From contig NC_043002.1 of NCBI RefSeq assembly GCF_006345805.1, positions 97,092,001 to 97,156,000 on the forward strand: a stretch of DNA of 64,000 bases, written 5' to 3'. The notes beneath the pieces are model-generated. The model made no database searches. It saw only the letters and a list, made by a program, of their open reading frames with translations, and was not told the DNA's origin. Shown piece after piece: positions 1 to 64,000 of the stretch (positions within the stretch are counted from its first letter, which is position 1; each line of letters begins with the position of its first letter). Made by a program: the position numbers and the translations under genes. The stretch comes from Octopus sinensis. Lineage: Eukaryota.

Positions 1-139
1 TAATGTCAACAAATTTCGTCGCACAATCTGCAACAGAGTCGATGACACGGTTACACTGCAGTTGTTGTAAGAAAAAGTTAGTGACATGTCGTTTGTAGTG
101 TTAGGGACATTTTGGAACCAAATAGTAATTCTTTTGAAT

Positions 140-335
140 TTTGGCACAAGGCCAGAAATTGTGAGAGATAGGGGCGAGTTGACTGCATCAACCCAGGCTA
201 GTACTGGATTTTATTGGCCTCGAAGAAATGAAGGTTACAATCGACCTCAGCAGAATATGAACACAAATGGTAGAGACTGAAAAAATGCTGGCTAGCGTAT
301 TGACCGGCTCGGTAACGGTCCAGGAAGATAGGGTA
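140..335 (-). mobile_element. Degenerate tRNA-derived SINE, family C (head GGCGGCGAGCTGGCAGAA..., tail ...GGCCTTGTGCC)
   Basis: Diverged match to the cleaner copies at 779-1345 and 52700-52905 (GGCACAAGGCC..., GAAATGAAGG..., TCGACCTC). Confidence 0.6.
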
Positions 336-351
336 GCGCCTTTCTTCTTGA

Positions 352-416
<65 letters not shown>

Positions 417-428
417 CAACAACAACAA
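352..428. repeat. (AAT)n/(AAC)n microsatellite
   Basis: Direct reading. Confidence 0.98.
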
Positions 429-429
429 T

Positions 430-730
430 TGGCAAAATGTTGAACCTCAAGATTAAAACAATACCTGTTGTCATAGGTGCCCTAGGAATGAAAGCAAAAG
501 GCACAGATTCCTACCTAGCTCAGATACCAGGAAACCCCAAAATGGCAGAAATTCAAAAGATAAAATACTGTCTATGTAATCTCAAATTTTAAAACAAACA
601 TAATTTTTTGATCCTTAAACATTCTCTAGAACAATACTACGTACAATACCAAATATATGACACCATAGGCATAACATCAACATGGACTTGTAACTTGTTG
701 CCTCTTGATTTGGAGTCAAAAGTCAAACAT
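430..730 (+). mobile_element. 3' fragment of R4/Dong-like RLE non-LTR retrotransposon
   Basis: Translates GKMLNLKIKTIPVVIGALGMKAKGTDSYLAQIPGNPKMAEIQKI (PVVIGALG C-terminal motif of RLE clades); 3' end runs into (AAT)n. Confidence 0.7.
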
Positions 731-778
731 ATAATAATGATAATAATAATAATAATAATAATCTTTTTTCCTACTCTA

Positions 779-1345
779 AGCACAAGGCCCGAAATTTTGG
801 GGGAGGGGGACAGTCGATTAGATCGACCCAAGTATGCAACTGCTACTTAAGTTATCAACCCCGAAAGGATGAAAGGCAAAGTCGAACTCGGCGGAATTTG
901 AACCCACAACGTAATGACAGACGAAATACCTATTCTTTACCACCCACAAGGGGCTAAACACAGAGGGGACTAACAAGGACAGACAAACGGATTAAGTCGA
1001 TTACAACGACCCCAGTGCGTAACTGGTAATTAATTTCTCGACCCCGAAGGGATGAAAGGCAAAGTCGACCTCGGCGGAATTTGAACTCACAACGCAAAGG
1101 CAGACGAAATACCTATTTCTTTATTACCCACAAGGGGCTAAACATAGAGGGGACAAACAAGGACAGGCATAGGTATTAAGTCGATTACAATCGACCCCAG
1201 TGCGTAACTGGTACTTAATTTATCGACCTCGAAAGGATGAAAGGCAAAGTCGACCTCGGCGGAATTTGAACTCAGAACGTAACATCAGACGAAATACCGC
1301 TAAGCATTTCGCCCGGTGTGCTAACGTTTCTGCCGGCACGTCGCC
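779..1345 (-). mobile_element. Head-to-tail trimer of SINE family C cores
   Basis: Three copies of ACCCCGAAAGGATGAAAGGCAAAGTCGACCTCGGCGGAATTTGAAC at ~180-bp period; tRNA-like head with B box GAGTTCAAATTCC on minus. Confidence 0.85.
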
Positions 1346-1926
1346 AATCGGTTGTCAATTGGTGGTAGATGGACAAATATAAAGTGGAACATACGTATAC
1401 TCACACACACACACACACGCACACATACACACATACACACATACACACACACACTTATGTATATGTATGAGATTCCGTGTATCAAGTTCACTCCCAATGC
1501 ATTAGTTGACCCCCGGGTAATAGTAGTAAACGCTCGACCCAGACGCTGCGCAGGGAAACTCAACATGAAACCATGTAGTTGCGAAACGATATTCTTAAGC
1601 ATAGGCATAAACATTAATATTTTGAAACAGCTCGTACGAATTTCTAAAATGTGAGCATTCATTCAGACGCCAAAGACTTTTTTCTTCCTCCTTTCATCTG
1701 AACGGAGACATACGATCGGGAAACACTATCTCAGAGTAAGCATAAAGTGAGACGTGGACTGCGAACAAATATTTATACAATGGACTGCGCCGTATCCGAT
1801 ATCCATTTTATACGTAAATGTATAAAATCAATATGTGTGTGTGTGTGTGTGCGTGCGCGTATGACCATTACATATATATATAACATCACATATAATTATA
1901 CATTTCAAATACTTACTAATATTTTT

Positions 1927-1990
1927 AGATAGATAGATAGATAGATAGATGAATAGATAGATAGATATATAGATAGATAGATAGATAGAC

Positions 1991-2054
<64 letters not shown>

Positions 2055-2055
2055 G

Positions 2056-2096
<41 letters not shown>

Positions 2097-2107
2097 GTAG
2101 ATGGATG

Positions 2108-2168
<61 letters not shown>

Positions 2169-2170
2169 GC

Positions 2171-2218
<48 letters not shown>
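1927..2218. repeat. (GATA)n microsatellite
   Basis: Direct reading. Confidence 0.98.
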
Positions 2219-2219
<1 letters not shown>

Positions 2220-2220
<1 letters not shown>

Positions 2221-3322
2221 GTTTCTTTATTAGCCACACAGGGCTGCACACAGATGGGACAAGTTACAAGGCAGAGCTTTTCTTTTGGGGGATGAAAAAA
2301 ACAGAAAACAAAAGAAACAAAAAAAAATGGGTGGCGTAGGTTTTCGATCAAGAGGGATCGTAAAAGGGAAGAAAAGAACAAAACAAAACAAACAAAAAAA
2401 TAAAATAAAAAATAAAAAAGTAGAAATAAAAAAAGAAAAGGAAAAGGAACAAAAGAAAAGAGAAATGAAAAAAGAAGAAAAAAGGGGAAAAAAGGGGAAG
2501 AGGAAAAAAAACGATCAATAGGGATCGTGTATCACAGTGTTATGATATATGGTGTAAAGGGGAAAGCAAGTAAGGTTTATCCGTGGGAAGAAAAGCCTAC
2601 GAAAAAGTCCACGGTAACCTTGGTCAATATTGTTATATGTTACCACATTTGTTTGCAAGTGGGTAACCCTCTGTTTTCAATTTCTGTGTTCATAGGATTA
2701 TGCTCAAGGTGGCTTCGTCATTCATACGTGCCATCCTTGCTACATTCACCCATCTTTTTTTAAAACATTCGCTAGACAAAACTTGCCTCTCTACTCTCAC
2801 TTTCCTTTTCAAGTGGTACTTGAAGAAGTTGATGAGAGATTGACCAGAGAGGAAAGTGTTTGGCTCCAATCCTTTCAGACGCGTCCACCAGATACATTCT
2901 TTCGCCATAGCCACAAGGATGATGAAAATAGCTCTTCCTTCCCGTTTGAAGGAAGGAGGCGTGACAATATTGACGATAGACTCAGCTGATAAACCGACTC
3001 GTCCCACACGTGACAGCAGTTGTTTGACATAAGCCCACAGGTCGGAAATTGTTGGACACTGCACGAGTGCGTGCAGAACGGTTTCGTCGCTCTGACCGCA
3101 TCTCGGGCAGGTCGGCCCCGTGTTTCTCGAGCCGTGTCTGTAGAGCTTATCCCGAACGGGTAGCGCTTCTCGGTAGCACTGCCAGGCCAGGGATCTCTGG
3201 AAGTTGTCCATGGGCCCTGGCCCGAAAGTCGTCCCGAATAGGCGGGTCAGGTACTCCTCGTCGACGTCCAGGTTCGCCCCGAGCTCGTCGTCGTACCTCC
3301 CCTTCACTAATCCCCTATAGAA
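2220..3322 (-). mobile_element. 5'-truncated Tx1/L1-clade LINE (C-terminal zf-RVT region plus 3' UTR)
   Basis: ORF 2690-3322 with CPRCGQSDETVLHALVQC (CCHC zinc finger of L1/Tx1 ORF2); AATAAA just before the 3' end; (GATA)n on both sides. Confidence 0.85.
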
Positions 3323-3335
3323 GATAGATAGATAG

Positions 3336-3389
<54 letters not shown>
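3323..3389. repeat. (GATA)n microsatellite
   Basis: Direct reading. Confidence 0.98.
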
Positions 3390-3390
<1 letters not shown>

Positions 3391-5207
3391 TGAACCCTGT
3401 CTCAAAAATACTAGGGAAGCCACTTAGTACAAATCCTTCCATAACAATTCTCATTATAAAGCTTCTACGTGGCAGATATTTCGATATAAAATAGCTTGGA
3501 ATATGTTTAAATGATTTTTAATGTTCCTCGGACTTATCTCTCTCTCTCTCTCTCCTTCTCTTCTCTCCTTCCCTTTCTCTCTCTCACTGTCTTTCTATCT
3601 GTCTCTCTGTTTGTCTCTCTTGTTAAAGTTGTTGAATAGACATATCTTCTTTATTTGCTACAATTTCCTGGCATTCTTGCAAATATCTTACTGGGTATAT
3701 ACAGCATTTTTATCCAAGACATAAACTCGTTAATATTTCCAATTACTTTGATAAAATGCCTTCAATTATTTGGCTTGACTTTCCACTCCTCACAATTCCT
3801 CATATGGTTGTTGTTGTCGTGTATAGGCTTAAATAAAACATTTGGAGCGTATTTCAGAAGAGCTCTTTGTATAAGGACGCCATAATATACGAACTGGGCG
3901 TAATTTATTTCACTCACATTTCATAACAATTTCTATGCATATTTGCTTGTATTATATGTGTGTATGAGTGTAACTATAAATGTGTATATATGCATGCATG
4001 TGTGTATGCGTGAGTGTGCGTGTGTATGGGCATAATAACGAATCTTACACTTGATTTAACTTCCACTTTACGATATCCCTAAAGATATTTTCATCAATGC
4101 TATAAAGTGTGATATTGATTTTCTGGAGTAAACTTTATGCAGTATGTTCGCGTTGGTCTATTTTGTTATATTCGTTTTCTTGAAAAAAAAGTTCGTAATG
4201 TGTATATCGATTAAATAAATAAGGTGATTAATTTTGACACGGACTACTTTCTTTTTTATTCTAGTCATATTAACAGCTAAATGTTTCAATGGTGAAACAA
4301 AAGTACATTCTAATTACGGAAATCCTACATTTTCGCTAGTTTTTTTTTTAATTATTGCACAAGATTTTATTGGAAAGTTTTGTATGGACTGAAGCTAATG
4401 TTAGAAATTTTTCAATGCAAAACTAGATATTTTAGAGTTTATTTTTAATGCTGCATCCGTGCTTAGATTTAAGAGCCAAGTTTTGTTCTTTGTACTTTTA
4501 ATATGTTGGAGACGTGGTGTGTTGTTAGGGCAAGCAACCTCCACCTTCATAGGTTATTCGGAATCATTGAGTTTATTGCCCTCAATCTTACTCAAACTTT
4601 TCAGCAGGAAGTAGATTCTAGACGATAGATGCTCTGGCGAGGCAACACTGGGTGTAGTGGTGAGAAATGACTGAGCACAACGTGGGGAAAAGACATGAGT
4701 GAGTCATGAGTGCTTGAAAAGAGATGTCATCAATACAGCTTGTTCCGAAAAAAGATCATTGCAGTATAAAAGATAGAGAAAAGAGTTATACAGTTATAAG
4801 CCAAATCTGTGACATATCATTGAGTGATTTTAGCCTATTAATCGAGAGTTCTTCCTTTAAATTTGATCGAGGATGTCAGTGGGCTGCTGCAATATTGTCC
4901 CAGATATGAGAGTATTACTCCATTGTTGTCATCAGTAGCTGATAATGGAGCGACCGGATGGGCCCTAACTGAATGCTACTCAACTTTAAATGAGGTTTAA
5001 CGATGCTTCTGTGAAATGAGATGTGTGCGCTTGAAGACGAAGAGATATTCACATCAGCAGGGAAACTGATCTCTGTGATGGTACGTAATTTTCTTTTCTC
5101 TCCTAAATCACTATATCAGGCCTGTTATGCTTGTACTAAGTAGAAGTTTTCATAGGAAAGCAATAAACCTTATGGTGATACTTATGCATGTATTCCAGTT
5201 CGATGGA

Positions 5208-5244
<37 letters not shown>

Positions 5245-5251
5245 ATATATA

Positions 5252-5375
5252 TATATCACGTGATCACGTGACCGACCAGACCATCAGATGTTGTTACACA
5301 TCGCTGGTCACAATGCGTTCGCATTGTTTTAGCCTTCGAATGACGCCACCCCGCTGGCTAAGCGAACAGGCTAAT
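5252..5375. repeat. Unclassified short interspersed repeat between (TA)n tracts
   Basis: Discrete, GC-richer block with hairpins ACAATGCG-TT-CGCATTGT and CACGTGATCACGTG; only one copy in this window. Confidence 0.35.
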
Positions 5376-5479
5376 ATATATGTATATATATATATATAAC
5401 AAAGCGGAGTTGTGGGATACCGCACGAGTGGAATTATATACGAAAGAAGGTTTGAAAATGCAATTTAAAAGATATTTAT

Positions 5480-5524
5480 TTACTTTACCGGTTTCACTCT
5501 TTGGAAAAAGATTGTCAAAAGTAA
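5480..5524 (-). ncRNA. Minimal type I hammerhead ribozyme-like motif, U3-A8 core variant, at a Penelope-type element end
   Basis: Minus strand: UUACUU-UUGACAA-U CUUUU UCCA AAGAG U-GAAAC CG GUA-AAGUAA; 6-bp stem I, palindromic ACCGGU stem III, GUA triplet. Confidence 0.6.
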
Positions 5525-6090
5525 CATGTAGAAGTTTGGTTGCGTTAATTATTGGTTGTTACAAATTGATACATTACATATATACAGTCTTTGGTAACAG
5601 GGACATGTTAAGGACATAAAAAAGTTCAACAAGTTCCTTAAAATATTGGGCACAAAAGATTACTACATAAATATTCGTTCTCAAGGACATGCTTAAGATA
5701 TTTTCCAGAAGGAATTGATATTGGTATTGGAATTGTATCTGTATATTCAAACATGCATAGAATATTGGTTGACACAGAGTACTACAATCCATATAAATAT
5801 ACATTCTTTGGTGACAAGAGCATGTTGAGAATATAAAAAAGTTTACCAAGCTTATTGAAATAATGGGCACAAAAGATTACAACAAATATATTATACATTC
5901 TCAAGATAATTTCCAGAAGGAATTATTAAAAAAGTTCAATATACACGTACAGAATATTATGAGTTCAAAAAGATTTACATTATAATAGTAGTGAAGCTAA
6001 AACTGACCTGTCCGCTATGTGTGTATATGTGTGTCCGTTTGTGTGTGTGTGTATGTGTGTGGTTAATGTTTATTAGTGTGTTGCGTGTGC

Positions 6091-6136
<46 letters not shown>

Positions 6137-6139
6137 GGA

Positions 6140-6300
6140 AAGTTTACGAAAATAAACAAAAGACGAAGGCAGGTGGAGTACAAACAAACAAATGTATTAG
6201 TATAGCGCTCAGGAATAGAAAAAGTATTTTACGTTTCGAGCCTGCGCTCATCGACAGAAAGATACACAGAAAAAAAAAACAAAGAGAGAAACGAGGAGTG
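6140..6300 (-). mobile_element. Penelope-type terminal fragment, family G, with hammerhead-like motif at 6225-6262
   Basis: Same sequence family as 17270-17450 and 31305-31465; ends in (TA)n; motif UCUUU-CUGUCGA-U-GAG CGCAGG CUC-GAAAC GUA-AAA. Confidence 0.55.
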
Positions 6301-6317
6301 GAAATATATAGGAAGGG

Positions 6318-6475
6318 TATTTGGCGTTAGGAAGGGCATCCAGCCGTAGAAACACTGCCAGATCTGACTAGGCCTGATGAAGCCTTCTGGCTTCACAGAC
6401 CCCAGTTGAACCGTCCAACCCATGCTAGCATGGAGAGCGGACGCTAAACGATGATCATGATGATGATGATGATGA
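6318..6475 (+). mobile_element. LINE/SINE 3' tail (family E) ending in (ATG)n
   Basis: TGGCGTTAGGAAGGGCATCCAGC...CCATGCTAGCATGG...(GAT)n; second copy inverted at 25758-25910. Confidence 0.65.
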
Positions 6476-6685
6476 TATATATATATGAATAAAAGGAGGG
6501 AGAGAAAGAGATAGGTAGATAGATAGATAGGGTGAGTGAGAGAGAGAGACAATGAGAAATATGTGTAGAGAGATTATTCCATTCATTTCCGTCTTATCTA
6601 AGATGGTAAAACAATCTGTTGTGATTTAATACAAGGGGCTGGAACTAATAAAATAAGACCTATACTGGTTTGCCCTCCAATCGTG

Positions 6686-7112
6686 CTCTTTACTCATTTA
6701 CTCTTTTACTTGTTTCAGTCATTTGATTGTGGCCATGCTGGAGCACCGCCTTTAGTCGAGCAAATCGACCCCAAGACTTATTCTTTGTAAGCCTAGTACT
6801 TATTCTATCGGTCTCTTTTGCCGAACCGCTAAGTTACGGGACACAAACACACCAGCATCGGTTGTCAAGCGATATTGGGGGGTGGGACAAACACAGTCAC
6901 ACAAACACAAACACACACACACACATACACACATATATATATACATATATACGATGGGCTTCTTTCGGTTTCCGTCTACCAAATCCACTCACAACCCTTA
7001 GGTAGGCCTGAGGCTACAGTAGAAGACACTTGCCCAAGGTGCCACGCAGTAGGACTGAACCCGGAACCATGTGGTTGGTAAGCAAGCCACTTACCACACA
7101 GCCACTCCTACG
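6686..7112 (-). mobile_element. tRNA-derived SINE family B (CORE-like; probably octopus OR2-type), full length
   Basis: tRNA-like head GGAGTGGCTGTGTGGTAAG...GGTTCAGTCC, CORE-like CTTGGGCAAGTGTCTT, internal TA/TG microsatellite, (AAGAGTA)n tail; many copies in the window. Confidence 0.85.
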
Positions 7113-7889
7113 ACTATGCAATTCTATATAATGCAGTTCTTTCGGCTATTAAAACCAATCGTAGCATTTGGTAATGAAAACCTCGGTTATCGCACATTTT
7201 CGCCGCTTTTGTTGACGGATGGCAACACCAGTTAAATTTGTGCGTGCTTTTTCCCGTCTGTATCTTTAATATTAGATAACATTATATCCGGTAAACTGGT
7301 TATGCTCGTGTCAGCGCTGAAACGCTTCGTCAAACCCTTCATCTGCATATCATACTCCAAGTGTTGGAGCAACTTGTATGAATGAACAGTTTTCAATAAA
7401 TCATATGCGTTAAAGAAAACTGCTTGAGATATTAAAATTTTCTGACAAATTCAAATGAGAAGAGATTAGCCGAATAAAGTGACCTCACTATTTGAATGGC
7501 ACTTCTCGATCTCCGAAGGATAAACGTAACTGTCGGCTTTGTTAAGATTTAAACTCAGAACATCCATACATAACTAAATTTAGCCAGACATTTTGTGTGA
7601 CGCCCTGCTGATTCAGCCAGTACTATATTTTCTATTTCAGATATTAATAGCAAGCAGTTTTCCTTGTTATATAACGACTGTCTTACGCTATGGGTTGCTG
7701 CAACATTTGTTTTAGGCACACAGCTTGATGTCTGTAACCAAGCAGTTTCATAACTGCTGTTTTCCTTGCGTCAAAAAATTTCCCTGATGTATCATTGTGT
7801 AAACTGGCAGAGATACCCGGCGTTTCTCGGGATTAAAATGGCATAGTTTATAAATAATATATTACAATTATTTAGATTGCTAACCCCAA

Positions 7890-7944
7890 GAATCCGAGTT
7901 CGATTCAAGACAGGGACCTGAATAATAATAATAATAATATAATA

Positions 7945-8017
<73 letters not shown>

Positions 8018-8220
8018 GTAATAATAATAATAATAACATCGAAAAATACCTTAGGAATGAGAACCCAGGTTCGAAATTTCCCCCAAGACACCTGATGAAG
8101 GCTGGAGGGTATATCAGCCGAAACGTTTTGTTAACAACAAACAAGATGAGGACAAATATCCGTCAAATGTAAATAATGTAAATAATGTACATAATTCCTC
8201 ACCTCTTAAATATAGAACTG
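7890..8220 (+). mobile_element. Penelope-type terminal fragment with internal (AAT)n and hammerhead-like motif at 8087-8132
   Basis: GACAC-CUGAUGA-A-GGCUG GAGGGUAUAU CAGCC-GAAAC GUU-UUGUU; short direct-repeat tail (GTAAATAAT)2. Confidence 0.55.
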
Positions 8221-8239
8221 AATATTACAGTTATGTTGA

Positions 8240-9170
8240 AACAGGTGATATGGGCAAGTGCAGCATTGAGTAAATGGAGTAAATGATAGGCTAATTCGAG
8301 TAAGCAATATGTTATACGTCCGATGGGCTAATTCGTCTAAGCAAGATGCTATGCGTCCGTTTGAAGTATTTCAAGCCCTGGCATGTCATGAAAAATTGGG
8401 GGTGGGGGTTATGTGATTTTGAACGCACCGAAAATTTGTCAGTGGATATACTCTCTTTTGCAGCAGTCGGCACACTGTGTCTAACACAACCCATCATCTG
8501 AAATGTTGGCACGTCCTTCGGGTTTGTTTTCTTACACCATTCATAAAGTAAATTTGGAGGAAGTGTGGTTGTTCGTTTGTGTGTAACAGGGAACCAATGA
8601 GGTGATAGACTTGCTTTTGAACTATAACGTCGGCATAAATTCATGTTTTTCTATCTTCTTAGATGCAGCAAACGATGTCATTTGTAATGCAAAGTTGTAT
8701 TGTCTGATACGGTTCAGAAAATCCTTTGACTGGATGGAAGATCCATAAAACGTTGAGAAAGAGCTGGTAGTGCTGGCAATGTTACCTGACCGCCTGAGCA
8801 GCACATACCATTTGTTTCATTTGAAAATTTTAAAGCTCTACAGAAATGACAATTTTCATTTAGCACAGCAAATTGGACAGTTATCATTTTTATAAGAATG
8901 GGATGGATCATATCTGAAAACAGCTTCAGTAATTGTGAAGAACGAATTTGTATGTAGTCTGTTTCTGAGAGCTATTCTATTGAACATCTCTCTCTAATCA
9001 TTAAAATATTGATTTAATGATCCAGCATTAAGTGCTGCAACATGCACTTGCTGATCTTGAGAAAATCTCATCTCGCTTCTCTCTTCAGACTCTCACCTTC
9101 GATTTTCTACAATCCTCCCTGCTTTATACTTGTTTCTGGAAGAGATTACGTCTTTTCTTTGCTGGCATAT
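8240..9170 (-). mobile_element. Decayed Helitron Rep N-terminal region
   Basis: Frameshifted peptides CHFCRALKFSNETNGMCCSGGQVTLPALP and SKDFLNRIRQYNFALQMTSFAA match conserved Helitron Rep N-terminal motifs. Confidence 0.8.
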
Positions 9171-9701
9171 TTTTTTCAATAGTGTAAACAAAAATTATGA
9201 ACATAGAAAGAAATTATACATTAATCCCTATTTTTGTAAGCTGTTGTATGCATGTAGTAGCTTTTTAATTTTGTTATATTCAGTATAAATAAACCAAATA
9301 GACGCACATGTATGAACTGCTAATTTAACGTTAAATGACACAATAATCATTATAGATAAATTTCTTAATATATATATTTTAACCACATATATTAAATGTT
9401 AATTTAAGGGAAAATATATAACTGTAAATACCTTGCAAGTATGCGATAATTATTAACTGATAATTGAAATGTACATGTGTATTTTTATATACCTTGGACC
9501 TGCAACTTCATTGTTTTTTTGTCAAGAGTTTAATCTCCAGCCGTTCTTTATGTCAGTCAAGACATTCACTGATACAATTCTGTTGTGGTGGCTTATTTTG
9601 TGTTTTTCCTGATGATTCCGTAAAAATTTGCTTGAAGAGAGCAGAAATTGAAAGAAGAGAAAGCGAAAAGGACAGAGAGAAAGAAAGTGAAAGATGTATG
9701 T

Positions 9702-9765
<64 letters not shown>

Positions 9766-10025
9766 GTGAGAGAGAGATAAAGAGAGTGAGTAAAGGTGTG
9801 TGTCGTGATGATTGATGTCTTTTAAGGTACACACACACACATAGAAAATGTGACGCCATCGTATAAAAGGTTTACGATAGTTGATTTATGGAAAAAAAAA
9901 ACGATAATGTTAAATTGTTGAAATGCAAATATGTGAATGGAAATTTATTCTAATTTGTAGCCGAAATAGTATTTTTGACACCCAATACGTCAAAATCGGT
10001 AAGTCGGTTTTGGAATGCACAAGTA

Positions 10026-10086
<61 letters not shown>

Positions 10087-10200
10087 CAAAGAGCAATAAA
10101 GATTCAAGTTAATTTTAAAAAATTTACTTGAATATGGTACCTAACTTAGATGCACCAAAAAAAACTATACTGATTTAACAATACAGTAATGTGGGGTGAT

Positions 10201-10278
10201 TATAAGCGAGAAAGAAGCAACAAGAATGGATAGGTATTTAGTACTAAATACCTATCCATTCTTGTTGCTTCTTTCTCG

Positions 10279-10284
<6 letters not shown>
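10201..10284. repeat. Perfect 84-bp zero-spacer palindrome
   Basis: 42-bp arms centred on AGT|ACT (10242/10243), directly followed by (TA)n. Confidence 0.95.
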
Positions 10285-10314
<30 letters not shown>

Positions 10315-11449
10315 ACAGACTTCTTTCAAACTGAAAGTATTATCTCACATTACAATAGAGACATAATACTGAAATAGTGTGTAGGAGATAAGAGATTGCT
10401 CTGGGCTTGCATTAGGCAAGAAGTTGAAAAGAGTTTGGCCCATAACACTGCATTTTATACATAGTAAGGCATGTGTAAAATTTGAATAAAATCGGTTGTG
10501 TAGTTCTCGAGTTTTAGGGATTCACACAGACAGGTAGACATGCTTATTTTTATATATGCAAGTTACCGCCCCTTGTGCCGTCTGACATGTTTGTTTATAT
10601 TCACGAGTGCTCGTTTTCCGTGTTTTAATTTTTAGTATAAAATATTAAAAAATATATGTATCTTCCTAATTTTTTCCATACTTCATTTATTTTGGAGATA
10701 TTTCGTATTTTTCCTATTTTTTAAATTAGAAATTAGGCGTCATATTCTTGGAGAGGTGCGCATCTAAAGAAGCGCCGAAAATTGTACGCGTACCGTTGCA
10801 TAGACGTGGTGGGTTCAAATCCTAGGAGAATTCAGAGTAGTAGTCTATTTATTTTGGGGCGCGGAATTTCCAAGAAAAAATATTTTTAAAAAACCGTCCT
10901 AAGTCAAAGAGGGCGCACATGTCAAATTTTGTGAAACTCGGCTGAAAATTGAAGGAGTAGAAGTGGTTCACACAACACACAGACAAATTGCCTTTTAATA
11001 TATAAAATACACACGAGAAATTCAAAAGTTAATCTAGAGGTTAGAGCATTGTACACAAAATCGAAAGGCCGTGGTGTCGAATTTTAGCCCGGGTAGTACG
11101 TTATACAAATACAACTCATTCTACCTCTTTCCTATTCACGCAGTTGTGAATAAGTGACCCTATAACGGACCGGTGTCCTGCTCAGGGTAGATATAATGAT
11201 CTTGGTCACTTAGACGCGATGGAAACCGGTTAACCAGCCTTATGACTTCTGAACGCGATGCAATAATGTCCAGGGGATACATTGTATCGTGGTAGATATT
11301 AAAGCTTAAAATCTATGCAATAGAGAAGAATGCTGTCGCTTATATCTTAACTTTACGAGTAAAATATCTATGAGACCTTACTTTGGACATTCACCAACAA
11401 ATTGGTAACATTATGTGTGCGTCATAAATCAATATGGACGGTGAGCTGA

Positions 11450-11645
11450 TAAGTTCGTTAGCACACCGGACAAAATGCTGAGCGACATTTCCTCCGGTTC
11501 TTTACATTCTGAGTTCAAACTCTGCTTAGGTCAACATTACCTTTCATTCTTTCGAGCTCGAAAAGATAAGTACCAGTTGAGCTCTGGGGCCGATCTAATC
11601 GGCTATCCCCTTTCTCACAACAATTCAGGCCTTGTGGCTACAGTA
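11450..11645 (+). mobile_element. SINE family C, diverged, sense orientation
   Basis: GGTGAGCTG...GTTAGCAC...GAGTTCAAAC...CCTTTCATTCTTTCG...GGCCTTGTGGC. Confidence 0.75.
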
Positions 11646-13579
11646 GAAAGGGACATGTCTGTGTAATAATTTAATACGGTGAGCTCACATATTCCTTATC
11701 ATATTGGACACAATGTTAAACGGAATATCTTCCTACGCTTAAGATCAAAATCAATCTGCGGTTAGTTGTACCTTTCATTCCTTCGGAGTCGATAAAATAA
11801 AATACTTTTCCAGTACCCTCGCGCAATGTAATCAGCTTGCACCCTCCTCTCAATATTGCTGGCCTTAAAACCCTGCAATGAACCGACGTTCAGGGTGAAA
11901 ATTCTGATCATGGTCACTTAGACATAATAGAACCGAGTAACCAGCCTTATGTGTCTAAGGCTCGAGAAAAAATATTAATTTTTGAATTCCCGAGATGGAA
12001 TAATATTACGTAACAACTAGTGAAGAGTCTATTATTGCAGTGACCGTCACATGCACAGTGAAAAAAATTAAGATTGAAAATTGTTACTAGGGCCAAGTTA
12101 TAATCCCACTTTCAGACTATATAACTGGCTAGTGTAACATTAATGGCGAGATGATATCCTTTTTTGATTTTGTTTTTGCTAAAGCATGTTACTAACGATT
12201 AAATTTAAGCAAAAAAAACTTAGGACTTTTTGTTTATACAGTAGAATGGGATTAGTTTAACATAGTATGTTAATGGCAGTTTTAATGAACTGTGAAGGAG
12301 GAAATATAAGCCGATACTCGTTAAAATGTATGGATATATGCAATAATTTTCAAATTCCTTTAAAATATCATAAACTATTTCTTTGTTTTATCTACACAAA
12401 TTTCACATTTTAATGATGAACACAAAGAGAAACAAGGAAAAATCAGCAATGCAAGATAAATTCATTCGTTTTCTCACATTTAAAAAAAAAATCATGATAT
12501 CAATTTTCAATGCTATTTGAATTTAAGTATTATGCAAGTGTTTCATGGGGTTTTTTGTGGGGAATGATGTTGCCAGCTTTTACAAGTTTTGTTGACGGGT
12601 TTTGAAATTTGAATAAATCCTTACCTTCGGATGATGGAATCCTAAGTAGAAAGCAACGAAAGAATTTTTCTAACAACCCAATCCTACTCTACTATCCTAG
12701 TCTCGAGATGACTCATTACGATAAATCCTGAATTAGATAAGTGTGTCTCGATGTTGTTCTTATAGATGCGTTCTTCTCACAGTAGAAAATCTACTTCACA
12801 CTTAAAACATCTGATAATTAGTACCCGTAATTAGCCATCATTTCGACGTATGATTATTTAAGTTAGATTCTTTGGTTTTTTTTTTTCAATACAAACAACC
12901 TTTCAATCTGTTCATTTTTTCTTCTAACGGTAAATTAGATTCTTAAAATAGCAGCGCACACTATGTTAGAATGCTTTATTAATTAAAAATTGGATCAGAA
13001 TTTCTAGCATAATTCATTCTCTGGGGCTATATTAAGCTGCTGAGGTTAGAATTAGGCCAAAAAACATCCATAGGAGATTACTTGCGTACTTTAAAGATGA
13101 ATGAAAGTTTCTTTCTTTCTTCTCCCATCATATAATTATTTCTAGTTAGTATTTTAATATTACTTGCTTTAAATATGTGAACACTAAAATATCCACTGAT
13201 TTTTATGTTTTGATTTGTTTTTCAAACTCATCTGAATTATTCAATAAATTTGTTGTGGCATAACAGCATGTAATTAACATTTTGAACAAAAGACTCAAAA
13301 TCTTTCTGTTAGCAATGTTAATTGTATTCCCAATTAAATGAATGCATTATGTAAAATCAAATTCAGATGCCAAATTACAAAGATGTAAGTTTAAGGTAAT
13401 TAAGGAATGGTGTTTTATACTAATACAATTTAATTTTTGTTCTGGCTTTTATTCAATCATTCTTCGATCTTAATATGATTAATAAAATGCTTTAGATTTC
13501 TATTAAATTGTCATAAATATTGGGTTAAAATTTAATCATTTAACCGTTAAACGACTTTAGAAGAACCAATGAGGGAGGC

Positions 13580-13760
13580 TACATGGTCATTCCATTTGTT
13601 AGATATAGCAGTCAAATTTACTTTGGTTCATTTTAGATAAGTACATACTGGAGAATGATATTTTAAGTTCCCTAAACATGAGAAAACGACAGGATGGTCA
13701 TAACTGGAGTGCCTTTGACCACAAGTCTGCTAACTAGATGCTAAACAATAGCAATAAAAC
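13580..13760 (+). repeat. Old unclassified repeat tail (...GGATGGTCAT...CTAAACAA)
   Basis: Similar to 54380-54590; heavily diverged. Confidence 0.35.
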
Positions 13761-14297
13761 AATTACTTCAACAGTGTTTCGGTGAGTGTCTCTATGCAGA
13801 CTCTAGACTTGCTAGAATTAGCAGTCAAATCTTCTTCAAATCACATCCTACTGACCTAAATGCGTAACAAAAAATATGCATTCTATAATGTGGACCTATG
13901 TACCCTTAATATATGTCTGCTCAATCACAAGTTTAATAATCTTAGACTGAAGAATGAATATTGGTTTCAAATTTTGACACAACGCAAACAGTTTCTGAAC
14001 AGCAGGAAAGTCAATTAAGTTGACCCCCACCCCGTGTTAAACTGGTACTATTTTATCGATTCCGAAATATTAGAGGAAAAGCCGACATCAGCGGAGTTTA
14101 GACTCAGATCATGAAGACGAACAAAATGCCGCCAAGCATTGTGTTCAGCGTGCTAAAGAGTCTGTTAGGTCGCCGTCTTAATGAAATATGGGACACTTCA
14201 CGAATTTGCATCATCTTTGTGCAAGGGCTATGCTAATCTGCTCTGAATCCTTCCGATTCCAGAATATGCTCTGCTGAAAAATAAATATTGATTTCAG

Positions 14298-14502
14298 ATT
14301 TGGCACAAGGCCAGAAATTTCGAGGAAGGAGTCGAGTCGATTACATCGACGCAAGTGTTCCAACTGGTACTTCTTTTATCGACATCGAAAGGATGAGAGG
14401 CGAAGTTGACTTCGGCGGAATTTGAACTCTGAACGTAACGCCAGACGAAATACCTGTAAGCATTTTGTCTGTTGTGCTAACGATTCTGCCATCTTGACGC
14501 CT
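14298..14502 (-). mobile_element. SINE family C, diverged
   Basis: GGCACAAGGCCAGAAATTT...GAAAGGATGAGAGGCGAAGTTGACTTCGGCGGAATTTGAAC...GCC. Confidence 0.8.
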
Positions 14503-14581
14503 TTAGCTGAAAAATGAATATTAAAATCATATCAGTAAGAAAACATGTATAATTATACTTGAAGGTAGTTGAAAATATTTG

Positions 14582-14627
<46 letters not shown>

Positions 14628-14651
14628 ATACTAATACTACTACTACTAGTA

Positions 14652-14688
<37 letters not shown>

Positions 14689-14716
14689 CACTACTATTAC
14701 TTCTACTACTACTGAT
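14582..14716. repeat. (ACT)n/(GCT)n microsatellite
   Basis: Direct reading. Confidence 0.95.
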
Positions 14717-15784
14717 GTTGCTTCTGTTGCTACAATAAACCAAAGTTAATTAGACTAAACTCAAATTTCCTAACTCGACGATACTGTAAAACTAAAGTGT
14801 GTTAACAGTTTCCAGCGCATAATTTGTTTCACAACCAGAGAAACAACTGACTATCCTACCTCCGATAACAAAATCCGGTCTATTGGCGAAATAGTTCGAT
14901 CAGTGTGAACAGTTAAGCCCCATAGAACTGTAATATCTTCATTCTCCACTTCAGCACGCTTATATCTCCCACGTCCAATATTATCTGAATTCTGAGAAAA
15001 ACATTATGCAAGAGTTTTATGGCATGTTTGTAGCTTTAGCTTTCCTTTACCACTTTTGTCGATTGCTTTTGAAATTTGAATAAATTATACCTTCGGACAG
15101 TGGAGTCCCGACAAAACATATCTGTTCATAGGCATTTAAACCCTAACAGACTGCAACAATTTTGTACAAATATTTGTAAAAGCAAATACAAGGACCTTGA
15201 AACAGAAGTTTCATAAATGTTCCATCAAAATCGACAATTGTATCCGTAATCATCAAAGCTTTAGTGATAAAAAAGAAATGGCACTCTTAACCGCTAAGCC
15301 GGTTAGCTAGACATCTTAACGTTTCAGAACTCAAATAAATTGTCCTCTTGAGAGTTGCCCAGTCCTAAGAAAAACATTATCAGTTTGAGAATACTTGATT
15401 CTCATAAAGTGTTTCAAAATCGAGAATATTACAAATTTAACAGATGCTTAGTTCCCTAATCGTCTCCTTTCCCAACAAAAATATCGATGCTAATCTGCAA
15501 TAAAACTTCAACTTGCTGTAACTTGAGGTCTCTGAGCGAGATTTGGAATAGCTCGAGTGAATCAAAGAATCAATATACGGAAACAACGAAAATAGCAACA
15601 ACAATAATAATTTTTTACTTTATTAGACACAAGATCCAAAACATTTAAAACATGTCACAAAGAGATACGAGATATTTTAGTATGAAAATACTATATATAT
15701 ATATATATATATACTATTAATATTAATATTATTATTATAATCATCATCCTCATCATTATTATTATTATTAAATAATAAATCAAA

Positions 15785-17170
15785 TGGTATACACTTAAGA
15801 GCTTACCGGTAAAACACGTTCACTTTCGTAGTGTTTGTTTGGTATTTGAAAAATGAGAGAGACGTGAAGATGGTAGATACGAGAAAGGTTATAGATCACT
15901 AGAATTGTTTCGACCCATCTAGCACCGAAACCTCACGGGTGGGATACTGAGCAATTGGTTTAGGAGTATCCGTCGGTGTAGATGTGTCTCTTCTGTTGAT
16001 TACATGATGTATCTCGTTAAAATAACGTCTGTTCTGCAAGTTTTCCTTTCGGCATGTGTATAGAAAAGCAGCAAATTAAGGAATACATATAGAAGATCAA
16101 TAAAAGTCAGATGCAAAGAGAAACACATACAAATAGAAATAAAAATATCAAATGTAACCTTTAGAAGATATACATGTATAAACGCCCTCGCTTAGGTTGT
16201 ATGGTGCACGTACATTCACTCGTACAAGCTTGCACAAATTTATAAGTGTAGCACAGGCGTTGTTTGGCGCACATACGTTCACACAGCGAATTAGATAAAT
16301 ACTTTGTGTTTATAAGAATGGGTTGGTTACATTTAATTCATCCATACTGCAAAGTAAATTATGGCTATTAATTTGGTTAAGGAATACTCAGATTCATTCT
16401 CACTGCACTGTGCGAAAGTGCATTTATAAGCATACAGACATCTTGACAAGCTTTCAGAAATCGTAATAATGACCATCTCAGTGGTCCACATAAAAGACGG
16501 ATTCCTGGGAGCTTAGTCTGCATATCCTGCAAAGGGTATATACGGTTGTACATGCCTAATTATGGAACAAGTTACATCACATTTCATTTGTTCCCCCTTA
16601 GGTCGTCACACAACGTCAACCAAAGACGTCGAATGGCTCTTGTTGATGTTCTTGAAGCTGGCGAGATGATTGCGATAATGATTCTTGAATGAATCAACTG
16701 TTGCCTCAGTGTAAACGTAGGGTCCTTCCCTTTTGTGTACGGTGCATTTATATACAAGATTCATACTCATACAGAGGGTCATCACTGGGCATTTTGTTTG
16801 TTATCTGCATGAGCATTTATTAGATTTAGTAGTGTGTGTGCCAGTGCTGACTTCAATTTCTCACGTTGTTACCATGTCGGCTCTGTCACTATTATTTGTA
16901 CTATCAAGATGTAGCCGTAGCGGTTACTTTTCATTCTGGTTGGTATTTCCTTTCATTAGATTTTGATGTATATATTTGCAGCCTTTTCTGTTTATCGAGG
17001 CGAGAGTAGTTGGCCCATAAGATATAGTTCCAAGAGATGGGTCACTGAACTGTTGGTTCATTTTACTGTTATTAACGGGGTGTATATGTGGCTCTAAATT
17101 AGCGCTTGATTCCTTCATAATGTGTTTATAGAAAATAGCATGATATCTATTTGATTTTGGGAATTTTGTC
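15785..17170 (-). mobile_element. Decayed Penelope-like element (Cys-rich linker + GIY-YIG endonuclease + 3' end with decayed hammerhead at 15897-15941)
   Basis: Peptides KFPKSNRYHAIF, NKCSCR*QTKCPVMTLC, NLVYKCTV...YVYTEATVDSFKNHYRNHLASFK...STSLVDVV*RPK, LCRIC, SLSRC are the PLE GIY-YIG region with several stops and frameshifts. Confidence 0.8.
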
Positions 17171-17269
17171 TAAAGCGACAAAACATATCCTAGCGATCCT
17201 CGTTGAAACATTACAACCGTGGATTTGGTTGTACCAGAGTACATCATGATTCTCATATATATATATATA

Positions 17270-17446
17270 TATATTTCTCTCCTTTTTCTCTCCTTGTTTC
17301 TCCCCTTTTTTCTGTGTCTCTTTCTGTAGAAGAGCGTAGACTCGAAACGTAAAAGACTTTGTCTATTCCTGAGCGTTATACTAATACATCTGTTTGTTTT
17401 GTATACCACCAGTCTTCGTCTTTTGTTTTTCTAGTAAACTCTCCCT

Positions 17447-17450
<4 letters not shown>
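17270..17450 (+). mobile_element. Penelope-type terminal fragment, family G, with hammerhead-like motif at 17319-17356
   Basis: UCUUU-CUGUAGA-A-GAG CGUAGA CUC-GAAAC GUA-AAAGA; flanked by (TA)n. Confidence 0.55.
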
Positions 17451-17577
<127 letters not shown>

Positions 17578-17648
17578 AAGTTGAAAAGGAACACACGGGT
17601 TAATATATAGAGGTAGAAAATGCTAAATTGATTCTATAAAAATCATTT

Positions 17649-17684
17649 CAATACCGGTTTCAGTCATTGAGACTTTTTCAACTG
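17649..17684 (-). ncRNA. Minimal hammerhead-like motif, U3-A8 core variant
   Basis: Minus strand: CAG-UUGAAAA-AGUC UCAAU GACU-GAAAC CG GUA-UUG; 4-bp stem II, ACCGGU palindrome, 3-bp stem I. Confidence 0.5.
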
Positions 17685-17714
17685 TAAGTATGGAAAACAA
17701 TTAAATTTTGGAAA

Positions 17715-17910
17715 AATTAAAAGAAAACATTTTAAAAGAATATTTGTATAGTATTCAAATACAAGAGGCATTTTCCTTATTTCTGCCTGTTACTGTCTTT
17801 CTTGCTTACTCTTGTGTAAACAAGAGAGACAGAGACAGGCAGAAACAAGGAAAATGCCCCTTGTATTTGAATACTATATAAATATTGTCTTAAAAACTTT
17901 TCTTTTAATT
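17715..17910. repeat. Imperfect fold-back inverted repeat (~195 bp)
   Basis: ATAGTATTCAAATACAAGAGGCATTTTCCTTATTTCTGCCTGT pairs with ACAGGCAGAAACAAGGAAAATGCCCCTTGTATTTGAATACTAT; pairing extends both inward and outward. Confidence 0.9.
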
Positions 17911-18611
17911 ATTAGCGTATCCGCGTCAGTTGAGAGAGGACAAGCTTATTTGTTACTGCATTATGTCGAATAATTTGTGATAAATTGTCGAGTAAATCGT
18001 AATAATGAAATGAAACAAAATGATGATATTTAAAAGCATTTAATACGTATGTTTCAGATCTTCAGTTAATAATACATTTTGGTATTTTGATCTATATTAA
18101 CTGAAGATGATGTGGCGAAAGTGGAATATTTCTAATTACATATGTCACAGATCTAAAACGCATGTATTAAATTATACGATAAACATATACATAGATAATA
18201 CACACATACATAATATATAGATAATATATAGATAATATATAGATAATATAGAGATAATACACACATACATACACACGCGCGCGCGCACACACACACACAC
18301 TCACACACACACACACACACGCACACATATATATATATATATAAAAGGTGGATGCAGTCAAATGACTGAAACAAGTAAATGAATAAAAGAATATATATAT
18401 GAATGTATGTGTGTGTATGCATGCGTACATGTATGTACGTATGTTTGTATGCATGTATTTATGTATGTGTATGTATTTTTTCTTTAATTTAAAGAAATTA
18501 AAGAAAAATATATATATACAGAAATATATATATATGTGTGTGTATGTATATATGCTATCAGTTAACGGTTTATAGCAGTCATCTCAACATTTATTCTAAT
18601 CGGTATATCTT

Positions 18612-18710
18612 ACTACCCCTGAAGAGATTCATCTTATAATGATTTTAATTTTATAAATTAATTATCTAAAGTTTACAGAATCGAAACAGCTCTCAGAGCT
18701 GTTGTCATAT
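18612..18710 (+). ncRNA. Decayed hammerhead-like motif with long loop II
   Basis: CUGAAGA, stem II GAUUC/GAAUC, GAAAC, stem III ACAGCUCU-C-AGAGCUGU, GUU triplet; stem I is not restorable. Confidence 0.35.
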
Positions 18711-19603
18711 TTTATGATTAATAAATAATATTTAATTAATTACCTCGCCATTTCCTCTTTATTCTTTAACTATATAAATATGTAAACCACGGCTTATATG
18801 GGTACCATATAGTTCAACTTTCTATGGATTGCTAACTAACCAGTATTTTCATTGGATTTATTATCCCTTAATGTGGTTTATAACCTTTACTTGAATTTAT
18901 TGTATATATATATATATATGATGATAATGATGATGATGATGAAGATTGCTTTATCTTGAGAGATGATACCCGTCCCTTCAACGCACATCACACACCATCA
19001 CACAGCACAATCACTCCGTTCATAAGCCCTTAGGTGACTTTTAAGAGAAGCTGCTGACTGACAGGGTCTAAAACACAAGTGACAGGTATTATTCAAGTTT
19101 CTTCTTTATCTTTGCAATTTGGAATCTGATTCTGAAGGAATATTTTTGTGACTTAGCATATGTCTTTTTTTCCAGATATTGTCTTTTCCAGATATTGTCT
19201 ATTACGCAAAAGTGTCGCAGGTCCAAAACATTGCACTTTTCGAAAATGAAAAAAATAGCTTCACTACTCCATAGCAAAACCGTTGTACTACACTTTGACA
19301 ATTGTTGTTATCTTGGCATCTGAAGCAGCTGGGAATACAATAGTTTGACCAAACGAACTGGCTCTTAGAAGCGAAAAAAGATATTTATTTCGTTATTTCC
19401 TACAGGGGCTAATCATAGAGGGTGCAAACAGCGCGTAACTGGTACTTTTTTAATCGACCCTAAAGTATTATAGGTAAAGTCGACATCGGCGGAATAAAAA
19501 AAAATGAATATTGAAAATTTCGCATTTCGCCAAATCTGGACATGCGACAGTTTAACATAATAGCAATAAAAGATACATATATAGATACATACACACACAC
19601 ACA

Positions 19604-19650
<47 letters not shown>

Positions 19651-19653
<3 letters not shown>

Positions 19654-19818
19654 GACGGGCTTCTTTCAGTTTCCGTCTACCAAATCCACTCACAAGGCTT
19701 CGGTCGATCTGAAGCTATAGTAGAGAAAACACTTGCCCAAGGTGACACGCAGTGCGACTGAACCGGAACTATGTGGTTGGTAAACAAGCTACTTACTACA
19801 TAGACAATCGTGTGCCTA
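19651..19818 (-). mobile_element. SINE family B, 5' half
   Basis: Matches the head of the full-length copies. Confidence 0.8.
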
Positions 19819-20027
19819 TAGATATATATATAATAATATATATATATATATATATATTATAGTATCAATAATAATATAGGGTGAAATCAATTAATTTGGA
19901 GTAATCATAATTTCACCAAGTAGATTTCGGCATGTAAAAGCCCCATTCGAGGAACGTTTAAGTAATACTAAGTATTAAGGGTTTAGCAACGATTTGCCAA
20001 TACACAATTATCTATAATTGTAGAGTC

Positions 20028-20111
20028 CTACGCTGAGGAGAAAAGTAGTCGGGTAAGACATAATTATTTAATTTTTATGCTCTCCTACGACTTAATTTCG
20101 AAACGTATATA
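20028..20111 (+). ncRNA. Hammerhead-like motif with intact core and long stem II
   Basis: UACG-CUGAGGA-GAAA...AGUCG/CGACU...UUUC-GAAAC GUA-UAUA; stem I has 3 of 4 pairs; the host element lies between (TA)n tracts. Confidence 0.4.
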
Positions 20112-20118
20112 ATATATA

Positions 20119-20182
<64 letters not shown>

Positions 20183-20345
20183 GCTGAATTCAATTTGTAA
20201 AGCATATATTTTTGTTTGTTGTTTTCTAAACTAAAGCCTGAAACTCGCGTGCTGATTTTTAGCCCTGTTTTATCTGAAGGTATTGGTAGCATGAAACTCA
20301 GTCACGAGACAAAATTAAGCAATAGTTGCGATAAAACGACATAAC

Positions 20346-20735
20346 GACAGGAGTGGCTGTGTGGTAAGTAGCTTGCTAACCAACCACATGGTTCCGGGTT
20401 CAGTCCCACTGCGTGGCATCTTGGGCAAGTGTCTTCTGCTATAGCCCCGGGCCGACCAATGCCTTGTGAGTGGATTTGGTAGACGGAAACTGAAAGTAGC
20501 CTGTCGTATATATGTATATATATATGTATGTGTGTGTGTTTGTCCCCCTAGCATTGCTTGACAATCGATGCTGGTGTGTTTACGTCTCCGTCACTTAGCG
20601 GTTCGGCAAAAGAGACCGATAGAATAAGTACTGGGCTTACAAAGAATAAGTCCCGGGGTTGATTTGCTCGACTAAAGGCGGTGCTCCAGCACGGCCGCAG
20701 TCAAATGACTGAAACAAGTAAAAGAGTAAAGAGTA
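20346..20735 (+). mobile_element. SINE family B, full length
   Basis: Near-identical to the copies at 49445-49863 and 56563-56975. Confidence 0.9.
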
Positions 20736-21409
20736 ACTCTTACAACATATATTGGGCACTCTCTTCTCGATCATTCAACATAAAGCAACACACATATCCA
20801 TGCATAATCTCTCGCACACACACACACACATACATACATGTGTGTGTGTGTCCATAATTAGAGGTTGGTAGCAGCAGCATCCACAATTTTCCTCATTTAT
20901 TAATACATAAATTAAATAAAATCATATGAATTTGTTATGCTTTCGATAAATAGCACTAAAAAAGATGCTGATAATCATCAATTGATCCGAAAACGTTCGT
21001 CCACTGAGGATCATTGCACCAATGATATCGGGAACGTCGTCCCAACTGATTTTCATTAATGTATGATTAAAATAAATAACAAATATATAACCTACAAAAA
21101 ATTATACATTTGTTTGGAAAACTTTTATTTTTACGTATTTTTTTAAACATGATTGTATTCATTTAAAATATTTTTTTCCAAATGAATTATTTGTCTAATT
21201 AGGAAAAATGTGCAATGTCTATTCCGGTGGTGGGGATATAGAATGTCCTTAACTCTCCCCAAAATATATAGAAAGTATAAGAATCTGTACAATAGCCAAA
21301 GTCCGGAGCCAAGAGGACGTGAGCACCCCGTTAGACACTTCAGTTAACTAAGTTCGAAATTATGACCTAGGAATTCAAGTAACTCAAGCGATATAGCGTC
21401 ATATATATA

Positions 21410-21484
<75 letters not shown>

Positions 21485-21689
21485 AAGAAAGAATGGAGTC
21501 GAACGAAGATGTTAACAAAATTCCTCAAATTCTGCACATGACCCCAGAGTTTCTACCTTGACAGGTCGCTTCAACCGTGTTTCTGACGTGAATTGCTACC
21601 CAGGTTTCGGTTAAACGATTTTCCATGCTGACGATAAAACTAGGATAATTCATTCACCTACTTATATATGTATATATGTATGTACGTAT

Positions 21690-22275
21690 GTCATTATGCA
21701 GTTTATTTCAACATTTCTTGCCAATAGACGAAAAACCGGTTTCTAACCTAGATCCAAGGCTCCTTCATTAGAATTTCAACATCAGCAACAGGGTACATTT
21801 ATATGTATGTATGTATCTATGTATGTGAAGATTTGTATGTTTATGTATGTATTCCCATGCATATATTTGCATATCAAGACATGCTCATATATATTTAATT
21901 GATAAACTTCTGGAAAGTTTTACAGATTTTTACAGTTCCAGTGATTGCTTGGATATGTAGTCTTCAAATTCGCTTTCTCATTTCTGGCTTTGAGAAACGT
22001 CACTTTTCAAGACTGGCATTTAGGTAGTGTGTTACATATCCCAGGGCTCCAATAATTACAGGTATAAACCTGAACTTATAATCTGAATAGACTAACTGCA
22101 GATTTCTCAATAGTTCAGCACAAGTGTTCTCTTTTTCACTGATCTTCAACTTCATGTTCATATCCGCTGGGCAGCTAAATTACACGACTGTGCACAGTTT
22201 CTCTTCTTTATTCCAAATCATTATATCAGGTCTTTTGTGCTTACATCTTATTGAGGTCTTCACTAGTATTCCTTT
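21690..22275 (-). mobile_element. 3' fragment of an RLE non-LTR retrotransposon (second lineage)
   Basis: HKRPDIMIWNKEEKLCTVV*FSCPAD...EKENTCAELLRNLQLVYSDYKFRFIPVIIGALG (RPD...E..K restriction-like endonuclease); AATAAA then (CATA)n at the 3' end. Confidence 0.8.
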
Positions 22276-22880
22276 TTTTTATGAGTGGCTGTGGCTTCTT
22301 ATGTATGAAAGTATGTATGTATTATGTATGTATGTGTATGTATGTGCGTGTGTAGGAATATTTATATATATGTGTATGTGTATATCTTTTATCTTTTCTG
22401 TTTTATTTATTTCAGCCACTGGACTGCGGTCATGCTGGAGCAACGTCTTGAAGGGTTTTAGACGAAGTGATCCAACTGAGTACTTGTTTATTGAACTTCT
22501 TACATATTCTGTCGGTATCTTTTGTCGACATAAAGGAACCAACACCCGTTTTCAGGCCAGGGTTGGGGCGACAAACACTTACAAATACGTACACATGTCT
22601 GTGTATGTGAGTATGTCAATGTGCGTGTATGTATGCATGTATCTATATGTCTGTGCAAGTATGTATTTATGAATGTATATATATATATATAAATATATAT
22701 ATACGTAAATTAGTTATCTGTATCTTAATATAAGCGTTCCCTGATGATCTGTTGTAGTTGAGCATCTGAATGCACTTGGAACACCTTTTGCAGAGTACTT
22801 AATAATCCAAATGGTGAAACGTGCGTAGGAACTATAACATAACCTTATGGTTATCTTTATTTCCCTCATATATATACATA

Positions 22881-22963
<83 letters not shown>

Positions 22964-22980
22964 ACATCTATCAATATATG

Positions 22981-23067
<87 letters not shown>
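22881..23067. repeat. (TATC)n(TA)n(TG)n compound microsatellite
   Basis: Direct reading. Confidence 0.97.
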
Positions 23068-23069
<2 letters not shown>

Positions 23070-24334
23070 TATTTAATAAACACAATATATATTTTTATAT
23101 GCTACTATCAATTTCATGTGCTGAGAGAATGCGAGACAGCATTTCCAAACACGTCTGGTGTCCTAGCACAATCATCAGGCACTGCCCACATGGCATTTCG
23201 GACTAAAAATGTGACTATAAGATAACAGAAAATCTAGAAAACGCGAGAAAGAAGTAGATATAGAAGATGGAAGATTTTTCAGCCTTCCGCATTTTATATA
23301 TATATCTATTTCTTTATCACACACAAATTTGAAATTGAAATTTAAATACCTTATCATCGGGAACTTAATATTGTCATCAAGCGGAAATTCTAATGTAAAG
23401 GAAATTCCAATGTCCACAATGAAGGGAGAGAACATTCGGTGTTTTGGAGATGTTGATACTAAGAGGAAATTGTGGAAATATATTAGGGGAATTAACTGTA
23501 AGCAGGTTACAATAAAATGATATAAAATTAACTATGAGTGTCCGAAACGAGTGTACAAATTCCTCGTACACTCATTTTGTAGGATAATGATATATTTGAT
23601 AAACCAACTGTGTGGAAATGAGAACGTGAAAATAAATTGAGGTACATGGAAGTGATATGAAAAATAGGCAAATATATTTTAAAAAGTTACGAAGATGCCA
23701 TCATATGATGTCTAGATTTCAGCCAGCGAACTGGCAGAAACTTTCGCGCGTCGGACAAAATTCTTAGTGGCAATTCCTCCGGCTCTTTACGTTCTGTTTT
23801 GTTCCTATCCTACCAAAGAAGACCTTTCTTTTTGTCGATGGTCGATAGAATATATACCAGTTTAGCACTGGAATCGATGTAATCGACTAAGGCACTTCCC
23901 ACTGGCCTAATGCCAAAATTTGAAACCATATGATGACTAGATTTCAAACGTAGCTTGGAAAGAGAATGAACGCATAAATGAATGTAAAACAAAACCTCAT
24001 TTCTATCGGGAAGCCACAAAGGAAATTAAGGGAATGAAACTCTATTGCAATTTCTGTACGTATCAATCACTGCCAGAAGAGTAATTCAATTTGTTTGTTC
24101 GTTCGTTTATTTGTTTGTTTTGGCAAATATTTTCCCAAACATTCAAGAAAACTGGAAGAGAAACTAACTAAAAATATTTGAACAATATTAGGTGACAGAA
24201 TGACTGGAAGACAAAAATAATTGCTCGAATTAATCAAAACAGATTCAACGTGGATACTTTGAATGGGATAAGACACTTCTGATAAATTATGATCTATTAC
24301 TAGATGTAATTATTTTTTCTCATTCTGAAACAAG

Positions 24335-25320
24335 ACCAGTAATTTTGAGGGGAGAGATCAGGTTGATTAGATCGAGCCCCACAACACTTGACTAATGCTT
24401 ATTTTATCGTCCATGAATGAATTAAAGTCGAAGTCGACGTGGGGAAATCTGAACGCCACTACACATTTTGTCCGACGCCGGAATGATTCTACAACGTGTA
24501 ATAATTATTTCTACTGTCGTCGTGACCCTCCGTCGGTTACGACGACGAAAGTTCCAGTTGATCCGATCAACGGAACAGCCTGCTCGGGAAATTAACGTGC
24601 AAGTGGCTGAGCACTCCATAGACACATGTGCCCTTAATGTTGTTGTGGGAGAGATTCAGCGTGACACAGAGTGTGACAAGGCTGGTCCTTTGAAATACAG
24701 AAACAAGAGAAACAAGAACAAAGAGCGAGAGAAAGTTGTGGTAAAAAAGTACAGCAGGGTTCGCCACTACCCCTTGCCGGAGCCTTGTGGGGCTTTAGGT
24801 ATCTCCGCTCATTACACACTCACGACGCCCGGTCTGGGAATCGAAACCACAATCCTACAACCGCAAATCTGCTGCCCTAACCACTGGGCCCCCACCATTC
24901 TACACTGCAGGATGAGGGCTAATTGATTTCATAGACCTCCCCACGCTCCAGTACTCAAATGGTATTTCGTTCATCGACGTCGAAAGGGATGACGGGCAGT
25001 CAACATCGACGGAATTTGAACTCTAAACTCAATGACGGACGAAATGTCGCAAAGCATTTTGTCCGGCGTGCTAACGATTCTGCTAGCTCGCTGCCTTATT
25101 TTAGTTTCAAATTTTCGCGCAAGATCAGCAATTTTGGGAGAGGGAATGAGTAGTTATATCAACCCCTGATCTCGACTGGTGCTTATTATCTGAAACCCGA
25201 ACGGATGAAAGGCAAAGTCGACCTCGGCGGAATACGAACTCAGAACGTAGAGATGAATGAAAAGCCACTCAGTGTTAGGGCTAGGATTCCGGCGTACCAA
25301 AGGAATCTGCCAGCGCGTCA
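24335..25320 (-). mobile_element. Cluster of SINEs: family C fragments (24335-24500, 24905-25095, 25110-25320) and family A copy (24528-24895)
   Basis: The family A copy matches 48008-48397; the family C cores are diverged. Confidence 0.75.
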
Positions 25321-25463
25321 TATAGTGAGTTATTAAATATGAAAGTCATTAAATATTAAGGAAATGTGTTTGAATTTGACTATGTGGAGCAACAGTCTGT
25401 GTGCTTGTTTATAGTGGATACTGGGTTCGATCTACAGTGATACCACTGCACTGGTACCACTGG

Positions 25464-25543
<80 letters not shown>

Positions 25544-25757
25544 GTGTGTACATATGCATACAAAGAGACCGAAAGTTGATGTAAAAACTAAATTTGTTTC
25601 TCCATCTTCTTATTTGTATTATATATATATGTGTATGTGTGTGTGTGTGTGTGTGTGTTCTCCACATATTCTAACTCATAATTTTGCCGCGTGGTGTATA
25701 CTGAATCTCCAGTATTTTTGCTCCTTTTATATATAATATACATACATATATATATAT

Positions 25758-25910
25758 CATCATCACCATAATCGTTTAAAGTCCGCTTTCCATGCTAGCA
25801 TGGGTAGGACGATTATGACTGAGGGCTTGCGAATCAGATGGCTGCACCAGGCTCCAATCTTGATCTGGTAGAGTTTCTGCAGCTTGATGCCCTTCCTAAC
25901 GCCAACCACT
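25758..25910 (-). mobile_element. LINE/SINE 3' tail (family E)
   Basis: Reverse complement of the 6318-6475 family. Confidence 0.6.
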
Positions 25911-25944
25911 CCCAGTCACGCGATACCGGCAATGACCTCGCTCG

Positions 25945-26100
25945 AATCATGTGTTTGTGTGTCTGTTTTTGTCCCCAACATTGCTTGACAACCGATTAAG
26001 TATTAGGCTTACAAAGAATAAGTCCTAGAATCGATTTGCTCGACTAAAGGTGGTGCTCCAGCATGACCACATTCAATAGACTGAAACAAACAAAAGAGTA
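25945..26100 (+). mobile_element. SINE family B, 3' fragment
   Basis: GTCCCCAACATTGCTTGACAACCGAT...CGACTAAAGGTGGTGCTCCAGCATG...AAAAGAGTA. Confidence 0.75.
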
Positions 26101-26183
26101 ATAGTAAAAGATATATATATATATATATGTACATACTTACATGCATATATTTATGTGTGTGTGTGTATATGTATGTATGTACG

Positions 26184-26221
<38 letters not shown>

Positions 26222-29169
26222 AGATACATATATACATACATATCTTCAAGATATGTTAAAGTTATACGTTATAGATAATTACACGTATTCGCATGTAGGC
26301 ACACACAAACACCACCACCACACTTCGTACATGTTTTTCATTTGTTCATCAGTATCTGTGCACTTTCTTTCGTGTCTTTCAATAGAATATATAAGCGGGA
26401 TACCTATTAATGTCTACTGCATTGCGTAAGATGAAGAAGGACCATTAAAACGAACAGAGACCGTATATTTCCTTCAATGACATACACTAAACATACGCTA
26501 GCAATTTAGCGCTGCAATTCTCGCAATTTACAGATATATTTATTATCTATTAACTTACCAACGTATCCCTATCAGTTTGTCAACTGTACTTACAGCTCCA
26601 ATTAATGATGATCATCATTTAGAATCGTGCATAGATTTCAACTGTTGATTCAAACTTCAAAGATAGTGCAATATTCAAGAACGATATTTTTTTTTACCGT
26701 TTTGATCTGTTGAAGCACCACTTCATGCAATTTTCACAAATCATTAGAAGAAAATGTCCTCTACGTATTCTATACATCTTTCTTTATTTGTGATTGTTAT
26801 TTTATCCAGTTTACGCTTATTTTTATTTGTAGTTCGTCTCTCTTGCATCTTTTCTCTTAATACTTCGATGCTTCATTCAGAATAATCTTGTCCTATATAC
26901 GGCATTTCCTCCTCGTTAACTATCCCAGATAGCAGGCATTGGTGTGATGCACTAATTTCATAGGTCTTGTGTTAATGTATGACTTGATATGGATCTAATA
27001 TATGCGACTAAACTTGTTTTCGCTTTTGTATTCATTACATTTTGTGTTCAAATCACGCTGTCTTTTGTATTCGCTATTTCTCTTGCCAAGAACGACATAG
27101 AAACAGCCAAAAGCCTTCGGAAAATAAACAATATAACTTCAGTCAACCAGAAATGCTTCCCATCAATACCTGATTGTGGAATTTCTCATGAATAAATCAA
27201 TATTCACAAAATTTCATTAATATTAGCAGTTAATCTCTAACACCCTTCACCTTTTTATTATACAAATGGCAACTTCCTTAATGCTTTTTTTAAATGAGAT
27301 ACAGGTCAACAGCTTCAGTTTATACAATCTAGGATTTGAGACAGTGAAAAATCTTCCACGTGGTTGCTTGGCTTACAAGGAATACCAGCTACATTTCCTT
27401 CAAAGGACACCCTCTCATCTTCAAAACAGAGTTATATACACTAATGTGATCAAACTTATATAACATCTGAAAAAGACAGTATAGTAATGATTGGTCTGGA
27501 CCAAAACCAAGAGCTATTAATATCTATGTGCATCAAAGTAGAAATTGTTTCCTCTTACAGTAGCCGTGAAAATATAGAAGTGTACGTAAATACTTCGGGA
27601 CAACAGTGATGTTAGGAATAGAAACAATTATATCAAATTATTAATTGTCCATAAATGTAAGAATTAGGCATTCAACATTTCATGGTACAAAGCACTTCTG
27701 GAAGCATATATAGTCGATTATATTTTTATAATTTGCTTCTTATAACAAACGATTTGCAAGTATCTGGAGCGAAGGGATACATATATGGATGGCGCACGAG
27801 GCAGTGGTGTAAAAATAAACGAAGCTTAGATAAGTTCAAATATATGTGGAACATATACGGACGATTAAGACGTATCATCACTGCGATTTTCCATAGAGAA
27901 AAATTCTTGCTTCAGACAAAAGGGGTTAAAAACACCAAAGTCAGTGTTTTTAACACTATTTGCGTAAAACGAGGATTTTCCTCAATGCCAAAGAAGCAGT
28001 TAAAATGTTTCTCTACAGGTCAACAGTGTCTCAAACATATTTGGACAGATTTGAAATATGTTTTCATACAATACATTATTGGATATTGATCTTACATTCA
28101 TCTCATAAAAATGCTGTCAGTGGAGATGCCAAGTTGTTTGCTTATCTTGAGATTTTAGCAACTAATTCCATCCTCTCCTCATATTCCTGACTGATAAATA
28201 GACATTCCAAATAACATTGCTTTCTTTTGTCCCCTCAAAACTTAACATCAGCCAAAAGGTGACTATCCATGTTCCTATTGGGTCCTTCCACAACTATTTC
28301 ATTTTAACTGCCCAACACAATATTATCACATTACCCTCAGAATCCATGGCACTCAAAGTCATCCAATAGATGGGATCTTCGCCATTTCTATTCCAACTAT
28401 ACCACGTAGAACATGATTTACTCCTGACCCATCAAACTCTATTATTGTTTGCGTAATCTAAGATATCAATTCAGCCATGTAACATCACATTCGCGACACA
28501 AAATCCAAATTAGCGAAGTCTCGCAAACGGTTTAATCGTAGATGTGTTGCAGTTGTTCGGAGGAAAGACAAGGCTTACAATGTCAAAGAAAGCTGACTCT
28601 CTCCCAAAAACTGTGATAGCCATCAGTAGCGCTACTCGATAAGACTATTAACCAATGTGGAACTGAGAAGCTTTCACTACACATGGCACTTAACGTTTGT
28701 TGCCTCCCCAACTGTATGCAGTCTTTCTGTTCCCTCAGCAAATTAATACCCACCAACATGTCAGAATCCTTTCTGCCCAGCCTTCTAAACAATGATGTGG
28801 CTTTCAGCGGTTCTTCACTGGAGAAAACATCTACTTTTGCTCTGCTTGTTTTGCATCCAACATCATTCTAAGCATCCTTAACCAATGCTCTCCATATCAA
28901 CACCTTTCCACATCATCAAGCATCTCACCTCAAATCCAAACACACCAAGTGAGGAATTACCTTCTCGTTGCTTCAGACCATTAAAGCCGGTTGTCTAGAT
29001 GAGCTACAGCAACCCTTCTAATGCACTCAAACACCACAACCCTCGCAACATACCGCTATGCGCATTAAATATTTATATCCTCTCTCTCTTTGTCTGTGTC
29101 TCTCTCTTTCTCTCTCCCTCTCTCTTTCTCACTACTAGAGCATATATATCTTCACATTTGGGAGCATGT

Positions 29170-30300
29170 TTTAGTGTGTCTCATCCGAAAGAAAGGCAAC
29201 CTAATTAAATCGACCAACTATCGCACTTACCCTTAACCATCTCTAACAAGGACATTCCTCGCCATCTCCAATCTATGTCGCCCCTCAGTGAACAACCAAT
29301 GGGGATTCCGCAGAGCTGGATCCACTGGACAATCACATTCTTATGTCACTTGCCAATGTGTTTTCCCTTTAGCGAAGTTCCGTCACAGGAATGTTGTCCC
29401 TGTAGATATCTATGCTTTTGACGATGTCTGGGAGTTGAAATTCCTTTCAAACTTGTCCACCTACAGGCTCGATCCACCTCTCTCAACTCTTGGATCTGTA
29501 GCTGCCTCTCAGATTATGTCATCACTACTCGCTTCAATTTCACTGAACGATGGTGACACCCACGTGTCAGTTTTGTTCTGCCCTTTTTTTCTTCTATACA
29601 GTAATCACCTACTTGCCACCACATTCAATATTACCCATTTTTATGCAAATAATACGAACCTTCAGTACCTCATAACCTTACCCAACCATACACAACCAAT
29701 AAACCATGGGTCGAACCTGATTTGATTCCATAAACGGTGACCTTGAGAGTATATTTCAGAGTATAAACTCTGGAATACTACACAATTGAGGAAAACACCA
29801 TCGCATTCCGCATTAAGTATGAGTGGCACTTAAAAAAACCTTACGTTAGCCCCAAAGTTCCAACATTTGCTGACTCTGCAAGGATGAAAAGAGGCCTCAT
29901 TGAGACACTAGTCCCATATGTAGGACAGTAATCCAGCAATGCATACAAGCATTTTGTACAGTAATCAGAGAAAGGGTTTTCGATTGGATGACATTCATTT
30001 ACAACCGGACACAGTCCATTCTCTGATGCTCAAGAATATTGTTTCCTCTCTGTCATTACCATCGCTCTTTTAATGGTTTCTCTTCCTCAGAACTGCATGG
30101 TACCGAGCTACTTCAGACACCTACAGTACCAACTTCACTCCATTTTTCATGGCCCTTGTTGTGTTCACCACTGACTCCACCCCTCATTCACCAGTATACC
30201 CAATCTAGAAAAATTCGTCCGCTCATGCATGTCTTATTGTCACTCACCTCCAACCACTTCAACGAGAAGTTACATCGACCCCACAAGTCTGGAAGGCCTC
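29170..30300 (+). mobile_element. Decayed L2/CR1-type LINE reverse transcriptase fragment
   Basis: STNYR, NNQWGFRRAGSTG, DIYAFDDVW, PFFLLYSNHLL, FYANN (degenerate YADD) and YHRSFNGFSSSEL, in the correct order. Confidence 0.75.
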
Positions 30301-30904
30301 CCAAAAGGTATGGCAGCTGTTCTTTCTTCGGGTTCCAGGAAGTAAAGGATATTACCCACTTACTTGTTTATTTATTCATATTTAATTTTTCCAGGTATTT
30401 TTTTCTTTTGGCAAAAACTCAGAACCTAAGAGAAGCTTCAGTGGCGTTTAAATAAAACATTTTGCAAGTTGTAAGCAAATTTTGAACAATAAATACACAT
30501 ATGCAGGCAATATTCCCTCCAGCCGGGCAAGTAATGGTCAACTACACGCTGAAAATAACTGACCTGGTTGCTAGTGCTACTAATTTGGTCTCCTTTGCAA
30601 CCGATGTGACTTGACTGCGATGAAGATAAGAGATGTAAATTCTTTCTCGATTTTATTCATTTCTGAGATCGATTGATAAATACAATTTTTGCTTTAGAGA
30701 AAAATGATTCTACAACTGTATCACGGCATGAATATTTATACATTTTATATCATTTATAAAATGATATCAAATGTATAAATATTCATACTGGGAACCTCCT
30801 AAGATTCAGCCATGTCTGTTTCAAATAACGAGTTCACATCAGAGATGAGCTGAGGGATTTCATGTATAGTAGTGTTTCTAATATTAGTTTCAAAGTTTGG
30901 CTCA

Positions 30905-31095
30905 AGGCCATCAACATTAGAGAATGGTTAAGTCGATTACATCGACCCAAGTGCTCAAGTGATTTTATCGACTTAGAAAGTAGGAACAGCAAAGCCGGGA
31001 TCGGAGGAGTTTGAAATTTAGTTCGCAAAGATGGGGCTAAATGCCGCTAAGTATTTCACTCAGAGTGCTAACAATTCTGTCAGTTCACCGCCTTA
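30905..31095 (-). mobile_element. SINE family C, diverged
   Basis: CAAGGCC...AGTCGATTACATCGACCC...CACCGCC. Confidence 0.65.
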
Positions 31096-31268
31096 AACAG
31101 TGGTTTTGATATCAACAAAGGGTTAAGCATGAAGCTAGGAAAATGTTTTAATATCGTAAGGTTAAGCATTTCCTCCTTTTGTGGTTAAGTCTCTTTGAAA
31201 TATATTTAGACACTCTCCAGATGGCGCACCTAATCGGGTTTGGTGCACGAAAGGAGATTCACGTTTGC

Positions 31269-31304
<36 letters not shown>

Positions 31305-31310
<6 letters not shown>

Positions 31311-31465
31311 GTTTATTTCTGTGTTCCTTTCTGTTGAAGAGCGTAGGCTCGAAACGTAAAAGACTTTCTCACTTTCCGAGCGTTAAACTAATACATCTGT
31401 TTGTTATTTACACACCCGTCTTCGTCTTTTGTTGTTTTTTTTTTGTTAAATTCTCACTATATTTA
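31305..31465 (+). mobile_element. Penelope-type terminal fragment, family G, with hammerhead-like motif at 31326-31363
   Basis: CUUU-CUGUUGA-A-GAG CGUAGG CUC-GAAAC GUA-AAAG; preceded by (TA)n. Confidence 0.55.
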
Positions 31466-31645
31466 TGTATGTATGTATTTATGTATGTATATGTACATGT
31501 ATATGTTTTGTTGTATTTCGGGAGGGTCATTTTTTCTTTTGCCAAATAAACACACCCACTATATATTCGTCCTTCATTCGTTTATTACTATTTTTATTTT
31601 AACTCATGTCAATTGTCTGAAAATCTTTCGTCATACATCTATGAC

Positions 31646-31745
31646 NNNNNNNNNNNNNNNNNNNNNNNNNNNNNNNNNNNNNNNNNNNNNNNNNNNNNNN
31701 NNNNNNNNNNNNNNNNNNNNNNNNNNNNNNNNNNNNNNNNNNNNN
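31646..31745. other. Assembly gap (100 N)
   Basis: Exactly 100 N, typical of an unsized scaffold join; contiguity across it is unproven. Confidence 0.99.
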
Positions 31746-31789
31746 AGACATCGTATAACATTCATACATCTAGTTAGTATTTCAAGGTC

Positions 31790-33461
31790 ATTGACCCTAA
31801 TACATTGCAAGCATCTGTGCAACATTTTTATCACGTTTTCATGGGATTCGAGAACAAGATACTACAGTTTACTTCCTTGATGCTCCTAATGGAACTGGAA
31901 AACCATTCGTGGTCTATATTTTGCTTGCCAAATTTTTATAGTAATAAAACCCAAGCTATTGCAGGTGTCTTTTAAGATATTGTTTTCTACTCTAGCACAA
32001 GGCCCGAAATTTTTTGGGGAGGGGGCTAGTCGATTAGATCGACTCCAGTGCGTAGCTGGTACTTAATTTATCGACCCCGAAAGGAGGAAAAGCAAACTCC
32101 AAACGTAAAGACAGATGAAATACCTATTTCTTTACTACTCACAAGGGGCTAAACACAGAGAGGACAAACAAGGACATACAGACGGATTAAGTCGATTATA
32201 CCGACCCCAGTGCGTAACTGCTACTTAATTTATCGACCCCGAAAGGATGAAAGGCAAAGATGACCTCGGTGAAATTTGAACTTAGAACGTAGCGGCAGAC
32301 GAAATACCACTAAGCATTTCGCTCGGCCTGCTAACGTTTCTGTCAGCTCACCGCCTTTTCAGATATTGTCATCGCATTTCTTCTTGAGGGTTTTATAGCA
32401 TATTGTGCTTTGAAAGTTTCTATTTGACTTGGAAACAATATTTTGCAGCATAGCCAAGTAGTAGAGAAAGATACCTGTCTCTAAGCGATGCTAAATATTG
32501 ATCTAGGATTAATGGAGGCCCTCACCTGCACATTGCAGAACTTGCGAGACGGTAGATCTTAGATGGGTGGAGTTTTAATGATGTCACATGTTTTCTGTCA
32601 GACCATGTTACTGATTCCAAAAGAAATATCTTTTGGAAATCCACGCTTGCAATAAATCGTCATCGCTTTGGATAAAATTTAAAAACTACAAACTCTCTAC
32701 GAACATGAAACAAACGGTCCAGTCTGAGACGGAGAAGATTTTTTCCATCAATATTGGTATCATTACCCCCAGCACCTTTAATATGATTGGTTAAACCTGT
32801 TGATGAATTCTAACGAAAGTGTTCCTCATTCCAAACCGCCATTACACAACACATAATGGCTATGAAAAAGATCTATAACTGCACCCAAATATGCTGTAGT
32901 CACCAGCAATAAGTGGCAACGATTGCATGCGCCGCCAGGAAATAACCACAACTACTATTCAATAGACATTGTTTTGGATCAGACAAGAGGAAATCTTTAT
33001 CCTGTTGAATTTTCAAATTTCTTAGAAACCTTTGGTTTATTATTGTACAATCTTCACCTAGGCAGGGATTCCCAATAACACTTGCGTGATTTAAAACACC
33101 CTCAAGGTAATGCCAGAAAACTAATTGTGAAGAAGCTTACGCCACATGTGATCAAGCCTGCTGTTCTTTGTGGGTGAACCGAGGTAGAAGATGCAATTAT
33201 ATTCAGAATTTTAATCATACTAAGAGGTGTGCCGTTTCGATTGAGAAGAATCCAATTGTTATTACACCTACGCTATTTCATGCCATTAAATACATCTCAA
33301 ATACAAACATTAACAGTTTCTGGTCTGTATCTTCAGGAATTCTGCTTTGTTTATGGCCAATTTATGTAGCATCATTAGGCGCTGGAAAACCCCATAAGCG
33401 TTATATTTATGTTCCTGCTCACAAATACAAAAATGTTGTATATCCTAAAATCGTGCTATGA
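31790..33461 (+). mobile_element. Decayed Helitron PIF1-like helicase region, interrupted by a SINE C dimer (31984-32355)
   Basis: YFLDAPNGTGKPF (Walker A), EALTCTLQNLRDG..MGGV, YPVEFSNFLE, LIVKKLTPHVI, GQFYVA...YKNVVYP; the SINE is flanked by a TSD TTTT(A/C)AGATATTGT at 31970-31983 and 32356-32369. Confidence 0.85.
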
Positions 33462-34236
33462 ATATTCAAAACTAAGATGCCAAGATGAAATTTTAAAATT
33501 ATCAATCTATAATGTTTTCATATCTAATATATAGCAATATAACCTGAGGCTCATCGCAATTCTTAATTACTTTATCAGTGCGTCTATTGTATTTCTAATA
33601 TGTGGATGTATTGGTTCCTCTAGGCACTCCGGTTGCCACACGTTATAACAATTGTATTATTTCCATGACTGATTCATCCCCCAAAAACCAGCTTTCGATT
33701 CATTTCTCGAATTATTTTAAGAAATAGAATTTTAAGAATAAAAGATACATATGTCCAATAATAGTTTCCAATAGAATAAAGCAATTTTCGCTTTCATTTA
33801 ATCCTTTGTTAATAATTAATATATTGAATTAGCTGTATCTCAAATTACCTAATCAAATTACAAAATATGCAATTAGTATTAAAAGCGAATTTCTAGCACA
33901 GTGCATTGGATACCAAGCTGGAAAAAACACAGAGAAAAACGATTCCATTCCATACATGGACGGTAACTTTTCAGAAAAACCCCATACACTTACAGCTATT
34001 TTACAGCCTGGGTAATGCCGTTTTTGTTTTGTTTACAACTGCACGCACGCGCGCACACACATACACACACATAAATGAGCATGTATGCGTGTGTGTTCTT
34101 AATTTCTCGATCCCAAAAGGATGAAAGATAAAGTCCTCGGACTCGGCGGCATTCGGATTCAGGATGCAAATTTCGGAGAAATGCCGCTAAAAAATGAGTC
34201 CGATGCGGAAATGATTCTGTCAGCTTGCTACGTCTT

Positions 34237-34248
34237 ATGATAATAATA

Positions 34249-34291
<43 letters not shown>

Positions 34292-34296
34292 TAATA

Positions 34297-34357
<61 letters not shown>

Positions 34358-34388
34358 TAACAATAATAATAATAATAATAATAATAAC

Positions 34389-34449
<61 letters not shown>

Positions 34450-34456
34450 GTGATAA
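34237..34456. repeat. (AAT)n microsatellite
   Basis: Direct reading. Confidence 0.98.
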
Positions 34457-34489
34457 TGTGTTTCCAGAAGAGAAATATGGTAGGATAGA

Positions 34490-35782
34490 AAACTGAACTG
34501 ACATCTTACGGAGAAAGCTTACGCACCCTGGGTATCAGAAGAGTGATTTTCAAGGATGACAACTTATCTCCGCAGCTTTTTGCTCTCTGCATGACACCCC
34601 TGACCTTGATACTTAGGAAAATGAACCTGGGGTGCCAACTAAAGGGACAATCCTAAACAATCAACCACCTCCTCTTCATGGATGATTTGAAACTGTTTGG
34701 CAAGAATGAGACACAAATGAGTTCTTTGGTGAACACGGTCCACTGTTTTAGTGCTGTTATTAGAAGGTAATTTGGATTCAAGAAGTGCAGAATAATCTAC
34801 CTAAAAAGAGGCAAGGTACAGTCCGTAGCAGGGATGGAATTACCGAAAAGAAACTTGATTAAACAAATTGAAATGGAAGGCTACAAATACCTTGGTGTAT
34901 TACAGTTCAACGAGTTAATGGAGAAGGAAATGAAACAGCAGCTGAGGACGGAATATTTCCGAAGACTAAGGTTGGTGTTGCGCTTAAAATTGACCGGGTG
35001 GAAGAAAACCCAAGCCGTTAAAACGTTGGCGATAGCATCACTTCGGTATGGAGCGGGAATTATCAAATGGCAAAAGAGAGAAGTGATGAAATGCATAGCC
35101 ATACCAGAAAAATGTTGATAGTACACGTAGCCTGCCACACCAAGAGTGACACCGATGGTCTGTACTTGTCCAGAAGAAATGGTGACAGGGGTTAGATCAG
35201 TTGCCATGACTGTATCAAAGCGGAGGAAAATAGCTTGCGGTAGTATATAAAAATGCTGTCGATCCATTGTTAAAACATACTAAGGCTGGTGTCATCGAAA
35301 CTGAATATTGTGTAATGAAAGAAAAATTTAAAGAAAAAGATGAACGCAAAAAAAGAAAAAGCACGGAAGGAAAAATGCATGGTCAGTTTGCAAGAGATAT
35401 GAACGCCAAGACAGATACAGAGGACGGGTGTCTATGGTTGAGGAGAATTGAACTGAAAATAGAGACAGAAGTACTAATATGCGCAGCTGAAGAACAAGCG
35501 TAAGGAACAATTATATGAAGTGCAGAATTGACAACACTACCGAGAGCGACAAATGCAGAATGTGTGGTGACAGGGGTGAAATAGCGAATGCCCGAAATTG
35601 GCACAACGCGAATACAAAAGTGCCCATGGCAATGTGGCAAGGATGATCCACTTGGAGCTCTGTGTAAATTACGGCCTACAAAGAGCAAAGACGTGGTATG
35701 AACAAACCCTACGAGACACCGAGAATGAGAATTGCAAAAGAGTAGGCGTGATACCAATAGCAATTGGTGTACTTGGAAGTAT
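34490..35782 (+). mobile_element. Decayed R4/Dong-like non-LTR retrotransposon (RT, CCHC, start of RLE C-terminus)
   Basis: IFKDDNLSPQLF, INHLLFMDDLKLF, YKYLG, TKSDTDGLYLSRRNGDRG, LKIETEVLICAAEEQA, CRMC...CPKLAQREYKSAHGNVA, VIPIAIGVLG. Confidence 0.85.
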
Positions 35783-36002
35783 CATATTTCTTTACTACCC
35801 ACAAGGGGCTAAACACAGAGGGGACAAACAAGGACAGACAAACGGATTAAGTCGATTACATCGACCCCAGTGCGTAACTGGTGCTTAATTTATCGACACC
35901 GAAAGGATGAAAGGCAAAGTCGACCTCGGCGGAATTTGAACTCAGACGAAATACTGCTACGCATATCGCCCGGCGTGCTAACGTTTCTGCCAGCTCGCCG
36001 CC
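35783..36002 (-). mobile_element. SINE family C inserted into the R4/Dong remnant
   Basis: 15-bp TSD TGTACTTGGAAGTAT at 35768-35782 and 36003-36017. Confidence 0.9.
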
Positions 36003-37247
36003 TGTACTTGGAAGTATTAGCACTCAACTACCAACATGACCTTAATGTCATTGCAATTACCATCATTCTTCTGCAATGAGCAAGGGTGCCATAGTTTGCC
36101 CTCATTTCTCACATCACCTCTAGTTTCAAAGTGTAACTATACTATTTTATACGAGCTACTCCTATTAATAAATATATATCCTGCCATACACCGTCATGAA
36201 CTTCCTTTAAGCATTTATTTGAGGACATATAAAGTCACCTTCCAGCCTTCACGAAGAAATTTATACCATTTCCTCCTTCGTTGAGCAATTTCCTCTGGTA
36301 AATATATTTTTTGACATACGATTGTCACGATTCTTTCTTGACTTCTTTTGAGCTACACCTAAAATTGTTCCTTTGGCTTATATTAGCAAAGAAGCTGCTG
36401 TTACGAATTATTGTTAATATATTACAATCTTATATTGTTCTTTCCATCTAATGCCATAAATTCGTGCTTTGGGGAATTTAAACGTGACGAGCTGTCGTTA
36501 TAAAGTATATTTATTTAATTATAATTCTTCCGTTTAACCATTTTCCTTCCAGTTTATACGTTTGATTCGTTTCTAATTACTGCTGCTGAACAAATCAAAT
36601 GATACAGAATTTTTTCAAAAGTTCTCATTGACAAACCAATGAAAGAGCCATATTGAAAATATGAAAGCACAAGGAAAATTTAACAAAACATTAAATTTCT
36701 GTAACTTAAACCGTTCGTCTACACCAGTGGGTGCCCCAACCTGTTGACACTAGTTCCCAGTACTGTTTATAATGTTTGCGGCTGAAGAGAGCTTTAAACC
36801 ATCTTTTATATCAATAATACACTGATGTAGTAACAGATTGTTGATAAAGCTTGAAACACGTGTACCGCGATATCCTTTGTGTTCTGTTTTTAATTTATAT
36901 TTGATATATATACTCTCTCACTTCTGCCACTATCTGGCATTTACAGGTGCTTACAATTATCAAGTATTCACTCTAAATTTACAGTACCTACTATATATAA
37001 TGTTTAATTCGTATATATAAAAGTAATTTTTAGTGACAGAACCACCTTCAACTCAATCAACACTGAAAGGTCTTATACCCGACCAGTCCATCTGGAGTGA
37101 TTTTCATTGAGAGATGTTCATTTTAGTACATCTAATTTGAATGTCTTTTTCCTGTGTACTCGGAAGTAATATTCCCTAATAATTATAATATATATATATA
37201 TATATATACACACACCCAAACACACACACACAAACACACACACACTA

Positions 37248-37345
<98 letters not shown>

Positions 37346-37546
37346 ATATATATATATATCCATCTACATATGAAATTGTGAATTTAGTTCATGGACCCCA
37401 ATACTACTTTTGCAGACTACCAGGGGTCCGCGGAACCTAGGTTGGGAACCACTGATCTACACCATGCATTGGGATACAGTTACCAATGTTGCAAAGCAGG
37501 AATCATTAGAAGGCGGCCTTCTAATAATAATAATAACAATAATAAC

Positions 37547-37615
<69 letters not shown>

Positions 37616-37789
37616 CCCTGGCGCAGTACCAGGAAGCACCTCTCATGGCTCTTGATCCTAATTGATTGGAAGTGTTATCATGTACATGTCTTGGTATAAA
37701 AGATGGGCCACAGCAAAATATTCTGCTCAATACCACAGATTTGCTTGTCGATTGCTGGACATAACCAGTTGAGCTTGTCGTTTGGTAGG

Positions 37790-37968
37790 CACGCCGGGTG
37801 GGATGCTTAATGGCATTTCGTCCGTCTTTACGTTCTGAGCTCAAATTACGCCGGAGTCAACTTTGGCATTTCGGGTCGATATATTAAGTACCAGTGGAAT
37901 ACTGGGAGATGAAATCGACTTTCGCCTTTCCCTCGAAAGGGTTGGGCTTGTGCCAACATTTGAGACCA
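37790..37968 (+). mobile_element. SINE family C, diverged
   Basis: GCACGCCGGG...CTTTACGTTCTGAGCTCAAATTACGCCGGAGTCAACTTTGGCATTTCGGGTCGATA. Confidence 0.7.
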
Positions 37969-37978
37969 TTATCATTAC

Positions 37979-38039
<61 letters not shown>

Positions 38040-38059
38040 GTTGTTGTTGTTGTTGTTGT

Positions 38060-38290
38060 AAAAGACTCTCGGATATAGCAGGCAATAACCAATCACCAAA
38101 GGTTCCAAGTAGTACCCTCTCCGCTGACTCAAAGTGACAATACTCTCCTTAAATTGCGGGTTGTACCCAACAATGCTGTCTGCTGGATCACCTCGAGCCT
38201 GACAACAGCTCCTATATTCTTAATATGCTTTTCAAAGCAAAGAAACACGTCCCTACCGAAGAAATATCGAACAGAACTACATAGATAAGA
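38060..38290 (-). mobile_element. 3' end of an R4/Dong-like RLE element
   Basis: IQQTALLGTTRNLRRVLS terminal motif; the 3' end runs into (AAC)n(AAT)n at 37971-38058. Confidence 0.7.
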
Positions 38291-38787
38291 ATGAGAAATT
38301 CAAGCAATAAATAATTTCACAAGTGGCACATAAAAAGAATGACCATATTTCATGTAAACTTTGCCAATTTGTGTGATAATGCTATCAACAAGAGAGTATA
38401 TGTAGCAAGCGAACAAATTAGCGTTATTTTATACGACTGTAAATGTTGTTTGTTTGTATAACACAAAATATTGACATATATATTTAAGAGCATTGTTATA
38501 AAGAAGAGATGATTATGACTGAAATAATAGATTATTTAAGTCTATGTGGCAGAGATATATAACCAAGGGAAAAACATCTTTCCCCGACGTGATTATTCGC
38601 GTGTGAACCAAGAGAGAGATATGTGTCTCTGGAAATACATAAGAAATTTTATTATGCACTCAAAGAAAAAAGAATAAACGTACCCTGAACTGATACGTGG
38701 AGCTATACTTTCATAATGAATAGGAACATATCTATAAAACAATTCCGAATTTAACACATTGCGAACTGAAAATATAGCTAAACAGAC

Positions 38788-38952
38788 GCAGATATGGTTG
38801 TATGCTGAAGAAGGTCGCTTTGCAACCGTGTGGCTCCATCTTCAGTCTCACTGTGCGACACCTTGAGTGAATGTCTTCTGCTACAGCTTCAAACCGATCA
38901 GTACCTTGTGAGTGTATTTGGTAGACGGAAACTATGTAGAAGCCCGTCCTGT
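38788..38952 (+). mobile_element. SINE family B, diverged 5' half
   Basis: ...CCTTGTGAGTGTATTTGGTAGACGGAAAC...AGAAGCCCGTC. Confidence 0.6.
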
Positions 38953-39603
38953 ATACATGTATGTTTATAGAGTATAAAGTAAACGAAAACACAACGAGAG
39001 TTGCGAAAGAAGAAACATTTCTTCCCTCTCATTATATAGTTATACATGTATATACAGAGGCATACACACACACATACACACACATATTCTTATATGCGTA
39101 TATATGTACATATACGCGTATGTACACAGGTATAGATACATGTGTACGTGGACACAGATTGCCTATAATAATTGAACTTCAATTAATGCTTCAAATTATT
39201 TTTCGAAAATAAAAATAACGAGACATTATCACATACATCCATGCATGATTAAAATTATTTGGTATCATTCGATATGTCCCATTCATCCTTTGAACTGTGG
39301 TAATGGTGTTTATTACAAGAACTTACTTAGCAATTTTATGGTTACTTATATTATGGTTTATGTAATTCATTCCGATATCTTTGTAAATGAACGTGCGTTT
39401 GCGCCTACATATGTCTGTGTGTACGAGTGTTTGTTTGTATATGTGCGCCGCATGCATTTCTGTAAATATGTAGATATGTGTATATATTTGTTTCTGCGTG
39501 TGTGTGTGTGTGTGTGTATGTTTACGAATACATAAATATATACATGTGTATGTGTGTAGATACATATATGTAAATGTATGTATATATATGTATATATATA
39601 TAG

Positions 39604-39644
<41 letters not shown>

Positions 39645-39661
39645 TATATATATACACAGAC

Positions 39662-39716
<55 letters not shown>

Positions 39717-40086
39717 ATACATATAGTTAAATATATGTAAGTCTATTTATACGTATATACAGATATACGTATATATGTATGTACATATTATATGTTTTTT
39801 AATGGCTATTGTCAGTTTATAGTCTAACCACTTTCCTCATATTTAAATGATGATTCTGAAAATTATTATCAACAACTTGAATGCCATGCCAAGTAATTCT
39901 TTCATATACATTATATTTTTTCAATTTATTTCATTCATTTGAATTTAATTTATATCATTATATCTATAATATTGATAAACGTTTTTATTAGGTTCCAATT
40001 TCCTCTCTATTCCCCAATTATATATATATATATATATATATATGCAGAGAAAGAGAGAGGGATAAAGAGACAGACAGACAGACCGG

Positions 40087-40203
<117 letters not shown>

Positions 40204-41082
40204 GGGTATGCATGTATGTAAATATTTTTCTATACATACATATGTATTTATATATTAAAAATGGCGTATTTTGGTCTCCTCTTCTGATATTCTTTACCAA
40301 CATTTGACATTCCCATTGCTATGATTAGTGATAGCCCAACCAATTTCAATCTGTTGTCTGTTTCTTTTCATTTTTATTTTCTCTCTCGTTCTAAATGTCA
40401 TCTATTTTAGCACCATTCCGTTTCTTTTCCCACCCCAATTCCCTTCACACACAAAAATTCAAAAGTATATTAAACAGTATTGGATAATCATATTTTATTC
40501 ACCACTCAATCCACATCATCACTCCCACATATAAACCCTGAATTTAATCATTCCGTCTGGATTCTAATGATTTTCCAAATTCGAAAGAAACATGACTGGT
40601 CTTTGGAGTATTATAAAATTTTCGCAATATCAATTTGAATAACTTTACTTCGATATATGGTAGATATAATCTGTGAAAGGATTAAGGAAACAGTTTTCTT
40701 ACCTTTAATGGCGATATTCATTGGAACACTAATTTTCAGCACAGTTACTATCGTTATCTATATTAATAGTAATGCGATTGTGAATATCTCGAAATAAGCT
40801 TTGTACTAATTTCCTGTTATATCTTGAATCCCATTAGATATCCTCAATTGCATTTATTTGAATAAAAATTTGTTTTTACTATGGCTATAAAATAAATTAA
40901 CAGTAACAATTAATATAGTTTTAATTAATAGCTATTTTATAATCAATATCTTCATGACGACGCTAATATTCAGCGTCAAGCTTAGCAAGTTCCTTTAAAG
41001 ATTAATTCTACCATATATAGAGCTAAAAGTTTTGAAAGTACAAATTTAAATGAGAAGAAGGATTTTAAAAATGCGCATGTAC

Positions 41083-41202
41083 TATATATATATATATATA
41101 TACATATACGTTATGGCTATGTGCTTACGGCCATTTGCTAAGCGCTTTACTGGTGCGAAACGAATGGTCACTCTTTGACCGGCCATAACAATCATCTTAC
41201 CA

Positions 41203-41290
<88 letters not shown>

Positions 41291-41535
41291 TAATATATGT
41301 GTGTGGTGTGTGTATATGTATACATATATATACATATATACATATATACATATATATACATGCATATATATATACATACATGCATATATGTTTATATATA
41401 TATATATATTAATATATATATACATATATATGCATATATATACATTTATATATATTATATATATTATATATATATATATATACTTATATATATATATATA
41501 CTTATATATGCATATATATACATATATGCATACAT
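41083..41535. repeat. Interrupted (TA)n-rich tract
   Basis: Direct reading. Confidence 0.9.
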
Positions 41536-42114
41536 GTGTGTTTGCGTGTATGTATAAAGAGAAAGGAACAAAGACAGGCAGAAAATGTAAAAGTCATAGA
41601 ATGAGGTTATGTTAAATATGCATTGCTCCAATATTATATTCATTACTAAAGTGATTCATAAAGCAGCGAGAATGTAACAAATATAACTGTATAAATATCC
41701 CTGATATGTAAACAACTAAACAGTTGCTACATGTTCAAATCTGCTGTTGAACAATAAACCGATCAGTATGCAGAATATTTTAGTGCAGTCTCACTGTCAT
41801 GGAGGAGTCGCCGTCTAGTTAACATGATAAGGATTTTCCAACTAGACACAGGTAATATGATATTATACGCAAATATAACCGATGTGTATTGTTTATCTTT
41901 GTTAGTATCTAAATTCTGTTTTTTTTTTTTTTCTTCCAAGTTTTATTCTGATCAATTTTGGCTCTCGAACATTCTCGAAGAATATTGTTTATACAAAATG
42001 AATCATATTATATTATCTTCTCAAACCTCAATTATATACATAATTTTAGATTTTGAATTCCATCTTAATATTTCACACAAGGATACTTTTTTTTTTTTTT
42101 TGGAATATTAACTG

Positions 42115-42120
42115 TTTATT
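42115..42120 (-). terminator. Candidate polyadenylation signal of the GTPase gene
   Basis: AATAAA on minus, 430 nt after the stop codon, followed 13 nt later by A15; chance occurrence is possible in AT-rich DNA. Confidence 0.35.
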
Positions 42121-42549
42121 TGGTAGCCCATATTTATATAAATTTTAAAATGAAAGTGAAAATGTATAAAATATTCATTAGACGAAATATATGTAATGTT
42201 CAAAGAGCGTATTTTCGAGTTTTGTACCCAAAATTTACTGTGGAGACTCGAAATTAGAACCATTTCTGTTGATAAAAGAGGCAAAAATCTGTGATGTGAA
42301 AAGATTGGGTTTATAGAAAAAAGTGTCCCGAAATATTTTGTAGATAGAAAATAGCACGTTAACATGTGTGTAGACAATAACATTTACAATAACATCTATT
42401 GTAACAGCTGAAACTAATATAACATCATCTCGTTTGTAAAGTTGAACTTAAAAGTTTACAAAAGTGCAAGAACCAGAGTAAAAGTGGTTGAGGCTTTACT
42501 GATCCAATCTCAAAAGAAGGCGGAAATAACTTGCAATGATGAGAGTAGT

Positions 42550-43257
42550 TCAAGATATACCACAATCATTTTTACCGGGGCGTCCAGATCTTTTGATCTT
42601 CGGTTTACTACCCCTTCTAATTAAGCTTCGACTTCTAAGAAATTTTTTTTTCTCCTCATCTGTGTCGCCTTGTTCTTCTGCAGTGTGATCCAATGACAAA
42701 CGGCGTTTCAGGAACGGTTCCAACTGCCTAACAGAAGGAATATTTGCTTGAATTAAAAGGATACGGAATATATCATTTATACATTCGCCAGTCTTAGCAG
42801 AAACTTCAACAAATTTTCCTTTGAGCCCATCATTATTGACCCAGTCCAATGCGTCAAATTTTTCGATAATACGGTCATTTTCTAAATCAACTTTATTGCC
42901 AACAATGACCACAGGGATCTTTTCATAATCTCGCCTCTCCTCCTTAATTTGATCCCAAAGTTGTTTGACTTCTTTATATGAGGCTTCGTTAGTTATCGTA
43001 TATACCAAAGTAAAAGCATGTGCCGTAGAAATGGATAAACGCCGCATAGCAGGAAATGGAATGTTTCCAGCCGTGTCTAAAATATCAACTTTAATAAGGC
43101 TACCACTGATATCGTACTGTCGGCAGAACAAATCTTCAACAGTTTCGTGGTATTCGGATGTAAAGGCCCCGAACAGAAATCGTTTAATGATGCTACTTTT
43201 ACCCACCCCACCGGCTCCTAGAACCACAACACGGTGCCGTTGGTCAGTGTCATTCAT
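42550..43257 (-). CDS. RASD/DIRAS-like (Rhes/Dexras-type) small GTPase, 235 aa, intronless CDS
   Basis: G1 GAGGVGKS, G2 ETVED, G3 DTAGN followed by PFPAMRRLSI (RASD/DIRAS signature, Q61 replaced), G4 NKVD, G5 SAK, polybasic tail and CaaX CGIS; intact ORF. Exact orthology is not resolvable by eye. Confidence 0.93.
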   Translation of the reverse strand: MNDTDQRHRVVVLGAGGVGKSSIIKRFLFGAFTSEYHETVEDLFCRQYDISGSLIKVDILDTAGNIPFPAMRRLSISTAHAFTLVYTITNEASYKEVKQLWDQIKEERRDYEKIPVVIVGNKVDLENDRIIEKFDALDWVNNDGLKGKFVEVSAKTGECINDIFRILLIQANIPSVRQLEPFLKRRLSLDHTAEEQGDTDEEKKKFLRSRSLIRRGSKPKIKRSGRPGKNDCGIS

Positions 43258-43432
43258 ATTGTAAATAAATGTTTGTTTAATTCAAAACATGAAACCATCA
43301 AGCATTGGTCGACACACTTATCCTTCAGTTGGTAGATAGTTAAATCTTGTTCCTCATAAAACAATTAATACTGCAGATGAAACTCTGAATTTTCTTTTCT
43401 GTTTCCCTTTATGATATTCCAAACGCACAAAT

Positions 43433-43456
43433 CTGTTAAAAAATAAAATAAAATAT
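43433..43456 (-). promoter_or_regulatory. Candidate 3' splice acceptor of a 5'-UTR intron of the GTPase gene
   Basis: Minus strand TTTTATTTTATTTTTTAACAG|AT, 175 nt upstream of the ATG. Confidence 0.45.
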
Positions 43457-43652
43457 CATTACTTTAAATATTAACAAATATAGATAAAATATCCACACTT
43501 ATTACATCAATATCACAGAATTGGCAGAGTAGTATTAAAGGTACTTTAATGGTAGTAGAATATAAAAGGTAACTTTCAAATTATTCTTGGCTGATATAGA
43601 TTTGTGTTTCCATACATCATTTTATAAGCATATATATATATATATATATTTG

Positions 43653-43693
<41 letters not shown>

Positions 43694-43917
43694 ATTTCGT
43701 GAAATATTTAAGATGTGTCTATCTGCTGAAACCTCATTATATTTAAAAGATATTCTATTATTCTTGAAAAGCTTGTTATTTTTAATGATGTTGAAACAGC
43801 TGTGATTTAAGAGATGTGTCATTTGTTTGTATAGAATGATGAAATTGTATTCAATTTAGCATATAATGATTAGATTATTTAATTGTTCAATTCATTGTTT
43901 TGGTTTCCATTTCGAAT

Positions 43918-43946
43918 TATATATATATATATATATGCATACTTAT

Positions 43947-43995
<49 letters not shown>

Positions 43996-44006
43996 TATAT
44001 ATATAT
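43918..44006. repeat. (TA)n microsatellite, left flank of the ribozyme array
   Basis: Direct reading. Confidence 0.95.
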
Positions 44007-44258
44007 AAGTTTAACATTAAGGATAATCTCTTAATAAGGGATCTTAACAAGAAATTATCGGGTAGCTAGCGTGAAAACCTCATAAAAGAAAAGAATCCGA
44101 AAATAATTTTTTTCTTTTGAACAAATTAATTATATCTATATTGTATAGAGGGCATTATTACACATAAATGCCTCACACTAGGAGGGACAAAGTCATTACT
44201 ACCAAAAATTATACTAATCATACCCAAATGCAGTTTTTCAAAGCAAGACATTAAAAAT

Positions 44259-44327
44259 GAATTATGTTCTGTATCACCGTGATTTCACATACAACTTGCG
44301 TCTAATGATCGTCAGCAGAACTGATTC
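44259..44327 (-). ncRNA. Type I hammerhead ribozyme, copy L1 (predicted cleavage 3' of 44272 on minus)
   Basis: GAAU-CA-GUUCUG CUGACGA UCAU UA GAC GCAA GUU GU AUGU GAAA UCAC G GUGA UA CAGAAC AUA AUUC. Confidence 0.8.
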
Positions 44328-44736
44328 TGAATACATCATAAATAAACTACCAACCTTACGTAGCGGAGACGAACAGACAACTGCTCACTCCGGCCAAGCA
44401 CATGGAATGTTTATAAATCATATATCCGGTAAATGGCGGGCTTTTTACGAACTGCATGTCGGGTAATGAAAAGTATTTCGGAATAAGTTTAACAATTAAG
44501 GATAATCTCTTAATAAGGGATCTTAACAAGAAATTATCGGGTAGCTAGCGTGAAAACCTCATAAAAGAAAAGAATCCGAAAATAATTTTTTCTTTTGAAC
44601 AAATTAATTATATCTATATTGTATAGAGGGCATTATTACACATAAATGCCTCACACTAGGAGGGACAAAGTCATTACTACCAAAAATTATACTAATCATA
44701 CCCAAATGCAGTTTTTCAAAGCAAGACATTAAAAAT

Positions 44737-44805
44737 GAATTATGTTCTGTATCACCGTGATTTCACATACAACTTGCGTCTAATGATCGTCAGCAGAACT
44801 GATTC
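44737..44805 (-). ncRNA. Type I hammerhead ribozyme, copy L2 (predicted cleavage 3' of 44750 on minus)
   Basis: Identical to L1, 478 bp away. Confidence 0.8.
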
Positions 44806-45488
44806 TGAATACATCATAAATAAACTACCAACCTTACGTAGCGGAGACGAACAGACAACTGCTCACTCCGGCCAAGCACATGGAATGTTTATAAATCATA
44901 TATCCGGTAAATGGCGGGCTTTTTACGAACTGCATGTCGGGTAATGAAAAGTATTTCGGAATAAGTTTAACAATTAAGGATAATCTCTTAATAAGGGATC
45001 TTAACAAGAAATTATCGGGTAGCTAGCGTGAAAACCTCATAAAAGAAAAGAATCCGAAAATAATTTTTTTCTTTTGAACAAATTAATTATATCTATATTG
45101 TATAGAGGGCATTATTACACATAAATGCCTCACACTAGGAGGGACAAAGTCATTACTACCAAAAATTATACTAATTTGTAATAATGCCCTCTATACAATA
45201 TAGATATAATTAATTTGTTCAAAAGAAAAAAATATTTTCGGATTCTTTTCTTTATGAGGTTTTCACGCTAGCTACCCGATAATTTCTTGTTAAGATCCCT
45301 TATTAAGAGATTATCCTTAATTGTTAAACTTATTCCGAAATACTTTTCATTACCCGACATGCAGTTCGTAAAAAGCCCGCCATTTACCGGATATATGATT
45401 TATAAACATTCCATGTGCTTGGCCGGAGTGAGCAGTTGTCTGTTCGTCTCCGCTACGTAAGGTTGGTAGTTTATTTATGATGTATTCA

Positions 45489-45557
45489 GAATCAGTTCTG
45501 CTGACGATCATTAGACGCAAGTTGTATGTGAAATCACGGTGATACAGAACATAATTC
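45489..45557 (+). ncRNA. Type I hammerhead ribozyme, copy R1 (predicted cleavage after 45544)
   Basis: Stem I 45495-45500/45545-45550, core CTGACGA 45501-45507, GAAA 45530-45533, AUA triplet 45542-45544. Confidence 0.8.
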
Positions 45558-45966
45558 ATTTTTAAATGTCTTGCTTTGAAAAACTGCATTTGGGTATGAT
45601 TAGTATAATTTTTGGTAGTAATGACTTTGTCCCTCCTAGTGTGAGGCATTTATGTGTAATAATGCCCTCTATACAATATAGATATAATTAATTTGTTCAA
45701 AAGAAAAAAATATTTTCGGATTCTTTTCTTTATGAGGTTTTCACGCTAGCTACCCGATAATTTCTTGTTAAGATCCCTTATTAAGAGATTATCCTTAATT
45801 GTTAAACTTATTCCGAAATACTTTTCATTACCCGACATGCAGTTCGTAAAAAGCCCGCCATTTACCGGATATATGATTTATAAACATTCCATGTGCTTGG
45901 CCGGAGTGAGCAGTTGTCTGTTCGTCTCCGCTACGTAAGGTTGGTAGTTTATTTATGATGTATTCA

Positions 45967-46035
45967 GAATCAGTTCTGCTGACGATCATTAGACGCAAGT
46001 TGTATGTGAAATCACGGTGATACAGAACATAATTC
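45967..46035 (+). ncRNA. Type I hammerhead ribozyme, copy R2 (predicted cleavage after 46022)
   Basis: Identical to R1, +478. Confidence 0.8.
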
Positions 46036-46445
46036 ATTTTTAAATGTCTTGCTTTGAAAAACTGCATTTGGGTATGATTAGTATAATTTTTGGTAGTAAT
46101 GACTTTGTCCCTCCTAGTGTGAGGCATTTATGTGTAATAATGCCCTCTATACAATATAGATATAATTAATTTGTTCAAAAGAAAAAAATTATTTTCGGAT
46201 TCTTTTCTTTTATGAGGTTTTCACGCTAGCTACCCGATAATTTCTTGTTAAGATCCCTTATTAAGAGATTATCCTTAATTGTTAAACTTATTCCGAAATA
46301 CTTTTCATTACCCGACATGCAGTTCGTAAAAAGCCCGCCATTTACCGGATATATGATTTATAAACATTCCATGTGCTTGGCCGGAGTGAGCAGTTGTCTG
46401 TTCGTCTCCGCTACGTAAGTTGGTAGTTTATTTATGATGTATTCA

Positions 46446-46514
46446 GAATCAGTTCTGCTGACGATCATTAGACGCAAGTTGTATGTGAAATCACGGTGAT
46501 ACAGAACATAATTC
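46446..46514 (+). ncRNA. Type I hammerhead ribozyme, copy R3 (predicted cleavage after 46501)
   Basis: Identical to R1, +479 from R2. Confidence 0.8.
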
Positions 46515-46923
46515 ATTTTTAAATGTCTTGCTTTGAAAAACTGCATTTGGGTATGATTAGTATAATTTTTGGTAGTAATGACTTTGTCCCTCCTAGTGTG
46601 AGGCATTTATGTGTAATAATGCCCTCTATACAATATAGATATAATTAATTTGTTCAAAAGAAAAAAATTATTTTCGGATTCTTTTCTTTTGAGGTTTTCA
46701 CGCTAGCTACCCGATAATTTCTTGTTAAGATCCCTTATTAAGAGATTATCCTTAATTGTTAAACTTATTCCGAAATACTTTTCATTACCCGACATGCAGT
46801 TCGTAAAAAGCCCGCCATTTACCGGATATATGATTTATAAACATTCCATGTGCTTGGCCGGAGTGAGCAGTTGTCTGTTCGTCTCCGCTACGTAAGGTTG
46901 GTAGTTTATTTATGATGTATTCA

Positions 46924-46992
46924 GAATCAGTTCTGCTGACGATCATTAGACGCAAGTTGTATGTGAAATCACGGTGATACAGAACATAATTC
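46924..46992 (+). ncRNA. Type I hammerhead ribozyme, copy R4 (predicted cleavage after 46979)
   Basis: Identical to R1, +478 from R3. Confidence 0.8.
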
Positions 46993-47403
46993 ATTTTTAA
47001 ATGTCTTGCTTTGAAAAACTGCATTTGGGTATGATTAGTATAATTTTTGGTAGTAATGACTTTGTCCCTCCTAGTGTGAGGCATTTATGTGTAATAATGC
47101 CCTCTATACAATATAGATATAATTAATTTGTTCAAAAGAAAAAAATTATTTTCGGATTCTTTTCTTTTATGAGGTTTTCACGCTAGCTACCCGATAATTT
47201 CTTGTTAAGATCCCTTATTAAGAGATTATCCTTAATTGTTAAACTTATTCCGAAATACTTTTCATTACCCGACATGCAGTTCGTAAAAAGCCCGCCATTT
47301 ACCGGATATATGATTTATAAACATTCCATGTGCTTGGCCGGAGTGAGCAGTTGTCTGTTCGTCTCCGCTACGTAAGGTTGGTAGTTTATTTATGATGTAT
47401 TCA

Positions 47404-47472
47404 GAATCAGTTCTGCTGACGATCATTAGACGCAAGTTGTATGTGAAATCACGGTGATACAGAACATAATTC
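47404..47472 (+). ncRNA. Type I hammerhead ribozyme, copy R5 (predicted cleavage after 47459)
   Basis: Identical to R1, +480 from R4. Confidence 0.8.
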
Positions 47473-47594
47473 ATTTTTAAATGTCTTGCTTTGAAAAACT
47501 GCATTTGGGTATGATTAGTATAATTTTTGGTAGTAATGACTTTGTCCCTCCTAGTGTGAGGCATTTATGTGTAATAATGCCCTCTATACAATAT

Positions 47595-47634
<40 letters not shown>

Positions 47635-48007
47635 TATTGTATATGAGGTGATACAATATACTAAAGATGCTACGGTACATAATTAGCTTTTTAAAAATTT
47701 TATTGTGTAAAAAAACGAGATTTTAAATTTTTGAGAAACAAGGATAAATACATTTATTGTACGACCTTTCCGGTTTCGCATTTGTGCCTTATTTAACACA
47801 CTCACCGGTTCGATTTCCACTCATTTACTTAATTATTTTCTCTGAAATTTTCCTTGCGTCTTGCAACCTTTTCAATAGAAGTATGTATATTGGGAAACGT
47901 TTTCAATATGCAAATGAAGTTTCTATTCCATTATGCCGGCCTTCGTCTAATGATGTTGACTAGTGAACCAGTTTATAAGCGTTGTACCGATATAACGTAC
48001 GATGAAT

Positions 48008-48397
48008 GGATGGAAGCACTCCGTCGGTTACGACGATGAGGGTTCCGGTTGATCCGAATCAACAGAACAGCCTGCTCGTAAAATTAACGTGTAAGTGGCT
48101 GAGCACTCCACAGACACGTGTACCCTTAACGTAGTTCTCGGGGATATTCAGCGTGACACAGAGAGTGACAAGGCCGGCCCTTTGAAATACAGGTACAACA
48201 GAAACAGGAAGTAAGAGTGAGAGAAAGTTGTGGTGAAAGAGTACAGCAGGGATCACCACCATCCCTGCCGGAGCCTCGTGGAGCTTTAGGTGTTTTCGCT
48301 CAATAAACACTCACAACGCCCGGTCTGGGAATCGAAACCGCGATCCTACGACCGCGAGTCCGCTGCCCTAACCACTGGGCCATTGCGCCTCCACAAT
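48008..48397 (-). mobile_element. tRNA-derived SINE family A, full length
   Basis: Head GGAGGCGCAATGGCCCAGTGGTTAGGGCAGCG...GGTTTCGATTCCC (A and B boxes); 11-bp TSD GTACGATGAAT at 47997-48007 and 48398-48408. Confidence 0.9.
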
Positions 48398-48739
48398 GTA
48401 CGATGAATATAATAATAATAACAACAATCCTTGGAGGGAATTTGAAACCTAGTGGAACCCTTCCCACTCTAGACAACTGATTTCTTCCGGGGGTGGGGAA
48501 GAGGGAGAGAAAGAAAGAAAAAAACCAAAAAAACCAACAAGCAAACAAATGAGCAGACAGGCAGATACACCGATACACTGGTTCATTATCAACCCTTCTG
48601 GGCGGAAAAACTTAAATGTGTACAAAAATCCTCATTTCTCTTGTTAATGAAATATTAAAATAATTTCAATCGGATTCGCTTTCACATGTTGAAATAATTT
48701 TAATGTGATTGCCAATTCTCTGTATGTCAAATACTGTCT

Positions 48740-49060
48740 TTGTTTTCGTATGCTCTATCCAGCCTATAGTCCAGACGTTGCTCAAACTAACTACCGTCTC
48801 TTCCGATCAATGCAACACTTTATGAAAGGTCAGCAATTTGAGTCATTCGATGATGTTGAAGAAGCCTGTCAAGAATTTTTCCATTCAAAGCCGACGGATT
48901 GGTACTTTGACCAAATTCGAAAGATTGCAGATCGTTAGGAGAAGGTCGTGAAAAATGATGGTCGTTATTTTGAAGAATAGTTGTTGTTTTTGAATAAATT
49001 CTTGCATTAAAAAATCACTATTTTCACACGGCGCACGAACCTTTTCCTCAACCTAGTATA
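48740..49060 (+). mobile_element. Mariner transposon 3' remnant
   Basis: YSPDVAQTNYRLFRSMQHF...FFHSKP..WY...IRKIADR*EKVVKNDGRYF (YSPDL(x)5D region); TIR-like GAACCTTTTCCTCAACCTAG followed by TA. Confidence 0.85.
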
Positions 49061-49093
49061 TATTGATTTATATCGATCGATCAAGCAATAGAT

Positions 49094-49381
49094 ATGCATA
49101 CATACATACATACACATACATACATACATACATACATGCATACATACACGCATGCATACATACATACATGCATACATACATACATACATGCATACATACA
49201 TACATACATACACATACATACATGCATACATACATACATACATGCATACATACATACATACATACATACATACATACATACATACATGCATACATACATA
49301 CATACATACATACATACATACATACATACATACATACATACATACAAACATACATACATACATACGTATATACATACATAC
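49094..49381. repeat. (CATA)n microsatellite
   Basis: Direct reading. Confidence 0.97.
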
Positions 49382-49444
49382 AAAATAGAAAGCTCTGCAA
49401 AAAATCTAATTAATTTAGAGAATTGAATTATATTTTCACATTAT

Positions 49445-49863
49445 AGGCGCAGGAGTGTTGTGTGGTAAGTAGCTTGCTTACCAACCACATGGTTCCGGGT
49501 TCAGTCCCACTGCGTGGCATCTTGGGCAAGTGTCTTCTGCTATAGCCCCGGTCCGACCAATGCCTTGTGAGTGGATTTGGTAGACGGAAAATGAAAGAAG
49601 CCTGTCGTATATATGTATATATATGTATAAGTGTGTGTGTATATGTTTGTGTGTCTGTGTTTGTCCCCCTAGCATTGCTTGACAACCGATGCTGGTGTGT
49701 TTACGTCCCCGTCACTTAGCGGTTCGGCAAAAGAGAACGATAGAATAAGTACTGGGCTTACAAGGAATAAGTCCCGGGGTCGATTTGCTCGACTAAAGGC
49801 GGTGCTCCAGCATGGCCGCAGTCAAATGACTGAAACAAGTAAAAGAGTAAAGAGTAAAGAGTA
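49445..49863 (+). mobile_element. SINE family B, full length
   Basis: AGGCGCAGGAGTG... head through the (AAGAGTA)n tail. Confidence 0.9.
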
Positions 49864-50620
49864 TTATAAAACATATTTTGTGGCACAAAATGATTTACTG
49901 CTGACGTTGAATCATTCTTGCTCATCAGATTTCATGTGTCGAGTCACGAACAGCAAATAAATTATACACACTTTGAAATATATATTAACGTAAGAAATTT
50001 AGAAATGTTAGCATAACTATATGTAAACATATACGCAGAAAATTAACAACTAGAATGTTAAAGTACCTTATATTTCTTATAGTACCTTATAGTTCTTAAA
50101 GTACCTTATATTTCTTACTAGTTTTAGGTATTCTACGATTAAGCTAAGTACTCCCTTGAATAAATTCACGCCTCATTTTTATGATTTTTATATCAACTAC
50201 TTACTCTATCGTTATCTTTGACTTAACCGGAAAATTAGTGGGACGTACACGAACCTACATCGGTGTTCCTGCAGGGTTGTGACTACCAAATTCCATTCAC
50301 ATCAAAGAAGAAACATTAGAAACGCACAATGGGATCAAATTCAAATGTTCACGACGAGGAACTAACAGTCTTATTTACAGTCGTAAATCCATTTAGTAGT
50401 TATAATATTAAAACTCTTTTGTGTGTTGTATTCTGAGGACAGAGGTATGATATGGGATCAATATTTACCTGTAAACTCACAATGAATGATCAGCTGTTTG
50501 CAATGATCAACGTTCACACGCTTCTAAACTGAATTACTTACAAATCAAACAGTGGAAACTGCCAGTATGAATACAACCAAGCGTACACAAACAATATACA
50601 TACATACATACATACATATA

Positions 50621-50652
<32 letters not shown>

Positions 50653-50693
50653 CATATATATGCATATATATATATATATATTATATATATATA

Positions 50694-50736
<43 letters not shown>

Positions 50737-51491
50737 TATATACATATATATATATACATATATATATACATATATATATACATATATACATACACACATA
50801 CACACACATATATATATATATATATACTCACACAAGGACATATGTACACAATGGCATCCACACACGCGTATGAATATATTTATCTGTCTTAATTTGTGTC
50901 TCTATACATAATATGTGCTTCCATATATGCGTTGGTGTGGAAGACGAAAAGCAGATTACGCCGGGTTTTTTTGGCATACTGCATAAGCTATGAACGGTTA
51001 CTTTGAGTGAAAGATAGTTAGAGATCGTCTTTTTGTGGTTATATTTTCTTCTGTGTTGTGGTGACAACATAATCACCTTTTACAAGGAATAACGTTAGCT
51101 ATGGAGAAGTATATTTCGGGCGGTGTCATCATAATATAAGCATCGATGTGAGAAGCTTACATTTTCTATGTGAAAGAATAAAGCTGTTATTTAGTTTGTA
51201 TATCAATAGAGGTCAGAGGAATGAGAAACATATGGAAATATTACACCGAAGTCCATAATGTGGAGATATGAACGGCATCGGCTTTTATTTCCTACTGTGT
51301 TGAAAGTGTTTTACCTTTTTTTAAGGTATTTCATATTGTTGCTGTCATAAATAGGCATGATGCACCCAACCGTGCCTCACCGGCATGAAGATGCATGATA
51401 ACCTTCGTTTCCATGCATTAAATGACATTTTTCATTCATATAAGGACGCACGCATACACATACATACATGCATACATACATACATATATAC

Positions 51492-51568
<77 letters not shown>

Positions 51569-52412
51569 CCGGAGTAAACACATAAATGTGAAACAAGGTG
51601 GAAAAAAGAGTACTCAAATACCAGTGGTAGAGTAATATGCTTTATTTAAAGCAGCAGAAAATTCAACAAAACCTGTTACTCTGAGTTTCCCGTTGCCGTT
51701 ATCGGACAGTTTTTGCTAGAAAAAACTGTCCGATGAACGGCAACGGGAAACTCAGAGTAACAGGTTTTGTTGAATTTTCTGCTGCTTTAAATAAAGTATA
51801 TATATATATATACTTTATTAATGAAGCTGCAAGGACATCACAAAAACCGTTGCTCAAAGTTTCACGTTCCCGTTCGTCGATAGATCGCCAAACTAAAGCT
51901 GTCCGACAAACAGGAACATGAAACTCTGAGCAACGGTGTTTGTGATGTCCTTGCAGCTTCATTAATAAAGCATATTACTCTACCTCCGATATTGAAGTAC
52001 TATTGAAGTATTTTTTCACCTTATTTCACATTTAAGTGCTTCTACGACCCCCTTCGGTCACGACACAGACCATGGGATTGCACCAAGAGGTTACTCTCCC
52101 AGACACAAGTCCGGGCAAGGTTGTTTATGGAAGACCAGCAGTCGCCCATGCATACCGGCCTCCCCTCTCCACGCCAACCGTGTTATCCAAGGGAAAGGCA
52201 AAGTCCAATACAGCTTGGCACCTGTGACACCGCAACTCATTTCTACAGCTGAGTGAACTGGAGCAACGAGAAATAAAGTGTCTTGCTCAAGAACTCCACA
52301 TGCAGCCCGGTCCGGGATTCGAACTCACAACCTCACAATCGTAAGCTCGACGCTCTAACCACTGAGCCATGCGCCGTCACTTTAAGTGCTTTAATTGCTT
52401 ACTCTGGTATAT
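51569..52412. mobile_element. Composite fold-back of Penelope-type ends: palindromes at 51640-51796 and 51813-51970, each arm with a hammerhead-like motif; SINE D nested at 52041-52380
   Basis: Arms readable directly; best motif on plus at 51722-51768: CUGU-CCGAUGA-ACG GCAA CGG-GAAA CUC A GAG UA-ACAG. Confidence 0.75.
52041..52380 (-). mobile_element. tRNA-derived SINE family D, full length
   Basis: Head GGCGCATGGCTCAGTGGTTAGAGCG...GAGTTCGAATCCC; 10-bp TSD TTTAAGTGCT at 52031-52040 and 52381-52390. Confidence 0.9.
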
Positions 52413-52699
52413 ATGGATATGTGTGTGTGTGTGTGTGGATGGATAGATAAATGCATGGATGGGTTGGCAGGATAGATGGATGGATTGTATAAATATGGAT
52501 GCGTGTGCATTTATAGATAGATAGATAGTTTTGCTTATAAGCTCACTTTTCCAACAGATAAGTTCTGTCGACACCAAAAGGATGAAAGGCAAAGAGGGCT
52601 CTGGTGAAATTTGAACCGAGGACATACAGATCAGGAAGACATGCCGCTGTGTGTTTTGTCCCACTCGCAAATGATTCTACTTTTAAATACTTCTTTCTA

Positions 52700-52905
52700 T
52701 TATAGGCACAAGGCCTGAAATTTTGGGGGGAAGGGAATAGACGATTTCATCGATCCCAGTACTTAACTGGTACTTATTTAATCAACCCCGAAAGGATAAA
52801 AAGGCAAATTCGACCTCGGCGGAATTTGAACTCAGAACGTAACGGCAGACGAAATACCGCTAATCATTCCGTCGGACGTGCTAACGTTTCTGCCAGCTCG
52901 CCGCC
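52700..52905 (-). mobile_element. SINE family C, full length
   Basis: AGGCACAAGGCC...GAAAGGATAAAAAGGCAAATTCGACCTCGGCGGAATTTGAACTC...GCTCGCCGCC. Confidence 0.9.
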
Positions 52906-53051
52906 GATAACAAGACACAACATATTCAGAACTACCTATTCATTCACCACCTACTCAGAAACCTTAATATCCACCAAGATATTCGAGGCTGCGTGCCCCA
53001 AAACTCTGCAAAATTTTCGTGTATGCAAATTAGCAATTGTTTTATGCTGCT

Positions 53052-53183
53052 GTCTTCTTCTTCTTCTTCTTCTTCTTCTTCTTCTTCTTCTTCTTCTCCC
53101 CCTCCTCCTCCTCCTCCTCTTCCTCCTTCTTCTTCTTCTCCCCCTCCTCCTCCTTCTTCTTCCTCTTCCTCTTCTTCTTCTTC
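53052..53183. repeat. (CTT)n/(CCT)n microsatellite
   Basis: Direct reading. Confidence 0.95.
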
Positions 53184-53489
53184 CAATCAGGACTCACGAC
53201 GTTAGCCACAAAGAATAATTTCTAATTCGAGCCTACTCTAAGCTACTAAGAATTATTTAAGAATGCGTGTGGCAACTTGGAGATCCACCCACCACATGTG
53301 ATAGACTGGCGGTTGCACGGGCGCGAAAGCTACGTTGTTATCCTCATTCCGTAAACGGTGGCTTTTAACGGGTGGAGAGCTGAACCATCCTGGGATACAG
53401 AGGATTCGCAATCTAGACTAGGGTCTGAAAGTTTACCACACCATAGTGGGTTACACAATGGTTCCTCTGTTTTGTTGCAGATGTAGGAA

Positions 53490-53658
53490 GAAACAGTGAG
53501 AGAAAGTAGTGGTGAAAGAGTACAGTGGGGTTCCCCCCACCCACGTGGAGCTTAGGTGTTTTTGCTCAGTAAACACTCACAATTCCCGGTCTGGGAATCG
53601 AAACAGCGTTCTTACGTCCGCGAGTCCGCTGCCCTAACCACTGGGCCATTGTGCCTCC
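53490..53658 (-). mobile_element. SINE family A, 5' part
   Basis: Matches the head of 48008-48397. Confidence 0.8.
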
Positions 53659-55571
53659 ACCTTATGCTGCTGTATAGTACATGTTGAGTAGAAGTTATAA
53701 TGTTGCAGCCATAATCGCAAGATTATAGTTTCGATTCCCGGTCCAGGAGCGGTGTGTTGTATTCTTTAGCATAAGACTTATTTCACATTTCTCCAGACGC
53801 TCACTTATAAATAATTAACACTGCGATTAATTGCTCCCCTGGTCACGACGAATGTTGATGATCCCTGTCACTTACACATTATGGTAACTGAGCAACTGGC
53901 CCTATAAGTCCTACGACTCGATACATTAGTATCCAAGTGAAGTCTTGTAGTCCAGTGGTTAGGATGGTCACTTACGCATGATCGTAGTTTTGATTCTCCG
54001 ACGGAACGGGGAAACAGTGAACAAGGTAAGTGCGTTGTGTTCTTGATCAAAACACTTCATTTCAGCTATAACTGTGTAATCCTGCGACGGAATGACGTCT
54101 CGTTCAGTGGGGAATGATTTGGGTCCGTCATCACATATTCGCTATGGAAGCTGATTAACTGACCCTTAACTGACCCTATGGGCCTTAAAACTTGGGACAG
54201 TCCATTTTCTTTTATCCCTTTGCCTCATCTTTACTACTATTTTGACAACAGTTTGGTGTCGGACACTAAATATTTTCCCCACATACGCATCTTCCCGTAG
54301 GTACTGTCCGAAGTACAAAACACTACCCTACTCACGAACATAGCCAGATTACTGCCAAAGGGTTTGGCCTCCACGCGGTCTGTCGAGCTACTAAGAGAAG
54401 TAGCCAAATCTCTCAAATTATATTACTTGCATATAAAAATAAAAGAACGAACGAAAACATGCATCAAGTGTTATCATATCTCTGGATGTATTATGTCCAG
54501 AATGAAAATGAAGTGATCAGAGTTTGACCACATTTATGAATGTTCTGCTCAATCAGAACTGACCTGCGGTTAAACAACAACATCTACTACTACAACTACA
54601 ACTACAACTACTGCTGCTGCTGCTGTTACTACTAATGCTACTTGACAGTAATAAAAATAAAAGATAAAGATCACAAATGTTTAAGTGTCTAAACTTATCT
54701 GATGTATAGATCAAGAGTGGGAACAGGATAAATGTAAATTGAAGGATTTTGTAGTCTCTATATTCAAAAGTAAATGAGCGTTGAATATTTGCAAGAATTT
54801 AGTGGTTTCCAATGGCAACAAGATTCCAGGAAGCATGCCAATATTTCTCCAATTTTGCATTTCATATTAGATAAGGCCTGATCGTTAAAATTAAAAACTC
54901 AGTTATTAACGAAGGAATTAACGAAGGACATCGTTAACAAAAGGGATTGCTGCTGTGCGGTATAGAATCGCACCTGAAACCATTATTCTTCCGGTTGTAA
55001 TTTGTATTCATCGTGAAATTAAACTTGTCTTTAAATTGATAACAAGATACAGGATTATGTACAATATGAGAGAAGTGTCGTTGTCGGGATGAAGCGTGTA
55101 AGACATAGCTGTATTAGTGGACTCTTGAGAAGATTAAACCACGTTGGATTAACATCAGCGGAGTTAACCTCAAAGCAACTTAACAGATTTTCTTCCATGC
55201 TCTTCACTCGCCAGTATTGAAATATTACTTCTTTCTACATAATGCGTGTATACTGAACTGATGCCAAGAGATTCTGCGCTCAGTGTTTTGTTATTTATTG
55301 CCTTTTAATGTGGTAAAACAGAATTGAATTTATGTATACTGTTATATAGAAGTGTAAGACAAAACTTGATATATGGTTCTATAGGGTTCAGATAAGAACA
55401 GAAATATATTAAATAAATTCTAGAAGAAAAGAAAATATAGTGTTTGATACATATAAAAATGGTCTTACGTTGTTCATCATTTATTTAAAGAAGAATATAT
55501 ATATAAACTGACGAATAAATAAGACGGCATAAATGTTTGTATAGATACCAACACACACATACACGCGTATG

Positions 55572-55610
<39 letters not shown>

Positions 55611-55682
55611 GTACAAGCAAACACACACACACAATATATATATAAGTATGGATGTATATAATATATATATATATATATATAG

Positions 55683-55729
<47 letters not shown>

Positions 55730-55878
55730 CGAGAGAGAGAGGGAGATAAATAGATAGATACATATAGATACATACATACACATATATGCATATATGTGGT
55801 GTTTGTTGTGTGTGTTTGAATCTATATAAGCATATATGCCGTTTTATTAATTTAATTATTATATATAAATATATCTAA

Positions 55879-55953
<75 letters not shown>

Positions 55954-56562
55954 GTGTGTGTGTATGTATGTATGTATGTATGTAAAAATGTCGGAGGGGA
56001 GGAAAAGGAGGGAGAGAAAACGGAGGATGAGGATGAGGAGAGATGAAGAAGAGCAACAACAACAACAACGACAACAACAATTAGGTATCTTTTCTATTCT
56101 GTAGTTTAAATACTAAATCCAAATTTTGTAGAATGCAGTGCTGTGAGCTATTTACACTCAAAAAATGTAATCCGAAATGAAAGTTATATTTAGTCTGAAA
56201 GTTTCTCTGAACGCCTTGGTTTTGCCTTATGGACATTATGTAAACGAATATATTCAAAGAGCGTTTTTTTATGGCCTGATAAATAGCAAATCTAATGTTC
56301 GCAATGTTAGAGTACATTTAGGTGTATAACTCTATCAGAAACGTAATTGTGCAATGGAATATATATATATATATATATTTGTATGTATTGCTCATTTTGG
56401 CTTCAATTGTTAGCATTTTTCTTAAATATACTTAAGTGTTATCTAAATATACTGATCTCGCTAGTGAAAAGAAGTCCCACGATTCCCTTCAAGTGGCAGT
56501 CTGTGCGTCTCATTCCAAGCAACAGCATAGACAGATCAACTAAGTTAGGTCGAGGGCAACAT

Positions 56563-56975
56563 TACTCTCTCTTTACTCATTTCTTCTTTTGTTTTAGTCA
56601 TTTGACTGCGGCCATGCTGGAGCACCGTCTTTAGTCGAGCAAATCGACCCCGGGACTTATTCTTTGTAAGCCCAGTACTTATTCTATCGGTCTCTTTTGC
56701 CGAACCGCTAAGTGACGGGGACGTAAACACACCAGCATCGGTTGTCAAGCAATGCTAGGGGGACAAACACAGACCCACACCACACATACGCATATATATA
56801 ATACCTATATACGACAGGCTTCTTTCAGTTTCCGTCTACCAAATCCACTCACAAGGCATTGGTCGGCCCGGGGCTATAGCAGAAGACATTTGCCCAAGAT
56901 GCCACGCATTGGGACTGAACCCAGAACCATGTGGCTGGTTAGCAAGCTACTTACCACACAGCCACTCCTGCGCCT
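56563..56975 (-). mobile_element. SINE family B, full length
   Basis: Near-identical to 49445-49863. Confidence 0.9.
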
Positions 56976-57321
56976 ATTACTCGCTTCTGTGTGTTCCATT
57001 TCAAACGTCTTGAGTAACCTGATCTGGACAGGGCAATACCTTGTCTTTTATTGACTGTATCTTTTAGAGGAGCCCCGTAACTGCTCTTGTAAAATGCGCT
57101 TTCACCGGTTTCTTTTCATGAAATGTTCCACTGTGTAGGTTAACTTGTATAGATGTGTATATGGATAAGAAAGCCTTCTTTTTTTCTGTCAAGGGCTTAT
57201 ATACCCCTTTATTAGGTGATCGCCATAAGCTTTAAGCTTATATAAAAATACCATTATTATTATATGCAGGATTGTAAAAACAGCGCCGTATAAAAATAAA
57301 AAGACATTCGTACCGAAAGCG

Positions 57322-57360
<39 letters not shown>

Positions 57361-57425
57361 ATTTATCTATATCTATATATTTATATAGATTGATAGATAT
57401 AGTATAATATATATATCTGTGTGTA

Positions 57426-57468
<43 letters not shown>

Positions 57469-57559
57469 TGTGTGTGTATTTATCTCTCTCTATATATTTA
57501 TATAGGTAGATAGATATAATATATATGTGTGTATGTATGTATGTATATAATTATATATA

Positions 57560-57646
<87 letters not shown>

Positions 57647-60600
57647 GTATGCGTGTGTGTGTGTATGTGTGTGTAATTTCAGTGCAAGAAATATTGTGGT
57701 GGTTGCCATGTAGTAACGCCAACAATTCAAGCAGAGGAATAAATTCTTGTTCTGCAGCAAAGAAAATGTCTAACAAATCCGGTCGAACACTTGGCCCTAG
57801 AGATATGAACTGTTTACTTCCGTTACTCGATAAAATTTTGGGTGTTGTAAGAAAGGAGAAAATTCAATATAAATGCGAGAAGTAATGGAGGAGAGACAGG
57901 TAATTGTTAGAAGATGATTCTTATGTCGTGAAGAGAATTAATGTTTGGAATTGATTCTTTGTTTTGGCGCCAGTCCAACTAAATCTCCATTCTTTTTCTT
58001 TGTAATGTTATCATAAAAACTTTGAGTTGTTAAAGTACATCTTTTATATAGATGACATATTAATAATATTCGATATCTAAATTTTGTATAAGATACAAAT
58101 TTGTTTGTTTGATTTGTACATGAAGCATTAAGTATGTTCTGACTCCATGGCGGTTAGGTTTATTCGATTCTAATATGTCTACACCCAGTAGCATGAGATA
58201 TAAGAATTTTACTTCATTAATATTGAGGCCATTAGTCTGATACCATTAATTTGATACTTAATGTGAATCTATGTATAGCGGACGAAATAAGATTATTAGG
58301 AAAAGGATAATAGCATGTTCAGATGACATATGCTCTTTATTTAAATTACACCTAGCTCCCAGTACTTATGCTTCGTTTTAACTTAGTTTTTATGATATAA
58401 AATAAGATTAAGTTCTATTATAACTTCATTCTATTACTGAAATAAATTTCGACAAACGACTAGCACATTTCACAGATACCATGTCCCACTCACAGCCACA
58501 TACTGTTATATACTTATGAACAATTGCTACTCAATGAGGGCGAGAGCAGTATTCTATTTTCGTTTCTCTTTAGCATGAATAATTCAGCTAAACACGGCGA
58601 TTGTGAATATATCAGAAAGCTATCGGCTGAATTCATCGAAAAGTTATCAATAGGTGCGTGACATCCTACAGGTGTCAAGTGTGGAGGTAAGAAGAAGTAG
58701 ATAAGACAGATTATGAACCAGTCAGTCATGTTGGCCATGTTACAATTACTATATGTGATAGAGAATGTATGTTAAGCAGATGATTTGTGGACACCTGTCA
58801 GCATAAAATACTTTGGTATTTCGCGCAGATCAATCATTTCAAATCTTCTTACTGCTAAAAGGCCACTTTTAACAACAAAGTTCTGTAAACATTTTAATTA
58901 AGTTATCTGATTACCTCTAGACATTCTGTCATTATTTTGATAAAGAATCTTTCCTCAGCAAGGAAGATTGAAGTAGAGATGACTGTATGAATGTGCTATT
59001 TTCTCCCTCTAGTTTTCTTCTTTTTTTTGGCTTTTAATATCTTACATTTTTGTCGATTTAAATTTATCTCACACGAGAGTTTAGTCGGTAAGGTGTACCA
59101 ACACAACTGCGTTCTCGTTTTGTAGCAGGTTTATTCAAAGATTAAGAGATAATAACTTACATTATCGAATGTAACCGAAAACAATGAGTAAATGCTAAAA
59201 CAAAAGAATAGTTAAGTTGGTAGGATAGAGGACATACACCACACATATATAATGCGCAAATGCTTAACACACATACACACGCAACAAGCAACATGTACAC
59301 ATACACTACAAATATACACTCACACACATATATGAATATTATGTATTATGTATGTATGTATGTGTATGTATATTAATGCTATAGAAGTTTCACATCCAGA
59401 ATCCTGGGTACAGGTTAGACGATAAAACATAACCGCAAACGAGCTGTTATCAGTAAGTTTCCGTCATGTTATCTATTAGGTGTTGATTGTGTAGATGATG
59501 TGTTGCATTATACTGCTTAGTATTGATTAGTTACAATATGTGTTGGGCAAATTCTGTTGTTTTAACGGCTGATTATTTCATAGAGTTTGTACTGTGTGTA
59601 GATGTATTATTTAAATAATGCTATTGAACTGAAAGTTTCTTGCGTAAGACGTAAGAAGCAGATTGTACCTAACAAGGCTATCTTTTGAATTGTGTATAAT
59701 GTCGTCAACCCCGGAATGTTTTCTATATTTTTCTTCATAATCTTTTTTAATTACACTTAGTGCTCCGATGATCATATGATAGCTTTTTATTAATTTTAAA
59801 TGTTAAGCCCTACTTCTTGCTTATTTCAGACGCAAGGCGTTTATAACCGAATACTTTCTATACCTCGACACGGACAGTACTTTTGGTCAGAAGAAACCCT
59901 GATGCCTATAAGCGTACAGGCATTTTTTCTTTATTCTTTTAATTTTTTGCCAGGATCTTTCCCCTAAATTTACTTGTCTATTTGGACTGTGTGACCAGAT
60001 AATTGTGACTGCGTTGTTGCCATGAATCGGGCTTGGTACGTGTCTATACAATTTCCCTGTCTTTACGCTGGAGTGCGAAGATAATCGCAGTATCATATTT
60101 CTGACTAAACTAGAAATAAAATGGGAAACCACTTCATTGTAGAATGAGCATACAAATGCTCTTTGCACACGTTCTGAAGCTGGCGAGAATGATGCAACTG
60201 ATGTTCTTCTTGACTATTTGTAAGCCAGTACCGTGTGAGAAAGATATATATGAGAACTCAAGAAATATCTGAACAATATTTTAGCTTGAAAATTAAGTTT
60301 GAATGGAAGAACTCTCATTATAATATCTAATTATATTTTACATTATAAACGATTATTGCATTTTTCCAAATTACTGTATTAGTCCCCACTGTGTGCTCCA
60401 TTTCTAACGTCTCGAGTGCCATAATCTGGATCGAGTAATTCCTAGTTTTTATTCGGATAGTATCGTTTAACGAAGTCCGTTGTTGTTCCCTTAAATTTGT
60501 TACCATCGCATTCATTTCATGACTTTCTACTTTACAAAATAGCAATAATGATTAGATTTTGTTCTGAATCATTGAGATATTCTTAATTAGGCATCGGAAT

Positions 60601-62699
60601 ATCATTATTCTATACTGGGTTGTTTGTTATCGTTATATGTAACACCCTATCCCTGTTATTTTGATTGTGGGCAGTAGTATACACTACGGGTATTATGAGC
60701 TTAGAGGTAGGTAACAATTTTCGAACAGGTGCTGTATGTTTAGAGGGATTGGTATCTTTCTTAGCAATAAATTTCTTAAACCAAATCAAAATACAATTTT
60801 ACAACATAATTTTAAAATACTGTTTACAATATAAATTCATATACATTTAAAAATCTTTCGCCGAGATTACAGTCTGAATAGTATGTTGTCTTATGAGTGA
60901 CCATAAACGTGACTGACTTCCAGTACAGTATTTTCCATAAATAGAGTGTACAAAAGGCCACCAGTTCGTGCAAACATTTAAAATGTGTTGCACACTGGTT
61001 CGGACAGAATAAGAACATAATAAGAAACCAAACCTCAAAATTGATTTCTGTTTGGTTAAATTAATGCGCTGTTTTGGGCGGGTCTTTTTATTGTATGTTA
61101 CAATTCGTTAAGATCTTAGCGGAAATGTTTTTTATGTAGTGTTTAGAAGTTTTTTACTTGGCTGAAAATACCTACATTTTGTTAGGGTATGTGTGTGGTG
61201 TGTGTGTGTGTGTGTGCATGCATGTATATTGTCTTTATACGTATATATACTAGCACCTACCTATTTATCTAGCAAAGTATGTTCCGATTTGCCTACTTAT
61301 AACTTTAGCCACCCTTTCCTAGCTACCAAACGAAAGAGCTATTTTCTGTCGTTGAATATTTCACTACGGAGTACATGGTTGAGAAAGCCTATGAAAACAC
61401 TGATAATAAACCATTGTACCAAAATAACTTCTGTTTGATTAAAATAATCTGCATTTTTATCGTTGGGCATGCGCAGAAGCGCTATTTTCTGACTGGGGAA
61501 GAAGAGATACAAAAACATTGAGAACTTCTACTCTCTGACCTCCCTACGGTATATTAGTGACACCATTTCGCCGTTCTATGTATTCTAACTTTTTAATTCC
61601 GTACATAGTCGTTTATATCCTTAATGGTCAACGCTGACAGGATCAATGAGCCCTTAGATAATATTCACCGTTGCAACTCCCATTTACTTTATTAGTTATT
61701 AACACCTCTCACGGTTTTATCTCAAAGCATTCTTAAAACTCACGAGCGAGTTGATATCATCTCTAATACCTTTTATCTCGTATTTAGTCTGAATCGCATT
61801 AAATTAATGCAAAACACATTTCATCGAAAGTAAATCCCGAATGACTGCTTCGTTTGTAATCTCAGTTTTGTATTCACTGCATTCTCACATCAGGTATTTA
61901 TCACTTATCCCATACACGATTTCGACCACGCCCTAGTTTCCATATCCACTCTAACAGAAGAGCTCTATCTTTTTTTTTTTTTCATTCAAAATGAAAGGCA
62001 TTCAACAAAAAATGTTTTCGGTAACCACTTTAAGCCTCGACAAATCTATATTACTGTATTCCTAATATTGAAGCTTTAACAAAAATTACATTTTCATGTT
62101 GAATAAGGTTTTCTAAAACTATGCAAGATGCAAAGAAAAACATTTCAACGTAAATGTTGGCAAATTTAATCATATAATAGTAGTTATATAATGATTTGGC
62201 ATGGAAAACATACGTTTTATGAGCTTTTATATATTTCATTGCTCAAATATAATGTCACTATTTCTTATTTAATGGCTTGCGTAATGTATTATAGCTGAAC
62301 AGCTTCAATACATGTAGGCGTTTGTTTGTGTACGATTTGGTTTCTGTTTTGTATTAGAAGATTTCTCTTAAAACTACAGGCAAGAGGAAAATAAGTCAGA
62401 ATCTCAAATTACTGTTAAAACATTCGTATATATGAAGTAAAGATATGCTGTCAGAAAAGCAGAAAAGGCGACTTTGCGACTGAAGACGACCACAAAAATA
62501 AATTAAATCTATATAAGCCCACCACCGTAACACCACTCAACCAGAAGTAATCGATTAATGTTACACTGAAAATAAATACGAAATTTCAAGATTGAAAATT
62601 ATTTTTATGATAAGCTCTGCAATAGGTAAAATACTAAAATGTACAGACAGGTTTACATTAAAAATATAATTTTTCCTTTTTCCTTTTATGGAAATTGTA

Positions 62700-62849
62700 T
62701 AAAGCTTTCTTTTATTCTTTTCCTTATTTCAGTCATTAGACTGCGATCATGCTGAGGCACCGCTCTGAAATGTTTTAGTCCAACGTAAATATACCAACAC
62801 CGGTTTTCAAGCGGTGGTGGGAGCAGACACAAGCACAAAGGCACACACA

Positions 62850-62870
<21 letters not shown>
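62700..62870 (-). mobile_element. SINE family B, diverged 3' half
   Basis: TTCAGTCATTAGACTGCGATCATGCTG...CCAACACCGG...CAAGCGGTGGTGGG. Confidence 0.6.
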
Positions 62871-62880
<10 letters not shown>

Positions 62881-63714
62881 GCGCGCGCATATATATGTGG
62901 GTGTATGTGTGAGTTGAATAAAGTTAAAACATAGTCTGGTTTTCACGGTTTTTATTACGGTATTTTAACAAAATTAGCACTTACATACATAGTGCACTCA
63001 TAAGATTTCAAATGTGTTTAACTGACAGTTGAGTTCTTGACAACTTTAATACCTCTTAGAACGTTCCGACCAGGTGAATTTTCAGAATACCTTTTTGATC
63101 AATCCGCATTGCTCTTAAACATCACGGTTTGTCAGGCGACGCGATATTCTGTAACTTGTTTATATTCCTTAATCCACCTCATTAACCGGTTGTTATATTA
63201 TTGCTGTTATTTCCATTCAGAACAGGTCTGAACATTTTAATAAACCGTTTTTCTTTTATCTTTCTTCCAACCTCACTTGTGTCATGCAGTTTGTGGAAAG
63301 GAAAAATTAGTAACAATTTCAGGTCACCTGTCTTTATATGTCCGCTCAATGGAATTTGGCGCACATTGGTCTTCCGGATTTGTTGTCTGTGGACTCGTGA
63401 ACGTTCCGATAATGCATTCCATGTCTCGCCTATATATAGTTGGAGCGTTCTAAGAGGTACTAAAGTTGTCGAGAACACAACAGGTCAATTAAATACATTT
63501 AAAATGTTATGAGTACACTATGTATGAAAGCGCTGATTTTGTTAAAATACCATAAGAAACGCGAAAACCAGACTGTTTAAACTTTATTCAACTTATATAT
63601 TATTCTATACACATTCACACAATTTCGAAACAATATATAATATATATATATATATATATATCCGTGTCTACACCACTTGTCTTCGTCTCTTTTGTGTGAA
63701 TTCTCCCTATATAC

Positions 63715-63772
<58 letters not shown>

Positions 63773-63778
63773 ATATAT

Positions 63779-63812
<34 letters not shown>

Positions 63813-63869
63813 CATACATATATATATATACATATATATATGTATGTATGTATGCATGGATGTATATAT

Positions 63870-64000
63870 ACGACGGAGTGCTTTCAAATCGACAAGGTTT
63901 TGATCGGCTCGAGGCTATAATGGAAAACATTTGCCCAAGGTGCCACACATTGGGATTGAACCCGGAGCCATGTGGTTGGGAAGCAAGATTCTTACCACAC
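63870..64000 (-). mobile_element. SINE family B, 5' part, cut by the window end
   Basis: ACATTTGCCCAAGGTGCCAC...GAACCCGGAGCCATGTGGTTGG. Confidence 0.75.

What the first reader, a model, noticed from the sequence alone, without database searches (positions are those of the whole stretch)
44007..47600. Tandem 478-bp unit with one complete type I hammerhead ribozyme per copy: a retrozyme-like, self-cleaving RNA system in an octopus genome
Seen: ~7.5 near-identical units, and 7 identical 69-nt motifs (minus 44259, 44737; plus 45489, 45967, 46446, 46924, 47404). Each folds as GAAU-CA-GUUCUG / CUGACGA / UCAU-UA-GAC-GCAA-GUU-GU-AUGU / GAAA / UCAC-G-GUGA / UA / CAGAAC-AUA-AUUC. That gives a perfect 6-bp stem I continued after a CA/AUA internal loop, an invariant CUGANGA and GAAA core, a GNRA-capped stem II, a palindromic stem III and an AUA (NUH) cleavage triplet. 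Established: tandem type I hammerheads spaced by a few hundred nt are the architecture of newt satellite 2, Schistosoma Sm-alpha, Dolichopoda pDo500 and animal non-LTR retrozymes, whose transcripts self-cleave to monomers that can circularise. Palindromic short stem III favours dimeric (tandem) cleavage. Inference: transcription would release 478-480-nt monomers, possibly circular RNA. I know of no description of this family in cephalopods, but I could not search.
Basis: partly seen in the sequence, partly recalled or inferred. Interest (0 to 1): 0.95.

Follow-up and report, generated by a model that had tools for sequence, protein, structure and literature searches.

The report
Octopus hammerhead retrozyme array, recently inserted
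A 3.6-kb block of 478-bp repeats in the Octopus sinensis genome, each repeat carrying a probable self-cutting "hammerhead" RNA, belongs to a known class of mobile elements (animal retrozymes) and was caught as a very recent insertion into a TA microsatellite that is still empty in two sister species.

Summary
Window 44005-47601 holds about 7.5 near-identical 478-480-bp units and seven identical 69-nt motifs at the stated coordinates. Each motif fits a type I hammerhead: CUGACGA and GAAA core, A15.1-U16.1, H17 = A, a 6-bp helix I and a GCAA-capped helix II.

The 10.1/11.1 position is a U·U mismatch, not a pair. The array is two head-to-head arms (2.4 copies on the minus strand, 5.1 on the plus strand).

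Rfam Hammerhead_1 scores only 14.4 bits against a gathering score of 34, and my own covariance model is not significant. A pairing descriptor that recovers 4 of 4 validated retrozyme ribozymes expects about 5e-6 chance hits per unit. The active axolotl HHR_Amex2 has the same U·U.

The window is O. sinensis. The orthologous site in O. vulgaris is an uninterrupted (TA)n tract, and O. bimaculoides also lacks the array. The copies show no substitutions, so the array is about 0.16 My old or less.

Tandem plus inverted 5'-truncated arms in a (TA)n target match Penelope-like-element insertions.

Verdict: a new cephalopod member of the non-LTR retrozymes. Self-cleavage and circular RNA are inferred, not shown. 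The insertion snapshot is the most interesting part.

The parts
43918..44004 (.). Left half of the (TA)n microsatellite that was the insertion target
   Evidence: TRF reports a period-2 array at 43918-44007. In O. vulgaris the same flanks enclose one uninterrupted (TA)n tract.
44005..45175 (-). Left arm: 2.45 units in minus orientation. Its 3' end (unit position 267) is at 44005 and its 5'-truncated end (unit position 55) is at the internal junction, 45175.
44259..44327 (-). Hammerhead motif copy (69 nt); predicted cleavage between 44272 and 44271 on the minus strand
44737..44805 (-). Hammerhead motif copy (69 nt); predicted cleavage between 44750 and 44749 on the minus strand
45176..45176 (.). 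Head-to-head junction: a single T between the two 5'-truncated arms. The arms are offset by 56 nt of the unit, so this is not a symmetric palindrome.
45177..47601 (+). Right arm: 5.07 units in plus orientation. Its 5'-truncated start (unit position about 111) is at the junction and its 3' end (unit position 142) is at 47601.
45489..45557 (+). Hammerhead motif copy; predicted cleavage after 45544
   Evidence: Rfam RF00163 aligns to 45495-45550 at 14.4 bits.
45967..46035 (+). Hammerhead motif copy; predicted cleavage after 46022
46446..46514 (+). Hammerhead motif copy; predicted cleavage after 46501
46924..46992 (+). Hammerhead motif copy; predicted cleavage after 46979
47404..47472 (+). Hammerhead motif copy; predicted cleavage after 47459
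47602..47637 (.). Right half of the target (TA)n microsatellite
   Evidence: TRF reports 47591-47637. Empty-site comparison.

Best explanation
This is a non-LTR (animal-type) retrozyme of Octopus sinensis: a non-coding, non-autonomous retroelement with a 478-nt unit that carries one type I hammerhead ribozyme. The proposed life cycle, with the basis for each step, is as follows. (i) A multimeric transcript of the plus polarity is made (inferred). (ii) Each hammerhead cuts after GUGAUA. It probably works best as a double hammerhead, in which two neighbouring motifs share a 10-bp intermolecular helix III, because the lone helix III hairpin is marginal. The structure is computed; cleavage is inferred. 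(iii) The 478-nt monomers, which are strongly self-paired, are ligated into circles by a host ligase (inferred from published retrozymes). (iv) A reverse transcriptase from an autonomous element, most likely a Penelope-like element, copies the circular or multimeric RNA by target-primed reverse transcription at a nicked (TA)n microsatellite. What is shown directly is the outcome. A 3.6-kb block lies inside a (TA)n tract that is uninterrupted in O. vulgaris. The block consists of two head-to-head, 5'-truncated multimeric arms. Their 3' ends abut the TA repeats at two different unit positions with 3-5 nt of TA microhomology. This is the pattern expected if both target DNA ends primed cDNA synthesis (twin priming) on a template with no fixed 3' end. 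The insertion is younger than the sinensis/vulgaris split, and probably younger than about 0.16 My.
For: Array and motifs are confirmed. The hammerhead core, three helices and H17 are present in all 7 copies, and these are the only descriptor hits in 64 kb. The chance rate is 5e-6 per unit. The same descriptor recovers 4 of 4 experimentally active retrozyme hammerheads, all of which have a 6-bp helix I like this one. U·U at 10.1/11.1, H17 = A and a quasi-palindromic helix III are shared with axolotl HHR_Amex2, which cleaves 22% per hour as a monomer and efficiently as a dimer (PMC7229834). Cofolding of two motifs yields the double hammerhead at -32.3 kcal/mol against -21.2 for two monomers. 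The helix III hairpin is worth -0.2 and the duplex -13.9 kcal/mol. The unit has 34% GC. The circular monomer folds with z = -6.6 on the hammerhead strand and -3.9 on the antisense strand, and the hammerhead forms a separate branch. The unit has no coding capacity: its ORFs have no homologues and no Pfam hits. No second ribozyme or other Rfam family is present. The site is empty in O. vulgaris and O. bimaculoides, with 94% identical flanks up to both edges. Copies differ by 7 small indel variants, all outside the hammerhead, and by no substitutions, while the flanks diverge by 2.55%. PLE insertions are described as tandem/inverted with an inverted 5'-truncated copy and a (TA)n bias (PMC8557442). 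O. vulgaris has 336 recently active PLE insertions (PMC13282606). The published retrozyme model is a target-primed circRNA copied into tandem cDNA (PMC7229834 Discussion).
Against: Rfam Hammerhead_1 is far below its gathering score (14.4 against 34 bits). It is invisible in whole-window searches and aligns only helix I plus CUGACGA. A covariance model built from 4 validated retrozyme hammerheads gives 9.3 bits, E about 2.7, which is within the window's background. The 69-mer is no more stable than its shuffles (z = +0.56), and its MFE is not the hammerhead fold, although the same is true of the validated controls. The usual G10.1-C11.1 pair is replaced by U·U. Helix II carries an internal loop and an extra hairpin, unlike the four validated retrozyme hammerheads compared here. 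There are no diverged copies, so there is no covariation or conservation evidence. There are no RNA data. No PLE lies in the window. About 28 motifs of this quality are expected by chance in a genome of about 2.7 Gb, so the argument depends on the tandem context. The insertion and the inversion rest on one long-read assembly, and the indel-only differences look like assembly noise.
Confidence: 0.55

Rival explanations
1. This is an ordinary minisatellite or satellite whose unit happens to contain a hammerhead-like string. The RNA, if made at all, does not self-cleave.
For: Both covariance-model tests fail. There is a U·U at 10.1/11.1, and helix III is thermodynamically marginal (pair probability 0.05-0.08). 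The motif fold has z = +0.56. About 28 chance motifs are expected per genome. There is no conservation or expression evidence.
Against: The chance of such a motif in one 478-bp unit is about 5e-6. All core nucleotides are intact, and the architecture (6-bp helix I, 4-layer helix II base, quasi-palindromic helix III, H17 = A) matches experimentally active retrozyme ribozymes, including one with the same U·U. The monomer has strand-biased, strong structure. The block behaves as a mobile insertion with retroelement-type anatomy rather than as a locally grown satellite.
Confidence: 0.12
2. The unit is a genuine retrozyme-type repeat, but this copy arrived by a DNA-level event rather than by reverse transcription. 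Examples are capture of a piece of another array during repair of a break in the fragile (TA)n tract, or fold-back / template-switch replication that produced the inverted arms.
For: (TA)n tracts are known to be break-prone and hairpin-forming (general knowledge). Inverted duplications with short microhomology (a 1-nt or 'AT' junction) are also typical of replication template switching. There is no target-site duplication, poly(A) tail or other unambiguous TPRT signature.
Against: The combination of a (TA)n target, tandem copies and an upstream inverted 5'-truncated copy is what is described for PLE-mediated insertions (PMC8557442). Both arms have their 3' ends outward and their 5' truncations inward, as twin priming predicts. 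Recently active PLEs exist in the sister species.
Confidence: 0.15
3. The array, or at least its inverted arm and copy number, is an artefact of the O. sinensis long-read assembly.
For: It is seen in a single assembly. All differences between copies are 1-2-nt indels, most in short A/T runs, which look like long-read consensus errors. Palindromic chimeras are a known long-read artefact (general knowledge).
Against: Both flanks are collinear with O. vulgaris right up to the TA tract. The junction is asymmetric: the arms are offset by 56 nt of the unit, with a clean 1-nt junction. A missed-adapter chimera would instead give a symmetric palindrome. The array is embedded in a chromosome-scale scaffold.
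Confidence: 0.07
4. The block is a fragment of an autonomous Penelope-like element (a tandem of its pseudo-LTRs) rather than an independent non-autonomous retrozyme family.
For: PLE pLTRs carry type I hammerheads and occur as tandem/inverted structures in (TA)n. A 2026 preprint finds that vertebrate retrozymes are sister to PLE pLTRs.
Against: There is no RT or GIY-YIG coding sequence in the 3.6 kb or anywhere in the window. PLE hammerheads are usually minimal and lack helix III (PMC6155905), whereas this one has a 4-bp helix III and a long helix II. 7.5 uniform 478-bp units with nothing else present is the retrozyme pattern, not the pLTR-ORF-pLTR pattern.
Confidence: 0.1

Closest known systems
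Non-LTR retrozymes of invertebrates (for example Mytilus galloprovincialis Mg353 and Acropora millepora Amil224; Cervera & de la Peña 2020, PMC7229834)
   Same: Tandem low-GC repeats of a few hundred bp, non-coding, with one type I hammerhead per unit. Helix I is 6 bp, helix III is short and quasi-palindromic, and the monomer RNA is highly self-paired with the hammerhead free as a separate branch. PLEs coexist in the genome or lineage.
   Different: The unit (478 bp) is longer than the usual 170-400 nt. The 10.1/11.1 position is U·U instead of G-C. Helix II is 22 nt, with an internal loop and a GCAA-capped extension, instead of a 13-14-nt hairpin. There is no sequence similarity to the mussel element. 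RNA expression and circularity have not been shown.
Axolotl HHR_Amex2 / Rtz_353 retrozyme (PMC7229834)
   Same: An identical core arrangement, CUGANGA-U-[helix II]-U-GAAA, with a U·U mismatch at the base of helix II. H17 = A. Helix III is built on a CACG(G)UG quasi-palindrome. The computed dimer stabilisation is comparable (-10.5 against -11.1 kcal/mol). That ribozyme is experimentally active, weakly as a monomer and efficiently as a dimer.
   Different: It is a vertebrate element with a 350-bp unit and about 60,000 copies, helix II is a simple 3-bp hairpin, and the rest of the unit shows no similarity. The resemblance is probably convergent.
Newt satellite 2, Schistosoma Sm-alpha and Dolichopoda pDo500 hammerhead satellites
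   Same: Tandem type I hammerheads. Newt satellite 2 cleaves as a dimer through an extended helix III (PMC6155905). The assignment of these repeats to this architecture is from general knowledge.
   Different: They are different sequence families. Those motifs pass the canonical descriptors (G10.1-C11.1 and conserved loop-loop contacts); this one does not.
Penelope-like element insertions (Craig et al. 2021, PMC8557442)
   Same: The insertion anatomy matches: partial tandems, an upstream inverted 5'-truncated copy and a preference for (TA)n microsatellites. Both carry a type I hammerhead.
   Different: There is no RT/GIY-YIG ORF. The hammerhead is full-sized rather than minimal. The repeat unit is far shorter than a PLE.
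L1 twin-priming inversions (general knowledge)
   Same: Two cDNA segments in opposite orientation with 3' ends outward, 5' truncations at an internal junction and microhomology at that junction.
   Different: The retroelement class is different. Here each arm is a multimer of a short unit, which implies a circular or concatemeric template.

Membership tests
Hammerhead ribozyme, type I | Conserved catalytic core: C3-U4-G5-A6-N7-G8-A9, G12-A13-A14, the A15.1-U16.1 pair, and H17 (not G) before the cleavage site | tested here: met
   CUGACGA ... GAAA ... U-A|C is present in all 7 copies.
Hammerhead ribozyme, type I | Three helices around the core, with helix I open-ended and helices II and III closed | tested here: met
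   The descriptor match has helix I 6 bp (+4 bp after a CA/AUA loop), helix II 3+3 bp and helix III 4 bp. Ensemble pair probabilities are 0.86-0.97 for helix I, 0.39-0.77 for helix II and 0.05-0.08 for helix III.
Hammerhead ribozyme, type I | Watson-Crick pair at 10.1-11.1 (normally G-C) closing helix II on the core | tested here: not met
   The position is U·U. A strict descriptor gives 0 hits in the window. The active axolotl HHR_Amex2 has the same U·U.
Hammerhead ribozyme, type I | Score at or above the gathering threshold of Rfam RF00163 (34 bits) | tested here: not met
   No hit at gathering or at E<=10 on 3.8 kb. The score is 14.4 bits, E = 0.56, when only 111 nt are searched, and helices II and III are skipped. 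My own model from 4 validated retrozyme hammerheads gives 9.3 bits, E = 2.7.
Hammerhead ribozyme, type I | Covariation or conservation of helices I-III among diverged copies | tested here: inconclusive
   All 7 copies are identical within the motif. No relatives were retrievable.
Hammerhead ribozyme, type I | Loop 1 - loop 2 tertiary contacts | not testable with these tools
   Internal loops lie 6 bp up helix I (CA/AUA) and 4 layers up helix II (UA/GU). The spacing of the helix I loop matches the 6-bp helix I of the validated motifs. Any contact between the two loops is conjecture.
Hammerhead ribozyme, type I | Site-specific, Mg2+-dependent self-cleavage | not testable with these tools
   This needs in-vitro transcription.
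Non-LTR (animal) retrozyme | Tandem repeat with at least 2 consecutive units that each carry a complete type I hammerhead with motif MFE < -5 kcal/mol (operational definition of Li et al. 2026) | tested here: met
   TRF arrays of 2.4 and 5.1 copies. There are 2 + 5 consecutive motifs. MFE is -10.6 kcal/mol. Whether their rnabob descriptor tolerates the U·U is unknown.
Non-LTR (animal) retrozyme | Unit of a few hundred bp (about 150-450) with low GC (<45%) | tested here: met
   Units are 478-480 bp, slightly above the usual range, with 34.1% GC.
Non-LTR (animal) retrozyme | No protein-coding capacity, no LTRs, PBS or PPT | tested here: met
   ORFs are at most 99 aa, with no homologues or Pfam hits. 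The array consists of uniform tandem units only.
Non-LTR (animal) retrozyme | Monomer RNA predicted to be highly self-paired, with the hammerhead free to fold | tested here: met
   The circular MFE is -125.5 kcal/mol, z = -6.6, with 67% of bases paired. The hammerhead domain forms a separate branch closed by helix I.
Non-LTR (animal) retrozyme | Mobility: presence/absence at orthologous sites | tested here: met
   The site is filled in O. sinensis and empty in O. vulgaris and O. bimaculoides.
Non-LTR (animal) retrozyme | Expression as linear and circular monomer RNA | not testable with these tools
   No transcriptome access.
Non-LTR (animal) retrozyme | Multi-copy family dispersed in the genome, coexisting with autonomous PLEs | tested here: inconclusive
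   There is only one locus in the 64-kb window and none in the 20-kb orthologous loci. The window holds no PLE. The literature reports PLEs, including 336 recently active insertions, in O. vulgaris.
Penelope-like element (autonomous) | ORF encoding a reverse transcriptase and a GIY-YIG endonuclease | tested here: not met
   No such ORF lies in the array or the window.
Penelope-like element (insertion signature only) | Tandem/inverted structure with an inverted 5'-truncated copy, and a (TA)n target | tested here: met
   compared with the description in PMC8557442.

The most novel reading that the evidence does not exclude
The locus is a fresh (about 0.16 My old or less) 'before/after' snapshot of how an animal retrozyme array is born. 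A circular or concatemeric hammerhead RNA was reverse-transcribed from both ends of a break in a (TA)n microsatellite (twin priming, rolling-circle cDNA synthesis, PLE-type target choice). The array therefore arrived as a 7.5-mer in one event rather than growing from a monomer by local amplification. That would be direct genomic evidence for the hypothesised retrozyme integration mechanism and for PLEs as the mobiliser, in a lineage (cephalopods) where the family has not been described. The ribozyme would also be a non-canonical hammerhead variant (U·U at 10.1/11.1 and an extended helix II).
Probability: 0.35. Interest if true: 0.62.

Novelty: new member of a known kind. Interest (0 to 1): 0.45.

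Why it matters
Animal retrozymes are a recently recognised class of mobile elements that produce abundant small circular RNAs. How they integrate, and which enzyme moves them, is still hypothesis. This octopus locus extends the class to cephalopods, as far as the searchable literature shows. It also offers a clean filled-versus-empty comparison between species that split 2.5 My ago, which is rare for this class. The anatomy of the insertion makes the 'target-primed circRNA, PLE-mobilised' model testable genome-wide in octopuses. That anatomy is a (TA)n target, two inverted multimeric arms with outward 3' ends at different unit positions, and no substitutions between copies. The ribozyme falls below Rfam's threshold, which suggests that covariance-model annotation undercounts such elements. 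The array lies 748 bp upstream of a conserved Ras-family GTPase ORF, so it could matter for regulation of that gene in O. sinensis; this is speculative.

Tried and rejected
1. Rfam at gathering threshold on the whole window, and at E<=10 on 3.8 kb, gave no hammerhead. Only a 111-nt search revealed a sub-threshold Hammerhead_1 alignment.
2. I used the 99-aa antisense ORF and the 57-aa ORF of the unit as handles to pull other copies or transcripts from protein-indexed assemblies. There were no homologues and no exact records.
3. A degenerate DNA pattern (this element's helix I plus the core) scanned against the metagenome, viral and GTDB collections gave 97 loci. All are chance matches: none is similar to the unit by BLAST and none forms both helices II and III. 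These collections do not hold animal genomes, so the negative result says nothing about octopus.
4. A covariance model built from 4 validated retrozyme hammerheads scores the octopus motif at 9.3 bits, E = 2.7, no better than background. The training set is too small and too sequence-specific, so I treat this as unsupportive rather than as evidence against.
5. MFE folding of the isolated motif does not give the hammerhead (z = +0.56). I do not count this against the motif, because none of the four validated controls folds as a hammerhead in its MFE either.
6. I looked for a second ribozyme of opposite polarity, a tRNA/SINE-like head, or an autonomous partner in the window. None was found.
7. 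I considered a missed-adapter palindrome artefact. I think it unlikely because the junction is asymmetric, but this is not excluded without reads.
8. I considered reading the 'TATAGATATA' in the left flank as a target-site duplication. I rejected this as unproven, because a single T>G change in the microsatellite explains it equally well.

Full report
**1. Checking the observation**

The region was read directly. Tandem Repeats Finder reports two abutting arrays of period 478 at 99% identity: 44005-45175 (2.4 copies) and 45177-47601 (5.1 copies).

Two copies are on the minus strand (44259, 44737) and five on the plus strand (45489, 45967, 46446, 46924, 47404). Shuffled windows give none.

The predicted cleavage sites GUGAUA|CAGAAC fall after 45544, 46022, 46501, 46979 and 47459. 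They delimit monomers of 478, 479, 478 and 480 nt. BLAST of the unit against the rest of the window finds no other copy.

- The array is not one head-to-tail run. It is two head-to-head inverted arms.
- It is flanked on both sides by (TA)n (43918-44007 and 47591-47637).

**2. Is the motif a hammerhead?**

Laid on the standard hammerhead numbering, the motif reads as follows:
- Helix I: GUUCUG/CAGAAC, 6 bp, extended by GAAU/AUUC after a CA/AUA internal loop.
- Core: C3-A9 = CUGACGA, and G12-A14 = GAA.
- Helix III: A15.1-U16.1 closes a 4-bp helix (A-U, U-A, C-G, A-U) with a 3-nt loop.
- Cleavage: H17 = A, followed by C1.1.
- Helix II: CAU/AUG, a 2x2 internal loop UA/GU, then GAC/GUU capped by GCAA.

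This is the position next to the core that is normally a G-C pair.

*Evidence for the motif*
- A descriptor I wrote (core, three helices, H17, one mismatch allowed at 10.1/11.1) finds only these seven sites in the 64 kb. It finds none if 10.1-11.1 must pair.
- Importance-sampled simulation with the window's dinucleotide composition gives 6.7e-4 hits of the observed quality per 64-kb window and 5e-6 per 478-bp unit. It also gives about 28 per genome, taking the genome as about 2.7 Gb. The motif alone would therefore not be significant genome-wide. Its occurrence once per unit of a tandem repeat is.
- The same descriptor recovers all four experimentally validated retrozyme hammerheads printed in Supplementary Table 2 of PMC7229834 (coral, mussel and two axolotl). 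All four have a 6-bp helix I, like this motif.

*Evidence against the motif*
- Rfam reports no hammerhead at gathering threshold or at E<=10 on 3.8 kb.
- When only 111 nt are searched, Hammerhead_1 (RF00163) aligns end to end at 45495-45550. It scores 14.4 bits against a gathering score of 34 and skips helices II and III.
- A covariance model I built from the four validated ribozymes scores the octopus motif at 9.3 bits, E about 2.7, inside the window's background.
- The isolated 69-mer is no more stable than shuffles (z = +0.56), and its MFE is not the hammerhead. The hammerhead fold evaluates to -9.0 kcal/mol against an MFE of -10.6. Pair probabilities are about 0.97 for helix I, 0.4-0.77 for helix II and 0.05-0.08 for helix III. 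None of the four validated controls has the hammerhead as its MFE either, so this last point carries little weight.

[quoted passage not shown] It self-cleaves 22% in one hour as a monomer and much more efficiently as a dimer (PMC7229834). Its sequence is CUGAUGA-U-GCC...GGC-U-GAAA-CACGUG-UA|U. The octopus motif is CUGACGA-U-CAU...AUG-U-GAAA-UCACGGUGA-UA|C.

*Dimer model.* Cofolding two octopus motifs spontaneously gives the double hammerhead, with a 10-bp intermolecular helix III containing one G·G mismatch. The energy is -32.3 kcal/mol against -21.2 for two monomers. The helix III hairpin is worth -0.2 kcal/mol and the duplex -13.9. The gain of -11.1 kcal/mol compares with -6.6 to -10.5 in the validated ribozymes.

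**3. The unit as an RNA**

- The unit has 34.1% GC.
- As a circle, the hammerhead-strand monomer folds to -125.5 kcal/mol (z = -6.6, 67% paired). The antisense strand gives z = -3.9.
- Helix I and its extension close off the hammerhead as a separate branch. PMC7229834 reports the same for most metazoan retrozyme circles.
- ORFs in the unit are at most 99 aa and have no homologues, no Pfam hits and no exact records.
- No other Rfam family and no ribozyme of opposite polarity is present.

**4. Where it comes from: filled and empty sites**

The intact Ras-family GTPase ORF lies at 42550-43257 on the minus strand (Pfam PF00071), and the array starts 748 bp from its ATG. I used this ORF to fetch the locus from public assemblies.
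- The window is identical to GCA_006345805.1, chromosome CM016864.1. That assembly is Octopus sinensis.
- The other two assemblies are O. vulgaris (GCA_951406725) and O. bimaculoides (GCA_001194135.2). They split from O. sinensis about 2.5 and about 34 Mya respectively (PMC10700109).
- Neither carries any copy of the unit within 10 kb of the gene.
- In O. vulgaris the flanks align at 94% right up to both edges of the array. Between them lies one uninterrupted (TA)n tract followed by (TATG)n.
- O. bimaculoides has a degenerate TA/TG-rich stretch and no array.

The 3.6-kb block is therefore a lineage-specific insertion into a (TA)n microsatellite.

**5. Anatomy of the insertion**

In unit coordinates (position 1 = the C after the cleavage site):
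- The left arm runs from its 5' end at unit 55 (window 45175) to its 3' end at unit 267 (window 44005).
- The right arm runs from unit position about 111 (window 45177) to unit 142 (window 47601).
- A single T (45176) separates the arms.

Both 5'-truncated ends thus meet head to head and both 3' ends point outward. The 3' ends join the TA repeats at different unit positions, with TA microhomology...GAUAUA|(TA)n and ...CUUAU|(AT)n.

The copies differ by seven 1-2-nt indel variants, most in short A/T runs. There are no substitutions, and no difference falls in the hammerhead. The flanks show 2.55% substitution divergence between the two species over 16.6 kb. Zero substitutions in 3.6 kb then bound the age, or the last homogenisation, at about 0.16 My (a rough inference).

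**6. Comparison with what is known**

[quoted passage not shown] It proposes that a target-primed circRNA is copied by a reverse transcriptase into tandem cDNA, with PLEs as the likely mobiliser.
- A 2026 preprint gives an operational definition that this locus meets: a TRF repeat with at least 2 consecutive units carrying a complete type I hammerhead, MFE < -5. It also links vertebrate retrozymes phylogenetically to PLE pseudo-LTRs.
- PMC8557442 describes PLE insertions as 'complex tandem/inverted insertions' with 'an inverted 5'-truncated copy' upstream, and an insertion bias for (TA)n microsatellites. It notes PLE families in Octopus spp..
- PMC13282606 lists 336 recently active Penelope-like insertions from 31 families in O. 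vulgaris.

The octopus locus therefore matches the retrozyme definition and shows the PLE-type insertion signature, although the window itself holds no PLE.

**7. Novelty**

Full-text searches for hammerhead or retrozyme together with octopus or cephalopod found no description of such an element in octopus. The giant squid genome paper merely counts 235 Rfam Hammerhead_1 loci (PMC6962438).

This is a new member of a known kind, not a new kind. Three things are unusual:
- the non-canonical ribozyme (U·U at 10.1/11.1, an extended helix II, and a score below Rfam's threshold);
- the slightly long unit;
- above all, the clean filled/empty comparison and the twin-arm structure, which bear on how retrozyme arrays are created.

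**8. Limits**

- No diverged copies, no RNA data and no sequencing reads were accessible.
- Self-cleavage, circularisation, the identity of the mobiliser and the circular nature of the template are inferences.
- The inverted junction and the copy number rest on one long-read assembly.

I put about 0.55 on the full retrozyme reading, that is, an active hammerhead and an insertion made by retrotransposition. A DNA-level origin for this copy (0.15) also assumes a genuine retrozyme-type unit.

Noticed in passing
window 14182-14282 (-) and 14335-14455: There is a U6 snRNA-like sequence (Rfam RF00026, 62.7 bits, E = 2e-13). Directly beside it lies a copy of an interspersed element of about 183 bp. 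This may be an snRNA-derived ('U'-type) SINE such as those listed for O. vulgaris in PMC13282606, rather than a functional U6 gene.
   Followed up: no
window 812-1298; also 32028-32308, 35788-35944, 52739-52858, 25175-25249: An element of about 183 bp is present as a 2.7-copy tandem and as dispersed copies at 72-97% identity across the window. It looks like a SINE-like repeat family.
   Followed up: partly
window 42550-43257 (-): An intact single-exon ORF of 235 aa encodes a Ras-family small GTPase (Pfam PF00071, E = 2e-39) ending in a CAAX-like CGIS. The protein is identical in O. sinensis, O. vulgaris and O. bimaculoides. The retrozyme array starts 748 bp upstream of its ATG in O. sinensis only, so a species-specific regulatory effect is conceivable.
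   Followed up: partly
window 43990-43999: 'TATAGATATA' inside the left (TA)n flank is identical to the last 10 nt of the right arm (unit 133-142). It is absent from the O. vulgaris TA tract. It could be a single T>G change in the microsatellite or a scrap of element sequence left by the integration.
   Followed up: no
window 2690-3454 (-): An ORF of 254 aa has a zf-RVT domain (PF13966, E = 3e-8). It is the C-terminal fragment of a LINE-type reverse transcriptase, not a Penelope-like element.
   Followed up: partly
window 47980-48320 and 24528-24829: An interspersed repeat lies immediately to the right of the array, with an 86% identical copy 23 kb away. It is also present in the O. vulgaris flank, so it predates the insertion and is not part of it.
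   Followed up: partly
window 31646-31745: A run of exactly 100 N marks an assembly gap.
   Followed up: no
L098 (O. bimaculoides) 9080-9370: At the orthologous position O. bimaculoides has a long (CA)n tract plus about 150 bp of unrelated sequence where O. sinensis and O. vulgaris have (TA)n. The microsatellite region is evolving quickly between species.
   Followed up: no
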